This document shows positions 1 through 64,000 of a stretch of DNA of 64,000 bases, in pieces (the stretch's first letter is position 1; each line of letters opens with the position of its first letter). The position numbers were made by a program, and so were the translations under genes. Source of the DNA: Candidatus Hydrogenedentota bacterium (GTDB lineage Bacteria; Hydrogenedentota; Hydrogenedentia; Hydrogenedentales; SLHB01). The DNA lies in assembly GCA_045863335.1 (NCBI GenBank), contig BTVY01000001.1, forward strand, positions 32,001-96,000. The letters are read 5' to 3'. The notes beneath the pieces were generated by a model. The model searched no databases. It was not told the DNA's origin and saw only the letters and a program-made list of their open reading frames with translations.

Positions 1-2
1 AC

Positions 3-626
3 GACGATCCGGAACCGGCGGAGATACGCATCTCGTGGTTTGCGTCCAACGAACGAGCGTTGCGGGTGCCGCACTACACCAATCCCCTGCTCAGCATCGC
101 ACAGGAACCGAGCCTCGTGCGGCTGCCGGACAACCGTCTCTTCTGCACGATGCGGACGATGAGCGCGTACATCTGGTACAGCCTCTCTGACGACGACGGG
201 GAAACCTGGTGTGCGCCGCGACCCTTGTTGCGAAAAGACTACGGCCTACCCATCCTGCAACCGCTGTTCGGATGCCCCATCTACGAGATGGCCGACGGGC
301 GTTATTTGCTCGTGCACCATCCCGCCTTTGGAGGCCAAGACCCCGGCAAGTCCGGCGGGCTCGAGAGCAACCGGCGTCCCGCCTATATCGCGGTAGGCGA
401 GTATCGTCCCGATGCCGAGCAACCGATCTGGTTCAGCGAATCAAAGATGCTCATGGACAACGACGGGCAGGGCATCGGCCCACTCAAGCGCGTCGACATC
501 GGCGGATACACGAGTTTCACGACACGCGATGGCGAAAACGTATTGTGGCATCCGGAACGCAAGTTCTTCCTCCTCGGGAAGATCATCCGTCCCGAGTTCA
601 TCGCCGGGCTATCCGTGCCGGAGTAA
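3..626 (+). CDS. Sialidase/BNR (Asp-box) family protein, C-terminal part (5' truncated by window)
   Basis: Frame is open from the window start; Asp-box YSLSDDDGETW, EPSLVRL-x-D-x-R-x-x-x-x-MRT and a late GYTS motif typical of GH33-like beta-propellers. Confidence 0.75.
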   Translation, partial: DDPEPAEIRISWFASNERALRVPHYTNPLLSIAQEPSLVRLPDNRLFCTMRTMSAYIWYSLSDDDGETWCAPRPLLRKDYGLPILQPLFGCPIYEMADGRYLLVHHPAFGGQDPGKSGGLESNRRPAYIAVGEYRPDAEQPIWFSESKMLMDNDGQGIGPLKRVDIGGYTSFTTRDGENVLWHPERKFFLLGKIIRPEFIAGLSVPE

Positions 627-654
627 GCCGTAGACAAATCAGAAGTTTATGGGA

Positions 655-683
655 TTGACACAGGGGCCGATTCGGCCTATGAT
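655..683 (+). promoter_or_regulatory. Near-consensus sigma70 promoter upstream of the signalling operon
   Basis: TTGACA (655-660), 17-nt spacer, TATGAT (678-683); the spacer contains the palindrome GGCCGA-T-TCGGCC. Confidence 0.65.
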
Positions 684-899
684 CGCCATGGCGAGTTCGG
701 TTCGAGCAAGGCGCCAAATCGGGAGCTGGGGTAATGCCTCCCGCGCCGGAGCCGAATCGTCGCACGCCGGGACCGGAACATGGAGCGGAATGCATTCGAA
801 TGTCGTGGCGTGTACCTTTATCAATCCCGTTCAACTCTCCTTTCACGCATGACGCCCCGTCACTTCTGATGCATTGCGCGCCTTATCGGTTCAACAGTC

Positions 900-2093
900 A
901 TGATTGAGAAACGCGATCTCGCCGACTTTGTGGACCACGCGTCCGACAGCGTGTTCATTACGGATGCCTCGGGCGCGATCGTCTACGTCAACACCGCGTG
1001 CGAACACATTTCCGGGTATGACCGCGGCGAATTGATGGGGCAGAATCCACGAATTTTCAAAAGCGGCAAGCATGACGAGGGGTTCTACGCGGAACTCTGG
1101 CAGACGATCCAGCGCGGCGACGTGTGGCGCGGCCGGCTTTTCAACCGCAGCAAGGATGGCTCGTATTTCGAAATTGAAGAAACCATCACGCCCATCCAGG
1201 GCTCCGATCTCGATCAGCGCTATTTCCTGAGCATCATGCGTCCGACCGACTCGACCGCCAAGGACATCGAGCGGTATTACACGGCGCAGAAGATGGAGGC
1301 TATCGGCGAACTCGCCGCAGGGATCGCGCACGAGATCAATACGCCGACACAGTATATCGGCGATAATCTTCAGTTCCTGGCCGAATCCTTCGAGAAACTG
1401 ATCCCGGTCCTGCGTCGCTACAGGGAGTCCCTCGCTGACGACTCGGGAGAGGGTTCAGAACACACCGATCCCGCGTTAACGGCGCGGGATCTCGACTTTC
1501 TGCTGGAAGAGATCCCGGGCGCCATCAAGGAATCGCGTGAAGGCAATCGCAAGGTTGCGGCCATCGTCCGCGCGGTGCGCGAGTTCGTTCATCCAGATCT
1601 CGAGGAGAAGCTCCCGGTCGAGATCAATCACTCCATCGAGAACACCATTGCGCTCGCGCGGAATGAGTGGAAGTACGTCGCCGAAGTGCAAACCGACTTC
1701 GATCCCGAGATCGCGGAAGTGCTCACGGTATCCGGCGCGTTGAATCAGGTCGTCTTGAATCTCCTCGTCAATGCCGCACAGGCCATCGGTGAAGCGCGCG
1801 AACAGGGGAACAAGGAAAAGGGCACGATTACCGTTTCGACACGACGGGTTGGCAAGGAACTGGAAATCGCCATACAGGACTCCGGCCCGGGCATCCCCGA
1901 GGCGATTCGGTCGCGCATCTTTGAGCCTTTCTTCACGACGAAGCGCCCCGGACGCGGCACGGGGCAGGGTCTCGCCATCGTGCGCGCACTCGTCGCGGAA
2001 CGCCTCGAAGGGACGCTCACATTCGAGTCTGAAATGGGACGGGGCACGACGTTCGCAGTGCGATTGCCGTATGAAACGGGTAAGAGAACGTAG
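900..2093 (+). CDS. PAS-domain sensor histidine kinase (cytoplasmic)
   Basis: N-terminal PAS (ITD..G.IVYVN, G.NPRIFKSG), H-box AAGIAHEINTP, N-box LNLLVNA, G boxes DSGPGI, FEPFFTTK, GTGQGL. Confidence 0.95.
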   Translation: MIEKRDLADFVDHASDSVFITDASGAIVYVNTACEHISGYDRGELMGQNPRIFKSGKHDEGFYAELWQTIQRGDVWRGRLFNRSKDGSYFEIEETITPIQGSDLDQRYFLSIMRPTDSTAKDIERYYTAQKMEAIGELAAGIAHEINTPTQYIGDNLQFLAESFEKLIPVLRRYRESLADDSGEGSEHTDPALTARDLDFLLEEIPGAIKESREGNRKVAAIVRAVREFVHPDLEEKLPVEINHSIENTIALARNEWKYVAEVQTDFDPEIAEVLTVSGALNQVVLNLLVNAAQAIGEAREQGNKEKGTITVSTRRVGKELEIAIQDSGPGIPEAIRSRIFEPFFTTKRPGRGTGQGLAIVRALVAERLEGTLTFESEMGRGTTFAVRLPYETGKRT

Positions 2094-2132
2094 GGAGACG
2101 CGCATGAAGCCGGACTCAAAGGGAGATCGTCC

Positions 2133-3251
2133 ATGGCAATAGGCCGCATGGCCCGCATCCTGTTCGTCGACGACGAACCGAACTTCCTTTCGGGCATCCG
2201 CCGGATGCTTTGGGATGACAGTTCGGAATGGGATCTCTTCTTTGCCGAAAGCGCGGACGAGGCGCTGAAGATCGCTTCGCAGAAGGTTCTCGACACGATT
2301 GTCTCCGACGTATCCATGCCAGGTAAGGATGGGCTTGAATTGCTGAAGGAACTGAAGGCCAATCCCGCGACCAATGCGATTCCCGTCGTCATTCTTACCG
2401 GGAACGCGGAAGCGCATCTGAAACGAAAAGCCCTCGATCTCGGCGCGGCCGATTTGCTGAACAAACCAATCGACCGGGAGGACCTGATCGCGCGTTTACG
2501 CAGCGTGCTTCGGCTCAAGCGCTATCAAGACGAACTTCGCGCGCACAATGAATTACTGGAGTTTCGCGTGCGCGAACGCACGCGGGAGCTGGAATCATCG
2601 CGCCGCGACATTATCTGGCGTCTCGCAAAAGCCGGCGAGTTCCGCGACGAGGATACCGGCGATCACGTGGTCCGCGTGGCCTTATCCAGCCGCATCCTGG
2701 CGGCGCAAATCGGCCTCGATCAGGAACTGGTCGAAACCGTGTTTCTGACGAGCCCGTTACATGACATCGGTAAAATTGGAATACCGGATGGAATTCTCCT
2801 GAAACCAGGCAAACTAACCGATGAAGAGCGTGCGCAGGTTCAGAAACATTGCGAGATTGGCGCCTCGATTCTCGTGGAGTTGCCTAAAGGCGCAGAGTAT
2901 TTCCTGAACAGCCAGGAGGACGGCGATCGCCTGCCCATACTCGAAGCCATCGAACCGATCCGGGAGTTTGCCGCGACGATCGCAATGACCCATCATGAGC
3001 GCTGGGACGGTACCGGGTATCCGAAAGGGCTCGGTGGCGACGAGATTCCGATCGTGGGGCGCATCGTGGCGGTCGCCGATCTCTACGATGCCTTGCGGTC
3101 TTCGCGTCCTTACAAGAAGGCCTTCGATCGCGCCAAGGCTACGCAGATCATGGAAGAGTCCGTCGGCACCCATATCGATCCCATGGTTTTTGACGCGTTT
3201 GTCCGGGTGCAAGACGAGGTGGAACAGATCCGCGAGGTCAATTTCCGATGA
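2133..3251 (+). CDS. Response regulator with HD-GYP cyclic-di-GMP phosphodiesterase domain
   Basis: REC (FVDDE, SDVSMP, KP) plus HDIGK, HHERWDGTGYP and RPYK motifs; alternative start at 2148. Confidence 0.95.
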   Translation: MAIGRMARILFVDDEPNFLSGIRRMLWDDSSEWDLFFAESADEALKIASQKVLDTIVSDVSMPGKDGLELLKELKANPATNAIPVVILTGNAEAHLKRKALDLGAADLLNKPIDREDLIARLRSVLRLKRYQDELRAHNELLEFRVRERTRELESSRRDIIWRLAKAGEFRDEDTGDHVVRVALSSRILAAQIGLDQELVETVFLTSPLHDIGKIGIPDGILLKPGKLTDEERAQVQKHCEIGASILVELPKGAEYFLNSQEDGDRLPILEAIEPIREFAATIAMTHHERWDGTGYPKGLGGDEIPIVGRIVAVADLYDALRSSRPYKKAFDRAKATQIMEESVGTHIDPMVFDAFVRVQDEVEQIREVNFR

Positions 3252-3270
3252 CGGAAAAAGGGATTTCCCA

Positions 3271-4485
3271 TTGAAGCGCGCCATATTTGTTGATGACGAG
3301 CCGAATCTGCTGCGCGGACTGCGCCGTATGCTTCTCAGCATCCGCCGCGATTGGGACATGACCTTCGTGGACAGCGGCGCCGAAGCGTTATCGCTCATGG
3401 ATGCCAACGGTCCCTACGATGTCGCCGTGACCGACTTGACCATGCCGGAAATGGACGGCATCGAATTCCTCACCGAAGTAACGAAACGATACCCGCAAAC
3501 CGTGCGCTTTATCTTGTCCGGTCAAACCGACACGTCGAGTTTACTGCGGGCCTCCACGGTCACGCATCAGTTCCTCACGAAACCTTGCGACCCTCAGGTG
3601 CTCCACAATCTCCTGGCCCGCGCATTTTCCTTGACCGATTCGTTGCAAGGCTCCCCCATCAAACGCACCCTGCTGGAGATGGGCGCGTTGCCGAGCATGC
3701 CGGTCATTCACCAGGAAATCGTCAATGAGATGCAATCGCCGTCGCCCTCCATCGCGCGCATCGGCGGCATCATCGAAAAAGACGCGGGCCTGAGCATGAA
3801 GCTCCTTCAAATCGTCAACGCGGAGTACGTGGGGACGGGCAAGCAGATTTCGAGCGTGGCCGAAGCGGTTCAACTTATGGGGCTGGAGAACATCAAGAGC
3901 CTTGTCCTCATGGTGGAGGTTTTCTCGCCCATGCAGGAACAGGATGTCGCCGGCGGGGTCAGCCTGGATTTCCTGTGGCACCGAAGCCTTGCCGTGGGCG
4001 ATTATGCCATGCGTATCGCGGAGTACGAAACCCACAACACGCCCGTCGCGCAGGAGTCCTTCACCGCGGGGTTGTTGCACAAGGTCGGAATGCTGATCCT
4101 GGCGACGAAGATGAGCAAGGAATTCGTGGAGGTCGTGGAGCAAGTCCGCAGCGGCGGCATCAGTCTGAGCGAGGCGGAGCGGGATCGGTTTGGCGCGACG
4201 CATGGCGAGATTGGCGGTTTTCTCTTCGACCTGTGGGGGCTTCCCGATGCGATCGTCAAGGCCGTCACCTACTACGATTATCCGTCCGCGCTGCCGGAAC
4301 AACTCTACGGCGGGGGCGATGGCAAGCAGTTCACGTCCTTAACCGCAGTGCACGTCGCCAACTATTTCTGCTCCGATCGCGAAGGCATGGGCGATTTCCT
4401 CGGCGGCGCCCACCTGGATTCGGATTACCTCAACCGCCTCGGTCTCGCGGAACACCTCGCGCGCTGGTTCGACCTCTGCGTGTAG
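3271..4485 (+). CDS. REC + HDOD domain signal-transduction protein
   Basis: Likely TTG start at 3271 (KRAIFVDDE); REC then HDOD (LPSMP, KLLQIVN, AGLLHKVG, THGEIG..L...WGLP). Confidence 0.88.
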   Translation: MKRAIFVDDEPNLLRGLRRMLLSIRRDWDMTFVDSGAEALSLMDANGPYDVAVTDLTMPEMDGIEFLTEVTKRYPQTVRFILSGQTDTSSLLRASTVTHQFLTKPCDPQVLHNLLARAFSLTDSLQGSPIKRTLLEMGALPSMPVIHQEIVNEMQSPSPSIARIGGIIEKDAGLSMKLLQIVNAEYVGTGKQISSVAEAVQLMGLENIKSLVLMVEVFSPMQEQDVAGGVSLDFLWHRSLAVGDYAMRIAEYETHNTPVAQESFTAGLLHKVGMLILATKMSKEFVEVVEQVRSGGISLSEAERDRFGATHGEIGGFLFDLWGLPDAIVKAVTYYDYPSALPEQLYGGGDGKQFTSLTAVHVANYFCSDREGMGDFLGGAHLDSDYLNRLGLAEHLARWFDLCV

Positions 4486-4542
4486 ACGGTCGTCGTTCAA
4501 GATTCATAGCGCAGACCGGCCTCGTTCGGCAATCGATCACCA

Positions 4543-4803
4543 TCACGACAATGGCGGAATCTTCTCAAAAGGCATGAATTTTTGTCCGAGATCCCAATCG
4601 GCAAGCAGCTCCTGCCGGTGCAGTGTTGCCCATTCACTGACCAAACCCATCGCCCGAGGAGGCAACGAACCAGCAAGAACGGCCAACGAACGAATCTCGA
4701 TTAAAGCTTCGTCATCCCCGTAGTATGCGTGGAAGTGAGGCGGATTGTGCTCGTTAAAGTACATTCGGATCACGATACCGTAGAAGCGGGAGATCTCAGG
4801 CAT
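4543..4803 (-). CDS. DUF4160 family protein (putative DhiT-like toxin)
   Basis: MPEISRFYGIVIRMYFNEHNPPHFHAYY signature. Confidence 0.9.
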   Translation of the reverse strand: MPEISRFYGIVIRMYFNEHNPPHFHAYYGDDEALIEIRSLAVLAGSLPPRAMGLVSEWATLHRQELLADWDLGQKFMPFEKIPPLS

Positions 4804-5083
4804 GGGCGTTTTCGCGATTCAGATTCGCGAATAATTCTTCCGGTTCCTTTCCTGTGGCCTCAAGGTAAAGGGCATCGGGACAAAGATCGAGACTGTCATC
4901 CCACTGGAGTTCGCCGGCTGGACCAATCTCCACCTGCCGAAATCGATCCTCATCGTTCCACTGCGCAAAGACCCCGCGGCCGACCAAGTGGGAGAGGTCA
5001 ACTTCGCCGGACTCTCCTGTGTCAAAGGTTAGCGCCAAACGGAAGTTTGGGAGAACTTTCACGTCCGTGATCTTTCGCATCAT
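4796..5083 (-). CDS. DUF2442 family protein (putative antitoxin partner)
   Basis: V..L..F.L.LTFDTGE.G.VDL...GVF...W....DLCPDALY signature; overlaps the DUF4160 gene by 8 nt. Confidence 0.88.
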   Translation of the reverse strand: MMRKITDVKVLPNFRLALTFDTGESGEVDLSHLVGRGVFAQWNDEDRFRQVEIGPAGELQWDDSLDLCPDALYLEATGKEPEELFANLNRENAHA

Positions 5084-5270
5084 ACGTCTCCAGTGATACC
5101 TGCCAGGTTCTTAAAAAGAAAGAACGCTCGCCTGACAACAGTATACCAAAGAAACCGCGTTCGGCCACGACTCGCAAACAAGTCGCAACCGTGTGTCGAT
5201 TTGTGCATCATAACTCCCCAGCCACTGCAACGACCCTCTGACAAACCCGTAGCTTACAGGAGCCAATTCA

Positions 5271-7067
5271 ATGCGACTGACCAACCTCGCGTTTTGCCTG
5301 GGTATCTTCACCATCTTCGCGACGAGTTCCTGCGCCACGTCCATGGAGCACAGCGTCTCCGGCTCGCTGACCAAGTGGTCGCCGGTCACGATCGACTTTC
5401 GCGGTCCGTTGGCAGCGGCGTCGGGCAGTGACCCGAATCCATTTCTCGATTACCGGCTGCAAGTCGAATTTACCGGTCCGAGCGGTGCGGAATACAGCGT
5501 GCCAGGCTACTTCGACGGCGACGGCCAGGGGGGTCTCAACGGCAACACGTGGCGCGTGATGTTCTCGCCGGATGAGACCGGCAAATGGAGCTACCAAGCG
5601 TCATTCCGGAGCGGCGACGACGTGGCCGTCGCGCTGGAACCGGATGCGGGCGAACCGGCTGCCTTCGATGGCGCGAAAGGATCCTTCGAAGTCGAACCGC
5701 AACCGGACGACGCCCCCGGTTTCTATCGTTGGGGACGGCTCGAATACGCGGGCGGCTTCTATCTGAAGTTTCGCGACGGAAACTATTGGATCAAAGGCGG
5801 CACGGACAGTCCCGAGGATTTTCTCGCCTACAACGGTTTCGTGAACACGCCGCGCCGGCCGCACCGGTATGATGCGCACATCGCCGATTGGCAGGACGGC
5901 GATCCCGACTGGGGCGATGGACATGGCAAAGGGATCATCGGCGCGTTGAATTATCTCGCCTCCATGCAGGTGAACAGCATCTACTTTCTTCCCATGAACA
6001 TCGGCGGTGACGGAAAGAACGTCTGGCCGTTCCTCGGTGAGCCGGATGCAGGCGGCAGCCCGGACAACGACAACGTTCACTACGATCTCGCGAAGCTGCG
6101 TCAATGGGGAATCGTGTTTGACCATGCACAGCGCAAAGGACTGATGCTGCACTTCGTCCTCAACGAGGCGGAAGAACCCAACAAACGCGAACTCGACGAC
6201 GGCGCGATCGGCGTCGAGCGCAAGTTGTACTATCGCGAACTCATCGCGCGCTTCGGCCACTTTCCCGCGCTGCAATGGAACCTCTGCGAAGAGTACAACC
6301 TTCGTTATCGTTTTGATCCGGAAGTGGTGAAGAGCTTCGCGCAGTACATTCGCGATGTCGATCCCTACGACCATCCAGTCACCGTCCACCACGCAGGCAA
6401 ATGGCAAGAGGCCTGGGGCCCGTTCCTTGGGGATGACCGCTTCCAGGTCACGTCGTTTCAAGTGAACGAACTGGACGTGGTCGAGGCGTGGCGGCAACAG
6501 TCGCGCGATGCCGGATTCCCGCAGGTCATTGGCATGGACGAGTTTTTCCCAGACAAGACGCACCCCGACAATATCGAGCGCCATCGCAAGGAATACCTCT
6601 GGCCCATTTACTTCTCCGGCGGCAACGTGGAATTCATCCTCGACGATCTCCTCAAGACGGAAGACTTCCGCCGCTACGAGGCCCTCTGGCAATACATGGC
6701 CCACGCGCGCGCCTTCATGGAAACCCACCTCCCCTTCTGGGACATGGAACCCCGCGACGACCTCCTCACCGGCGAATCGGAGTTCACCGGCGAAAACAAT
6801 GTCGTGCAAGGGCAAGTCTTCGCAAAAAGAGGTGACATTTACGCCGTGTACCTCCCAGTCGCCACCCAAACCGGCACGCTCGACCTCACGCGAGCCCCCG
6901 GTACCTTTCAGAAACTGTGGTTCAATCCTCGCACAGGTAACTCCGTAATCGATAAGCCCATCGAAGGCGGTAAGTTTCTGGCGCTGAATGGCCCGCCCGA
7001 TTCTTCGGGTGAAGACTGGGTCGTACTGGTGAGAAAAAGCCGCGAAGTGCTGACCCGACCACGCTAG
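5271..7067 (+). CDS. Secreted lipoprotein with DUF5060 N-terminus, glycoside-hydrolase-like TIM barrel and putative collagen-binding C-terminal domain
   Basis: Signal peptide with TSSC lipobox; NPFLDY..V.FTGPSG..V.GYFDG, W...FSPD..G.W.Y; WNLCEE; C-terminal WFNPRTG...DWV. Confidence 0.75.
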   Translation: MRLTNLAFCLGIFTIFATSSCATSMEHSVSGSLTKWSPVTIDFRGPLAAASGSDPNPFLDYRLQVEFTGPSGAEYSVPGYFDGDGQGGLNGNTWRVMFSPDETGKWSYQASFRSGDDVAVALEPDAGEPAAFDGAKGSFEVEPQPDDAPGFYRWGRLEYAGGFYLKFRDGNYWIKGGTDSPEDFLAYNGFVNTPRRPHRYDAHIADWQDGDPDWGDGHGKGIIGALNYLASMQVNSIYFLPMNIGGDGKNVWPFLGEPDAGGSPDNDNVHYDLAKLRQWGIVFDHAQRKGLMLHFVLNEAEEPNKRELDDGAIGVERKLYYRELIARFGHFPALQWNLCEEYNLRYRFDPEVVKSFAQYIRDVDPYDHPVTVHHAGKWQEAWGPFLGDDRFQVTSFQVNELDVVEAWRQQSRDAGFPQVIGMDEFFPDKTHPDNIERHRKEYLWPIYFSGGNVEFILDDLLKTEDFRRYEALWQYMAHARAFMETHLPFWDMEPRDDLLTGESEFTGENNVVQGQVFAKRGDIYAVYLPVATQTGTLDLTRAPGTFQKLWFNPRTGNSVIDKPIEGGKFLALNGPPDSSGEDWVVLVRKSREVLTRPR

Positions 7068-7202
7068 ATATCGTTTACATTTGGGTACTTGCGTGGTCGG
7101 ACTTTCCGAACTCCTACAAAAAATGAACGTGTACTGCACAGGACTATTCCGCTATAGTTCATTATCCGATATGATGAGCCTAGACACAGGGGAGTTTCTC
7201 GC

Positions 7203-9476
7203 ATGAAGCACGTGTTCATATCACATGCAGGAGCCGACAAAGAGATTGCGGAGAAGCTCTTTGAGGATTTGCGGAACGCTGGACACTCCACAGTAATCGA
7301 CATCCACGAGCTCCAACTTGGCAATGACCTCGTGGACTTTATTAACGATAGCATTACGGATGCCCACACGATCCTATTGTTATACTCTCGCCACACCCCC
7401 CAAGCCCGCTGGCAGAAGCTAGAGATCAACGCTGCCGTTTGGAACGAGGTCGAGCAGGACGGTGGAACTTGCATCGTCGTTCGCCTAGACGACACTGACG
7501 TACCTCCAACTCTTGGACCTAAAGTCATGGGGCGGTTGGAGACCGATAAACCTGAATCATACAAGACGCTTCTCGATCAACTCTGCGAAACACTTCTACC
7601 GAAAGAAACAGCTTCTTCAATTGTCGCCAAGGCATTCCGCAGCAACTCTCAAAACCCATTCCGCCGTGTTCGCGCTGAGTTCTTCGAAGATAGACCCGAC
7701 CTTCTTGCTGCAACCTTCGCCCCACCGGAGGCTCTCAAGGCGGGTGCTCTAGAGGAAATGAAGCCCTGCTTCCTAGAAGGATCTCGCGGTACGGGAAAGT
7801 CTATGTTGCTGCTATCCTTGCGAGCTCGCAACTATTTGGCAAGATACAAGCAGGTACCGGAGCGATTCTCGATATTTGGATTCTACCTGAAACTGACACG
7901 AGGCGCTCTGTGCAACGCGGGCCTTACCGTCGACGAAACTTCGTTGCTAGATTTCCCCGCTAGAGAACGAACACAGATTGTCGACATGTCATCACAAGAG
8001 ATCTATCTTTGCCTTCTTGAGAGCCTTATCTCCGAAATAGTTTTTTGCACTCGCGAAGCCACACTTGAACTGACTCCGTCCAAGGAGAAACTGATCGCGG
8101 ACGAGATCGCGGAGCTTTTAATACCCCACGAGGCCAATCGGCCAACCACCCTGGAGGAACTAGCCGATCTTCTGGCCCGCACCCATACTAGGATCGCCAG
8201 TTTTATGCGTGCGCGATTCGTCTACATGGAAGTGGGTCTAGCGCCAATAACGACTCTCGATTTGGAGTCATTCAAAAGGGCCCTGGATGCGATTCGCAAG
8301 CATATACCGCAACTTCAGGCATCGCTTTTTATCGCCCTACTGGACGAATATGAAAACCTCTTTGCTTATCAGCAACGTATCGTTAATGGAATAATAAAGC
8401 TTGCCACTCCATCGTTCTCTGTTAAAGCCGCCAAGAAACTTGGTAGTGACGATGTATCCGGCACCACGACCGGCCAAGAACTTCAAGAGACTCACGACTA
8501 CACGCGACTGATGTTGGTTTACGACGTAGAGCATTCTGAGCAACTAAGGCATTACAAAAACCTGCTCTCCACAATCGTTTCCAACCTCCTTCAGAGTGAG
8601 AATTGGCCCGCGCATAGTATTGATGCACTACTCCCAGAGGATCGCTCAATTGAAGTTGATGAGTCGAAATGGCTAGATGAAGTATCGCGTCTCTGCAAAG
8701 TGAACAAGGACGAGTTTTTGGCTTGGCCCGAGGAGCGTCGCAAAGAAAAACTAACCTACTATGGCGAAGCGGCAACTTATAGAGTTCTCTACGGCTCGAA
8801 GGGTCGCAGAAGACCTAAACGGTTCTGCGGCTTTCATGATATGGCATTCTTGAGTTCCGGCGTGATTCGCTATTTTCAAGAGTTCTTGGGTGTCAGTTTT
8901 CACATGCTCCAAGATGAGGAAACGCATGAGAAAGCGCTGTCAATTCCAGCGTCTATACAAACTAGAGCTATCCACCTAGTTTCGGAGCATAACCTTACTA
9001 CTCTAAGCCGAAATGTTGAACTGCATGGGGAAGTGCTCAAATACTTGCTTCTTGATATTGGAGATTGTCTGCGCCACAAGCTTCTAAAGCACGGGAGCGA
9101 ACCTGAGGCAGCGCGCATTGTACTCGTCGATCCTGAGAATCTGCATGATGAGAATATGGTCGCTCTACGCGAATTGATACTCGTCGGTGAGCGAGAAGGT
9201 GTGTTTCAAACCAAAGAAGGCCGACCAACGTACAAACCACGACACGGATCAGATCCGCAACCAGCTGAACTTCGACTCTGCCGAGTATTCGCCCCCGTCC
9301 TTGAGATAAGTCCTCGCTTGCGCTGGCGTACAGAGGTACGATGCGATCAACTTGCAGGGCTGCTCATTCCTGGGCTTCGCGGTCAGGCGGTTAGTAAATT
9401 GAAGAAGAGTATGGTACGCGAAGTTGGCGGCGGCGACCAGAGTGAGTTTCCACTTTCAAAGGAGATCAAGCGGTGA
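7203..9476 (+). CDS. TIR domain fused to an ORC/CDC6-like (STAND-related) P-loop ATPase; putative defence protein
   Basis: TIR (VFISHAGADK...WQKLEI with the conserved Glu), NPF..RAE, Walker A GSRGTGKS, Walker B LLDEYENL, SSGVIRYF; lower GC than flanks. Confidence 0.85.
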   Translation: MKHVFISHAGADKEIAEKLFEDLRNAGHSTVIDIHELQLGNDLVDFINDSITDAHTILLLYSRHTPQARWQKLEINAAVWNEVEQDGGTCIVVRLDDTDVPPTLGPKVMGRLETDKPESYKTLLDQLCETLLPKETASSIVAKAFRSNSQNPFRRVRAEFFEDRPDLLAATFAPPEALKAGALEEMKPCFLEGSRGTGKSMLLLSLRARNYLARYKQVPERFSIFGFYLKLTRGALCNAGLTVDETSLLDFPARERTQIVDMSSQEIYLCLLESLISEIVFCTREATLELTPSKEKLIADEIAELLIPHEANRPTTLEELADLLARTHTRIASFMRARFVYMEVGLAPITTLDLESFKRALDAIRKHIPQLQASLFIALLDEYENLFAYQQRIVNGIIKLATPSFSVKAAKKLGSDDVSGTTTGQELQETHDYTRLMLVYDVEHSEQLRHYKNLLSTIVSNLLQSENWPAHSIDALLPEDRSIEVDESKWLDEVSRLCKVNKDEFLAWPEERRKEKLTYYGEAATYRVLYGSKGRRRPKRFCGFHDMAFLSSGVIRYFQEFLGVSFHMLQDEETHEKALSIPASIQTRAIHLVSEHNLTTLSRNVELHGEVLKYLLLDIGDCLRHKLLKHGSEPEAARIVLVDPENLHDENMVALRELILVGEREGVFQTKEGRPTYKPRHGSDPQPAELRLCRVFAPVLEISPRLRWRTEVRCDQLAGLLIPGLRGQAVSKLKKSMVREVGGGDQSEFPLSKEIKR

Positions 9477-10417
9477 AAAGGCTCCTTCAAAGCGCCGAAC
9501 TTCCGACACATAGCGTATTGGTGACATGTTCGAGCCATGAAGATAGATGCCTCGCGTTTCTCTCCAGGATCAGTGATTGGAAACCCAAAATGGCGGTGGT
9601 ATTCCACTACGACGACGAGAACCCAAAACGTGAGAAGAATCATAGTTTGATGCTTGCCAAGCTCGAGGAAACGGATATACCCGCCCGCGAAGTAGTCTTC
9701 ACTGAACGAAGAATTGTTAAGAGCTTTCGAGAAAATACAAAACTTTTTCACGAGACACTTTTGCAGAGCGACGTACAGAACGTCGTTCTGGATATTTCTG
9801 TATTCACCAAGAGGCACTTACTCACCTTGCTTCAGTGGTTCGACGACCACAGCTTTTGGGACCATCTACACGTCGTTTACAGTGAGCCGGAAGAGTATAT
9901 CGTGTCCACCCATATACCGCTTTCCTTTGGCCTTTCGTCAATGCGACAGATACCGGGGTTTCCTGCCAGCCCAAATCTGAGCCGGCCACTTCATCTTGCC
10001 CTGTTCCTTGGATACGAAGGCGACCGTGCCCTTGCTGTACATGAGCATGTGCAACCTATGACCACCACAATGTTCATAGGCGACCCGCCATTCCGACCTG
10101 AGTGGCGGGGCAGGTCCGAACTCTTCAACCAAGAACTGATTGCAATAGTGGGTGAAGATCGCGTAAGAAATGTTGATTCTATCGACCCAATGAAGACCCT
10201 TGATGCCCTGATCCAGATTTTCGATACCGGATCGCACAGGAGCCCCTATTCTAGGGCAATCTCGCCGTTGGGTACTAAGCCTCAAACACTGGGAATATAT
10301 GAGTACTTGCGACAAACAGACGATGCACCGGCGGTTGTATATGCCAGTCCGCTTAGGCATAATCATCGATTCTCATCAAGGGGGTTCGGACCGACGTGGA
10401 CATTAAAGGGTGACTAA
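9473..10417 (+). CDS. Uncharacterised 314-aa protein, apparently two tandem CARF/DUF6293-like Rossmann units
   Basis: GTGA overlap with the upstream stop; internally duplicated motifs SSHEDRC/LGYEGDRA, LDISVFTK/ISPLGTK, VVYSEP/VVYASP. The CDS is secure; the fold is inferred. Confidence 0.7.
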   Translation: MKRLLQSAELPTHSVLVTCSSHEDRCLAFLSRISDWKPKMAVVFHYDDENPKREKNHSLMLAKLEETDIPAREVVFTERRIVKSFRENTKLFHETLLQSDVQNVVLDISVFTKRHLLTLLQWFDDHSFWDHLHVVYSEPEEYIVSTHIPLSFGLSSMRQIPGFPASPNLSRPLHLALFLGYEGDRALAVHEHVQPMTTTMFIGDPPFRPEWRGRSELFNQELIAIVGEDRVRNVDSIDPMKTLDALIQIFDTGSHRSPYSRAISPLGTKPQTLGIYEYLRQTDDAPAVVYASPLRHNHRFSSRGFGPTWTLKGD

Positions 10418-11600
10418 CGCAATGCCCCCTTCTCCATCGTATATTGATCGGTACCCCGCGAAGATGGTCCATCACTTGGCATCCAGGTTGATTGATTCCT
10501 ATGCGCGAAAGGCGACGAGGATTCTCGACCCGTTCTGCGGGTCCGGAGCTGTCTTAGTGGCTGCACAACGCAGAAGAATCCCCGCCTATGGGATAGATCT
10601 AAATCCAGTTGCGGGGCTGCTCACGCGAGTGAAACTTGAGGGATTTGACCAACGAGAGTTGGTTGGCCTCACTGAGAAACTGTTGGACTCAGCCGAGTCG
10701 GGTAAATCCTGTTTGCCCATGTCATTACCTAACAAATGCTACTGGTTTACCCCCGCAACTCTGGCCAAGATCGAGTCAATTCGTGGCGCCGCTTCCATTT
10801 CAGACCTTTGGAACTCGCGCGAGGGCAGGGCCTTGGTACTAGCGTTCGCACTAAGCATACGACTGTGTTCCAGGGCCGACCAGCGTAGTCCAAAGCCGTT
10901 TATCTCGAAACAAGCACGAAGCTCACGAGTGGGCCGACATTACGACCCATATACTATCATCAACAAAATCGTCGAGGAAATCTCCGATCACTATGGCGAA
11001 CAACGCCAAACAACAATGACAGCGTTCGGCAGGGGCGACATTGTATCCGACCGCAAATTGATAAGGTTTATGCCCGGCACCTCTCACGTGATCACATCGC
11101 CACCTTACATTAACGCTCAGGATTACTTCCGGAATTTCAAACTTGAATTGCACGCATTGGAAGGCGTATTGCCATTCCGAGTAGCAGAGCTTCGCGACCG
11201 ATTTATTGGTACTGAGCGCGGCGATTTACTCCGCCCAGTAACAAGCTTACGGATCTCGGAGAACATACGCATGCTCCCCGAACTTCCGGATCTCGCGAAG
11301 CGGAAGCCCAGACATGCTGCCATAATTCATCGTTATCTTTCGGATATGTACCATACTTTCAAACAGTTATCTTGCCACATGAACCGCAAATCAACGTTTG
11401 TGCTGGTGTGCGGTGATAACCTCGTGGGCGGAGTTCACATTGCCACCTGGCAATTGCTTGGATCGATGCTTGAGCAATTGGGCTACTGTCTGCAGGATCG
11501 CTTCGCCGATCCAATTATAGATCGGGTCCTTGCGCCAAAAAGGTGTGGCCATAAGGGACTAATCAAGGAGGAGGTCATCTCTGTCTTCGAAAGGTTCTGA
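10410..11600 (+). CDS. DNA methyltransferase, amino (N4-C/N6-A) type, alpha-class motif order
   Basis: YPAKM, SAM-binding LDPFCGSG..GIDLNP, catalytic TSPPY, VCGDN; 8-nt overlap with the upstream gene (alternative ATG at 10422). Confidence 0.9.
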   Translation: MTNAMPPSPSYIDRYPAKMVHHLASRLIDSYARKATRILDPFCGSGAVLVAAQRRRIPAYGIDLNPVAGLLTRVKLEGFDQRELVGLTEKLLDSAESGKSCLPMSLPNKCYWFTPATLAKIESIRGAASISDLWNSREGRALVLAFALSIRLCSRADQRSPKPFISKQARSSRVGRHYDPYTIINKIVEEISDHYGEQRQTTMTAFGRGDIVSDRKLIRFMPGTSHVITSPPYINAQDYFRNFKLELHALEGVLPFRVAELRDRFIGTERGDLLRPVTSLRISENIRMLPELPDLAKRKPRHAAIIHRYLSDMYHTFKQLSCHMNRKSTFVLVCGDNLVGGVHIATWQLLGSMLEQLGYCLQDRFADPIIDRVLAPKRCGHKGLIKEEVISVFERF

Positions 11601-11639
11601 GTCCGCAGCAATCGGCAATAGCGAATGTTTTTCCTTAGC

Positions 11640-11678
11640 GGGCGGCTCGCGCCGGTCTTGGTGCGAGCCGCCCCTTTG
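11640..11678. terminator. Hairpin terminator between convergent genes
   Basis: GGGCGGCTCGC...GCGAGCCGCCC stem followed by CTTT, between the stops at 11600 (+) and 11686 (-). Confidence 0.6.
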
Positions 11679-11685
11679 TATCCCT

Positions 11686-13122
11686 TCACGCCTCCTGCAC
11701 GACCTTGAAGCCCATAAGGTGGGCGAGGTCGTTGATGCTTTGGCTGTGGTCGCCGTAGAAGACGACGCGGTGGAGCAGAGTCATGGTATCGCTGCCGAGG
11801 AGGTCTGCGCCCCAGTTTTGGAACATGCTGCGAGCGTCGGCGACTTCGGTGACGAATTGCGTGCGGCACCCGAGTTCGTCGTGGGTCACGTCGATGATCT
11901 TGCCCGTGGACAACAGCATGGTGTCGAGATTGACGAACTTCGCGCAGGTGACCGGCTGGCCGATGCGGTTCTCCACGTCGAGCGAAACGCCCCGGTCGCT
12001 GTCGGTCTGGGTGCGGATGGTGAAGGGCAAGCGCTCGCCGTCCGGTCCGTCCATGCGCGTGGCGGACGTGCAGTGGAAGTGGATGAGCGCGTTGCGGGCC
12101 GTATCGAACACGGGATCCGTAATGAACCCCGGCACGCCAAAGGCGTAGCTGAACATCAACATGGTCAGCGTCGAATCCATGTCGCCTTCGCAAGCGCCGA
12201 CGAATCCCATGTCATTGAGTTTGCTGAACGCGAGACAGCCTTTCGCGGGTTCACCCATGCAATTGGAACTCGTAACGGCCTGCGCCCCGTGGGCAATCAT
12301 GAGTTCCTTCATGGCGAGGTAGAGCCGCGTCGCGTCGACGATTTCCTGCCGCGTGGGTTCAACGATGGCCTTGGCCTGGCCGAGCCAATAGGCTTCCGCC
12401 TCGGCCTCGGCAAGGGCCGGGTCGACCGCGTCAAACGCGGCAATCGTATCCTCCACCGTGATAGGAATCATCTCGGCGCCCCACCGCTCTTTGAGTTGCG
12501 CGCCGTCGCAGGCAGCCGGCGTACCCATAGGGCCGCGCACGACGAGGATCTTCGTGTTCCGCATGCGCGACGGCACCCGCATGAGCGCGGCAACCCGGTC
12601 GATCTCGCTCCAGTCACTGGACGGAATCGAAACCACCTTTTTGCCTTCCTTTTGCCAGAGCGGGAAGTACATCCAGCCGTGGCCGCTGAAGGGTTGCGAG
12701 AACACGGCCGTGGGCAGGCCCGCGGCGACGATCTGTTCCATGGCTTCCCGTGGCGCGCCGCCGCCGTGGCCGGACAGGTGAAACATGAGCACGCCATCGG
12801 CCTTCGGGAGCTGCTCCAGTACGGCGGGCAATTCATCCGGCGGCACCAGTTGGCCGCCCACGAATTTCACGTCGCCCAAGCGGGTTTCCAGATCCGCGAG
12901 GTAAGCCTTGAACTTGTTGATCTCTTCGGTCGGACGGGAAAGATAGATGTCGCCGGTGCGGCCGATGAACACGGAATGGATGTTGATCAGTTCGGGCTTG
13001 GGCCAACGGTCGTCGTCGAAGGCGACGGTCCGTGCGTAGCTCTTCATCTGCGATGCGAGCAATACGCCCCCGGCCACACTGCATCCCAGGAATTGCCGCC
13101 GGCTCACGCAAGAAGAACACAT
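11686..13122 (-). CDS. Tat-exported L-fucose/L-arabinose isomerase-like protein
   Basis: ATG at 13122 after GGAGGT; twin-Arg SRRQFL; C-terminal ACEGD, PGFITDP, HCT, CRTQ and HRVVFYGD motifs of the fucose-isomerase-like fold. Confidence 0.75.
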   Translation of the reverse strand: MCSSCVSRRQFLGCSVAGGVLLASQMKSYARTVAFDDDRWPKPELINIHSVFIGRTGDIYLSRPTEEINKFKAYLADLETRLGDVKFVGGQLVPPDELPAVLEQLPKADGVLMFHLSGHGGGAPREAMEQIVAAGLPTAVFSQPFSGHGWMYFPLWQKEGKKVVSIPSSDWSEIDRVAALMRVPSRMRNTKILVVRGPMGTPAACDGAQLKERWGAEMIPITVEDTIAAFDAVDPALAEAEAEAYWLGQAKAIVEPTRQEIVDATRLYLAMKELMIAHGAQAVTSSNCMGEPAKGCLAFSKLNDMGFVGACEGDMDSTLTMLMFSYAFGVPGFITDPVFDTARNALIHFHCTSATRMDGPDGERLPFTIRTQTDSDRGVSLDVENRIGQPVTCAKFVNLDTMLLSTGKIIDVTHDELGCRTQFVTEVADARSMFQNWGADLLGSDTMTLLHRVVFYGDHSQSINDLAHLMGFKVVQEA

Positions 13123-13314
13123 GGGTACCTCCTTGGGCCGAGGCAAGTCCCCCGGCCCCGTATCCACCAGAGATCATCCGATGAAAACAAGGTCCCCGTT
13201 CCGGCAGAGCACACAGACAGAGCGAGCGTTCGGCCGCCCCATCCCCCGTTTCCGGGACGACTCATGGTGGGAGAAAATCGGCGGGTGGATCGCACCACCC
13301 TCCCCCGTGGGTTT

Positions 13315-13343
13315 AGTCTAGCCCTTTCCGCCGGATCTGGCAA
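13315..13343 (-). promoter_or_regulatory. Putative sigma70 promoter for the Tat isomerase-like gene
   Basis: On the minus strand: TTGCCA, 17 nt, TAGACT. Confidence 0.5.
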
Positions 13344-13475
13344 GGGCATTCCAACGCGGGGCAATCGCTCCAAGACTTCCAAATGCTTCGGCGTGGGAAT
13401 TCATCTGCGAACGCGGAAGGCATAGAAACTGAAAAGATGGCCCCCCATTCGCGAGGGTGACGGGGTAGTGCTTCC

Positions 13476-13562
13476 TGTAGCGCCCGGTTTCCATGCCGGG
13501 CGAGATTCACATCCGCTAATTCACGGAGAAACAACGCCCGCCATGGAAGGCGGGACGCTACA
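13476..13562. repeat. REP-like inverted doublet (GTAG-type)
   Basis: TGTAGCGCCCGGTTTCCATGCCGGGCG, spacer, then CGCCCGCCATGGAAGGCGGGACGCTACA in inverted orientation, just downstream of the SSS gene. Confidence 0.65.
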
Positions 13563-13594
13563 GATTGTCCTATGCTGATTTCTGCCACGGGTTG

Positions 13595-15187
13595 CTAAAC
13601 CAGCGGCGTTCGGTCCTGGGTCCAGACGGTCAGGTTGGTGAGGTCGCGGGGTTTGCGCGGCAGAAGCAGGCCCATCGCGTAACCCGCGATAAACATGACG
13701 ATATGGCCGATCACGCCGGTGTAATACACGTCGATGGGCAGGCGCAGACTCTCCGGAATGCGGAGCCACTCGGGCAGCGCGGTGTCATACTGGATGAACG
13801 TCATGTAGGCGGACCAGAGCACGGTGCATCCGATCGCGATGCCCACGCTGCGGGCGTCGCCGATCCGCGTGAGGAATCCGAGCAGGTAAAGGCCCAGCAG
13901 CCCGCCCGCGATGATGGAACTGATGATCAATCCGGTTTCGGCGATCGTCTTGCTTTCCGAAACGAGGAATACCCAGGCGCCGCCGATCATCATCACCGAT
14001 GCCGCGATGCCGATCCACCGCGCCACGGAGAGGTAATGCTTGTCGTCCCGGTGCTTCACGAGATGGCGGCGGTACACGTCGACCACGCTGACCGTGGCAA
14101 TGGCGTTGATGCTGGAATCCAGGGAAGACATGGCCGCGGCAAAGATCGCGGCGAGTACAATGCCGGTCAGCCCCGCGGGCAGTTTCTGGCTGATGAAGTA
14201 CGGCAGGATCTCCTCTGCTTTGCGCGCGCCGGTCAACATGCCATCGGCGGCGGAGTCGGGGTGCGCCTGATAGTACACATAGAAGGCTGTGCCCAGGAAG
14301 TAGAAGAAGATCCACATCCCAAGACTTGCGATGCAACTGACGAACAGGGCCTTCCGGGCTTCGTGCATGTTGGCCGATGCGCAATAGCGTTGCACGACGT
14401 TCTGGTTGCACGCGTACTCTGCCATGAAATGGGTTAGCCCCACGAAGAAGATCATCAGCGCGGTCTTCTCGCTGAGGCTAAAGGTCCAGGAGGCCTGCCG
14501 CAACGAACCGTCCGGCATAAGCTCTCGGAACGCGAGCTTGTCATGCGCCAGCCCGACCGAAACAATCTCGCCAAATCCGCCCGGCAACGCCTGGACGACC
14601 GCGACGAGACACAGCACGGCCCCCACGGCCAGCACGATGGTCTGGACCACGTCGGTCCAGACCACCGCCTCGATGCCTCCCGCCACGGTATAGAAGGCGA
14701 CAAACACGCCGCATAGGAGAATGCAGATCGTCGGATCGAGCCCCGTGACCGTGGCGAACATGAGTGCGAGCAGATACAGGACCATCGCGAGCCGCGTGAC
14801 CTGGGATATGAGAAAGGCCAGGGCGCCGTAGAGGCGCGTGGACGGGCCAAACCGCGCTTCCAGATACTCAAAGGCCGATGTGACTTTGCCGCGCCGGTAG
14901 AAGGGAAGAAAGAGGTAGGCGCCCGCAAACACCGCCAGGGGGAATCCGAGACTGAACGCGAATCGAATCCACGAGGTCTTGTACGAGTCCGCGGGAATTC
15001 CAAGAAAAGAGTTGGAACTGATGGACGTTCCTACCAGGGAAATGCCGATGGCCCAACCGGGAAAGGCGCGGTTTCCCAGGAAGTATTCTTCCGTGCTGGT
15101 GTTGCGCCGGGCGAAATAGACACCGGCATACGCCATGCCCGCGAAGTACAGGACCATGACCAAATAGTCGATCCAGGAAACGCCCAC
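13595..15187 (-). CDS. Sodium:solute symporter (SSS) family transporter
   Basis: Many transmembrane segments; EEYFLG.R, SAFEYLEARFG, GGIEAVVWTD, QNVVQRY, AAAMSSLDS. Confidence 0.95.
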   Translation of the reverse strand: MGVSWIDYLVMVLYFAGMAYAGVYFARRNTSTEEYFLGNRAFPGWAIGISLVGTSISSNSFLGIPADSYKTSWIRFAFSLGFPLAVFAGAYLFLPFYRRGKVTSAFEYLEARFGPSTRLYGALAFLISQVTRLAMVLYLLALMFATVTGLDPTICILLCGVFVAFYTVAGGIEAVVWTDVVQTIVLAVGAVLCLVAVVQALPGGFGEIVSVGLAHDKLAFRELMPDGSLRQASWTFSLSEKTALMIFFVGLTHFMAEYACNQNVVQRYCASANMHEARKALFVSCIASLGMWIFFYFLGTAFYVYYQAHPDSAADGMLTGARKAEEILPYFISQKLPAGLTGIVLAAIFAAAMSSLDSSINAIATVSVVDVYRRHLVKHRDDKHYLSVARWIGIAASVMMIGGAWVFLVSESKTIAETGLIISSIIAGGLLGLYLLGFLTRIGDARSVGIAIGCTVLWSAYMTFIQYDTALPEWLRIPESLRLPIDVYYTGVIGHIVMFIAGYAMGLLLPRKPRDLTNLTVWTQDRTPLV

Positions 15188-15281
15188 GTGCTCCCTCCCG
15201 CCGCCGCAAAAGGCGAGCCAAACCTAGCACATGGGCGGTGCGACTACAAGGCGAGGCGGTAAGGTCTGTCGCGTGATAGGA

Positions 15282-17822
15282 TCAATCGTCGTCCACCGGA
15301 AATACGAAGGCCGCGCGCACAGGCGCGGGCATGGGGCTGTCCGCGCCCTTTATGGAACGCCACACGATCTCGTTGAACACGAGATCGTCTGCCGCGTCTT
15401 CTTTCTCGAAGTTGAGTTGGGCGGACAGGTCCGAACCCCAGTCGTCCGCGCTGTTGCGGACGGTGCGCAATTCCTCCGGTACGGGCCGGCATTGGTACGG
15501 CGTGAGGTCAGACTCGTGCCGGAACGTGTTGTACATGGGCAAAGCCCCCGCGTCGTACTGGCTCATGGGTTGAAGCCCGAGAATCAATTCCATCGTCCGC
15601 AGCATGCTCGCGGTGGAGTACATGGTGCGGTCCAGACCCCGCCCGCGGGTGTACGGGCTCACCACCATCGCGACCGTCCGGTGCGCGTCGATGTGATCGG
15701 GTCCGTTCTGCGCGTCGTCCTGCACGACGAAGATCGCGGTTTCCGGCCACACGGAGCTTGCGCTGACCGCCTCGACGATCATGCCGAGGGCGAGATCGTT
15801 GTCCGCAACCATGGACCGGGGTGACAGACTGCCCTCCTTCGTGCCGGCGGTGTGATCGTTAGGCAATCGCACGATCATGAATTGGGGCAGCGCGTCCTCC
15901 CCGAGCATGCGATTGAACTCCGAGATGAATCGCGCGGCGCGATCCACATCCAGGTAGTCGAGATCCCAGCCGTTGTAGAAGGGATCGAAATGCCCTTCCA
16001 GCGTCTCCACCGGCGTCGTCGCAGGCTCAAGATGCGCATCCGGATCGCCCGTGGCAATAGTGCCGGTCTGTTCCTGTCCGGCTTCGGGAGTCTTCGGTTC
16101 TGGATTTCCCACGAACTCGCCGAAGCTGAAGTACGACACGCCCGCCTCGCGGCACTTGTCCCAGATGTATCCCGACTCCGGGTACGCGATGGGCCAGCGC
16201 CCCTCCGACGGATAGGTCAGCCCGTGGCCGCCGTAGGAGCTGGGCCACGTCTTCTGGACGAAATCGGTGGCGTACGCGCCGGTGGTCCATTCATGACCGT
16301 CCGCGCTCACCTGCGATTCCACGTAGAAGTTGTCCAGCAGCACGTACTCCCGCGCCAGCGCGTGGTGGTTCGGCGTGAACTTTTCCGGGAAGAGACACAA
16401 ATCCGGGTCGCCGCGACCCTCCGGCATGTCGCCGAAAATCTGATCGTAGGTTCGGTTTTCTTTGATGATGTAGATACAGTGTTTGACAGGCGAGGGATCG
16501 CCCACCTTCGCGGGAATGGGGTTTCCTGAGGTGGGTTCCGCAACCGGCTGCTTGTCCTCCCGGTATGGAGAGCAGCGGCGTACTCGCGCCGTCAATTCGG
16601 GCAACACGTCGTTTGGCGGCATAGGAATGATCGACAGCGTTCCCGGCGTCATCACCTTGGCATGTTGTTCGTAGGTCCTTCGCGTGTCGTCACGCATGTA
16701 CGGATTCGGACCGCGTGGATTGGCGTTGGAGGAGAAACCCTTGCCGTTGGCGACGTAGATGGTCTTTCCGTCGGCGGATACGCGGACGGACGTGGGATAC
16801 CACCCAACCGGAATGGCGCCCAGCGCGCGCGAGCGTCCGGGCTCCTCAACTCCAAAAACCGCAACCGAGTTATTGTCCGCGTTGGCGATGAACAGGAGTT
16901 CGCCATTCGGCGACAGGGCGAGCGCGTTTGGCGTGCTGCCTTCCAACGCATCGGGATACAGCGCCGTGTTCAGCGTTTCCGTGACCTGCATGGCCGCCGT
17001 GTCGATGGCCGATACGGTGTTCACGTTCGCATTCGCCACGAAGAGCCGTGACCCGTCCGCGGAAAGCAACAATTCATTCGGGTGTTCGCCGGTTTCCACC
17101 AACACAGGCTCGCCGATCCCCTCGCCTTCCAGCGGTATCATGGCGACCTTGGCCTGTCCCCAGAGGCTGACGTATAGGCGCGAACCGTCCGGCGAAAACG
17201 CGCAATCATAGGGCCTGGATTCCGTGCCGAAATCGCGCCGCCACCGCTGAACGCCGGTCTCGGCATTCCACACGCCGACCGCGTTGCCCCAGGTTTCCGT
17301 GACGGCGAGCCATGTGCCGTCGGGACTCACCTGGATGCCGCAGGGAACGTGCTGCTCCTTCACGGGCGCGATCGAGAAGCTCCCCGGATTGGATAAGTAC
17401 CCATCGTCGAAGTCAAAGGAGTGAATGACCTCGTCTTCGCCACCGCTCACGTACAACCGCGACCCGTCGGGCGAAAACGCGAGGCCGTAATACACGTTCG
17501 GCAACACCACGCGACTGACGAGCCGATTTCCACTCGTGCGGAAGACCATCAGTTCGTGCTCGCCCGCGCCGCAGTGGGCGACGACAAGATACTGCCCATC
17601 GGGAGTCAACCGCATGTTCATCGGGAACTGCCCCAAAGGCCGGTCGTCCCCTACCGGGTCCAGGTACCATTGATTCGGCAACAGGATACGGTTCGGCGCA
17701 ACCTCTCCTGTTCGCGCCGGTGTCTCTTGCGCCCCCGCGACAATTCCGAGCATTGAACAGACGATTGCGACCCGTATAACGAAGCGATTTCCGGCAGGCG
17801 AAAAAAGAACATGGTGTGGCAT
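15282..17822 (-). CDS. Secreted YncE-type beta-propeller / phosphoesterase (alkaline phosphatase superfamily) bifunctional protein
   Basis: Signal peptide, repeated SPDG..LYV.N blades, then IIKENRTYDQ, SADGHEW, LPNDHT, DDAQNGPDH. Confidence 0.9.
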   Translation of the reverse strand: MPHHVLFSPAGNRFVIRVAIVCSMLGIVAGAQETPARTGEVAPNRILLPNQWYLDPVGDDRPLGQFPMNMRLTPDGQYLVVAHCGAGEHELMVFRTSGNRLVSRVVLPNVYYGLAFSPDGSRLYVSGGEDEVIHSFDFDDGYLSNPGSFSIAPVKEQHVPCGIQVSPDGTWLAVTETWGNAVGVWNAETGVQRWRRDFGTESRPYDCAFSPDGSRLYVSLWGQAKVAMIPLEGEGIGEPVLVETGEHPNELLLSADGSRLFVANANVNTVSAIDTAAMQVTETLNTALYPDALEGSTPNALALSPNGELLFIANADNNSVAVFGVEEPGRSRALGAIPVGWYPTSVRVSADGKTIYVANGKGFSSNANPRGPNPYMRDDTRRTYEQHAKVMTPGTLSIIPMPPNDVLPELTARVRRCSPYREDKQPVAEPTSGNPIPAKVGDPSPVKHCIYIIKENRTYDQIFGDMPEGRGDPDLCLFPEKFTPNHHALAREYVLLDNFYVESQVSADGHEWTTGAYATDFVQKTWPSSYGGHGLTYPSEGRWPIAYPESGYIWDKCREAGVSYFSFGEFVGNPEPKTPEAGQEQTGTIATGDPDAHLEPATTPVETLEGHFDPFYNGWDLDYLDVDRAARFISEFNRMLGEDALPQFMIVRLPNDHTAGTKEGSLSPRSMVADNDLALGMIVEAVSASSVWPETAIFVVQDDAQNGPDHIDAHRTVAMVVSPYTRGRGLDRTMYSTASMLRTMELILGLQPMSQYDAGALPMYNTFRHESDLTPYQCRPVPEELRTVRNSADDWGSDLSAQLNFEKEDAADDLVFNEIVWRSIKGADSPMPAPVRAAFVFPVDDD

Positions 17823-17919
17823 CGTGTAACTCCCCGCGATGGATTAACTACAGGACGCAGCATGCGGAAATGGTATGGCGGATGCAACAGGTGCGTAAAC
17901 TTGATGGGCGATGCGAACG

Positions 17920-19932
17920 TTACAGAATCCCCAAGATCGACAGGATAATTCTCAACAATGGCCAACGCACCGTTGTCGAACCCTCTTTTTCAGGATCCGA
18001 CGTTTGGGGAGGCTCGGGGTCTAACAGCGTGACGGACCCGTCGCTATCGTCAAATACGCCGGGATCGTCTTTCGACAGGACGCGAATGGAATACCCGCCT
18101 CCGGGTTCTAGTGCGGAATCGATATTCCACCGCGCTTTGCCATCGTTCTTGGTGCCTTTTTTGATGACCTGCACGAAATTGCCGTTGCGCCAGAGTTCGA
18201 TTCGAATCTTTCCTGCGATACCCACGGACGTCCACCGGATTCCGCGACGGCCCCCCAGCGGCCAGCTCTTCGCTCCATCCGGGCGCGTGACGGTGATCTC
18301 GGGAACAATCATTGGATTGAGATACGCCGCCATGAGCGGATAGCTCACGTCGAACCGGCCGTAGTAGTCCAGGTTCGTAGTAGCCGAACAGGAACCCGGC
18401 CCGCCCCAGAGCTGACCAATAATCTGTTGCGTGGATTCGATCATGAGCGGACTTCCCGAGGAGCCCGGCTCGGTCGTGCCCAAAGTCCAACTCGACTGGT
18501 AGTACCGTTCCGCCGGCCGGGTGTCCCGAAGAGACTCGGCCACGTCCGTGACGATTCCGAAGGTGATCCGTTTGAAATCGATGGAGGGATGATGAATGCA
18601 CGTGGTGGTCGTTCCGAGCGCCGTGGGCGAGGAGTTCCACCCCAGATACGTCAAACCCGCCGGGGGACTGTTGTTCAGACGCAGCAGCGTGAAATCGGTC
18701 CCCGCGCTGGCCGTACTGGTTGCGAGCAGTTGAGCCCCGCCCGTGGTTCTCGGCACGGTAGAGGGACTCGGCGGCACGCCATTGCAGGTGGACGTCTGAT
18801 AGAGCCAATAGAACTCGAGCGTCGACGCCAACGAACTGGAGGAAACGCAATGGTTGGCCGTCAACAGGTAGGGCACCTCGGAAGTCGCGTCGGTGTCGGC
18901 GATCAACGCACCGGAGCAGAAGAAGCTGCCGCCGATGCTGACGGTACCGACGCCGCCCACGCCTTTCGCCGTGTCGGCCCAGGCGGGATAACAGGACACA
19001 TCCTTATTGCAGGAACCCGCTGCCTTCAGGCCCGCATATTCGGAAAAGGGAATGTAATTGTGCACGACGCGATCGAGGGAGATGTGTACCGATTCACGAT
19101 CCACACCGGCGGGCACGTAACACTCGACGACCACCGTATCCGTGAAACAGGTCGCGCTCCAGAAGTCGTCGGCGCTTGCGCTAGACTCCGGATAGGGGCC
19201 GTAAACTTCGGCGGGCTCGTTGGCATCGTATACGACCAACTCCGCGCCGGCGGGAAGGTCGATGTCTGCAAAATGTACGCGCATGCCGAGGGCTTCAGGA
19301 GAGAAGAGCGCAATAGACCAAAGATGCCCGCCGCCGGGGACAGACTGCCAGAAGCCGTGCGACACGGACTCACCATGCACGTTCACCGGTTCATCGATTT
19401 CCTGCACGACGCCAATCCGCATCGCGCCTTTGCCTTGTTCGGCGGCGCGGGCCATGTCTTCGGCAATGGCTGCGTCGACATCCACGTCCGGCAACACCGC
19501 CGCCCCGCTGATCGACAGGGCAAACTTCGGACCCACCGCGGCCGGCGCCGGGGCGATTCGCTTCTCATCGCGCTGAAGTAACTCCGCAGGCACCTCAGCA
19601 GGCGGAAGGTCCCACTGCTTGGGCTGAATTCCCAGCTGACCCAGTTCGGCGTCAGAGAGAACTGACCCGGCCTCGTCAAGGTACAGGTCGAAGGGTTCGC
19701 CACTGACCCGCGGCATCACCCGGTAGCCATGGATGTACCTATCCTCTTCCGACGGGGCGCGTTCCGACCAGGCCAACAGTATCTCGACATTGGAGGATCC
19801 GATTGCCGTTTCGAGATGGGACTCGAGCGCTTGCTGATGCAGCGCTTCGGGAGTGAGGCCCGGTTCTTCAGCCCGAAGGACTGCGAAACACGGGATCACG
19901 CAAAGAACGACCAGAAGGAACTGCCGAATCAT
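17920..19932 (-). CDS. Secreted trypsin-like (lysyl endopeptidase family) serine protease with C-terminal Ig-like domain
   Basis: Signal peptide; CSGAL, LTANHC, DFTLL, IHHP, TEPGSSGSP. Confidence 0.9.
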   Translation of the reverse strand: MIRQFLLVVLCVIPCFAVLRAEEPGLTPEALHQQALESHLETAIGSSNVEILLAWSERAPSEEDRYIHGYRVMPRVSGEPFDLYLDEAGSVLSDAELGQLGIQPKQWDLPPAEVPAELLQRDEKRIAPAPAAVGPKFALSISGAAVLPDVDVDAAIAEDMARAAEQGKGAMRIGVVQEIDEPVNVHGESVSHGFWQSVPGGGHLWSIALFSPEALGMRVHFADIDLPAGAELVVYDANEPAEVYGPYPESSASADDFWSATCFTDTVVVECYVPAGVDRESVHISLDRVVHNYIPFSEYAGLKAAGSCNKDVSCYPAWADTAKGVGGVGTVSIGGSFFCSGALIADTDATSEVPYLLTANHCVSSSSLASTLEFYWLYQTSTCNGVPPSPSTVPRTTGGAQLLATSTASAGTDFTLLRLNNSPPAGLTYLGWNSSPTALGTTTTCIHHPSIDFKRITFGIVTDVAESLRDTRPAERYYQSSWTLGTTEPGSSGSPLMIESTQQIIGQLWGGPGSCSATTNLDYYGRFDVSYPLMAAYLNPMIVPEITVTRPDGAKSWPLGGRRGIRWTSVGIAGKIRIELWRNGNFVQVIKKGTKNDGKARWNIDSALEPGGGYSIRVLSKDDPGVFDDSDGSVTLLDPEPPQTSDPEKEGSTTVRWPLLRIILSILGIL

Positions 19933-20274
19933 GACTCAAGTATATCCATTGAACGCCGGCCTCTCGAACCACATTTGAGAATAGCACACACCGCGCCGCA
20001 GGGTACCCTTTCCACGCATCTAATAACACCACAACGGCTTAGCACACAACAACCCGCCCCCCGATCTTTCGGCGAATCGAATCAACTATTCTACAATTCA
20101 GGCAAACCCGCGTTTCGAACGGGTGAAATTCCACGCGTTTTCTTGAATCAAAACCGCCGTTCTGCTACGTTCATACGGTGTGTGCACAGGGGGTATTCGC
20201 GCAGCAACACCCTTCCCGGACGTGCAAACCGATCCCACCGCCGCACGCTGCATTGCTGAGAAAGGAGCGATCCC

Positions 20275-21108
20275 TTGTCCGAAGGTACCGATATCTACGA
20301 TCTCAAAGGTAAAGTGGCCGTCATCACGGGAGGCGGAGGCGCGTTAGGCAGCTCCATTGCCTGCGGGTTTGCCCGGGCAGGCGCGGAGTGTGCCGTAACG
20401 AACGTGACGCTGGACAAGGCGGAATACGTCTCGGCCCAGCTCGCGGAAGCCTGCGGACACGCCAAGGGGTACGAACTGGACGCCATGAAGGAAGGTGCCG
20501 TCGAGGATCTTTCCGAGGAGATCTTCAAGGAGTTCGGCCACGTCGATATCCTCGTGAATTGCGTGGGCGGTAATCTCAAGGAGGCCACCACGGCCCCCGA
20601 CAAGACCTTCTTCGACCTGGACCTCGACGCCATTCAGAAGGTCATGGACCTCAATTTCTTCTCGTCGGTGGTGAAACCCTGCCAGGTCTTCGGCAAACGC
20701 ATGCTGGACAACGAGCACGGCGGTTCGATCATCAATATTTCGTCCATGGCGGCCATTCGGCCACTGACTCGTATCGTCGGGTACAGCGCGGCCAAGGGCG
20801 CGGTGAACAATTTCACCCAATGGCTGGCGGTGCATCTCGCGAAGGATTGCGGCAAGAAGATCCGCGTGAATGCCATCGCGCCGGGGTTCTTCCTGACCGC
20901 GCAGAATCAGTTCCTGCTAACCAACGACCGCACCGGCGAGTTGACGGAACGCGGACAGGCCATCATCGACCACACACCCATGGGCGATTTCGGCGTCGGT
21001 GAAGACCTCATCGGCGCGGCGCTTTGGCTCGCGTCGGACTCGTCCCGCTTCGTCACGGGCACGGTGATTCCCGTGGACGGGGGCTTCTCCGCGTTCGCCG
21101 GGGTGTAG
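20275..21108 (+). CDS. SDR oxidoreductase, D-mannonate oxidoreductase / gluconate 5-dehydrogenase-like
   Basis: TGGGGALG, YSAAK, NFTQWLAVHLA, APGFFLT.QN..LL; RBS AAGGAG before the TTG start. Confidence 0.88.
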   Translation: MSEGTDIYDLKGKVAVITGGGGALGSSIACGFARAGAECAVTNVTLDKAEYVSAQLAEACGHAKGYELDAMKEGAVEDLSEEIFKEFGHVDILVNCVGGNLKEATTAPDKTFFDLDLDAIQKVMDLNFFSSVVKPCQVFGKRMLDNEHGGSIINISSMAAIRPLTRIVGYSAAKGAVNNFTQWLAVHLAKDCGKKIRVNAIAPGFFLTAQNQFLLTNDRTGELTERGQAIIDHTPMGDFGVGEDLIGAALWLASDSSRFVTGTVIPVDGGFSAFAGV

Positions 21109-21188
21109 CAACGGGAGTGACCCCTTCCCGCGTATTTTGAAAAGCAGTACGGGTCTTATTGAGATACGAACAGAACAGAAATACTCAG

Positions 21189-21354
21189 AAGAACATCCCC
21201 CTTGATCCCCCTTCAAAGGGGGAATTCCGCACAACGCTTCGCGTTGTGAATGGTAGGGGCCAAGCCGCTGGCTCGGCGCAGATTGCGTCGAATATCGCGG
21301 AGGCTATGGCTATACAGATTCCCCCTTTGAAGGGGGATCAAGGGGGATGTTCTT
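21189..21354 (+). repeat. MITE/REP-like element, copy 1 (perfect 37-bp terminal inverted repeats)
   Basis: AAGAACATCCCCCTTGATCCCCCTTCAAAGGGGGAAT (21189-21225) and its exact reverse complement (21318-21354); internal hairpin CACAACGCTTCGCGTTGTG. Confidence 0.9.
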
Positions 21355-21436
21355 GTGACAGATACGCGTTTCACAAAGCGCATTCTCGATATACAGATGT
21401 GTACGAAGAAGACGATCAGCGGAAAGGCATTCGATC

Positions 21437-22327
21437 ATGAGCGATCCGGTTGCAGCACTGAAGAACCACAAACCGAACCACGAATTCCTCATCGCCATCG
21501 ACTCCGATGGCTGCGCCTTCGATACGATGGAGGTGAAACACAAGGAATGTTTCATTCCGAACATCGTGAAGTTCTGGGATCTGCAGCCCATCTCCAAGTT
21601 CGCCCGCGCGGCGGCGGAGTTCGTCAATCTCTATTCCAAGTGGCGCGGCGTGAATCGCTTTCCGGCGCTGCTGCTCACCTTCGATCTGCTCGCGGACTGG
21701 GACAAGGTCCAGGAGCGCGGATGGAAGGCGCCGGACATTCCCAACTTCAAGAAATGGATCCAAACCGAGACGAAGCTCGGCAACCCCGCGCTGGAAGCCT
21801 ACTGCAAGGAGCACAATCAACCAGATCTCAAGCGCGGGCTCGAGTGGAGCAAGGCCGTTAACGTTTCGGTAGCCGATATCGTCAAGGATGGACTGCCACC
21901 GTTCCCGCACGTGCGTGAATCGCTGGAGAAAGCGCACGACCGCGCGGATATGCTGGTCTGCTCCCAAACGCCCACCGAGGCCCTCACCCGCGAATGGGCG
22001 GAGCAGGGAATCGCCCAGTTCGTCTTTGCCATCGCGGGACAGGAAATGGGCAAGAAGTCCGAGCATATTGCCTTCGCTGCCGACGGCCGCTATGAAAAAG
22101 AAAAAATGCTCATGATTGGTGACGCGCCCGGCGACTACAAGGCCGCGCGCGACAACGGCGCGCTCTTCTTCCCCATCAACCCGGGCGAAGAAGAGGTCTC
22201 GTGGCAGCGGCTCCACGACGAAGCCCTCGACAAGTTCTTCAACGGCACCTACGCCGGCTCCTACGAAGAAGCGCTCATCAAGGAGTTCGATTCCTATCTG
22301 CCCGACACGCCGCCCTGGAAGTCGTAG
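21437..22327 (+). CDS. HAD-superfamily hydrolase (phosphatase-like)
   Basis: Motif I IDSDGCAFDTM, motif II CSQT, motif IV MIGDAPGD. Confidence 0.88.
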   Translation: MSDPVAALKNHKPNHEFLIAIDSDGCAFDTMEVKHKECFIPNIVKFWDLQPISKFARAAAEFVNLYSKWRGVNRFPALLLTFDLLADWDKVQERGWKAPDIPNFKKWIQTETKLGNPALEAYCKEHNQPDLKRGLEWSKAVNVSVADIVKDGLPPFPHVRESLEKAHDRADMLVCSQTPTEALTREWAEQGIAQFVFAIAGQEMGKKSEHIAFAADGRYEKEKMLMIGDAPGDYKAARDNGALFFPINPGEEEVSWQRLHDEALDKFFNGTYAGSYEEALIKEFDSYLPDTPPWKS

Positions 22328-22363
22328 GTGAGTGTTTCCATGATTGAGCGCTTGACAAACTCG

Positions 22364-22530
22364 AAGAACATCCCCCTTTATCCCCCTTCAAAGGGGGAAT
22401 CTTGCGTATCCATAGCTGTCGATGTATGCGGCGCGACCTGCGCCGCCCCCCGGACTTACCCCCTCTCCGTCACAACGCGAAGCGTTGTGCGACATTCCCC
22501 CTTTGAAGGGGGATCAAGGGGGATGTTCTT
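22364..22530 (-). repeat. MITE/REP-like element, copy 2 (inverted relative to copy 1)
   Basis: Same 37-bp termini (22364-22400 with one mismatch; 22494-22530); interior homologous to the reverse complement of copy 1. Confidence 0.9.
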
Positions 22531-22584
22531 TTGCATCGCAAGAGACACCCGTTCTCCGTTGATTCGCAGCAGGCCGCGACACGT

Positions 22585-23727
22585 ATGAAAATCATCGCTG
22601 ACGAAAATATTCCGTATGCGCGGGAGGCTTTTGGGCTGCTTGGGGACGTGACGACTGCGCCGGGGCGGAGTATGACGTCCGACCTCTTGCGCGACGCCGA
22701 TCTCCTCTTCGTGCGCTCCATCACCAAGGTCAACGCCGCGCTGCTGGACGGCACCCGCGTGCAGTTCGTGGGAACCGCGACGATTGGCGAAGACCACGTA
22801 GACAAAGCGTACCTCACCGAGCGCGGGATCGGCTTCTCGAGCGCGCCGGGCTGCAACGCGAACAGCGTCGGCGAATACATCGCCGCGGCGTTGCTGGTCC
22901 TGGCGGAAACTCGTGGATTCAAGCTCACGGATCGCAAGCTCGGAATCATCGGGCACGGCAACGTGGGCAAACGGGTCGAGCAGAAGGCGCGCGCCCTGGG
23001 GATGGAATGCGTGCTCAACGATCCCCCCTTGGCGCGACAGACGGGTGACGCGAAGTACCGGCCCCTCGACGAGATCTTCGAGTGTCAGATCATTACGGCG
23101 CACGTGCCGTTGACGAAGGCCGGCGAAGATGCCACCTACCATCTGCTCAATGAAGCTTTCTTCAACCGGGTCAAGACCGGCACGATCATTATCAATACGT
23201 CCCGTGGCTCCGTCGCCGATGGTCAAGCACTGCGCGCGGCATTGGAGTCCGGCAAGGTCGGGGCCTGCGTCCTCGACGTGTGGGAAGGCGAGCCGAATAT
23301 CGATCTTAACCTGCTGGCCAATCTGGCGTTGGCGACGCCGCACATCGCGGGTTACTCTTTTGACGGCAAGGTGAACGGGACGCGGCAGGTGTATGAAGCC
23401 GCATGCCGCCATCTCGGCATGACGCCTTCGTGGGACCCAGCCCCCCATCTGCCGGAGCCGGATTGTCCCGAGATCGAGGTCGACGGCGCACTCCCCCCGC
23501 AGCGGGCATTGCTGAACGCGGTTTCCGCCGTGTATGCCATTCGGGAGGACGATCGGGCGATGCGTGCTATCATTCACAAATCGACCGAGCAGCGCGCCGC
23601 CTATTTCGACCAACTGCGCAAGGAATACCCGCAACGGCGGGAATTTCACAATACACGCGCAGCGGTCCAACCCGAGAACGCAGCAATCGCGCAGACGCTT
23701 TCGGGTCTGGGATTCCAGATGGCTTGA
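22585..23727 (+). CDS. pdxB: 4-phosphoerythronate dehydrogenase
   Basis: MKIIADENIPY, VRSITKVN, FVGTATIG.DHVD, APGCNA.SV.EY, LDVWEGEP, TPHIAGYS.DGK..GT, FD.LRK.YP.RRE. Confidence 0.93.
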   Translation: MKIIADENIPYAREAFGLLGDVTTAPGRSMTSDLLRDADLLFVRSITKVNAALLDGTRVQFVGTATIGEDHVDKAYLTERGIGFSSAPGCNANSVGEYIAAALLVLAETRGFKLTDRKLGIIGHGNVGKRVEQKARALGMECVLNDPPLARQTGDAKYRPLDEIFECQIITAHVPLTKAGEDATYHLLNEAFFNRVKTGTIIINTSRGSVADGQALRAALESGKVGACVLDVWEGEPNIDLNLLANLALATPHIAGYSFDGKVNGTRQVYEAACRHLGMTPSWDPAPHLPEPDCPEIEVDGALPPQRALLNAVSAVYAIREDDRAMRAIIHKSTEQRAAYFDQLRKEYPQRREFHNTRAAVQPENAAIAQTLSGLGFQMA

Positions 23728-23756
23728 CCGCCTGTTGAATTCCGCGGAGGTCTACG

Positions 23757-24125
23757 ATGCCCCGAGTGATCCATTTTGAGATGCATGTCAAGCGGCCCGA
23801 CCGGGCGGCCCGGTTCTACGCGGAAGCGTTTGGCTGGCTGACGCACCCCTGCGGCGGGCCGGATGACTATTGGGTCCTCAGCACGGGCCCCGACTCGGAA
23901 GCGGGGATCGACGGCGGTGTGATGCGCGCCCGTGATAACGCGCCGCGGATCGTCAATACGATAGCGGTCGAATCGATCGACGATTCCATTGAACGGATCG
24001 TTGCGAACGGCGGCGAGATCGTGGTCCCCAAGACGGCCGTGCCCGGCGTAGGGTACAATGCCTACTTCAAGGATACGGAAGGCAACTGCTTCGGCCTGCA
24101 CCAGTCAGACGCCGAAGCGGAATGA
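23757..24125 (+). CDS. VOC/glyoxalase family protein
   Basis: RVIHFEM, FY...FGW, GIDGG, GG.IV.PK..VPGVG..AYFKD.EGN.FGL. Confidence 0.9.
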   Translation: MPRVIHFEMHVKRPDRAARFYAEAFGWLTHPCGGPDDYWVLSTGPDSEAGIDGGVMRARDNAPRIVNTIAVESIDDSIERIVANGGEIVVPKTAVPGVGYNAYFKDTEGNCFGLHQSDAEAE

Positions 24126-24144
24126 TGGACACGGTAAATTGACG

Positions 24145-25431
24145 ATGCTTAAACATGTGAATGACGCCGGGTATTTGACAGAGTCCGACCTGCGGGGATT
24201 TGTCGCCCGCGCATTTGAGAAGGAACACGTCGAGGGTAAGCGCGTCCTGTTTGTCATCCCGGACGCGACGCGCAGCATGCCCATGCCCGCCATGTTCCGC
24301 GCCTTGCACGAGACCCTGTATCGACGGGTAGCCCGCATGGACTTCCTGATCGCGCTGGGTACGCATCCGCCCATGCCGGAAGCGGCGATCCACAAACTCG
24401 TGGGAATCACGCGCGAAGAGCGCGAAGGCAAGTTCCGTAATGTGGGCCTCTTCAACCACGAGTGGAAAAACAACCACGCCCTGATCAAGATCGGCACGCT
24501 GACGGAAGATATGCTCGCCGAAATCTCGGACGGCCTCCTGCGCGAGGAGGTCGACGTCACCATCAATAAGCGCATCTACGACTACGACCTCATTTGCATT
24601 CTCGGTCCTGTGTTCCCTCACGAAGTGGTGGGGTTCAGCGGGGGCAACAAGTATTTCTTCCCCGGCATCGCGGGCGCCGAAATCCTCAACGTGTTCCACT
24701 GGCTCGGCGCGCTCATCACAAACCCCATGATCAACGGCACGAAGTACACGCCCGTGCGAAAGGTCGTGGACACGGCCGCGTCCATGATTCACATCGAAAA
24801 GCGCTGCTTCTGCCTGAACGTTATGGGCAAGGACTGCAAAGGCATCTTCTATGGAACGCCGGAGGAGGCCTGGGACGCCGCTGCCGACCTGTCCGCGCAG
24901 ACGCACATCCGCTACATGGACAGGCCGTTCAAGAGCGTGCTCGCCATGGCGCCGGAGATGTACGACGAGATCTGGGTCGCGGGCAAGTGCATGTATAAGC
25001 TCGAACCGGTTGTTGCGGACGGCGGCGAACTGATCATCTACGGAGCGCACATCAAGGAAGTCAGCGTTACCCACGGCGAACTGATCAAGAAGATCGGCTA
25101 CCACACGCGCGACTATTTCCTCGCGCAGATGGACAAGTTCCAAGATATCCCCGGCGGCATCCTCGCCCACTCGACGCACGTGCGCGGCATCGGCGCCTAC
25201 GAAGATGGCGTGGAGAAGTGCCGCGTTCAGGTGACGCTCGCCACGTCCATTCCGGAAGACGAGTGTAAGGCCATCAACCTGGGCTACCGCAATCCCGCGT
25301 CCATCAACCCGGAAGAGTGGCGGAACCGTGAAGATGAAGGCCTGCTCCTGGTCGAACGCGCGGGCGAAGTGTTGTATCGATTGAAACAGGGAAATCCGGA
25401 ACCCCAGCGGCCCGCGACAATAAATCTATAA
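24145..25431 (+). CDS. LarA (lactate racemase)-superfamily protein, probable sugar-acid 2-epimerase
   Basis: IPDATRS, IALGTHPPM, GPVFPHEVVGFSGGNKY.FPG, KLEPVVADGGELII. Confidence 0.85.
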   Translation: MLKHVNDAGYLTESDLRGFVARAFEKEHVEGKRVLFVIPDATRSMPMPAMFRALHETLYRRVARMDFLIALGTHPPMPEAAIHKLVGITREEREGKFRNVGLFNHEWKNNHALIKIGTLTEDMLAEISDGLLREEVDVTINKRIYDYDLICILGPVFPHEVVGFSGGNKYFFPGIAGAEILNVFHWLGALITNPMINGTKYTPVRKVVDTAASMIHIEKRCFCLNVMGKDCKGIFYGTPEEAWDAAADLSAQTHIRYMDRPFKSVLAMAPEMYDEIWVAGKCMYKLEPVVADGGELIIYGAHIKEVSVTHGELIKKIGYHTRDYFLAQMDKFQDIPGGILAHSTHVRGIGAYEDGVEKCRVQVTLATSIPEDECKAINLGYRNPASINPEEWRNREDEGLLLVERAGEVLYRLKQGNPEPQRPATINL

Positions 25432-25495
25432 CCGTTCGCGGTCGGGAACACCCGGCACCAAATAGACCGACTATGTAGAGAGGAGATCCAGGGGG

Positions 25496-26782
25496 ATGCC
25501 AAAGAACGTTATCGTTGCACAATCGGGTGGCCCGAGCCCCGTCATCAATAGCTCGTTGCGCGGCGTCATCGACGCCTGCAAACTGTTTCCGGAGACCTTC
25601 GGCACCATCTACGCCGGATGGCACGGAATCGAAGGCGTGCTGAAGGAAGAGCTCCTGAACCTCTCCGCCCAGGACGAAGAAGAGGTTGCGCTGCTGCGCT
25701 ACACGCCCGCCGCCGGTTCCATCGGCACCTGCCGCTACAAGCTCAAGAAGAATCAGCAGGCCGATTTCGAGCGCGTCATTGATGTCATGAAGGCCCACGA
25801 CATCGGCTACTTCTTCTACAACGGCGGCAACGACTCCATGGACACGGCCCACAAGGTCAGCGTGCTCGCGCACGAGCGCGGGCTCGATCTGGTGGCAGTT
25901 GGCGTGCCCAAGACCATCGACAACGACGTGGGCGATTCGGAATTCAAGCTCATCGACCACACGCCCGGCTACGGCAGCGTTGCGCGGTACTGGATGGGCA
26001 TCGTCCAGAACGCGAACGAGGAGAACGCCGGTTCCTGCCCTGCCGATCCGGTGCTCGTGTTGCAGGCCATGGGCCGCAAGATCGGCTACATCCCCGCAGC
26101 GGCGCGCCTCGCGGATCCCAAGCGCGAGATGCCGCTTCAGATCTACTTGACGGAGTCCGCCGTCACCGCCGAGGAGATGTGCGACAACGTCAACGACCAA
26201 CTCAAGAAGGACGGCCGTTGCATCATCGTCGTCAGCGAAGGGTTCGAAGTCGGCGACATCGGCGCCACGAAAGACAGCTTCGGACACACGCAATTCAGCG
26301 CTTCGAAGACGACCGTCGCCCAGCAGGTCGTCACGATGCTGAACGAGCGCGGCCTTCCGGTTCCCGGAGCGGCGCGCGGCCAGGTCTCGGGCACGGACCA
26401 GCGCGACACGTGCCTGTATGCCTCCATTCCGGATCTCGACGAAGCCTACAAAGTGGGCCAGAAAGCGGCCCTAATCGCGGAATCCGGCGAGAACGGCTGG
26501 ATGGCAACCATCCTTCGCGAACCCGGCCCCATCTACAATGTGCGCTACGACAAGGTGCCCTTGGAGAAAGTCGCCAACTCGGAACGCACCTTCCCCAAGG
26601 AATGGCTTGCCCCGAGCAAGATCGACGTAACGGACGAATTCGTGCGCTACGCCAAACCGCTCATCGGCGAAGACTGGGCCAGCGTGCCGGTCGTCAACGG
26701 CCGCCAGCGCTTCACGCGGTTCAAACCCATCTTCGCGGAGAAGAAGCTGCCCGAGTACACGTTGGAAGCCTTGCGCAAGTAG
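25496..26782 (+). CDS. pfp: Phosphofructokinase family, probably PPi-dependent
   Basis: QSGGPSPVIN, GGNDS (Asp, PPi type), PKTIDND (Lys), MGR. Confidence 0.88.
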   Translation: MPKNVIVAQSGGPSPVINSSLRGVIDACKLFPETFGTIYAGWHGIEGVLKEELLNLSAQDEEEVALLRYTPAAGSIGTCRYKLKKNQQADFERVIDVMKAHDIGYFFYNGGNDSMDTAHKVSVLAHERGLDLVAVGVPKTIDNDVGDSEFKLIDHTPGYGSVARYWMGIVQNANEENAGSCPADPVLVLQAMGRKIGYIPAAARLADPKREMPLQIYLTESAVTAEEMCDNVNDQLKKDGRCIIVVSEGFEVGDIGATKDSFGHTQFSASKTTVAQQVVTMLNERGLPVPGAARGQVSGTDQRDTCLYASIPDLDEAYKVGQKAALIAESGENGWMATILREPGPIYNVRYDKVPLEKVANSERTFPKEWLAPSKIDVTDEFVRYAKPLIGEDWASVPVVNGRQRFTRFKPIFAEKKLPEYTLEALRK

Positions 26783-26806
26783 CAAAGGAGTTGTCCCGGC
26801 CGGCCG

Positions 26807-27721
26807 ATGATTTTTTACTACAACACGGACTACGACAAACCTTCGGGCGGCATGTGGGCCTGTTACCGCCACGTCGATGTCTTGAACGAGCACGGCATCG
26901 ACGCGGCGGTTTTGCATGTGGAGCCCGGGTTCCGCGTGAGTTGGTTCGAGAATGCGACGCGCGTCGAGAACATGAAGGAAGTCGTCGCACATCCCGATGA
27001 CATCGTCGTGATTTCCTCGATCATTGAACATCAGTGGCCGGATGTCTTCCCGGGACTGCGCAAGGTTATCTTCAACCAGGGCGCCTACCTGACCTTTCAC
27101 GCCTACCCACTGGGCTACGCGGGCAAGTATCACTACGAAGATGCGTTGGGAACCATCGTCGTTTCCGAGGACAGCGAGCGCTATCTCCGGTGCGCCTTTC
27201 CGGATATCCCCATCTTCCGGACCGTATACGGCATCGATCCGAGCCTCTTCCATTACGACCCCGCGATCAAGAAAGACCAGATCGCCTTTGTCCCCGCGCG
27301 GAATCCGGACGAGGCGAAGCAGGTTCTATGCATCTTGACGAACCGGGGCATGCGCCTTCCCCTCGTGCCCATCCACGACAAACCGCGGGAAGAGGCGGCC
27401 CGCATCCTGCGCGAGTCGCGGTACTTCCTTTCCTTCGGCTTCCCCGAAGGGTTCGGCCTGCCTCCCTGCGAAGCCATGGCCTGCGGCTGCATCGTTATCG
27501 GCTATCACGCCATGGGCGGCAGGGAGTTCTTGAAAGCGCCGTACGCCTTCCCGGTCGGCCAGGGTGACGTGATTGAGTTTGTCCACACTGTCGAACGGGC
27601 GCTCGCGGAGGACCATACTGCCACCGCACTGGCCGCATCTGCCTTCATCGCGGCGCAGTATTCCCCCGCGCGGGAGCGGGAAAGCATTCTGGGTTGTTGG
27701 CATCAGCTGCTGGGCGCGTAG
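26807..27721 (+). CDS. GT-B (GT4-like) glycosyltransferase
   Basis: PSGG near the N-terminus; EGFGLPPCEAMACG motif. Confidence 0.85.
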   Translation: MIFYYNTDYDKPSGGMWACYRHVDVLNEHGIDAAVLHVEPGFRVSWFENATRVENMKEVVAHPDDIVVISSIIEHQWPDVFPGLRKVIFNQGAYLTFHAYPLGYAGKYHYEDALGTIVVSEDSERYLRCAFPDIPIFRTVYGIDPSLFHYDPAIKKDQIAFVPARNPDEAKQVLCILTNRGMRLPLVPIHDKPREEAARILRESRYFLSFGFPEGFGLPPCEAMACGCIVIGYHAMGGREFLKAPYAFPVGQGDVIEFVHTVERALAEDHTATALAASAFIAAQYSPARERESILGCWHQLLGA

Positions 27722-27887
27722 CCCGGTGGTCCAAAACTTCGTTCGCCACCCCGTTTTGTAGTACAATTCTAGCCACTGTGCGCCCTATCCATTCCCGGGC
27801 GAGGGCACCCAACAACCCAATTGCCATGGATTGGCGCGCAGGTTTGGGGGAAACCAGCAACGTGGTTATTTGAGGAGAACGCTACCC

Positions 27888-29339
27888 ATGGCTGAAATGG
27901 ACATCGGACTTATCGGGCTCGCCGTTATGGGCGAAAACCTTGTTTTGAATATGGAGAGCAAGGGCTTCTCCGTGGCGGTCTACAACCGCACCGTCGAGAA
28001 GGTCGACAACTTCATCAACGGCCGCGGCAAGGGCAAGAACTTCAAAGGCTGCCACAGCATCGAAGAACTTTGCGCCAACCTCAAGCGTCCGCGCAAGGTC
28101 ATGATGCTCGTCAAGGCCGGCAAACCGGTTGACGATTTCATCGAGCAACTAATCCCGCACCTGGAAAAGGGCGACATCATCATCGACGGCGGCAACAGCC
28201 ACTTCCCGGACACGATCCGTCGCGCCGAGTATTGCGAAAGCAAAGGCCTGCTCTACATCGGCACGGGCGTGTCCGGCGGCGAGGAGGGCGCGCTGAAGGG
28301 ACCGTCCATCATGCCCGGCGGCTCGCCAGAGGCGTGGGAACATGTGAAGCCCATCTTCCAGGGCATCTCGGCGAAGACGGACGACGGCATTCCGTGCTGC
28401 GACTGGGTCGGCGAAGGCGGCGCGGGCCACTTCGTGAAGATGGTCCACAACGGCATCGAATACGGCGACATGCAGATGATCTGCGAGACGTACCAGCTCA
28501 TGAAGCAGGGTCTCGGCATGTCGAACGAAGAAATGCACCAGGTATTCGCCGAATGGAACAAGGGCGAACTCGATTCGTACCTCATTGAAATCACCCGCGA
28601 TATCCTCGGTTACAAAGACGAAGACGGCAACGAGGTCGTCGACCTGATTCTCGATCGCGCCGGCCAGAAAGGCACGGGCAAGTGGACCGTCGTGGCGGCC
28701 CTCGACGCAGGGCAGCCTTTGACCCTCATCGGCGAAGCGGTCTTTGCGCGCTGCCTGTCCGCGATCAAGGACGAACGAGTCGAGGCTTCGAAGCAGTTGG
28801 AAGGCCAGGTGGCTTCCTTCAGCGGCGACAAGAAGGCGTTCGTTGACGATCTCCGCAATGCCCTCTATGCTTCCAAGATCGTCAGCTATGCGCAAGGCTA
28901 CCAGCTCATGCGCGCCGCGGCCGAAGAATACGGCTGGAACCTCAATTACGGCGGCATCGCCCTCATGTGGCGCGGCGGCTGCATCATCCGTTCCGTCTTC
29001 CTGGGCAAGATCAAAGAAGCCTTCGACGACAATCCGGAACTCGTCAACCTGTTGCTCGACCCCTTCTTCAAGGACGCCGTCTCGCAAGCCCAGGCGTCGT
29101 GGCGGCGCGTCGTGTCCACCGCGGTCAACATGGGAATCCCCGCGCCCGCCATCGGCTCCGCGTTGGCGTACTTCGACGGTTACCGTTGCGAGCGCCTTCC
29201 GGCCAACTTGCTGCAGGCGCAGCGCGACTACTTCGGTGCCCATACCTACGAACGCATCGACAAGCCGCGGGGCGAGTTCTTCCACACCAACTGGACCGGT
29301 CGTGGCGGGAGCACCTCCGCCTCGACCTACGTCGTGTAG
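27888..29339 (+). CDS. gnd: NADP-dependent 6-phosphogluconate dehydrogenase, decarboxylating
   Basis: [51 protein letters not shown]; RBS GAGGAG. Confidence 0.98.
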
Positions 29340-29373
29340 CCTGAGCAATTCGAAGGAGGCGCGTACAGAGCCC

Positions 29374-30282
29374 ATGGAAGGTTCGATTCAGGAATACGCC
29401 AAGATTGGCATCGTACACTTCATGGCCTATCCCGCCTGTGGGGGCGGCGACGGGCCGGTTCGGGAATCGGTCGAAGCACTGGCGAAAGATCCCCTGTTCG
29501 AAGTGATTGAGGTTACGCGGATCAATGATGCCGCGCTGCGGAAGCAGGTCCGGTCCATCGCGGAAGGAAACGGCGTAGAACTGTGTTTCGGGGCGCAGCC
29601 CATCTTGCTGGGCGGGAGTCTGGACCTCAACCATCCGGAGAACGACGAGCGGATCAAGGCGATCGAGGCGGTAAAGAACGGCATCGATCAGGCGCAGGAA
29701 CTCGGCGCCAAAGGCGTGGCCGTCCTAAGCGGCAAAGTCAGCGCCGACAAGAATGCGGCCATGGCCCGTCTTGTCGATTCCCTTCGCCAACTCGGCAATT
29801 ACGCTGGCGACAAGGGCCTGCCCCTCGTGCTCGAAACCTTTGACCAGGTCCCGTACGGGAAGAACTGTTTGATCGGATCGACCACGGACGCGGTCACTGT
29901 GTCGGAAGAAGTCCGGAAGGATTGTCCGAACTTCGGCATTATGCTGGACCTGAGTCATCTGCCGTTACAGGAAGAACGCGCGCAGGACGCCATCCCGGCC
30001 GCCGGCGACCATCTCGTTCACGCGCACATGGGCAATTGCGCGATGGACGATCCGGACCATCCCGCATACGGCGACAATCATCCGCGTTTCGGAGCGCCCG
30101 GAACGCGAAACGATGTGCCGGAACTCGCCGAGTACTTGAGAGTTCTGTTGGATACCGGCTATCTGGACAAGCAGAACCGCCGCGTGCTTAGTTTCGAGGT
30201 CAAACCCATGGCCGGCGAAGCATCCGAAGAGATCGTGGAAGAATCGAAGCGGAAGCTCGACGAGGCCTGGAAACGAGTCTAA
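29374..30282 (+). CDS. Sugar phosphate isomerase/epimerase (xylose-isomerase-like TIM barrel)
   Basis: Metal ligands LETFD, DLSH, HAHMGN, SFEVKP; ATG after AAGGAGG. Confidence 0.82.
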   Translation: MEGSIQEYAKIGIVHFMAYPACGGGDGPVRESVEALAKDPLFEVIEVTRINDAALRKQVRSIAEGNGVELCFGAQPILLGGSLDLNHPENDERIKAIEAVKNGIDQAQELGAKGVAVLSGKVSADKNAAMARLVDSLRQLGNYAGDKGLPLVLETFDQVPYGKNCLIGSTTDAVTVSEEVRKDCPNFGIMLDLSHLPLQEERAQDAIPAAGDHLVHAHMGNCAMDDPDHPAYGDNHPRFGAPGTRNDVPELAEYLRVLLDTGYLDKQNRRVLSFEVKPMAGEASEEIVEESKRKLDEAWKRV

Positions 30283-30397
30283 TCGCAACCGCGCCCGCGA
30301 GCCGCTCTGGACCGCGGGCGCGTCCATTTCGCTAACCGCAAGGATTGCCGCCGGCCTCGCACGGTTTCCGGCGAACACGAAAACAATGGAGGCTCCC

Positions 30398-31378
30398 ATG
30401 GCCAGGATCTTTGTTGCACGCCGCATTCCCGACGCTGGATTGAACCTGCTTTACGACGCGTTTGGCAAAGAGAACGTCGCCATTTATCCGGAAGATCGGG
30501 TCATCCCGCGGGATGCCCTCCTAAGCGGTGTCAAAGGTATGGACGCCATCCTTCCCATCCTGACGGACCGCATCGACGGAGAGGTCATGGCCGCCGCAGG
30601 GCCGCGATTGAAGATCATCGCCAACTTCGCGGTCGGCTACAACAATATCGACGTGGATGCCGCCACCCAACGGAAGATCCCCGTGACCAACACGCCCGGC
30701 GTCCTCACGGAAACCACCGCCGACCTCACGTGGACCCTGATGCTGGCGGTCGCACGGCGCGCCGGGGAGTCGGAGCGCATCCTCCGCGCCGGAAAATGGA
30801 CCGGCTGGGGCCCCATGCAGTTGATGGGGTCTGATGTCTACGGCAAGACGCTCGGCATCTTCGGCTACGGCCGCATCGGCCAAGCCGTGGCACGGCGCGC
30901 CCTCGCGTTCGACATGAAGGTTATTTACGCGAGCCGGCGCCCCGTGGACTCAGGCCTGGATCATAAGACCCACCCTCGTGCCGTGGATAAGAAGACCTTG
31001 CTCGCAGAGTCCGACTTTGTGAGCATCCACTGCCCCCTTCTCCCCGAAACCACCCACGCATTCGGCGCCGCCGAGTTCGATGCTATGAAGAACACCGCCT
31101 ATCTCATCAATACGTCGCGCGGCCCGGTCGTAGACGAAGCGGCCTTGGTAGACGCTTTGAAAGGCGGCAAAATCGCCGGCGCTGGACTGGACGTCTACGA
31201 GGAAGAACCCAAGATCCATCCGGGCTTGTTCGAGTGCGAAAACGCGGTGCTTCTACCCCACCTCGGCAGCGCTACGCAGGAAACGCGCGGCAAGATGGCC
31301 CACATTGCCGCCACCAACATCGTCGCGCGCCTGAATGGCGAACAACCACCCAATTGCGTGAATCCGCAAGTGCTGTGA
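30398..31378 (+). CDS. D-2-hydroxyacid dehydrogenase (glyoxylate reductase / D-glycerate dehydrogenase family)
   Basis: AVGYNNID, TNTPGVLT.TTADL, GIFGYGRIG, NTSRG.VVDE, LDVYEEEP, PHLGSAT. Confidence 0.93.
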   Translation: MARIFVARRIPDAGLNLLYDAFGKENVAIYPEDRVIPRDALLSGVKGMDAILPILTDRIDGEVMAAAGPRLKIIANFAVGYNNIDVDAATQRKIPVTNTPGVLTETTADLTWTLMLAVARRAGESERILRAGKWTGWGPMQLMGSDVYGKTLGIFGYGRIGQAVARRALAFDMKVIYASRRPVDSGLDHKTHPRAVDKKTLLAESDFVSIHCPLLPETTHAFGAAEFDAMKNTAYLINTSRGPVVDEAALVDALKGGKIAGAGLDVYEEEPKIHPGLFECENAVLLPHLGSATQETRGKMAHIAATNIVARLNGEQPPNCVNPQVL

Positions 31379-31515
31379 GTAGCGCTGGCGCTGTCGCAGT
31401 TCCTGTGCGCGCATGGGCTGGCAGTAGTTAGACGGAACGGAATCCTGACCGCAGGGATTAACGTATTGTGGGACAAATCTGACGGATACTCGGGCCAGAT
31501 CGGAGGGCTATTCCA

Positions 31516-32088
31516 ATGCGACTTCAGAGCCTGCTCATTGCCGTACTACTGCTTTCCGCAAGCTGTATCCCCTTATCGCTGCACCCCTTGTACACGGACG
31601 AGGACCTCGTTTATGACCCGGGACTCGAGGGCGCGTGGGGCGAAGAGGGCGAGCAGTGGATATTCGAAAAGGCGGACGAGAAGGAGTACAAACTCACCAT
31701 CAAGGATAATGACGAGTCCTTCATCTTCTCCGCGCACCTGGTCCAATTGAAGGAATACCGATTCCTCGACATGCAAGCCAGCGAAGTGGCAGGACTTTCC
31801 GATTTCTTCGGTGGGTTCTTGGTCCCGGCCCATGGGATCTTTCAGATCGAGCGCGAGGGCGACACGTTCCGGCTCCGGACGATGGACTACGAATGGCTGG
31901 AGGATCGGCTTGAGAAAGGCCGGCTCTGGGTTGCCCACGAGGAACTCGACGACTGGTTTGTGTTCACGGCCGACACCAAACGCATGCAACGGTTTTTCTT
32001 GAAATGGGTCGACCATGAAGATGCCTATGGCGGGTGGGAAGAAACCAATCGCCTTTCGGCCACGGGAGACGCTCCCGCGCAGTCTTAG
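31516..32088 (+). CDS. Hypothetical lipoprotein
   Basis: Signal peptide with LSASC lipobox followed by SLHPLYT; RBS GGAGG; host-like codon usage. Confidence 0.75.
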   Translation: MRLQSLLIAVLLLSASCIPLSLHPLYTDEDLVYDPGLEGAWGEEGEQWIFEKADEKEYKLTIKDNDESFIFSAHLVQLKEYRFLDMQASEVAGLSDFFGGFLVPAHGIFQIEREGDTFRLRTMDYEWLEDRLEKGRLWVAHEELDDWFVFTADTKRMQRFFLKWVDHEDAYGGWEETNRLSATGDAPAQS

Positions 32089-32166
32089 CCGCCGGTTCGC
32101 CGTCTCCTTCCTGTCTGCGCTATAATTGCGCCTCACGGCACGAGGTCAGCAAGGAAGGGAGTTCTC

Positions 32167-32817
32167 ATGATTTACGTGGGGCGTATCGTTTGTGTTGGGG
32201 CAACGGATGATGGGCGGCTATACGCCGGGTATCGGGTGTCGAGCCGATCCTTTCCCAATCGCCATGCTGTCGCAAAAGAGGACTCCGTCAGCATCATCCC
32301 AAAACCGGGTCACGAATCAGACGTCGAGAAAAACCCCTACATCGCGTACAACTGCGTGCGCATCGTCTGCGAAGGGGCCGTGGCCGTCGTCACCAATGGC
32401 AGCCAGACGGATCCCATCGCGGAGAAGATTGCGGCGGGCATGTCACCACGCGAAGCGCTCGTCTTGTCGCTCCTCGCATTGGATTACGAACACGACGACT
32501 ACAATACACCGCGTATCTGCGCCGTCGTGGACAAGGGCACCGAATCGGCCTGGCTCGGCATCGTGCGCGAAGACGGGCTGAACGTGGCGCGAGTTGCGCT
32601 GGAGCCGGGCCATTTCCGCTACGTCACTACCTACGAAGAGAATGACCTGGATCCCGATCAAGGCGGAACGTTTTCCGTTTCCAACGCGGAGAACGCCTGC
32701 GAATTCATGCTGGGCGGCGGTGTATTCGCTGCCCGCACCAACCCAATCACGGCCGTTGCCGTCGTGGCCGCGCCGGAAGGATTCGACATGGCCGTGAAGG
32801 ACGCCATTACCGCGTGA
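32167..32817 (+). CDS. purO: Archaeal-type IMP cyclohydrolase
   Basis: YVGRIV, YRVSSRSFPNR, NPYIAYNC, NGSQTD, DYEHDDYNTPRI. Confidence 0.88.
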   Translation: MIYVGRIVCVGATDDGRLYAGYRVSSRSFPNRHAVAKEDSVSIIPKPGHESDVEKNPYIAYNCVRIVCEGAVAVVTNGSQTDPIAEKIAAGMSPREALVLSLLALDYEHDDYNTPRICAVVDKGTESAWLGIVREDGLNVARVALEPGHFRYVTTYEENDLDPDQGGTFSVSNAENACEFMLGGGVFAARTNPITAVAVVAAPEGFDMAVKDAITA

Positions 32818-34367
32818 TGTCGCATGATTTTCTGAGAAATCTGGAACATCTCGTTCGCGCGCGGTACTCGCTCGTGTACCTCGTCACCTGGGAGGAGGAC
32901 CGGGCGCGCAGGCTGCTCATCAATCTCGCGGAGAGCCTCAAGAAGTCGATCTACGAGTGGAGCATCACCGATGGCATGCGAAGTATGGACGGGGCCAGCC
33001 AGGCCAGCCCCGACCGCCGTCAAACGCGGGAACCGCTGGCCGTATTGAACGAGATTCTCCAGTCCGACGGTTCCGCCATCTACGTGCTCAAAGATTTCCA
33101 CGCCTACCTGGAGGCACCAGAGATTGTGCGCCAGGTGCGGGACTTGGCCGTTGCCTTGCGCCGCACGAAGAAGACCATCGTCATTCTCTCGCCCATCTTG
33201 AAACTCCCTGCGGAACTCGAGAAATCCGTCACCATCCTCGATCTTCCGCTGCCCTCGTACGGCGATCTCAGCGCCTTGCTGGACCACACAATCGCAAGCG
33301 CAGGGTCGTCGCGGCGATTTGAAGTCCGGCTGTCGCCCGACGAACGCGACCGGCTTATCAAGGCGGCCCAGGGCCTCACGATGACGGAAGCGGAGAACGC
33401 CTTCGCCCACGCCATCGTGCTGGACAAAGTCCTCGATGCGAGCGACATTCAGGCCATCGCCGCTGAGAAACGGCAGGTGATTCGCAAGTCGGGCGTGCTG
33501 GAGTTCTATGATGTGTCCTCCGGCCTCGCGGGCGTGGGCGGCATGGACATCCTCAAGGACTGGCTCGGCAAACGCGTGCGCGCCTTCACTGACGAAGCCA
33601 GGCGATACGGCTTGCCGCAGCCCAAAGGCATCCTCCTCATGGGCGTACAGGGTTGCGGGAAAAGTCTCGTGGCAAAGACCATTGCCGCGTCGTGGAACCT
33701 CCCGCTCATTCGAATGGACATGAGCCGCATTTTCGAAGGGTATATCGGCAGTTCCGAACAGAACATGCGCAAGGCCGTGCAGGTCGCGGAGAGCGTGGCG
33801 CCGGTCGTGCTCTGGATCGACGAGATCGAAAAAGCCTTCAGCGGCGTCGGCGGTTCCGGCAGCTCCGATTCCGGCACCACAGCGCGCGTCGTGGGCACGT
33901 TTCTAACCTGGATCCAGGAGAAGACCGCCCCTGTATTCGTGGTTGCCACGGCGAACGACGTGAAGGAACTTCCGCCCGAATTGCTTCGCAAAGGCCGGCT
34001 CGACGAAATCTTCTTCGTAGACCTGCCGCGCCCGCGGGAGCGCGGCGATATCTTCGCGATTCACCTGCGTCGCGTCGGGCGCGATCCGGGCAAGTTCGAT
34101 CTCGAGTCGCTGGCGGTTGCGTCCGAAGGCTTCAGCGGAGCGGAAATCGAGCAGGCGATTATCTCCGCCATGCACGACAGTTTCTTCGCGAACCGGGAAG
34201 TGCAATCGAGCGACATCCTGCAAGCCATCAAAGAAACCGTTCCACTGGCAACGACCATGCGGGAACGGATTCAGGAGTTGCGCGATTGGTCCAGGGATCG
34301 TGCGCGGCCGGTCTCGTCACTACAGCAGCTTGACAGTCTTGGGAAACCGGCACATGGATCGGTTTGA
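32814..34367 (+). CDS. Ycf46-like AAA+ ATPase
   Basis: N-terminal inactive module (T.EE.R, KDFH), [41 protein letters not shown]. Confidence 0.9.
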
Positions 34368-35208
34368 TTGGCTGGAACTCGACAGTACGGTCGGCGTTGA
34401 CGCGAAGGGCAAGCGCGAAGAGAAGGCAGCCCCTGCACCGCGCATTCGTCCTCACGATGCGACATCCTTCTATCGCGCTGCTAAGGAAATGCGGGCGTCC
34501 GGCCACTTCAAAGCGGCCACGGATTTCTACCGCAAAGCCGTGGGATTCGACGACCGGCACTATGCCGCTCGCGTTGAGCTAATCGATACGCTAATCCGCG
34601 CAGGCCGTCTGGCCGAAGCGGAGCAGGCGGCGAACGATGCCCACGAAAACTACCGAATGGTCCGGTCGTTCTACGCCTCGCGGGCGCTCGTGCTCGCCCA
34701 CCAAGGCCGTTTCAACGAGGCGATGCCTTGTTCCGACGTCAGCATGGAAGGCGAAGTCCGGTCCTGGTACTCGCGGTGCGTTCGGGGTGAAATTCTCTTG
34801 CGCATGGACTCGGCGTTTCGGTTCGATGCGCTAGAGCTTTTCTCGGAGGCCACTACGCTGACGTTTTACCCTTGGGAACCGCAGTTCCTTGCGGGGTGGG
34901 CATTGATGGACGCGAAGCTGTATGCTTTGGCGGCGGCTCATCTGGCCGAAGCAGCGCACCTAAACCCGCGCATCCCGCTCTGTTGGTTGTGCCTGGGCGA
35001 CTGCTTCCGGGAACTGAAGTTTTTTGAGCAAGCCATCTTCTATTACCAGCGGGTGATGGAACTCGAGCCGACGAACGAACTCGCCATCGAGCGGCAGCGC
35101 CGGTGCAGCACCTTGAGCTATGGGCTGATGCGACTGTTCCGTCGGGAGGATCTTCACCGCCGCTGGCGTCAGGCATTCGACAAGAACATGGGGATTGAGA
35201 AGGAGTGA
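34354..35208 (+). CDS. Tetratricopeptide repeat protein
   Basis: Helical repeats such as [22 protein letters not shown]; ATG overlaps the end of the AAA gene. Confidence 0.8.
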
Positions 35209-35210
35209 AC

Positions 35211-36641
35211 ATGACCACCGAGTACGTGTCGCCGTTCGTCGAACGGTTTGCGACCAGGGAAATGGCGCAGCTTTGGAGCGCCCAGAAGAAGTTTTCCACG
35301 TGGCGCCGCTGCTGGATTGCGCTCGCGGAGGCGGAACAGGAACTGGGGCTACCCATCACCAACGAGCAGCTCGCGGAAATGCGCGCGCATGTGGACGACA
35401 TCGACTTCGAAGCTGCGGCGAAGTTTGAGCGGGAATTGCGTCACGACGTCATGGCCCACGTGCATACCTATGGACTCGTTGCGCCGAAGGCCAAGCCCAT
35501 CATCCATCTCGGCGCGACAAGCTGTTTTGTGGGCGACAACACCGACCTCATCCTGCTGCGCGAAGCGCTTGAGATCATCCTGACCAAGGCAGTGAACGTG
35601 CTCGACAAGTTGCGGGTATTCGCGGAGCGATGGAAGGATCTGCCGACACTCGGCTACACCCACTATCAGCCCGCGCAGGTTGTCACGGTAGGCAAACGGG
35701 CCTGTCTTTGGGCGCAAGACATCCTGTTCGACATCGAAGATCTCGAACGCGCGCGCGACCGCCTTCGCTGCCGCGGCGTCAAAGGCACGACCGGCACCCA
35801 GGCTTCCTTCCTCGCCCTCTTCGACGGCGATCACGGCAAAGTGCTGGCGCTCGAGGCGCGCGTCTCGGAGAAGCTCGGATTTGACCGCGCCTACGCCGTG
35901 ACCGGCCAGACCTACCCGCGCAAGGTTGACACCCAAGTGCTGCAAGTGCTCGCCAGTATCGGTGAATCGGTACACAAGTTCGCGACTGATATGCGGCTCT
36001 TGCAGAATTTGAAGGAGATCGAGGAACCTTTCGAGTCCAAGCAGATCGGCAGTTCCGCCATGGCCTACAAGCGCAACCCCATGCGTTGTGAGCGCGCCTG
36101 CTCCCTCGCGCGCTACCTCATGGTCGCGCCGTTGCACAGCGAGTTCACGACGGCGACGCAGTGGTTCGAGCGCACCCTAGACGACAGCGCGATCCGCCGC
36201 ATCAGTTTGCCGGAGGCCTTTCTGGCAGCGGATGCGATTCTAAACCTATACCTGAATGTAATGGAGAATCCCGCCGTCTATCCCAAGGTTATTGAACGTC
36301 ATCTGCGCGCGGAACTGCCCTTCATGGCCACCGAGAACATCCTCATGGCATGCGTGAAACGCGGCGGTGACCGGCAGGAGTTGCACGAAGTCATCCGCAC
36401 GCATTCCCAGGCCGCCGCGCAACGCGTCAAAATGGAAGGCGCCGACAACGATCTGCTGGAACGCCTGGCCCGCGATCCCGCCATTGGCATGACCGAAACC
36501 GAGATCGAAGCCGTGCTCGACATGCGACAGTTCGTAGGCCGTGCTCCCGAGCAGGTGGTCGAGTTCATCGCTAACGAAGTTCAGCCGGTCCTTTCGCGCC
36601 ACGCAGACCGCATCGGCGGTCAATCGGACGTGCGCGTGTAA
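35211..36641 (+). CDS. purB: Adenylosuccinate lyase
   Basis: [39 protein letters not shown]; alternative GTG start at 35205. Confidence 0.96.
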
Positions 36642-36642
36642 G

Positions 36643-37617
36643 ATGGACGGACCGAAGAAGGTCGCTGTCATCGTCAACCCGCGATCCGCAAACGGACGGA
36701 CAGGAAAGGCGTGGCCCGCCTTGGAACATCGTTTCCGAGAGGTCTTGCCCCAGTTTGACGTACTGAAGACAGACCGGCCCTGGCACGCGGCGGAGCTTAC
36801 CCGGCAGGCGCTTCGCTCCGGTTGCGACCGGATCGTCAGCGTTGGCGGAGACGGCACGCACCACGAAGTCCTGAACGGGTTTTTCGATGGCTATCTCCCC
36901 ATCAATCCCGCGGCGAGTTTGGCGATCTTTCCGCACGGCACCGGTTCGGATCTCGCACGCACCCTTGGCGTTCTAAACGCGGCCAACGCCCTCAGTCTGC
37001 TCAATGGAAGTTATTCGATGAAGGTCGATGTGGGCCGCGTGACGTTTACCTTGCCGGGGGGCGCCGCGCAGGAGGTGCGGTACTTCATCAATGTCGCCGA
37101 TTTCGGAATGGGAGGCTCGGTCGTCGAATGCGTTAACCGGGGCACAAAGCGCTTGGGGCCGTTCCTGACGTTTCTCACGGCCTTACTGCGTACCCTCGCG
37201 ACCTATCGAAACCCGCTCATCAAACTTCAGATCGACGGGGAACTCCTCGAGCAACGCACCGTAAACGTCATCATCGCGAACGGTAAGTACTATGGGGGCG
37301 GCATTCACGTGGCACGGGAGGCGCGAATGGACAGCGGCTCCTTTGAAGTGTACGTTCTGGGCGATATCGGGTTCTGGAAGGCGGTGTTTAATCTTCCGAA
37401 ATTCTATACCGGAACTTACATCGATCGCACGGACCTCGTCCGGCGTTACACCGCACACCGGGTGGTGGCCCACTCAGACGAACGTGTCCTGCTCAACCTC
37501 GACGGCGAACAGCCGGGCCAACTCCCGGCCGCGGTGGAAGTATTGCCATCCGCGCTTCGATTGGTCGTTCCCGGTTCGCCTGAACCCACGCGCGCGACGC
37601 CTAACCGGAGTGTTTAG
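36643..37617 (+). CDS. Diacylglycerol kinase (YegS/DgkB) family lipid kinase
   Basis: IVNP.S, GGDGT..EV.NG, P.GTGSD.AR, NG.YYGGG, LDGE. Confidence 0.92.
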   Translation: MDGPKKVAVIVNPRSANGRTGKAWPALEHRFREVLPQFDVLKTDRPWHAAELTRQALRSGCDRIVSVGGDGTHHEVLNGFFDGYLPINPAASLAIFPHGTGSDLARTLGVLNAANALSLLNGSYSMKVDVGRVTFTLPGGAAQEVRYFINVADFGMGGSVVECVNRGTKRLGPFLTFLTALLRTLATYRNPLIKLQIDGELLEQRTVNVIIANGKYYGGGIHVAREARMDSGSFEVYVLGDIGFWKAVFNLPKFYTGTYIDRTDLVRRYTAHRVVAHSDERVLLNLDGEQPGQLPAAVEVLPSALRLVVPGSPEPTRATPNRSV

Positions 37618-39049
37618 CGATCACTTCGCCGTCCGGCCCGATCGCCAGATCGGCATCAAGTTTCAAATTGAGATTCCGCGCGCGCTCCACGAACTCCTGC
37701 TGCGAAAAGGCAAATTGCGGACTGATCTCAATCTGAATCGCAACGTTGCCGTCAGCATCGCGCGAAACTGCGTAGCCGGCCGCTTCCAGCCAGCGCGCCC
37801 ACAGTTCGGCCTGAGACTCCCGCGCCGCCTCCACGCTGTTCGCGCCGCTGAACTGCTTGATCGGCGTGTATTCGCCCGCGCGGTCGATCTCCAATGCGAT
37901 GGGTTCGTGGCCGGTAAACCGCAAGGCGTCGAACACAAAGGTCTCGAACTTGTATCCGTTCGGCTTCTCCGGCTCCACGCGCTCCCCGGACTCGTTGATG
38001 TACGGGATCTTCTTGTGCGCCCGATGCCAGGGAAACGATTCGAACCGGCTAAACACGTCCTCGATGAATCCTACTGAAATCATGTGAATGGCCGGGTTGC
38101 CCGCGTAGTAGACCGGATGACCTTCGGCATCGGTCTCAAGGAGCTGCGGATAAATATCCAGTTCCGAATACTCGATGGTCCGGTATTCGCCGTCGCACAG
38201 GCAGTGAACGCCGACCGACTCGCGCACCTCCGTCTTCCGGTGAATCTTTGACGACATCTGCCCCTTGCCGAGGATGTGATACCCGATGAAATATGGGTCG
38301 GCAACCTTTAGCGCCCAATTGTCCACCTGAAAGTAGCTCAACGTGTCCACGCCGCGCTGTTTTGCGTCGTCCGCCATGCCGTTCTCCACGACAGCGGGAA
38401 TGACGCCGCCGTGCCCATTCGGGTTCATCGCGAGGTTTCCAGGTTCATCCAGCATGAACTTCCCGCGATCGTCCACGCAGGGCACCATACGCTGCGTAAA
38501 GAAATAGACATCCGTTTCGCGCAATCCGAAGAACTCGTTCTCCTTGAAGAACGCCCGGGTTTCCTCGCGATTGGTGTCGCTCACCATGATGTACCACGGC
38601 AACACGCAGCCGTATTTGCGTTGGGCATGGAGGATTTTATCCGCGTGATACGCAAACAACGAACGGCCCGTAATGGGCCCCACCGGGTACGCCCCTTTGG
38701 GGCCGTCGTAGCCGAGGCGCGTGCCTTGACCGCCGGCCACCAGCAACATGCCCACACGGCCGCTGCGCAACGCCGCTTCGCCGGCATCCCACGCCTCCTG
38801 CGCATCCTTACGGGCGGCATCTGCCACTGGAATCGTGGGAACCGGGTCGATTCGGTCGAACACTTCCGGAGGCGGATCCTTCCTCACCCATGTATTCACC
38901 AGGCGTTCCATTAAGGGCAGGTCGATCGCGGCGATCTGGCCGGCGAAGTTTTCGCGCGCGTCGCCGGACAGGTCATCCCAGTGACGCAGCACATGTTCTT
39001 GATCGTAAGCAGCGAGTCGTTCCCGCAGCGCATCCACAGATGGGGTCAT
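37601..39049 (-). CDS. UDP-N-acetylglucosamine pyrophosphorylase-like (eukaryotic UAP/UDPGP family) nucleotidyltransferase
   Basis: LVAGGQGTRLG...PKG, P.GHGG, QVDN, IEYSE, KFETFVFD; alternative start at 39064. Confidence 0.92.
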   Translation of the reverse strand: MTPSVDALRERLAAYDQEHVLRHWDDLSGDARENFAGQIAAIDLPLMERLVNTWVRKDPPPEVFDRIDPVPTIPVADAARKDAQEAWDAGEAALRSGRVGMLLVAGGQGTRLGYDGPKGAYPVGPITGRSLFAYHADKILHAQRKYGCVLPWYIMVSDTNREETRAFFKENEFFGLRETDVYFFTQRMVPCVDDRGKFMLDEPGNLAMNPNGHGGVIPAVVENGMADDAKQRGVDTLSYFQVDNWALKVADPYFIGYHILGKGQMSSKIHRKTEVRESVGVHCLCDGEYRTIEYSELDIYPQLLETDAEGHPVYYAGNPAIHMISVGFIEDVFSRFESFPWHRAHKKIPYINESGERVEPEKPNGYKFETFVFDALRFTGHEPIALEIDRAGEYTPIKQFSGANSVEAARESQAELWARWLEAAGYAVSRDADGNVAIQIEISPQFAFSQQEFVERARNLNLKLDADLAIGPDGEVIAKHSG

Positions 39050-39438
39050 CAATCCTTGCTCCATGTTTTTCCGTATACCGACATGTTCTCCCGTTGTTTG
39101 CGGTTCGGGAGAAGACCGGGTTTAGCGCCTTGAACCAGCTCGAACTTGGACCCACAGGTGTCGCACAGTCCATACTCAAACCCCGGATGTTCGAGATACT
39201 CGCCGCATCGCGGACATGCGGGCAGGTGCTTTCGATAGACCGCTTCCAGGGAGGGGAAATCAAGCCCGCAGCACGCGCATTTCGCAACGGGAGCCACGCG
39301 GAGCCAGCATCGGGAAAACGCGCGGTACGCCTTGCAGACGGCGCAATACACCTCGCGCCCCATCACTTGCCGAACCGAAGGCGCAGGATTCGACTTCTCC
39401 GCGTCGCGTTTCTTTTGGCCAAAGAGCGCCATCATCAT
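39049..39438 (-). CDS. Small Cys-rich putative zinc-ribbon protein
   Basis: CAVC, CACC, CPRC and CDTC in 129 aa; abuts the UAP gene. Confidence 0.7.
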   Translation of the reverse strand: MMMALFGQKKRDAEKSNPAPSVRQVMGREVYCAVCKAYRAFSRCWLRVAPVAKCACCGLDFPSLEAVYRKHLPACPRCGEYLEHPGFEYGLCDTCGSKFELVQGAKPGLLPNRKQRENMSVYGKTWSKD

Positions 39439-39536
39439 ACTCGATAGGAGTTGTAACGCCCTCGGTGGGCGTCATCGATGGAACGGCACACCGTCACGGA
39501 GCGTCGGGCAAAACAGACACCGGCCTGAAAACGAAT

Positions 39537-40766
39537 TCAGCCCGTTACAGAGGCAAATGCGCGCATCGTATGCTTGACGGCCTTGTCGCCGGACCGCACG
39601 GTAAACGATACGGATTCATTCTTCAATCCCGGTCCCGCATCCGGCCGGACGCCGAGATCGAGAAACTTCGTGTTCGGCTTGTCCCCGTCCCGAACCGCCA
39701 CGCTAAAGGCTTCACCGGTAACCTCCACGTCGTCCAGGGAAAAGTCGGTCTCGGAACTGACTACGGCAGTGGCGATCTGGGAGCTGCCGGGATCGACAGC
39801 GTTTCGCACGCTCAGCATGGTTGGCGTAACGCTGAAGAACGACTCCACATTTGCGGAAACGCGATAGGCGAAGCGGTCGACCCGCTTCGTGTTCGTCAGA
39901 ATGTAGAAGGAGTCGCTGAATGTCCCCACGGGCAAATCCGGGGCGAACTTCACCACGATCTCCCACTCCTTGCGCTCGGGATCGGCCCACTCGCTCTGGG
40001 GCCGTTCTTTCAGATCGAGCGTATATTGAATCTCGCCGGAATCCACATCCGTGTCCTCCGGGCCGGATTTTCGCGTGGCATTGCGGCCCGGGCGAACTTC
40101 CGTGACTTCCAGATCGGTTGCGTTGGCCTCGCGCAACACCACACGCGCTTCGGTGGATTCGCCGTTCTGGATGGTGCCCAACTCCAGGGACTCCGGCTCC
40201 ATGGTGAATTCGGGGAGCACCTGTGCCTCCACCGCCACTTCCAAGGATGGGGTCACGGGGTCGGACGACATCAACGTCAGCACCTTCCGCGAATGGAATC
40301 CGGGGACCCGGAACGGATCCAAGGTAATCGTCATGTCCATCTTCGCGTTCGGGGGAATTACCGTCTCGGCTTTGCCGTTCTCCCCGGTTACGTTCTTGGT
40401 CATTTGGCCCTGGGTGCAACCGCACGTGGTTCGAATATCGAGTATCTTCAGCGGTGCGTCGCCACGGTTGTAGACTGCCATCGTCGCGGTCGTCGGTTTC
40501 GTATTGTCAACCACTCCCATATTGAAGTCGGTGGTTTCTACTTCGATCTTGGCCGCGCCGGGTGTGTTGGCGCCGCCCCCGGCGATCAGCCCGTCATGAG
40601 AACTGGAACCTTGGCCGGATTCTCGCAACGCGGACACTTCCTCAAGGAAATCGCGGGAATCGCCGTCCAACTTCGTGGCGCCGCTCGTCCGAATATAGGC
40701 CACGAGAAAGAACCCTCCAATCAGAACGAGAGTCCCCGCGATTACATGACTCGATCGAATTCGCAT
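39537..40766 (-). CDS. DUF1573 domain-containing membrane-anchored protein
   Basis: N-terminal TM segment; N.GD.PL.I..I.TTCGCT signature followed by Ig-like repeats. Confidence 0.85.
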   Translation of the reverse strand: MRIRSSHVIAGTLVLIGGFFLVAYIRTSGATKLDGDSRDFLEEVSALRESGQGSSSHDGLIAGGGANTPGAAKIEVETTDFNMGVVDNTKPTTATMAVYNRGDAPLKILDIRTTCGCTQGQMTKNVTGENGKAETVIPPNAKMDMTITLDPFRVPGFHSRKVLTLMSSDPVTPSLEVAVEAQVLPEFTMEPESLELGTIQNGESTEARVVLREANATDLEVTEVRPGRNATRKSGPEDTDVDSGEIQYTLDLKERPQSEWADPERKEWEIVVKFAPDLPVGTFSDSFYILTNTKRVDRFAYRVSANVESFFSVTPTMLSVRNAVDPGSSQIATAVVSSETDFSLDDVEVTGEAFSVAVRDGDKPNTKFLDLGVRPDAGPGLKNESVSFTVRSGDKAVKHTMRAFASVTG

Positions 40767-40770
40767 AGCT

Positions 40771-41781
40771 TCACTCCGCGCGGAATCGCACGCCGTACCG
40801 CGCCTCCGCATCTCGTAACGCGCCGGACAGGTTTTCGTAGGTCGCCGGGGTCACCTCCCGTTTGACCTCCATTGCCATGAGCAGCGCGCCTACAACCGGC
40901 TCGTACGTTGGCATGATGGTCCGTGCCTGCGGGCACTCCTGGTGGAGCACTTCCCGCATCGCATCGACCAGCACAGGACTGCTGCCCTTAAAAACACTTC
41001 CGGCCATAACAACGTCAAAGTCTTCGTGAGACATTCCCAATTTGCGCGCCACGGCGTTCACCATGGCGCCCAGGTACTTGCCGCCACTGCGTAGGATATC
41101 ACAAGCAGCCGCGTCGCCTTCAAACGCCGCGTCGAACACCAGTTTCGCCATGGGCTCGAGGTCGAAGTAGGTAATTTCCCGTCGGTATAGCTTGTAGAAC
41201 AATTCCTCGACCGAAGAGCACCCCGCCCGCTCCACGAATTTCCGGGTCAACAGGGTTTCGGGAATGATGCCGTCGCGAGCCTGCCAGACTCTCTGAATTC
41301 CCTGGCGCCCAATATCAGAGCCCGAACAAATGTCGCCAAATTCCGGGCCCAGCCCGCCTACGCGCGCATGGTCACCGGCACGATTCTTGCCGGCGGAGAC
41401 GCAGCCCGTGCCGCAGGCAATCACGATTCCGTATGGCTCACGCGTACCGCCGCGCAGGCCGGCCATGGAATCGTTCTGAAAATCCCGCGGGATGTCGCCG
41501 AACAAGGGTGTAAAAATCTCCCGCTCGAGCATTTCGTAGTCTTCCGGGATATCGGCCCCGGCGATACCCATACCGATGGCGTCGATATCGGAGAGCGCCA
41601 GCCCGGCACACGCGAGCGCTGACTCAACGGCCTTCCGGTTCTCCTCTCGTGCGGGCCCTACGCCGTGGAATTCATAATTCCCCGTGCCCGCCTTGCCAAA
41701 TCCTTTGATATGGCCATTTTCGTCGCCGATCAGGCAGAAGGTTTTGGTGCCCCCTGCATCCAACCCCAGATAATGCTTCAT
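40771..41781 (-). CDS. BadF/BadG/BcrA/BcrD-type ATPase (N-acetylglucosamine kinase-like)
   Basis: LGLDAGGTKT, G.AG.D, ND, GIVIACGTG, GG.G..FGD..SG. Confidence 0.88.
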   Translation of the reverse strand: MKHYLGLDAGGTKTFCLIGDENGHIKGFGKAGTGNYEFHGVGPAREENRKAVESALACAGLALSDIDAIGMGIAGADIPEDYEMLEREIFTPLFGDIPRDFQNDSMAGLRGGTREPYGIVIACGTGCVSAGKNRAGDHARVGGLGPEFGDICSGSDIGRQGIQRVWQARDGIIPETLLTRKFVERAGCSSVEELFYKLYRREITYFDLEPMAKLVFDAAFEGDAAACDILRSGGKYLGAMVNAVARKLGMSHEDFDVVMAGSVFKGSSPVLVDAMREVLHQECPQARTIMPTYEPVVGALLMAMEVKREVTPATYENLSGALRDAEARYGVRFRAE

Positions 41782-41874
41782 GAATTCCTCTTTTCCACGA
41801 CGCTCAATATGCAACGGCGCGCGAGACCGAAGTCCCGCGCGCCGATTCCAGTACGCGTATCGAATTCGTCCGGC

Positions 41875-42720
41875 TTAATTGCCGCGAACTTGCCGGAGGC
41901 GTTCCCGTGCTTGATCCGTGACTTCCGAAAGCGGATAGTTCTCAACCAAGTCCGTCCAAAGTTCGATGGCGCGCTGCGTTTGCCCCAGGGCGATGTGACA
42001 ATCCGCCTGGCGCGTCATGGAATACGCGGCCTTAAGGTTGTCCGGTCCCGGGTAATTACTCCGCACCTTCTCGAACTCGGCGATGGCCGTTTCGTTCTGT
42101 CCCAGCTTCCGAAACGACTCCGCTTTCCAGAACTGGGCGTTCGCCGCATTATTCGCCGTCGGATACCGTTGCAGGAACCCGTCGTACAATGCAATGGCCT
42201 GCTCGTAATCATCGTTCAGGAAGGCCTGCTGCGCCTTGTTGTACTCCGTCAACGCGTTGGAAGCGGCGTCGCCGGCCGGAGGCGCCTCCGGTACCGGAGC
42301 TTCCGACATCGCGGCAGGCGGGATCTCAGCGCCACCAGCTGGGGGGGTAACGACAACCGGAGGCTCGAATCCTGGCGCCGCTCCACTGCGAGGCCCGGAT
42401 CGCCCGAATTCCTGGTAGATGACCGTGGCCAAGCGATCCAGTGACTCCTGGAGCGCTTCCAGCTTCGCCTGGTTCTCCTCGACCTTGGTCTGCAGCTGAC
42501 GCGTGGTCGTTTCGCTCGCTTCGACCTTTGCCGTCAGTTCTGCCGCGGTCTCGTTGAGTTGCGTGATCCGCGGGCCGAGGTCCGTTTCCAGGTTCTTCGC
42601 AATGCGATGGGTCGCATACACGGAATTGGCAACCTGATCGCCGCTGGAGCTTGTCGTAGCACAACCGGAACTGAGCGCTGCCAACGCCGTCATCCCCGCC
42701 AGGGCAGTCCTGAAACGCAT
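41875..42720 (-). CDS. cpoB: Tol-Pal system TPR lipoprotein CpoB/YbgF
   Basis: Lipobox SSGC, coiled coil, TPRs (FLQRYP...A.NAQFWKAE); directly downstream of pal. Confidence 0.82.
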   Translation of the reverse strand: MRFRTALAGMTALAALSSGCATTSSSGDQVANSVYATHRIAKNLETDLGPRITQLNETAAELTAKVEASETTTRQLQTKVEENQAKLEALQESLDRLATVIYQEFGRSGPRSGAAPGFEPPVVVTPPAGGAEIPPAAMSEAPVPEAPPAGDAASNALTEYNKAQQAFLNDDYEQAIALYDGFLQRYPTANNAANAQFWKAESFRKLGQNETAIAEFEKVRSNYPGPDNLKAAYSMTRQADCHIALGQTQRAIELWTDLVENYPLSEVTDQARERLRQVRGN

Positions 42721-42733
42721 GGTACATGTACCC

Positions 42734-43270
42734 CTATCGGTTCGCTTTGTTGAACTCACAACGCCGGTTCTGCGCCCATGCTGCTTCCGTGTGACCCAAG
42801 TCCACCGGATCTTCTTCACCGTAGCTGATCGTGATCAGACGGTCGCCGGAAATCCCCAAGCGAATCAGGTGGTCGCGGGTCGCCAACGCGCGTTTCTCGC
42901 CCAGGGCCAAGTTGTAATCCTGGGTGCCCCGCTCGTCGCAGTGCCCTTCAATCTGCACATATACGTTCGGATACTGCTTCAAGACTTCCGCATTGTGACG
43001 CAGCGTCTCCAGGGCATCCGGGCGCAGCGTGTAGCTGTCGTAATCGAAATAGATGGTCCGCACGCCTTCGGCGGACTCAAATACGAGGGATTCCACGTCA
43101 ACATCCGGCAGGCCGCTTCCCGTCGTTTCCTCGGGTCCCGGTCCCGTGGGGGTCGTGGTGGTCAACCCCGGGTCAATGGGAGCCGGTTTCTTGCTCTTAC
43201 ACCCCGTTGAAACGGCCAGCGCAAGAACGATACAAAGCCCGCACAGCATTCCACTCCGCAGGTAGCTCAT
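42734..43270 (-). CDS. pal: Peptidoglycan-associated lipoprotein
   Basis: Lipobox STGC; IYFDYD, IEGHCDERGT..YNLALGEKRA, SYGEE.P, NRR. Confidence 0.96.
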   Translation of the reverse strand: MSYLRSGMLCGLCIVLALAVSTGCKSKKPAPIDPGLTTTTPTGPGPEETTGSGLPDVDVESLVFESAEGVRTIYFDYDSYTLRPDALETLRHNAEVLKQYPNVYVQIEGHCDERGTQDYNLALGEKRALATRDHLIRLGISGDRLITISYGEEDPVDLGHTEAAWAQNRRCEFNKANR

Positions 43271-43563
43271 GTGAAAGAATCCTCCAAGGTCAGTTTTTTT
43301 TGAGACTATGATTCTACCAAATCCGCAAAACGCGATCAAACCAGCTTATTCCAATGACTTATATGCCCAATCGGAGCCAAAAGTTGCCTGAAATGCAAAT
43401 TCCAATGATTTAGCTGATTGATCGCGGGCGACTACGCCCATATTGTACACCAATCTTTACTGATCCACAAAATCTTGTAATGCACCGCGCGGCGTCTTCA
43501 ACATCCGCTCGCGTATCGCACTGACGCGTCCACCTCCACCTTCCACACCAATCCGATATTCTC

Positions 43564-44787
43564 TTACAGCGCCAGATTCTCCCGAATGCTGCTGACGGCC
43601 GCCTCAATGTCTTCGGCGTGGCCAAAGGCGCTCAACCGGAAGAACCCTTCGCCGCTGGGCCCGAACCCGGACCCGGGCGTGCCCACCACGTGGGCCTCAT
43701 TCAGGAGCTTGTCGAAGAACTCCCATGAACTCGTGCCGTTCGGGGTCTGCATCCACACGTAGGGCGCGTTATCGCCGCCGTACACGGTGAGGCCCAGCGC
43801 TTCGAGGCCGTCCTTGATGGTTCGGGCATTCTTCATGTAATACGCCACCATCTCCGCACACTCGCGCTGTCCGGTTTCGGACATGACCGCGAGACCGCCT
43901 TCCTGCACGATATTGGACGCGCCATTGAACATGGTCGTCTGACGCCGGTTCCAGAGGCGATGAACTTTCCCGGCCTCCGCGTTCTCGCAGACGAGGGCCT
44001 TGGGCACCACGCTCCAGCCGAGGCGCACACCGGTGAACCCGGCCTCCTTCGAGAAACTGCTGATCTCGAGAGCGCACTCCGTCGCCCCCTCGATCTCGAA
44101 AATCGACCGGGGCAATTCCGGGTCGCTGATGAACGCCGCGTACGCGGAGTCGAAAATGATGACGGCCTTCACCTCGCGCGCGTAATCGACAAATGTCTTC
44201 AACTGTTCCCGGGTCGCCACCGCCCCCGTGGGGTTGTTCGGGCTGCACAGGTAAATGAGATCGACTTTACCCTCGGGGACCGCAGGAATAAATGCATTGT
44301 CCGCCGTACACGGCATGTAGACAAGCCCCTGAAACCGACCGTCTTTCCATTGCCCTGTCCGGCCGGCGATGACATTGCTGTCCACATACACGGGATACGC
44401 GGGATCCTGCACCGCGACACTGTTATCAACGCCGAAAATGGACTGAATATTCGCCGAATCGGGCTTCGCCCCGTCACTCACAAAGACTTCATCCGGTTCA
44501 ATGGACACCCCGAGACCCCGGTATCGATCCGCCAAGGCCTGCCGAAGTTCTGTATTCCCCTGCTCCGCGCCGTACCCCGTATAGGTTTGCACGTCCGCCA
44601 GCTTATCGACCCCTCGGTGGAGGCCCGCAATGACCGATGAGGTCAGCGGCTCGGTCGTATCGCCGATTCCCAGGCGCATGATCTTGGCATCGGGGTGCTC
44701 CGCCTGAAAGGCGCGAGTTCGTTTGGCGATTTCGGGAAACAGATACCCCGCCTGAAGCTTGTCGTAGTTCAAGTTCAATGTTGCCAT
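43564..44787 (-). CDS. dapL: LL-diaminopimelate aminotransferase
   Basis: YLFPEI, LGIGD, SDGAK, DP.YPVY, CSPNNPTG, SFSK.AGFTG.R. Confidence 0.95.
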   Translation of the reverse strand: MATLNLNYDKLQAGYLFPEIAKRTRAFQAEHPDAKIMRLGIGDTTEPLTSSVIAGLHRGVDKLADVQTYTGYGAEQGNTELRQALADRYRGLGVSIEPDEVFVSDGAKPDSANIQSIFGVDNSVAVQDPAYPVYVDSNVIAGRTGQWKDGRFQGLVYMPCTADNAFIPAVPEGKVDLIYLCSPNNPTGAVATREQLKTFVDYAREVKAVIIFDSAYAAFISDPELPRSIFEIEGATECALEISSFSKEAGFTGVRLGWSVVPKALVCENAEAGKVHRLWNRRQTTMFNGASNIVQEGGLAVMSETGQRECAEMVAYYMKNARTIKDGLEALGLTVYGGDNAPYVWMQTPNGTSSWEFFDKLLNEAHVVGTPGSGFGPSGEGFFRLSAFGHAEDIEAAVSSIRENLAL

Positions 44788-44917
44788 GACTGTAAATTCG
44801 GCTCCTATCGTTCGTTCCCACGCTGAGAAGGGGCAAGATGATACCTGAAACTACTTCAACGATGCACATCTTTGGATAGGTGAATGGACGATTCGCGCAG
44901 GTCCGCAGGATTATTCG

Positions 44918-47900
44918 CTAAGCCTCCGGGGAGTCCTCGTCCTTCTTCGCCGTGATGAGATACAGAATGGGCAAAACGAAGAGCGTCAGCACTGTCGCCG
45001 TCAGTATCCCGCCGACCACCACTGTGGCGAGAGGCCGTTGGACCTCCGCGCCCACGCCCGTGGACAAGGCCATGGGGATGAAGCCGACAGCATCGGTGAT
45101 CGCGGTCGCCAGAACCGGGCGAAGGCGTTGCTTGCCGGCCGCGAGTACGGCGTCTCGAATCGCCAATCCATCAGCAAGGAACGATCGAATCGCGGCGACA
45201 AGCACCTGCCCATTCAGCACCGCGATACCCGACAGCGCGATGAACCCGACCGCAGCACTCACGCTGAACGGGATGTCCCGTATCCACAGCGACACAATAC
45301 CGCCAATCGCCGCGAAGGGAACGCCCGTGTAAATGATCAAGACGTCACGAAAACTCTTGAGGCTGAGGTACAGCAACACGAATACCAGCAACAGTGTCAA
45401 CGGCACGATGATGGCCAGCCGCAGTCGCGCGCGTTCGAGATTCTGGAATTGCCCGCCCCATTCGATGAGGTAGCCTTCCGGAAGATCGACTTCCTCCGCG
45501 ATACGCCGCTGCGCTTCGTCCACGAAAGATGCCACGTCCCGGTCGCGGACGTTCGTCTGCACGCGGATGAGACGCCGTCCCCATTCGCGGTTGATCGTGG
45601 CAGGACTATTCGTCTCGACCACGTCCGCCAACTCGTGCAGCTCAAGTTGCGTGCCTTGGTCCGTGGGAACCAACGCCTCTTTCAGGCGCTCCGGGTCCTC
45701 GCGAAAACTGTCCGGAAGCCGCAGCACGAAGGGGAACGTCCGCTGGCCTTCGTAGATGGTCCCCACGTCCGTCCCGCCAACCGCTTCGACAAAATCCAGC
45801 ACGTCGCCTGCGGGGACTCCATAACGTGCGATGCGGTTCTGGTCGACGCGAACTTGAACGGTTGGTTGGCCCGTCAATTGATCCACGGAGATGTCCGCCG
45901 CGCCGTCCACGTCGAGGAGCACACGCTGAATGTCGTCGGAGATCCGGACCAGTTCATCGAAGTCGTCGCCGAAAATCTTGATGCCCACGTCCGAACGCAT
46001 ACCCGAGGTCAGCTCGTTCATACGCAGCTCGATGGGCTGAGAGTAGGCAACGTTAATACCCGGCAAATCGCTCAGAACCTCTTCGACACCCGCCAACAGC
46101 TCCGCTTGTGTGCTGACGCGGGTCCACTGATTCCGCGGATGAAGCGTGAGGAATACGTCGGTCAGCTCGATACCCATGGGATCGGTGGCGACTTCCGCGG
46201 ACCCGATTCGGCTCCACACGTATTGGATCTCATCGGGAAACGCATCCAGCAGTAACTGCTCCATGCGCGTGTTGTAGCGCACGGAGGTGTCGATAGACAC
46301 GCCCGCCAGCCGGATCACGTTCGCCACGATGGCGCCTTCACTCAGTCGCGGCACGAACTCCCCGCCGAGGCGAGTCGCCAGTCCCGCGGTAGCGGACAGC
46401 GCAATGACCGTCAATGCGAGCACAAGCCATCGCAGCTTCAACGCGCCGCCCAGGAAGAATCCGTAAATCTCGGTCAAGAAGTACGAGAACCCCTTGCGCT
46501 CGGGCCGCGCGTTTCGCGGGAGCACGTAGTACGACAGCACCGGCGACAGGAACACCGCGATGAGCAACGCGCCGAGCATGGCCAGGATGAAGGTCCACGC
46601 CATCGGTTTGAACATCTTCCCTTCTATCCCCTGAAGGGTCAGAATCGGGAAAAACACGATGAGAATAATGCCCATCCCGAATGCGATGGGACGCACGACT
46701 TCCTGGCTCGAGCGGATGATGCACGCAAGCCGTTCGGCGCGGGTCAATTTACGCCCCTGCCGCTCCTGCTCGTCGCGGAGCCGCCGCAGATTGGCTTCCG
46801 TCATCACCACGGATCCGTCCACCAGAATTCCAAAGTCGATCGCGCCAAGGCTGAGTAGGCTCGCCGCAATGGACAACTCGAACATGCCGAGCACGGCGAA
46901 CAGCATCGCGATGGGGATCGTGATCGCGACGAGCAAGCCTGCGCGCACGTTGCCCAGGAGCAGGAACAAGACGACAATGACGAAGACCGCGCCCAGGATT
47001 AGATTGTGCTGCACCGTTCCGATCACTTCCGCGATCAGATCGGTGCGGTCGTAGACCACATCGATAACGATGTCTTCCGGCAGCGCGGTCGCCGCGAGTT
47101 GCAGTTGCTCCCGCAAAGCCTGCGTCACATCCTGGCTGTTCTCGCCGAGCAACATGAAGCCGAGGCCCAGCAAGGCCTCGCCCTGCCCCTGAAACGTCAC
47201 CGCACCACGGCGAATCTCGTGGTCGACCCGCACTTCGGCGAGATCGTGAATGTGTAGCGGCGTGCCTTCGAACGCGGCGACGACAATGTTCTCGATCTCT
47301 TCGACCGTCGACACACGACCCAACCCGTGGACCAGCAAACTTTCTCCCGTTCGCTCAATCTGCCCACCGCCCACGTTTCCGTTGTTTCGCTCGAGCGCAT
47401 CCTTCACGTTCGCCAGGGTGAGGCCGTACTTGATCAGCGACTCCGGACTGACGATAACGTGAAACTGTTTCTCGAAGCCGCCCCAACTGTTCACTTCCGC
47501 CACGCCGGAAACCTTGAGCAGCTCCGGCTTGACGACCCAGTCGTGGAGCGTGCGAATCTCCGTGACCGAACGGTTCGGATCGGTCGATCGCACGATGTAA
47601 TGGAGCACCTCGCCGAGACCAGTCGAGATGGGCCCCATCTCCGGGCGTTCGATGCTTTCCGGAAGTTGAACGCCATTGACGCGCTCCATGATGAATTGGC
47701 GCGCGTCATAGACGTCCGTGCGTTCGTCGAACGTCGCCACAACTTGCGACAGCCCGAATTTCGATATGGAGCGCACGTTTTCGAGACCGGGCAGTCCGGA
47801 TACCGCCAATTCAATGGGAAGCGTGATCTGCTGTTCGATTTCTTCGGCATTCAGCGCGGACGCAGTCGTGTTGATCTGCACCTGCGTGGGCGATGTGTCG

Positions 47901-48019
47901 GGGAATGCGTCAATCGGCAGGTCCGTCAGCCGCCACACGCCAACGCCGCAGACGACGGCGAATAGAATCAGGACGAGCAGACGGTTTTGAAGCGTCGCCG
48001 CAATAATCGAATTTAACAT
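44918..48019 (-). CDS. czcA: CusA/CzcA family heavy-metal RND efflux permease
   Basis: LPIDAFPD, SLGAIDFG..VDG, GAEVQRPLATVVVGG; 1033 aa. Confidence 0.96.
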   Translation of the reverse strand: MLNSIIAATLQNRLLVLILFAVVCGVGVWRLTDLPIDAFPDTSPTQVQINTTASALNAEEIEQQITLPIELAVSGLPGLENVRSISKFGLSQVVATFDERTDVYDARQFIMERVNGVQLPESIERPEMGPISTGLGEVLHYIVRSTDPNRSVTEIRTLHDWVVKPELLKVSGVAEVNSWGGFEKQFHVIVSPESLIKYGLTLANVKDALERNNGNVGGGQIERTGESLLVHGLGRVSTVEEIENIVVAAFEGTPLHIHDLAEVRVDHEIRRGAVTFQGQGEALLGLGFMLLGENSQDVTQALREQLQLAATALPEDIVIDVVYDRTDLIAEVIGTVQHNLILGAVFVIVVLFLLLGNVRAGLLVAITIPIAMLFAVLGMFELSIAASLLSLGAIDFGILVDGSVVMTEANLRRLRDEQERQGRKLTRAERLACIIRSSQEVVRPIAFGMGIILIVFFPILTLQGIEGKMFKPMAWTFILAMLGALLIAVFLSPVLSYYVLPRNARPERKGFSYFLTEIYGFFLGGALKLRWLVLALTVIALSATAGLATRLGGEFVPRLSEGAIVANVIRLAGVSIDTSVRYNTRMEQLLLDAFPDEIQYVWSRIGSAEVATDPMGIELTDVFLTLHPRNQWTRVSTQAELLAGVEEVLSDLPGINVAYSQPIELRMNELTSGMRSDVGIKIFGDDFDELVRISDDIQRVLLDVDGAADISVDQLTGQPTVQVRVDQNRIARYGVPAGDVLDFVEAVGGTDVGTIYEGQRTFPFVLRLPDSFREDPERLKEALVPTDQGTQLELHELADVVETNSPATINREWGRRLIRVQTNVRDRDVASFVDEAQRRIAEEVDLPEGYLIEWGGQFQNLERARLRLAIIVPLTLLLVFVLLYLSLKSFRDVLIIYTGVPFAAIGGIVSLWIRDIPFSVSAAVGFIALSGIAVLNGQVLVAAIRSFLADGLAIRDAVLAAGKQRLRPVLATAITDAVGFIPMALSTGVGAEVQRPLATVVVGGILTATVLTLFVLPILYLITAKKDEDSPEA

Positions 48020-48089
48020 GGATAAGGCTCCAGTGGATCAATTGACGGTTCGCAGCCACGGATGCTTCCAGGCACTGCCGATCGCTCTC

Positions 48090-48251
48090 AAGAACATCCC
48101 CCTCAATCCCCCTTCAAAGGGGGAATCGATCGCAACGCTACGCGTTGCGACTGCCACGCGACGTGCTACGTATAAGGCGAGGCCGACGTCACTCCCCTGA
48201 ATCGGCGGCTGGGCTATCCCCCTTTGAAGGGGGATAGAGGGGGATGTACTT
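48090..48251 (+). repeat. MITE/REP-like element, copy 3 (diverged), between the efflux adaptor and permease genes
   Basis: AAGAACATCCCCCTCAATCCCCCTTCAAAGGGGGAAT ... TCCCCCTTTGAAGGGGGATAGAGGGGGATGTACTT; internal hairpin TCGCAACGCTACGCGTTGCGA. Confidence 0.85.
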
Positions 48252-48275
48252 GACCGCAGTTGTGATGATCTGTAG

Positions 48276-49889
48276 TTAATGATCGGTGCAACCCGCGCCG
48301 AGCCGGGCCTTCAATAACTCCGATTTGACCAGATAACTTTCCGACACGACGATCTCGTCTTCCGGCCGAAGTCCCGCGAGAACCATGACTTGCCCCTCGG
48401 TGTTCGGACCGAGTTGGACGACGCGGCTTTCGAACAGGTCATCCTCCAACTTGGTGAAAATTACCGATCGCCCATCGATGTTCTGCACGGCGCCCTTGGG
48501 CACGGTCAACCCGGCGAGCTGTTCCGTCGCCGCAAGTTTGACCGTCGCGAACATGCCGTGGCGCAGCCGCTCGCCATCGTTGGGAAGCACAGCGCGCGCC
48601 TCCACCTTGCGCGTATCGAGGTTGACGTCAAAGGCGACCCACGTCAATTCGCCCTCGAAGACATCGCTTGGAAACGCTTCGACGCGCGCGGCAACCGGCA
48701 TACCTTGTTGAAGCGTGCCGAGGTGACTTTCCGGAATGGATAGTTCCAGCCACATGGAACTCAGGTCAGCCACTTGAAACAGCGCGTCGCCCATCTCCAC
48801 GGCAGATCCCGCGACCGCGTCCCGTTTGACAATCGTCCCGTCAAAAGGCGCCCGGACGGGCATGACCGACGTTGTCGATCCCGACTGCGCCACTTCGGAA
48901 ACCTCGGCCTCCGTGAAACCGAGATTCATGAGCTGTTGCCGCGCCTGTTGCGTGTCGCTGCGGCTGGCGCCGTAGGCCGCCTTCGCGGAATCCAGATCTT
49001 GTTGGGGAGAGATCTCGCGCGATACGAGATCCTTCTCTCGCGTGTACGTTTGCCGGTGGAGTTCTTCCTGGGCTAACGCGCTGACCAAAGCACTCTTCGC
49101 CTGGGCGATAGCGGGCGAATTGATTCGAGCGATGACCTGACCGGCCTCCACGCGATCGCCCACGTCCACCAGTACGCTCTCCAGCACGCCGCCCGCGAGC
49201 GGAGTCACCATGGCCAACTTGTTGCGGTCAAAGGTGACGCGTCCGACCACTTCCAGCGTGTCAAACATGGCCGACGAACCCGGACGCCCCACCTCCACCC
49301 CGGCTTTGTCGACCGAGGTGTTGGACACGAACCGAACCTTCATCCCCTGACCGGGCTCCAGGCCACCCACCAGTTCAGGATGGCACAGCCCGCATTCGGA
49401 TTCCGCCAGGTCATGCTCGGTGCACCATAGGCCTGCAGTATCCCCGCCGTGAGAATGACCGTCGTGTTCCTTCTCACCAGCCAGTTCCGGATGGCAAATC
49501 GTACATTCGTCTTCGTACACGCCATGCTCGTTGCACCACAGCCGGTTCGGATCGCGCTCTTCGGAGGTCTTCTCTGCAATCTCCGGATGGCAAATCACGC
49601 ACTCGTCTTCGTACACGCCATGCTCGTTGCACCACAGCCGGTTCGGGTCGCGTTCTTCTTGTGCGCTTGCACCCGCGGCGTCATGGTCGTGACCGTGACC
49701 GTCATGATCGTGAACATCATCACCGTGGTCGTGTTGCTCCTGTGGAGAAGCTTGGGCTTCGTCCAAGTTCTGAACGTCACACCCGGAAAAGGTCAGAGCC
49801 GCTGTAGCTATCAATAAAGACAGCATCCAAAACAAAGCTGACTCAGACAGGCGGAATCGCCTTGCAAGAGGTTTACTGTTTCTGTTCAT
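48276..49889 (-). CDS. czcB: CzcB-like RND periplasmic adaptor with His-rich linker and three Cys/His repeats
   Basis: Lipobox FSGC; membrane-fusion core (V.VGD.V..GQ, VRAPFDG, L.HGMF); three WCxEH...ECxxCHPE repeats. Confidence 0.9.
   Translation of the reverse strand: MNRNSKPLARRFRLSESALFWMLSLLIATAALTFSGCDVQNLDEAQASPQEQHDHGDDVHDHDGHGHDHDAAGASAQEERDPNRLWCNEHGVYEDECVICHPEIAEKTSEERDPNRLWCNEHGVYEDECTICHPELAGEKEHDGHSHGGDTAGLWCTEHDLAESECGLCHPELVGGLEPGQGMKVRFVSNTSVDKAGVEVGRPGSSAMFDTLEVVGRVTFDRNKLAMVTPLAGGVLESVLVDVGDRVEAGQVIARINSPAIAQAKSALVSALAQEELHRQTYTREKDLVSREISPQQDLDSAKAAYGASRSDTQQARQQLMNLGFTEAEVSEVAQSGSTTSVMPVRAPFDGTIVKRDAVAGSAVEMGDALFQVADLSSMWLELSIPESHLGTLQQGMPVAARVEAFPSDVFEGELTWVAFDVNLDTRKVEARAVLPNDGERLRHGMFATVKLAATEQLAGLTVPKGAVQNIDGRSVIFTKLEDDLFESRVVQLGPNTEGQVMVLAGLRPEDEIVVSESYLVKSELLKARLGAGCTDH
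49486..49658 (-). repeat. Intragenic tandem duplication (two ~77-bp near-identical units, 96-bp period)
   Basis: 49486-49562 and 49582-49658 both encode EERDPNRLWCNEHGVYEDECxICHPE. Confidence 0.9.
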
Positions 49890-51393
49890 CGGAAATCTCC
49901 TCTGTAACCGGCGCCTGGCCGGTGAGTCGTTCTATATCCACGTTGGCCGTGTGATACCTCGTCAACGCGTCCAACCTCGCAATCTGGGCATCAAACAGCG
50001 TTCGTTGCGCATCCAGCACGTCGAGGTAGCTGAACTTGCCCAGCTCATACCCTTCGCGCGTTTTCTCCACGGTTTCCCGCGCCTTGGCGAGGATTTCGCT
50101 CTCCAGCGACTGCAATTCGTCATACGCGGCTTCTGCGGTTTCGCGGGACTCCACCAACACCGCGTGAACCGCCACCGCGGCCCCCCGGCGCTCTTCCGAC
50201 ACCTTGGATGCCAGCGCTTCCGCTTCTGCGATGTTCCCTTGATTCCGGTCGAAGATGGGGAGCGCCACAGAAACGCCGAACAGCACGCTGTACTCCGCGT
50301 CGCGATCCGAATCGACGTCCGTCTGCGAAAATGAAAGGGCGCCGTCCGTGTCGCCACCGATTTGCGAAACGGACCGGCCCGCGATCCCTTGTCGCTTCAC
50401 GCCGAACACGACTTCCGGATCGGGGATACGCTTAGCGCGTTCCAGGTGAAACCGCGCGTCGCGAACCGACAACTCTGTCGCCCAGCGCGCCAAGTCCGGG
50501 TTCTGCTCGAGACGTTCGATCAGTTGTTCCATTGGCGCCACGGGGGCCACGCCATCAAGGTCGCCCGCGACCTCGGTATACAAGACTTGTGTTCCGCCCC
50601 ATTGGGCCGCGAGTCTCGCTTGCGCGATTCGGAGTTCACGTACCGCGTTGGCCAACGCGATGGCCGTCGTCGACTCCGCGATCTGGGCGCGATTGTTCTC
50701 GAGCGGGGAAACCTGCCCCGCGTCGACGCGCGCCGCCATCGTGCGTGCCACGTCTTCCGCCAGCGCGACCAGATCCCGTTCCTGCTTGATCCGCTCCTGC
50801 GCGACGAGCACGTCAACAAAGGCCCGGGCCGTTTCCGCAATCACGTCGGCCCGCGCGGCTTCGTAGTCCCATTGCACAAGTTGCTTCTCTTCTTCGGCGA
50901 GGGCAACGCGTTTCGCGCGTTTCCCGCCCAGCTCGATCACCTGCGAGATGCTCAGCGTAATCTCGGTTTCCGCGAACCCGGACGGTCCGCCCGACTCCTG
51001 CTCCAATTCGCCGCCGAACACAGGCTCCACGCGCGGGAATGTGAGTTCCAGCGGTTCCGCCTGCCCGTTCGTCGGGACCGTTACCGTGCGCTCGCCGAGG
51101 CTCCCGCCGAGGGTCCGCGTCCGTGACGTGGCGCCGGGCCCCGAGTTGAGCCGGATGTCCTCGATCTCGAATTCGAGTTCCGGGTTAGGCCGCAGGCTTG
51201 CCTGCAACACGCGCGCATCCGCCGCGCGCAGGTCCCAATCAAACGCCGCGAGCTTAGGACTCCCTTGCAGCGCCGCGTGGATTGCACTCTCCAGCGTAAG
51301 CGTGCCGCTAGGCTCCGTGAATGCTTCCTGCCCCTGCGCGATTAGCGCTGCGAAGAGAAAGCCGAGTACCCCCCGAAGGGGTTGGAAAGACAT
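49873..51393 (-). CDS. czcC: TolC/CzcC family outer membrane efflux protein
   Basis: PNPELE, SQ.IELGGKR, LPIFDRNQG.I, Y..GK...L.VLDAQR. Confidence 0.92.
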   Translation of the reverse strand: MSFQPLRGVLGFLFAALIAQGQEAFTEPSGTLTLESAIHAALQGSPKLAAFDWDLRAADARVLQASLRPNPELEFEIEDIRLNSGPGATSRTRTLGGSLGERTVTVPTNGQAEPLELTFPRVEPVFGGELEQESGGPSGFAETEITLSISQVIELGGKRAKRVALAEEEKQLVQWDYEAARADVIAETARAFVDVLVAQERIKQERDLVALAEDVARTMAARVDAGQVSPLENNRAQIAESTTAIALANAVRELRIAQARLAAQWGGTQVLYTEVAGDLDGVAPVAPMEQLIERLEQNPDLARWATELSVRDARFHLERAKRIPDPEVVFGVKRQGIAGRSVSQIGGDTDGALSFSQTDVDSDRDAEYSVLFGVSVALPIFDRNQGNIAEAEALASKVSEERRGAAVAVHAVLVESRETAEAAYDELQSLESEILAKARETVEKTREGYELGKFSYLDVLDAQRTLFDAQIARLDALTRYHTANVDIERLTGQAPVTEEISDEQKQ

Positions 51394-51468
51394 GATCGAA
51401 ACTCCTCGAATGCACCCGAAGGTGCAGAACACCCGTAATGGACTTACTGGGAACGTCGAGAAGTTCGA

Positions 51469-51927
51469 TCAGATGAGAAGAACAGTGGAACGGGAGTGCA
51501 GGATCTCGAAAGGCAAGATAGGCAAATCTACTGCGACGACACGTGCCGAGGCGGCGAAGATTTCACCTCCAGCCACACATGGTAGATCGGCCGTTACGCT
51601 ATGCGATGGTGGCGGTGCCGAAGTCTTAACAGGGACGAGCAGCGGCTTGCCGGAATAGAGCAGCAACGGAACATCCACACAAGGATGCTCCTCGTTCGCG
51701 TCCGCGCATACAAGCAGGTCGCCGGCATTGGCCGCGTCCATGGCGAAATCATCGGGACAGCAGTCCAGCGGTTGGCAGGTCGTTTCCAGGCTCACGTGCC
51801 CGTCGTGGCACACGCACAGAACAAGCCCTCCCGCCCACGCCGGACCGCCCGTGAGAAACATCACACACGCCAGCGCCGCGAGGCACAGGGTTCGCCTTCC
51901 ACTATTTCGACCGATGTAAACCATCAC
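51469..51927 (-). CDS. CzcI/DUF2946-like Cys/His-rich exported protein leading the efflux operon
   Basis: Signal peptide, LC.C.DGH, CC, C.D.P and C-terminal RSTVLLI; position upstream of czcC. Confidence 0.6.
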   Translation of the reverse strand: MMVYIGRNSGRRTLCLAALACVMFLTGGPAWAGGLVLCVCHDGHVSLETTCQPLDCCPDDFAMDAANAGDLLVCADANEEHPCVDVPLLLYSGKPLLVPVKTSAPPPSHSVTADLPCVAGGEIFAASARVVAVDLPILPFEILHSRSTVLLI

Positions 51928-51992
51928 AACCGTTATTGTACAGAAACCCGCCGGAACTGTCTACACCAAGTCCAACAGCATCAAATGTTTCT

Positions 51993-54074
51993 CTATTCCC
52001 CGCGCTCCACGTTCACCGGCCAGGTTACGCGGTCCGGAGACTCGTAGAGTCCAATCTTCTCCACCGGAATCGGCTTAAACCCCATGGCGAAGGCGGGCGA
52101 ATCCTCATTCAAACGGAAGTCCTGCTGCGCCGCGTTCACGAAGTGCGGGTCTTCCTGGATGAGATTATTCTCGATCGTCTGGTACGGCCGCGCCTTGTCC
52201 TCGACCTCGTCCCAGGTGCCGCCCCAACAGATGTTGCGCGTAATGATATTGCCCTCGGGCGCTTTCGGCTCGCCTTCCATGATGCGCAGCAAGGCGGGAT
52301 ACCGGGTACTGTACGGCGGTTTCTTGTAATCGATTCCGGAGATGGTCCCCTTCTCCTTCTCTTCCGCGATCCATTCGTCCGCATGGCCGTTCGCCCAACC
52401 CAGGGCGCGCGCATCGATGTGCAAGGCCGGCTTGCAGTCCACGAAGATGTTGTTCGCCACCGTGCAATCGCGACCGCCGCCGATGAACGCCGCGCGCGTC
52501 ACCTTGTAGAACACGTTGCTCACGATGTCAGCGGAAGAGAACATGTCGTCGAGGTAGACGCCCACGCAGCCCTTGTCCTGGAACCCGCTGATGTGGTGGA
52601 GATAATTGTTCTGGATGAGGTTGCCGCGCATGGTCCAGTTACGGCCCGTGTAGATTGCTCCCGCGTCGTTGGACTCGTAACACACGTTGAAGATCTCGTT
52701 GAACTCGATGAGATGATCGTTTCCGCCAAAGCCCATCCCCATGTGCGGCGCGTCGTGAATGAGGTTGTGCGTCGCCTTGTTGCCCACGCCCTGCAGTGTG
52801 ATGCCGGGGTTGTACATACGGTTGATCCGGCTGTACTCGTAGATGTGATTGTTGTCCGCGTAGTGGTCGCCTCGCGCCAGGGTGTTCCGGTCGCCTCCGC
52901 TCAACGAGATCCCGCCTCCGCCGGTCTGGTAGATGTCGCAGCCGACGACCCCGTGTTCGGTACCGCCCCCGACGCTCACCGCCCAGCCGCCGAGATTCCG
53001 AATCGTGCACGCCTCGACGCGGTTCCTCGTGCCGTCCGAAATGCGAATCGCCGTGTCGCGGCCCGTTTCCAGTGTGAACCCGCGCAGGGTCACATACGAC
53101 GCGCCTTCCAACTGGAACAGCGTAGGCACGATGGTGACCACCACGTCGCCGTCGGCAATCGGTTCCGGAGGCCAGAAGTACAACACACCCGTCTCGCGAT
53201 CGAGGTACCATTCGCCAGGCGAATCGAGTTCGATGAGGAGGTTATACCCGTAGAACCATTGGCCCTTGCGGTAGCCGTAGCCGTGGTACGGCTCGGCCAC
53301 GTCGATCTCATGCTTCTCCACGTCGATTGCCGCGATCTGCTGCCGCTGATCGGACCAGTCCCAGAACCAGTAACCATGCACCCACGGGTCCTTCTCGCCC
53401 ACCCACCGCGCCGGCCGGTCGCCCTCGTAAATGAACTTGCCCACTGTACTGCCGGGTATGCCGTGGATTTTGTGCCCGTCGTCCACGACGAGATCGGCGA
53501 TGTGCGTGAACTCATCGTTCGGCCAACGCGACAACGTCATCGGCTGGTCGCGGAAGAAAACCTCCATCCCGCCGCCCGCGGGCGAGCCGAAGTCTTCGAT
53601 CCCCATGGCACGCAGGTCCGCCTTGACCGCATGCTCCCGCGCCGACGGATCGAGCCGTTCCAGTTCTGCCGCATCCGTCACCGGCGCAAACGCGTTCACC
53701 ACGCGCCCGCCGCTGATCCGCACCGCTTCGCCCTCTGCCGCGACGTACGTCACGCGCGCCTGCTCCGTGCCGGAATCCTCGCCGCTGAGAACCAGCGCCT
53801 CGCCAAACTCATACCGCCCCCCATGCACGACAACCCGAACGCCGTCCTCCGGTAGTCCCGCGTCGGCCTTCATCCGCCGCACCGCGTCCCGCGCCCGCAC
53901 CAGCGTCGCAAACGGCCCATCCGTCCCCTCCGCATTCGGAGCCGCGAGCGTCCCCGACCAGGCATCGTTTCCGGCTTGGGATACGTGAATCGCGCTATCC
54001 TGCGCCCAGCTCACAGTCGCTGCGGCAATCAGCGCAGCGCAAACAACGGTTAAATACGGCACACGCGTAATCAT
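51993..54074 (-). CDS. Secreted right-handed parallel beta-helix protein (GH141-like / putative polysaccharide-active)
   Basis: Signal peptide; G.D.WSG...PN....DGPFATL..A, beta-helix repeats, DAGAIY, GVYLDD. Confidence 0.85.
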
Positions 54075-54173
54075 GGTATTCTTACTCCCCGATGTTCCCC
54101 CGCAAGAACGGGCTATCAGTCACCGCATTATGCCAACACGGACCGGTTGAAGAAAATGGGAGGACTCGTTGAG

Positions 54174-56615
54174 ATGAGCCGATGGATCATGGCGCTAGTC
54201 GCAACAGGGGTATTGGCCGCGCAGGAAATTCCGCAAGCGGAAAATCGTTCGGCCTCCCTGTGGTACACGCAACCCGCAGCGGTGTGGACCGAGGCCTTGC
54301 CCGTGGGCAACGGCCGCCTCGGCGCGATGGTCTTCGGCGGGGTGGCCCGGGAACGCATTCAGCTCAACGAAGACAGCCTGTGGTCGGGCGGGCCGCAGTT
54401 TGCCGACAATCCGGACGCGCTGAAGCATCTCGCTGAAGTCCGCGCATTGTTGCTCGAAGGCAAGTACGCAGAAGCGGAAGCGCTCACGTACGAGACGCTC
54501 GTCTGCCAGGGCGCGGGGTCGGGCCGGGGAAACGGCGCGTATGTACCCTTCGGTTCGTACCAGACGCTCGGCGATATTCTTCTCGACTTCGGTGCCGATC
54601 CGACTGCGGTCGAGTCGTACGTCCGTACGCTGGACCTGGACACCGCGATTGCATCGGTCCAATACCAGCTTGGCGAGACCACCTACACCCGCGAGATCTT
54701 CAGCAGCGCACCGGATCAGTCGCTCGTGATGCGGATTACCGCCGACGCGCCGGGCGCCGTATCCTTTCGCGCCAGTCTCGACCGTGACCCGCGTCGTAGC
54801 TCGCGCCGCTGGAAGAACGACTCCCGCATCGAGCCTTTCGAGCAATCCGAAGAAACGGAGCCGGCCAACTTCGCGCGCGTTGAGAATGGCACGACCCTCG
54901 TCCTGACGGGCCGTGCCTGGATGGGCAAGGGGATGCGCTACGAAGCGCGCCTCCTGATTCGTCCCGAAGGCGGTCACCTCGAATCGAGCGATGGCATCAT
55001 CACCGTTCGCGACGCGGACGCAGTCACGATGCTTCTCGTCGCCGCGACGGACTACGCCGGCAACGACCCAACAGCCACGTGCGAACGGCAGGTGGCTCAG
55101 GTTGCCAACAAGGACTATGCCGGCCTTCGCGCCGCCCACCTGCGCGATTACCAAAACCTGTACAACCGCGTCAGCATCGACCTCGGCGGCGAAACGGCCG
55201 CCGCAGCGCAACCCACGGACGCCCGCATCGCCGCCGTCCAATCCGGCGCCGACGATCCGGCGCTGGCCGCGCTCTATTTTCAGTACGGCCGCTACCTGCT
55301 CATCTCCAGTTCGCGCCCCGGCGACCTGCCCGCGAACCTGCAAGGAATCTGGTGCGATCATTTCCAGGCGCCGTGGAACGCCGATTACCACCACAACATC
55401 AACGACCAGATGAACTATTGGCCCGCGGAGGTCACGAATCTTGCGGAATGCCACGAGCCATTTCTTGAATACATTGCGTCGCTCCAGACACCCGGCAGCC
55501 GCACGGCACGCATTCACTACGACGCCGGTGGTTGGGTGGTCCATACCATCTCCAACATCTGGGGATTCACCTCCCCCGGCGAGCACCCGTCCTGGGGACA
55601 GTTCATGGCCGCAAGCGGGTGGCTCTGCCAGCATCTCTGGGAACACTACGCCTACAACGGCGACGGCGACTACCTCGCGTCGGTGTATCCCGTCATGAAA
55701 GGCGCGGCGGAGTTCTATCTGGACACCCTGATCGAAGAACCGGACCACGGCTGGCTCGTCACCGCGCCGTCCAACTCGCCGGAGAACAAGTTCCGCACCG
55801 CCGACGGCGTGGAAGCGAACGTCTGCATGGGGCCTTCCATGGATCTGGAAATCCTGCACGATCTCTTCTCGAACTGCATCGAAGCCAGCGAGATTCTCGA
55901 TACCGATGAAGATTTCCGCGCGACACTAATCGACACACGCTCGCGCCTCGCGCCGCTCCAGATCGGAAAACACGGTCAGCTTCAGGAATGGCTCTACGAC
56001 TTCGACGAGCCTGAACCGGGCCACCGTCACATGTCCCACCTCTTTGCCCTGCACCCCGGCAGCCAGATCACCCGCACCGGCACCCCCGAACTCGCGCAGG
56101 CCGCCGAGGTCTCGCTGCGACGCCGACTCGAAAGCGGCGGAGGCCACACGGGCTGGAGCCGCGCGTGGATTGTCAGCTTCTGGGCGCGCCTCGGCAACGG
56201 CGACGAAGCCCGCGAAAACCTGAACGCCCTGCTGGCAAAGTCCACCCTGCCGAACCTCTTCGACAACCACGCCCCCTTCCAGATCGACGGCAACTTCGGC
56301 GGCACCGCCGGCGTCGCGGAGATGCTGCTGCAAAGCCATGACGGCGCAATTGCATTACTGCCGGCCTTACCCGCAGCGTGGCCGAACGGCCACGTCGCTG
56401 GTCTCCGCGCCCGCGGTGGGTTCACAGTCGACGTTGGCTGGAATGGAGGACAATTGACTGAAGCGACCATCGTTGCCGATCGCGATGGGCCTTGCTTGGT
56501 TCGGCTAGACAACCCATTGCGTGTGTTTCAAGAAGAGCGGGAAGTAGCCGTCTTGGAGCCCGGCATTGCAGTCTTCGAAGCGCGGCGCGCTGTGTCGTAC
56601 ACGCTCCGGCCATAG
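54174..56615 (+). CDS. GH95 alpha-L-fucosidase
   Basis: [62 protein letters not shown]. Confidence 0.95.
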
Positions 56616-56661
56616 AATCATGCATACCCGCGGTCGAATTTCCCCAATTCTGGAGCTGGAA

Positions 56662-57750
56662 ATGCAGATCAAAGTACCACTGACTTTCTTAATAGCGATA
56701 ACCGCAGTGTCGGCGACGGCGCAATCGCCACAATCGTCGAACCTGCCCGACCCGCTGCGCTTCGAAGACGGCACCCCGGTCGAGACACCGCAACAGTGGG
56801 AGAAGCGGCGCGATGAGATAATCGCTCTCCTGTTGACGATCGAATATGGCCACATACCGCCCGCGCCTGACTCGATTCGTGCAGAATCGGAGTCGGCCGA
56901 GCGTGTCGAGGACGTTGGCGCGACGTTGCATCGCGCGAATCTCATGTTGGGGCCGCACCAAGACGTGCCGATGCAGGTGGGTTACTACGTGCCGGAGCGC
57001 GGCGAGGCGCCGTTCCCGGTTGTACTCGCGGTCGAGCCCGTATGGGAAGAACATCTGCGTCCGGTCGCCAAGCTGTTTGCCTATGCGGGCTACGTTTTCG
57101 CCGGGTATCAACGCCACGACCTCGACCAGGACAACGCCGACCGCTCTGACGGGGTTCACCCTAAGTATCCCGACTACGACTGGGCATCCCTCGCGGTCTG
57201 GGCCTGGGGCGCGATGCGGGTCGTGGACTTTCTGGAAACGGTGGAGTCCGCGGATGTCGGCAGGCTTGCGATCACCGGGCACTCCCGTGCGGGGAAAGTC
57301 GCTCTTCTTGCCGGTGCGCTCGACACGCGAATCGCGCTGACGGTCCCCCACGCTTCGGGCGCGGGGGGCGCGGGTTCGTTCCGCATCACAGAAAAGGGAG
57401 TCGAGACGCTCGAACTCATCACCGAGCCGGAGCGATTCCACTACTGGTTCCATCCCAATCTCGCGAAATTCGCGGGACGAGTGGACGAATTGCCTTTCGA
57501 TCAGCATTTTCTGCGCGCGCTCGTGGCGCCCCGGGTCGTATTGAGCGTTGACGGTCTCGAGGACCAGTGGGCCAACCCGGCCGGTACCCGCGCGATGCGT
57601 GACGCGGCGCAACCGGTGTTCGACTTCCTGGGCGTCCCGGAGAATAACCGGGCCCATTTCCGGCCGGGTGGACACGACACCACCATGGAAGACTGGGACG
57701 TACTCCTGACGGTTGCCAACGAAATCCTGAAGGACCAATCGCCCAGGTAG
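56662..57750 (+). CDS. CE15 (glucuronoyl esterase-like) alpha/beta hydrolase
   Basis: LPDPL, WAWG..R..D, GHSRAGK, SG.GG, LPFDQH...ALVAPR, D.WANP.G, GGH. Confidence 0.85.
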   Translation: MQIKVPLTFLIAITAVSATAQSPQSSNLPDPLRFEDGTPVETPQQWEKRRDEIIALLLTIEYGHIPPAPDSIRAESESAERVEDVGATLHRANLMLGPHQDVPMQVGYYVPERGEAPFPVVLAVEPVWEEHLRPVAKLFAYAGYVFAGYQRHDLDQDNADRSDGVHPKYPDYDWASLAVWAWGAMRVVDFLETVESADVGRLAITGHSRAGKVALLAGALDTRIALTVPHASGAGGAGSFRITEKGVETLELITEPERFHYWFHPNLAKFAGRVDELPFDQHFLRALVAPRVVLSVDGLEDQWANPAGTRAMRDAAQPVFDFLGVPENNRAHFRPGGHDTTMEDWDVLLTVANEILKDQSPR

Positions 57751-57794
57751 TTTCCATCCCCGGATTGGTCGAGCCCCGCGTCGCTGGGGCACAG

Positions 57795-57837
57795 AAAAAG
57801 GACGATGGCAGATTCCTCTCGGAACCTGCCACCGCCC
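57795..57837 (-). terminator. Rho-independent terminator of the PEP-CTERM gene
   Basis: Minus strand GGCGGTGGCAGGTTCC-GAGA-GGAATCTGCCATCGTCC followed by TTTTT. Confidence 0.75.
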
Positions 57838-57878
57838 AGTTGAACGAGTCGGTCTACATAGGACCCTCTTGCGAGGGG

Positions 57879-58646
57879 CTAGGCCAAACGATTCTTCCGG
57901 AACTTCCGCACGGCAAGACCGGCGAGGCCAAGGCCAAGCAGCGCCATGGAGGAAGGTTCGGGGATCACGGTCCGGTTCAGCGTGAACTGAATCAGGATGT
58001 CGTTGTAATCCTGGTCACCGATATCTTCGTTGCCTGCGAAGTAGGTGAAGGGAAGATCTTCCCACGTCAACACGTAGGTGTCGGTCATGCCAGGAACGGC
58101 CCACAACAGGACGTGCACTTCATCCGTACCCGTCGAGAACTGGCCGTTGTTCTGCTCTTTCTGGGAGTACCACTCGAAGGTAAACGGCGAGGTCGGATCC
58201 TTCGCCTTGTCCAGGAAACCAATCTCACCCAAGCCGGACACGTTCACGTTCACGGCCGGTTCCGACAATGCACCCTGGCCGCTATTCGGGCCGGTGTTGT
58301 CAATCGGACCCACGATGTGCGTAAGCGGGGCCGGTTTCCCGATGTTGTCGACGTCGCTATACAAGTAAATGTCGTCTTCCAGGTAGGACTGGCGATACAC
58401 CGCCTCAAACGTAATGGATTCCACATCCGGGTCCAGAACGAAGGTCTGGAAGTCCATGACCTGCAACGCCAGGAACGCGGCGTCGTTGTTGCCGGTGTAT
58501 GCAGTCCCATACAGCTCGTTGAAGATTTCGTACAACTCTTTTTCACCAACCGGGTTTGGCGTCCCCGGAACGATGGTCGCTGCGAACGCCGTAGTAGACA
58601 CGAACGCCACGAGCGCCAACGCAATCAACGCTCTCCTCAGTTTCAT
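57879..58646 (-). CDS. PEP-CTERM sorting-domain surface protein (DUF4114-like WED...D.DYND motif)
   Basis: Signal peptide; C-terminal IPEPSSMALLGLGLAGLAVRKFRK; RBS AAGGAG. Confidence 0.93.
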   Translation of the reverse strand: MKLRRALIALALVAFVSTTAFAATIVPGTPNPVGEKELYEIFNELYGTAYTGNNDAAFLALQVMDFQTFVLDPDVESITFEAVYRQSYLEDDIYLYSDVDNIGKPAPLTHIVGPIDNTGPNSGQGALSEPAVNVNVSGLGEIGFLDKAKDPTSPFTFEWYSQKEQNNGQFSTGTDEVHVLLWAVPGMTDTYVLTWEDLPFTYFAGNEDIGDQDYNDILIQFTLNRTVIPEPSSMALLGLGLAGLAVRKFRKNRLA

Positions 58647-58797
58647 TGCTCGGTTTCTCCTTTAAGTTCCTATAGTCGCAGCCTAGCCACACACGCATTA
58701 TCAATCTACTTCTGACACCCGATGACCCGTACCGGCCACCAGTCCAAAACCTGATCGCTATTGGTCTTGGTCAACCCTTGCGTCGGTGTTCATAGAG

Positions 58798-58815
58798 AGC
58801 ACATTCCGTGCCAAA
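58798..58815 (-). promoter_or_regulatory. Sigma54 -24/-12 promoter of the PEP-CTERM gene
   Basis: Minus strand TTTGGCACGGAATGTGCT, with GG and GC at the correct spacing, in an AT-rich intergenic region. Confidence 0.75.
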
Positions 58816-58994
58816 GCTCACACTTACTACGTAACTTTCTTTATAATAAGCCTTTACAAACATGCGACGGATCAGTATCCCTGATCAATCCATGCCTTTC
58901 CGATCATTAAGTTTGTCACAAGAGAGGAATTATTACTCCAGGAAGGTAAACTAATGATGTTATTCAAACATCTTCTTCGCTCCGCTGAGCGGAA

Positions 58995-60383
58995 TCAGGC
59001 ACCCTCATCCAGGCCGTATTGCGTGATTCGACGCCGCAAGGTCTGGTAGCTCATCCCCAAGTGGTCCGCCGCTTTACGACGATTCCACTGGAACCGATCC
59101 AGGGCGTCGAGGATCCGCTCCGGCTCGGGCCGATCATCGGGGGCGGAATCTGCGGCCACGTTCTCCGGTTCCGCGGCTGGCATCGAACCGCCGGACGATC
59201 GCAGCGCGCGAGGGTTGGGTGGCGTAAGCGGCTGTTTTCCTAAGGCGAGCCAACGCTTGATCGTGCTTTCCAGTTCGCGGACATTGCCCGGCCAATGGTG
59301 GTTGGCCAATTCCGACAAATCTTCCACACTCACCCGCGTTTCCGCGTCCGCGGAGAATCGCCCGTGCTTCTGCATGAAATGACGAACCAGCAACGGAACG
59401 TCTTCCTTTCTCGCAGACAACGGCGGCACCCAAACGCAGACTTCGTTAAGCCGGAAATACAGGTCCCCGCGGAACGAGCCGTCTTTCGTCTTGGCCTCCA
59501 GATCGGCGTTGGTGGCGGCGATGATCTGGACATCGACCGTGATTTGCCGGCGTCCGCCGAGCTTGGTGAATTCTTTGTGCTCGATGACCTGGAGCAGTTT
59601 CGCCTGAAGGTTGGGATGCATGTCGCCGATCTCATCGAGAAAAATAATCCCCCGGTGAGCCAGTTCAAACCGCCCCGGTTTTGCGGTAACTGCGCCGGTG
59701 AACGCGCCCTTCTCGTAACCGAATAGCTCGCTCTCTAACAATTGCTCGGGGAGTGCCGTGCAGTTCACCTTCACGAACGGCCTGCTGGACCGGCGGGAAA
59801 GCCGGTGTATTTCCCGCGCCACCATGTCTTTTCCGGTCCCGCTCTCACCGCGAAGCAAACAATTCAGGTCGGTTTGCGCAATCTGTTTGATCACCGTGCG
59901 CAGTTCCTGCATGGCGGGGCTGATACCGATCAGCAGCGTGTCGTCTGCCCCGGGGCGTTGCGCCGAGGTTTGCTGCCGCGACGCCGCGCCCTGCGTGGGC
60001 GAGTCCAGGGCGCGATTCAAGGCGCTTCGAACTTCGGCCAAGCTGAAGGGTTTCGGCAGGAAATCGGCCGCTCCACGCCGGATGCAATCGATGACAAGGT
60101 TCGGCGGTGAATCCACGGCCACACAAATCACGCGCGGCGCGCCCGGCGCGTCGACCATCATGGTCAGGACTTCTTGCGTCAATCCGGCTTCGGGCAGGAC
60201 TTCCATGATAATCGCCGAGATGTTGATGTCGCCGGCGATGCTTAACGCATCGCTGACGGAACCGACCGCCCGAACTTCAAAACCGGATCGCGCCAAACCC
60301 TTTTCCAGCGCCCACCGGACGCCGGGGTCGGTGTCCAGTACCACGACGATGCGCCGGCCGGCGGATGACTCTTCCTGAACCAT
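58995..60383 (-). CDS. Sigma54-dependent enhancer-binding protein (NtrC family) with atypical receiver
   Basis: GESGTGKD, ESELFG.EKGAFTGA, FLDEIG, WPGNVREL, Fis-type HTH; receiver reads LDTD and IIME (Glu at the phosphoacceptor). Confidence 0.93.
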   Translation of the reverse strand: MVQEESSAGRRIVVVLDTDPGVRWALEKGLARSGFEVRAVGSVSDALSIAGDINISAIIMEVLPEAGLTQEVLTMMVDAPGAPRVICVAVDSPPNLVIDCIRRGAADFLPKPFSLAEVRSALNRALDSPTQGAASRQQTSAQRPGADDTLLIGISPAMQELRTVIKQIAQTDLNCLLRGESGTGKDMVAREIHRLSRRSSRPFVKVNCTALPEQLLESELFGYEKGAFTGAVTAKPGRFELAHRGIIFLDEIGDMHPNLQAKLLQVIEHKEFTKLGGRRQITVDVQIIAATNADLEAKTKDGSFRGDLYFRLNEVCVWVPPLSARKEDVPLLVRHFMQKHGRFSADAETRVSVEDLSELANHHWPGNVRELESTIKRWLALGKQPLTPPNPRALRSSGGSMPAAEPENVAADSAPDDRPEPERILDALDRFQWNRRKAADHLGMSYQTLRRRITQYGLDEGA

Positions 60384-60400
60384 GATTCCACCCTGCGCGT

Positions 60401-62065
60401 TCACAATACAGGCTCCCATCGGCGGGACGGATTCGTCGCGTTTCGAGGCAACTGTATTCGAACCGTGGTTCGGACCTGATCCGCGACCTCAACCGACAGA
60501 CTTCCGCCACAAGCATGGACCGTGCGCTCCGCAAGCTGAAGCACGGGGTTCACCGCGGCGGACCCGGACAATTCATCGCGGGCCTGCGATGACGCGGCGG
60601 CGCTGCCGGTTGCTTTGTAGGCGACTTCGAAGGCGACGTGTTGATTGTCCGATTCCTGCAATCGAAGCGTTATGGTGCCTCCCATCTCCACCGAGCGCAG
60701 ACTTCCCAGAATCACGTCGAGAATGGTGCGCGCGAGGGTGGTCCCATTCAACAATACGCACTCGCATTCAGACTGAAACTCGCGCTTGATGGTGACACCG
60801 CGATTTTGAATCGCCACGGTGAGCATGTCGAGCGCCTGCTCCACGTAATCCGCCAGCGTCACGGTCTCGACCGCGTTCTCCCGCAGGGTCGACAACTTTC
60901 GAAACTCTTGGGTTTGCCGGCGCAAACGGTCCGCGTTCTCCGCGACAATGGCCAGCCCCTGCTCCGCCTCCTTGTTGTCGATCGTCTCCGATACGAACTC
61001 CACGGCAGTCTGGATCGCGGTAAGCGGCTGGATAAAATTGCGGGCAAGTTCGATCCCAATGTTCCCCAGGCTGGCATGGTGCGCGACATGGTAGAGCAAT
61101 TGTCCACGCTCCCATTCGAACGCCAGGAAATAGGCGCAGGTGTCCAGGAATTCCGAATCTGACACATCCGGCTCGCGCCCCTTGACCAGCATGAATGCCA
61201 CGGTGCTCGTCGTCCCGGACCTCGAAACCTGGGGATAGACCAGAAAGTCCAGGGCGTCCACGTCGATTCCGCCAATATGGACCGTCGATTCCCGAACCAA
61301 AAGCCCGGGGTCGGCCTCGGCCAAAACGGAGTCGTACCCCGATAGGGACATGGACTCCGACCCCAGGAACTCCACTTCCAGGGCGCCTTCCGGTTGCACG
61401 GCCATCAGGAGCTTGCGACGGGTGGCATTGCACAGCGCCAAACCGCGCAATGGGAGGTGGCTCGCAAGTTCCGCAAAGACCTGGCGGAACAAGTGCTCAT
61501 CCGTGTAGTACTCCGTGGACATTTGAGCCAGGCGAAGCAGCGCGCGAAGCCTCGAATTGCTCACCTCGCACGCCGAAGCGTACTGTCGAATATCCGCGGT
61601 GGCCGCCTCGACTCGAGCGCGTAGTTGCTCGCGTTCTTCCAGAAGCAGGCGGAACAACTCGGCCCGCTCCATCGCCATGGCGTGGTGGGCCATGGCCCGG
61701 CTTACTGCCGCGCGCAAGGTGATCAAATCGACCGGCTTTCGCAAATAGTCAAAGGCCCCGCCGCGCATCGTGTCGATGATCGTCTCCGCCGACGTGTCGC
61801 CCGTTAAGACCATGAGCACGGTGCAGGGATCCTCGCTCGAGAAGTCAGACAACAGGGTTAACCCGTTCCCGTCCGGCAGTCCCAGATCGATAAGTGCGCA
61901 GGCGTATTTCCCTTTCGAGAAAAGATCCCGTCCCTCGGCGCAAGTGGACGCGCACTCGCACTCGTACCCCTCGCGGCGCAACACTTCCCGCAGTAGGTTA
62001 CGCTGGGCCTGTTCGTCCTCGACGATCAGGAAGCGGGGGGACGCTTCTGCAATGACCTTTTCCAA
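60401..62065 (-). CDS. REC + GAF-like + degenerate histidine-kinase-like protein
   Basis: Intact REC (VEDE, IDLGLP, LTG, KP); H-box region reads ELARNFIQPL (no His); N and G boxes degenerate. Confidence 0.82.
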   Translation of the reverse strand: MEKVIAEASPRFLIVEDEQAQRNLLREVLRREGYECECASTCAEGRDLFSKGKYACALIDLGLPDGNGLTLLSDFSSEDPCTVLMVLTGDTSAETIIDTMRGGAFDYLRKPVDLITLRAAVSRAMAHHAMAMERAELFRLLLEEREQLRARVEAATADIRQYASACEVSNSRLRALLRLAQMSTEYYTDEHLFRQVFAELASHLPLRGLALCNATRRKLLMAVQPEGALEVEFLGSESMSLSGYDSVLAEADPGLLVRESTVHIGGIDVDALDFLVYPQVSRSGTTSTVAFMLVKGREPDVSDSEFLDTCAYFLAFEWERGQLLYHVAHHASLGNIGIELARNFIQPLTAIQTAVEFVSETIDNKEAEQGLAIVAENADRLRRQTQEFRKLSTLRENAVETVTLADYVEQALDMLTVAIQNRGVTIKREFQSECECVLLNGTTLARTILDVILGSLRSVEMGGTITLRLQESDNQHVAFEVAYKATGSAAASSQARDELSGSAAVNPVLQLAERTVHACGGSLSVEVADQVRTTVRIQLPRNATNPSRRWEPVL

Positions 62066-62323
62066 GAGTTAGGCACTCGCGAACAGTTTACGCATTAATG
62101 AGCATTAGCGCACTCAGCTATTATCGTATAGATCAAGCGGGCACTTGTCAAGAATGTTCCTGACTTCCCATCGCGAACATTGTTCAAATTCCATCAAAAA
62201 GTTGTCAACTATGACAATCTTAGTTCCAGAGTTTACAATGCCACAATGAATAGCAAGAATTCAATATTCCGCTAAGCTATTATCTAACAAAACCTTAAAA
62301 ACACATTCACTTGACGAAAACTA

Positions 62324-62340
62324 TTGGCACATCATTTGCT
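62324..62340 (+). promoter_or_regulatory. Consensus sigma54 promoter upstream of the degenerate GGDEF gene
   Basis: TTGGCACATCATTTGCT; palindrome TTGTCA-ACTA-TGACAA (62202-62217) about 110 bp upstream is a candidate enhancer. Confidence 0.85.
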
Positions 62341-62373
62341 CACCCAATTGATGCGCTGGGGAGGAGCCTTTGA

Positions 62374-62937
62374 ATGGACGATATCCAGAAGTTAAAGACT
62401 GCCATCGACGATCTGCAAAATCGACTGCGCGAGGAAGTCCAACTTCGTACCGAATTGGAACGCAGGTGTCACCTGCTTGAAAAACTGGCGTACCGGGATC
62501 CGGCAAGCGGCCTTCGCACGGAAACCTATCTCCACGCGCGCGTCCGTGAGGAAATCGAGCGATCAATTCGGTATCCCGCATCGACGACCCTACTCACGTT
62601 GTCCGTCCCTGATGCAGTCGATGACATCCTCTCCCGTCTCGGGATGCATCTCACCGATGAACTCCGTTCGACCGATCAAGTGTTCAGTTTGAACCGCAGG
62701 GGCCTCGCGATTCTCCTCGTGGAAACCCCTGAGGACGGTGCCCACCGGGTTCTCGATCGATTGCGCGCCGACTTGGAGCAGTTCGTGAAAGAGTACGGGT
62801 ACACGATTACGAGCTTTCCGGTAGACGCTAACCTTGCCGACGATTTCATGAATCTGGCGATCGAGCGCCACAAGAGCATGTCCGACGGGCTTCAAATGGG
62901 CTCGAGCGGCACTGCCGCCTCTCAATCGTACAACTGA
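62374..62937 (+). CDS. Coiled-coil + degenerate GGDEF-fold protein
   Basis: LAYRDPASGL, EIERSIRY, LRSTD...LAILL.ET...GA align with GGDEF domains, but the GG(D/E)EF motif is replaced by NRRGL; RBS GGAGGAG. Confidence 0.75.
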   Translation: MDDIQKLKTAIDDLQNRLREEVQLRTELERRCHLLEKLAYRDPASGLRTETYLHARVREEIERSIRYPASTTLLTLSVPDAVDDILSRLGMHLTDELRSTDQVFSLNRRGLAILLVETPEDGAHRVLDRLRADLEQFVKEYGYTITSFPVDANLADDFMNLAIERHKSMSDGLQMGSSGTAASQSYN

Positions 62938-63123
62938 TCGCTGCCCAATTTCCGCGAATCACGGGGGCCGAGTTCTACGTTGGACCTCTCACCCGCCTTG
63001 TAACGCTGGCGTCCCAGATGCTAACTTCTACCACTGTCCAGAACACGTATTACCGTGTTGGGCGGCACAATTCCCTGCTCCCCCAAAGTGTGAGTCCATC
63101 CAACCAGCGGAGAGCCCAAGTCC

Positions 63124-64000
63124 GTGAAAGCTGTAAAGTGGTACGCCCCGCGCGACATGCGCTTGGTAGAGATTCCCATTCCCACACCGAAGCCCGAGGA
63201 GGCTCTGATCCGGATCGAGTCGACCGGCGTCTGCGGCTCGGATATGCACTACTACGTGGACGGGCGCATCGGCAAGACCATCATGACGGAGCCCCTGATC
63301 CTTGGGCACGAGTACGCGGGAATCGTCGAGGCGGTTGGTCCGGAGGCGGACTCGACATTGATCGGGAAACGCGTCGCCGTCGAACCGGGTATCCCGTGCC
63401 TGCGCTGTGAATACTGCCTGAAAGGGCACTACAACGTTTGCACCAGCCTTCAGTTTCCCGGGGGTCCGCCCAACGACGGCGCCTTGTGCGAGTACATCGC
63501 CGTCCACGCGGCCTTCTGCTTCCCCGTCCCCGATGTTATCACCCCGGCCGAGGCGGCGATGATTGAGCCGCTGGCCGTGGCCCTGCACACGATCGAACTC
63601 GCCCACCTCAGGCCTGGCGAAACCGTGGCGATCCTGGGACTCGGCCCCATCGGCCTGCTCACCGCGCAAGTCGCGAAAGTTGCCGGGGCAAAGCAGGTGA
63701 TCGGTACGGACCTGCTCGAGTACCGCGTCGCCAGCGCGAAGAAGTACGGCGTCGATTCCGCAGTGAACGTTTCCGCGGCGGACACCATCGAAGCCGTCAT
63801 GGAAGCGACGAACGGACGCGGCGTCGACGTGGCCATCGACTGCGCTCGCTCCGTGGATACGCCCGCATTGGCTTGTCGCGTCGCGCGTCCTGCCGGCCGT
63901 TGCGTGCTCACGGGGATTTCGGGCGAGGAGTATGGCCAGTTCCCCGTAGACATCGCCCGGCGCAAGGAACTCACTGTCACCTGGTGCCGGCGCTTCCGAT
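63124..64000 (+). CDS. Zinc-dependent (sorbitol/L-iditol-type) alcohol dehydrogenase, 3' truncated by window
   Basis: Read by hand from GTG at 63124: GVCGSDMHYY, LGHEY, C..C..C..G.YN.C, IEPL, G.GPIG; absent from the ORF track because it runs off the end. Confidence 0.92.
   Translation, partial: MKAVKWYAPRDMRLVEIPIPTPKPEEALIRIESTGVCGSDMHYYVDGRIGKTIMTEPLILGHEYAGIVEAVGPEADSTLIGKRVAVEPGIPCLRCEYCLKGHYNVCTSLQFPGGPPNDGALCEYIAVHAAFCFPVPDVITPAEAAMIEPLAVALHTIELAHLRPGETVAILGLGPIGLLTAQVAKVAGAKQVIGTDLLEYRVASAKKYGVDSAVNVSAADTIEAVMEATNGRGVDVAIDCARSVDTPALACRVARPAGRCVLTGISGEEYGQFPVDIARRKELTVTWCRRFR

Follow-up and report, generated by a model that had tools for sequence, protein, structure and literature searches.

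A fusion of ZnR, kinase, AAA+ ATPase (with an Arg in the P-loop), CARF and wHTH modules was described as a protein family in 2014 (PMC4012209), and the PADLOC model name 'CARF6--CARF_STK_AAA' hints at the same kinase-ATPase-CARF link. Cassettes of the CARF6/PF24389 family combine a methylase and a kinase, HD-CE or PRTase-CE with an ATPase and a tandem CARF protein; we found neither a system-level model for this family in PADLOC 2.0 or NCBIfam 20 nor an experimental test of it in the literature searched, and its TIR form has no description in that literature. BREX and BREX-related (DUF499/DUF1156) systems pair an ORC/Cdc6-clade AAA+ ATPase with a self-marking DNA methylase and use no classical restriction nuclease (PMC12839542). 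In Cat1 (a CRISPR-associated CARF-TIR protein) and TIR-SAVED, sensor and TIR are in one protein that is switched on by Cas10 or CD-NTase messengers, and each of the TIR-STAND, Avs and bacterial NLR-like proteins is a one-gene sensor whose C-terminus bears repeats or domains that bind phage proteins. Here we analyse a three-gene cassette that is a TIR variant of the modular CARF6/PF24389 family, which is present in HMM libraries and unnamed.

The cassette lies in a window of 64,000 nt (the whole stretch of DNA analysed, whose numbering is used for all coordinates), with all of its genes on the + strand (Table 1). Gene 1 and gene 2 overlap by 4 nt at GTGA (9473-9476), the junction of gene 2 and gene 3 is GTGACTAA (10410-10417), AGGAG is found 9 nt 5' of the gene 2 start, and gene 3 has a second possible in-frame ATG at 10422. 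The open reading frames and junction sequences confirm the preliminary description of three co-oriented, overlapping genes, and the GC profile (0.47-0.53 over 7001-11500 versus 0.57-0.64 in the flanks) confirms its lower-GC cassette. As for its putative host sugar-enzyme genes on both sides, DUF5060 and Collagen_bind_2 domains occur in the left neighbour, and the 493-aa protein on the right gives no Pfam match; an SSF symporter gene comes after it. The cassette is absent from all relatives searched (0/40), and the site is empty in a genome of the same genus (G004), where only 169 bp separate the genes on either side and the hairpin is present too; both observations mark the cassette as horizontally acquired. 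The hairpin is older than the insertion. In another genome (G005) the site is filled by a different 492-aa gene, and no direct or inverted repeats were found flanking the cassette.

Table 1. Features of the cassette in window coordinates
Feature	Position	Strand	Details
Inserted cassette	7068..11640	.	~4.6 kb, lower GC; from stop of DUF5060 gene to retained terminator hairpin
Gene 1, TIR + ORC-CDC6-like AAA+ ATPase	7203..9476	+	757 aa
TIR domain, residues 4-122	7212..7568	+	TIR_2, E 1.8e-20
E74 codon, TIR catalytic-type Glu	7422-7424	+	kept in at least 95% of 28 orthologs
ORC-CDC6-like ATPase region, residues 151-707	7653..9323	+	PF24389, E 1.3e-54
Walker A GSRGTGKS, residues 193-200	7779-7802	+	Arg (R195) inside P-loop
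Walker B LLDEYE, residues 379-384	8337-8354	+	
Gene 2, tandem CARF-like protein	9473..10417	+	314 aa
N-lobe motif D107-I-S-V-F-T-K113	9791..9811	+	fits CARF signature [DN]X[ST]XXX[RK]
Gene 3, predicted DNA methyltransferase	10410..11600	+	396 aa
Methyltransferase motif I DPFCGSG, residues 40-46	10527-10547	+	
Methyltransferase motif IV SPPY, residues 230-233	11097-11108	+	
Terminator-like hairpin	11640..11673	+	GC-rich; common to converging downstream gene; homologous hairpin at G004 empty site

E74 of gene 1 aligns with the conserved Glu of the W-x-x-x-E(-L) motif in solved bacterial TIRs (7uxr, 4c7m and 4lzp), a residue which we take to be the catalytic one of TIR NADases. The TIR profile also matches the AbTIR NADase (8g83, E 8.6e-6), the TIR part of the ATPase profile matches Cat1 (E 9.6e-5), and ThsB models match the TIR weakly, below their cut-offs. 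Both Walker motifs are kept in at least 95% of 28-32 orthologs, and 31 ATPases, among them TIR, kinase-fused, HD-CE-linked and effector-less forms, all have G193, R195, G196, G198, K199 and D381. Gene 1 has 313 homologs at E<=1e-3; among the 120 listed for domain content, 113 contain TIR_2 and PF24389, and 7 (559-713 aa) PF24389 only. ATPases of this type are weakly similar to AAA_16, NACHT and NPHP3_N. The ORC/Cdc6 clade label is a putative one, given only by the name of Pfam PF24389: at E<=1 a PDB sequence search with the gene 1 ATPase profile retrieved no ORC/Cdc6 chain, nor was the ATPase detectably homologous to BrxC.

For gene 2, no Pfam family exceeds the threshold and a sequence search of the PDB gave no match, whereas 10 PADLOC 'CARF6--CARF_CARF_CARF' models match it (best PDLC01917, E 3.6e-27, residues 12-302). 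Its N-lobe (residues ~9-157) and C-lobe (~168-308) are homologous to each other (hhalign probability 96%, E 4.7e-9, 138 columns), so by profile comparison the protein is internally duplicated. Sub-threshold Pfam matches among 93 members of the superfamily are to HFX_2341_N (29/93, best 1.3e-6), CARF_Card1 (10/93, best 1.6e-4) and Csa3_N (2/93). Two elements make up the CARF signature, [DN]X[ST]XXX[RK] following strand 4 and a polar S/T following strand 1 (PMC4012209); besides the motif in Table 1, the N-lobe has C19-S-S-H-E23 for the latter (strand positions are assumed), and the C-lobe keeps T268-K269 and has lost the D/N. None of 26 close homologs departs from D107, S109, T112 or K113, D107 is kept in at least 90% of the 93 diverse family members, and the CARF-like motifs are kept in at least 95% of 28-32 orthologs.

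Gene 3 matches N6_N4_Mtase (E 4.6e-10) and, over its full length, PADLOC MTase_II (E 1.9e-26), and is predicted to be a type II-like DNA methyltransferase in which motif I precedes motif IV; DPFCGSG and SPPY are kept in at least 95% of 32 orthologs. The region of motif I is weakly similar to RNA m2G methyltransferases (UPF0020, E 3.4e-4), UPF0020 is the top match for the methyltransferase of a kinase-type relative, and an RNA substrate is therefore conceivable. The domain content proposed in the preliminary description (a TIR with conserved Glu fused to an intact P-loop ORC/CDC6-like ATPase, a tandem CARF-like protein, an orphan amino-methyltransferase and no restriction endonuclease) holds up against these profiles and motifs; neither the three proteins nor the window neighbours that were scanned contain a nuclease domain. 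No Cas10 or CD-NTase messenger synthase was found within window positions 2995-15187.

The trio changes little even between very distantly related bacteria and archaea: ATPase, CARF-like and methyltransferase genes occur in that order in 33/36 related loci from at least 8 phyla, with hosts including Acidobacteriota, Verrucomicrobiota, Planctomycetota, Spirochaetia, Nitrospirales, Latescibacterota and Methanoregula. Among the other three loci, one has only a fragment each of the CARF-like and methyltransferase genes, and two (L034 and L035) have ATPase and CARF-like genes without the methyltransferase. The CARF-like gene adjoins the ATPase gene in 34/36 loci; the methyltransferase gene is adjacent and co-oriented in 34/36, two of these (L016 and L036) having fragments of it. 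Pairwise-identity matrices of the three proteins correlate (r = 0.95, 0.96 and 0.92 for 25 intact trios), and 0/999 permutations reached the observed r for any protein pair. Because of the conserved order, the correlated divergence, and the lack of a fourth gene common to loci beyond close relatives, the three genes form one inherited unit. The methyltransferase thus keeps company with the other two genes, one of the points on which the preliminary description had let its proposal stand or fall. Defence-type genes (including HsdS, PglX, BrxL, GmrSD, ThsA_Macro, ABC-3C and Schlafen) make up 13/51 nearest-neighbour proteins scanned, in 9 loci, and mobile-element genes 5/51; the cassette adjoins BREX genes as a separate unit in three loci. 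The TIR-ATPase gene is broken by transposase genes in three loci (L006, L015 and L026) and by a 1.35-kb insert of no recognised kind in another (L008), and a transposase gene lies directly 3' of it in L012, with no insertion elements detected in the CARF-like or methyltransferase genes; the disruptions may reflect a cost of the effector gene.

Relatives with other effectors are found in the window's own phylum, in which full-length PF24389 ATPases and CARF-like genes were found in the same 4 genomes and in no others, always side by side. All 4 carry a DNA methyltransferase (N6/N4-type three times, C5 once), and their effectors are TIR, kinase (twice) and HD-CE; the same forms are present in Acidobacteriota. 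The C5 type occurs in only two cassettes. Pkinase is fused to the ATPase in four loci (L051, L052, L071 and L072), HD-CE is a separate gene in two (L050 and L070), and effector-less ATPases also exist, in line with the swaps at the ATPase N-terminus that had been suggested as something to look for. What distant relatives keep is thus the ATPase and CARF-like pair together with some DNA methylase; the effector differs between them, and so does even the family of the methylase. Two unrelated methyltransferase families in the same slot argue that DNA methylation itself is needed by the system; methylation is not universally required, since L034, L035 and L074 have the ATPase and CARF-like pair with no methylase detected.

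With moderate confidence, we regard the cassette as the TIR-effector variant of a modular, mobile conflict system, most likely anti-phage, built from a methylase, an ORC/Cdc6-like ATPase that has an exchangeable effector fused or next to it, and a tandem CARF-like protein. The methylase would put a self mark on host DNA, and the ATPase, helped by the CARF-like subunit and perhaps by the methylase, would sense DNA that lacks the mark, as BREX does with BrxC and BrxX/PglX. The ATPase would then oligomerise and bring its N-terminal TIR domains together, and the assembled TIRs would hydrolyse NAD+ and abort the infection, killing by NAD+ loss and not by DNA cutting. The tandem CARF-like protein may act as a pseudo-dimeric sensor of a small ligand that gates or resets the ATPase. 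Either unmodified DNA or inhibition of the methyltransferase is a plausible trigger. Judged by their residues, the predicted catalytic and binding motifs of all three proteins (TIR E74, Walker A/B, methyltransferase I/IV and CARF-like) are intact; the frequent defence-gene neighbours count for a defence role, and the analogy with BREX counts for the mechanism. Against it, the BREX-like reading leaves the CARF-like protein without a necessary role.

Such a role, shared with the methylase, is offered by a possible danger signal derived from the methylome: when a phage degrades the marked chromosome, the methylated (oligo)nucleotides set free would bind the CARF-like sensor, and the ATPase-TIR would be switched on, non-self DNA never being inspected. 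This reading, unlikely in our view, also accounts for the absent nuclease and fits the ligand-pocket signature retained in the N-lobe. It has a precedent in PUA-Cal-HAD, which is activated by Dam-derived m6-dAMP freed by phage-induced chromosome degradation (bioRxiv 10.64898/2026.01.15.699771). In a single database protein of 643 aa, the C-terminal part of a CARF-like protein is linked to an N6_N4 methylase, but this lone fusion may have arisen through a frameshift or an error in gene calling, as the genes overlap, and the methylase-less pairs also speak against a methylome-derived signal. The ATPase-TIR could instead kill cells that lose the mark and so stabilise the cassette, as in restriction-modification, with defence at most a side effect. 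The absence from relatives noted above, the patchy spread (4/135 and 9/401 genomes in two phyla), and the repeated breakage of the effector gene while the methylase survives, as with R genes in R-M pairs, are what such a selfish addiction or exclusion module predicts. We still think it improbable: the cassette has no match on 72,556 plasmid or 50,697 phage records, and defence genes often adjoin it, although addiction and defence can coexist.

It is very improbable that the TIR makes an ADP-ribose-derived messenger which the CARF-like protein receives, as in Thoeris. Bacterial TIRs can make signals, the ThsB models do match weakly, and CARF domains bind nucleotide messengers (PMC4012209), but the CARF-like protein lacks an effector domain of its own, the cassette has no ThsA-type partner, and sister cassettes keep the CARF-like protein with a kinase or HD-CE in the place of the TIR, which therefore sits in an effector slot and not in that of a signal-maker. 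That an orphan housekeeping methylase merely lies beside an unrelated two-gene module deserves hardly any credence: methylase-less two-gene forms would fit, but the adjacency recurs in unrelated contexts, the methylase gene overlaps gene 2, and the conservation of the trio in 33/36 loci together with its co-divergence effectively refutes chance.

Among described systems, type II restriction-modification is rejected as a match, there being no cognate endonuclease in the cassette or the window neighbours scanned, and so are BREX (PglZ and BrxC are absent from the cassette) and Thoeris (ThsA is absent). Unlike BREX, the cassette has no PglZ, BrxA/B, BrxL or BrxC domains, and carries instead a TIR effector of the suicide type together with a CARF-like subunit. 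With Thoeris it has a bacterial TIR in common, but here an ATPase follows the TIR in one polypeptide and neither form of ThsA (SIR2 or Macro/SLOG) is present. In Cat1 and TIR-SAVED a TIR NADase is under the control of a CARF- or SAVED-type nucleotide sensor, as would be the case here, but in the cassette sensor and TIR are separate and linked via an AAA+ ATPase, a methylase is present, and there is no messenger synthase. TIR-STAND, Avs and NLR-like proteins likewise carry an N-terminal TIR effector on a P-loop switch ATPase, one that oligomerises as the cassette ATPase may; by contrast, the cassette ATPase always comes with a CARF-like partner and usually with a methylase. The preliminary description saw a new system, and no named match exists in PADLOC or NCBIfam; 'new' is nevertheless too strong, because the families of gene 2 and the ATPase are already modelled (CARF6 and PF24389) and the ATPase-kinase-CARF fusion has been on record since 2014. 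The cassette is best classed as a variant of this catalogued family, with a putative anti-phage role: it shares with the CARF6/PF24389 cassettes the Arg-in-P-loop ATPase family, a tandem CARF-like gene directly downstream of the ATPase and an adjacent DNA methylase, and differs from them in its N-terminal TIR effector and in the order ATPase, CARF, methylase.

The cassette (gene 1, a TIR-ATPase; gene 2, a tandem CARF-like protein; gene 3, a DNA methylase) is, judged by its sequence, a real and intact member of a widespread family that is catalogued but unnamed. As listed in the table, all three open reading frames (ORFs) claimed in the preliminary description were recovered on the forward strand, with the overlapping junctions it had noted (GTGA at 9473-9476 and GTGACTAA at 10410-10417), and the lower GC content also held (0.47-0.53 in the cassette vs 0.57-0.64 in the flanks). 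Domain searches agreed with its reading of gene 1 as a TIR domain joined to an ATPase (PF24389 is the ORC-CDC6-like ATPase family of Pfam) and of gene 3 as an amino-methyltransferase, in which motif I (DPFCGSG, residues 40-46) lies ahead of motif IV (SPPY, residues 230-233). It had seen no restriction endonuclease, and we likewise found no nuclease domain in the three cassette proteins or the scanned window neighbors, so a type II restriction-modification (R-M) system is rejected.

Coordinates of the cassette genes, of nearby features in the window, and of features in related loci
Sequence	Position	Strand	Feature
Window	7203-9476	+	Gene 1, 757 aa; TIR_2, residues 4-122 (E 1.8e-20); PF24389, residues 151-707 (E 1.3e-54)
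Window	9473-10417	+	Gene 2, 314 aa; ten PADLOC 'CARF6--CARF_CARF_CARF' models (best E 3.6e-27)
Window	10410-11600	+	Gene 3, 396 aa; N6_N4_Mtase; PADLOC type II methyltransferase model, full length (E 1.9e-26)
Window	11640-11673		GC-rich hairpin 3' of cassette
Window	4543-5083	-	Overlapping DUF4160 and DUF2442 genes
L044 (site in G005)	4667-6145	opposite	Unrelated 492-aa gene
L006	5614-6563		Transposase gene within TIR-ATPase gene
L015	~5220-6659		Transposase gene within TIR-ATPase gene
L026	5275-7033		Transposase gene within TIR-ATPase gene
L008	5642-6991		1.35-kb insert within TIR-ATPase gene, no Pfam match
L012	6334-7815		Transposase between ATPase and CARF-like genes
L016	1048-7743		Copy with STAND-like ORF
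L036	1306-7729		Copy with split STAND-like ORF
L023	3168-5627		BrxL, followed by cassette
L028	2111-5761		PglX-like gene, followed by cassette
L029	2072-5746		Gene clustered with that of L028, followed by cassette
L035	5762-7960, 9156-12014		ATPase and CARF-like locus (Nitrosopumilus)

Conservation of at least 95% among 28-32 orthologs was observed for the TIR glutamate E74 (within W70-x-x-x-E74), Walker A (G193-S200) and Walker B (L379-L386) of the ATPase, methylase motifs I and IV, and several polar residues of gene 2. In alignment, E74 coincides with the Glu conserved among bacterial TIR proteins of known structure, and the gene 1 family profile reaches both the AbTIR NADase and Cat1 (a CRISPR-associated TIR protein); against PDB sequences, the ATPase profile retrieved TIR chains only.

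Using an alignment of gene 2 homologs and one genome per species, we identified 36 loci in bacteria (several orders of Acidobacteriota, Latescibacterota, Verrucomicrobiota, Nitrospirales, Planctomycetota and Spirochaetia) and archaea (Methanoregula, another Methanobacteriota archaeon and Nitrosopumilaceae), and scanned their ORFs with the window's three proteins. An ATPase gene lies immediately 5' of the CARF-like gene in 34 of the 36 loci, and a methylase gene immediately 3' of it in 34 as well (reduced to fragments in L016 and L036), a result that bears out a conserved three-gene neighborhood. TIR was detected in 30 loci by phmmer and in one more (L034) by Pfam, and all three genes are single ORFs of the expected length in 24 loci and in the window. 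For these 25 trios, the pairwise-identity matrices correlate with r = 0.95, 0.96 and 0.92, values matched by none of 999 label permutations in any comparison; since related genomes are not independent, these correlations show joint inheritance and transfer, not strict co-evolution. Given this adjacency and co-divergence, a chance placement of the methylase is effectively excluded. No fourth conserved gene recurs beyond close relatives in the 36 loci.

L016 and L036 are two copies on two contigs of one MAG, and the ATPase gene is absent from both. In each copy a very large STAND-like ORF precedes the CARF-like gene, of which L036 keeps just a fragment. In L016 this ORF encodes 2232 aa and carries NPHP3_N and AAA_16, and the methylase fragments there are followed by a 1047-aa N6_Mtase gene. 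The two copies may be what is left of a decayed cassette, or they may have another architecture.

The accompanying parts vary. Among 135 genomes of the window's phylum, the CARF-like family is found in four and PF24389 in six; the four full-length PF24389 ATPases belong to the same four genomes, adjoining the CARF-like gene, and the other two matches are weak and partial, with no CARF-like match. The gene order is TIR-ATPase, CARF, N6/N4-type methylase in the window; N6/N4-type methylase, kinase-ATPase, CARF in L051 and L052; and C5 methylase, HD-CE, ATPase, CARF in L050. In a sample of Acidobacteriota, 9 of 401 genomes carry the CARF-like family, and we scanned six further loci with our own HMMs (leaving out G186, one of the nine genomes). 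These read HD-CE, ATPase, CARF, C5 methylase (L070); methylase, kinase-ATPase, CARF (L071 and L072); a weak methylase match, ATPase, CARF (L069); ATPase, CARF, with no methylase detected by the seeds used (L074); and CARF beside a 737-aa protein that the ATPase model did not match (L073). As for Nitrosopumilaceae, L034 has a TIR-ATPase and a CARF-like gene, then a serpin, and L035 pairs the CARF-like gene with an ATPase whose N-terminus is non-TIR, with an AlwI-like endonuclease and a C5 methylase as neighbors in place of the cassette's own methylase. That N-terminus aligns with the TIR region, without the Glu and with no Pfam TIR match.

The ATPase and CARF-like pair is thus the constant core of the family, in which a DNA methylase is usual, not universal, and the effector can be exchanged; the kinase fusions in L051, L052, L071 and L072 are effector swaps at the ATPase N-terminus of the kind that had been proposed. 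The presence of two unrelated methylase families in one slot argues that the system relies on DNA methylation itself. An Arg inside the P-loop (GxRGxGK) is invariant in 31/31 aligned ATPases, including kinase-fused, HD-CE-linked and effector-less ones, and excerpts of Makarova et al. 2014 (PMC4012209) describe a 'distinctive AAA+ ATPase' fused to Zn ribbon, protein kinase, CARF and wHTH domains, with the P-loop Arg noted.

Gene 2 belongs to a CARF-like superfamily of 1744 representative clusters (50% identity) at E<=1e-3, or 592 at E<=1e-10. Its N- and C-half profiles align with one another over 138 columns (hhalign probability 96%, E 4.7e-9), so the protein is internally duplicated. The best CARF6 match (CARF6 is a PADLOC model name) spans nearly the whole protein, and D107-I-S-V-F-T-K113 in the N-lobe agrees with the CARF signature [DN]X[ST]XXX[RK] as given in Makarova et al. 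2014 (PMC4012209, in part); only T268-K269 of it remain in the C-lobe. No Pfam family scored above threshold for gene 2 and NCBIfam gave no match; sub-threshold Pfam matches among 93 diverse members were to HFX_2341_N (29), CARF_Card1 (10) and Csa3_N (2), of which HFX_2341, a haloarchaeal cas repressor, offers no mechanistic lead. The gene 2 profiles had no meaningful match to a solved structure among PDB sequences. The tandem part of the original tandem CARF-like assignment holds through the duplication, and the CARF part through the CARF6 match and N-lobe signature, but every Pfam CARF match is sub-threshold; the predicted CARF fold is supported, not demonstrated. One 643-aa database protein (P0288) contains the C-terminal two thirds of a CARF-like protein and an N6_N4 methylase in one ORF; it may be a genuine fusion, or an artefact of a frameshift or of gene calling where the two genes overlap.

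The CARF-like gene is found in none of 40 related genomes (five of the same genus), and the window's genome has only one PF24389 gene. In G004, a genome of the same genus, the cassette-flanking genes are 169 bp apart with the hairpin also between them, and in G005, also of the same genus, another gene occupies the spot; about 4.6 kb (about 7068 to 11640) was therefore acquired, at an intergenic site that the G005 gene marks as recurrently variable. No terminal or flanking repeats or att-like sites were found at the cassette ends, promoter and terminator counts were not above shuffled sequence except for the hairpin shared with the downstream gene, and plasmid and phage records gave no match to the cassette. 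Two genes upstream of the cassette lies the DUF4160 and DUF2442 pair, resembling a small toxin-antitoxin-like module; G005 has ~44 bp in its place, and G004 aligns with it in part only.

We scanned 51 nearest-neighbor proteins of the related loci. Thirteen, in nine loci, are of defense type (type I S subunit, PglX-like and BrxL BREX proteins, GmrSD, ThsA_Macro, an ABC-3C component, Schlafen/AlbA_2, DUF499, Eco57I-like and other large methylases, and a STAND-like giant), five are mobile-element proteins (rve, IS66, portal, DUF2924 and RepB), and the remainder are housekeeping or without assignment. In two Spirochaetia (L028 and L029), the cassette starts no more than 3 nt from the end of a 1217-1225-aa gene, which in L028 is PglX-like (DUF7008, Eco57I and MmeI_Mtase), with GmrSD after the cassette, and in L029 was grouped with the L028 copy by BLAST clustering alone; in Planctomicrobium (L023), the cassette follows BrxL. 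In all three, the cassette seems to sit inside a BREX locus or to be attached to one.

Transposase genes split the TIR-ATPase gene in three loci, and two more loci carry an insert in or at the end of it (see table). We saw no insertion elements in the CARF-like or methylase genes of related loci, where frameshift-type breaks occur in L013 and L027. The confinement of insertions to the effector gene or its end suggests selection against that gene, an asymmetry expected if the TIR-ATPase is a costly, potentially lethal component.

From the anatomy, motif conservation and modularity, which were observed directly, we infer, as our preferred reading, a mechanism with BREX-like logic and an abortive-infection output. 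The methylase would mark self DNA; unmarked DNA would be detected by the ATPase in concert with the CARF-like protein and possibly also the methylase; and the ATPase would then oligomerize and activate the TIR NADase. The analogy draws on BREX, which pairs an ORC/Cdc6-clade ATPase with a methylase without a nuclease (PMC12839542, in part), and on excerpts of bioRxiv 10.64898/2026.10.19.760177, in which ORC-CDC6-like ATPases are viewed as sensors of selfish-element DNA in other predicted systems. As a general statement, methylation-gated defense is one we lean slightly toward; its specifics are tentative and may well turn out otherwise. A weakness of the BREX-like reading is that it leaves the CARF-like protein without a necessary job.

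In the main alternative, the CARF-like protein would instead sense methylated nucleotides freed from the host's own marked DNA. PUA-Cal-HAD, an m6-dAMP sensor (bioRxiv 10.64898/2026.01.15.699771, in part), is a precedent, and P0288 hints at physical coupling of CARF-like protein and methylase, but this fusion is single and could be an artefact; we consider such sensing unlikely. We regard as quite unlikely a 'bring-your-own-mark' alarm, in which the methylase would seed the chromosome with a private modified base, methylated nucleotides released as a phage shreds the chromosome would bind the tandem CARF-like protein, and ligand binding would license the ORC/Cdc6-like ATPase to build a TIR complex that destroys NAD+. 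If true, what CARF-type sensors detect would be a danger signal of epigenetic origin, not a synthesized second messenger, and the kinase, HD-CE and PRTase-CE sister cassettes would form one large methylome-gated abortive-infection family. Two further readings are less well supported: an addiction module is improbable, and Thoeris-like signaling very improbable.

PADLOC 2.0 and NCBIfam 20 hold no system-level model for the trio, and we found no TIR, ATPase, CARF and methylase system in the papers searched; earlier surveys or supplements may already depict the cassette. In the literature searched, 'CARF6' returned no relevant paper (the label reportedly comes from Makarova et al. 2020), HD-CE did not occur together with ORC, and PRTase-CE appeared in a retron survey only, as a Pfam label. 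The '-CE' of the Pfam names HD-CE and PRTase-CE stands for 'conflict effector' and is traced by excerpts of bioRxiv 10.64898/2026.01.15.699771 to Nicastro et al. 2023, where we suspect PF24389 is also rooted because the Pfam accession numbers are adjacent. The preliminary description did not recognize the combination as a named system, and this stands as far as system-level models go, but the family is catalogued and a kinase-AAA+-CARF fusion was known in 2014; novelty rests with the TIR-effector form, and the components and their linkage are unsurprising to specialists.

With the 1744 clusters of its CARF-like superfamily, its span of bacteria and archaea and its swappable effectors, the family is one where a single characterization would annotate thousands of 'hypothetical' genes, and could reveal a nuclease-free readout of methylation status or of methylated nucleotides. 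Among known systems, membership in Thoeris is rejected (no ThsA partner in the cassette), as is membership in BREX (no PglZ or BrxC domains in the cassette). If the cassette is a defense system, it would join the epigenetic self-marking of R-M and BREX with the NAD+-depletion abortive infection of TIR systems, and CARF-type sensors would gain a role beyond CRISPR and CBASS signaling.
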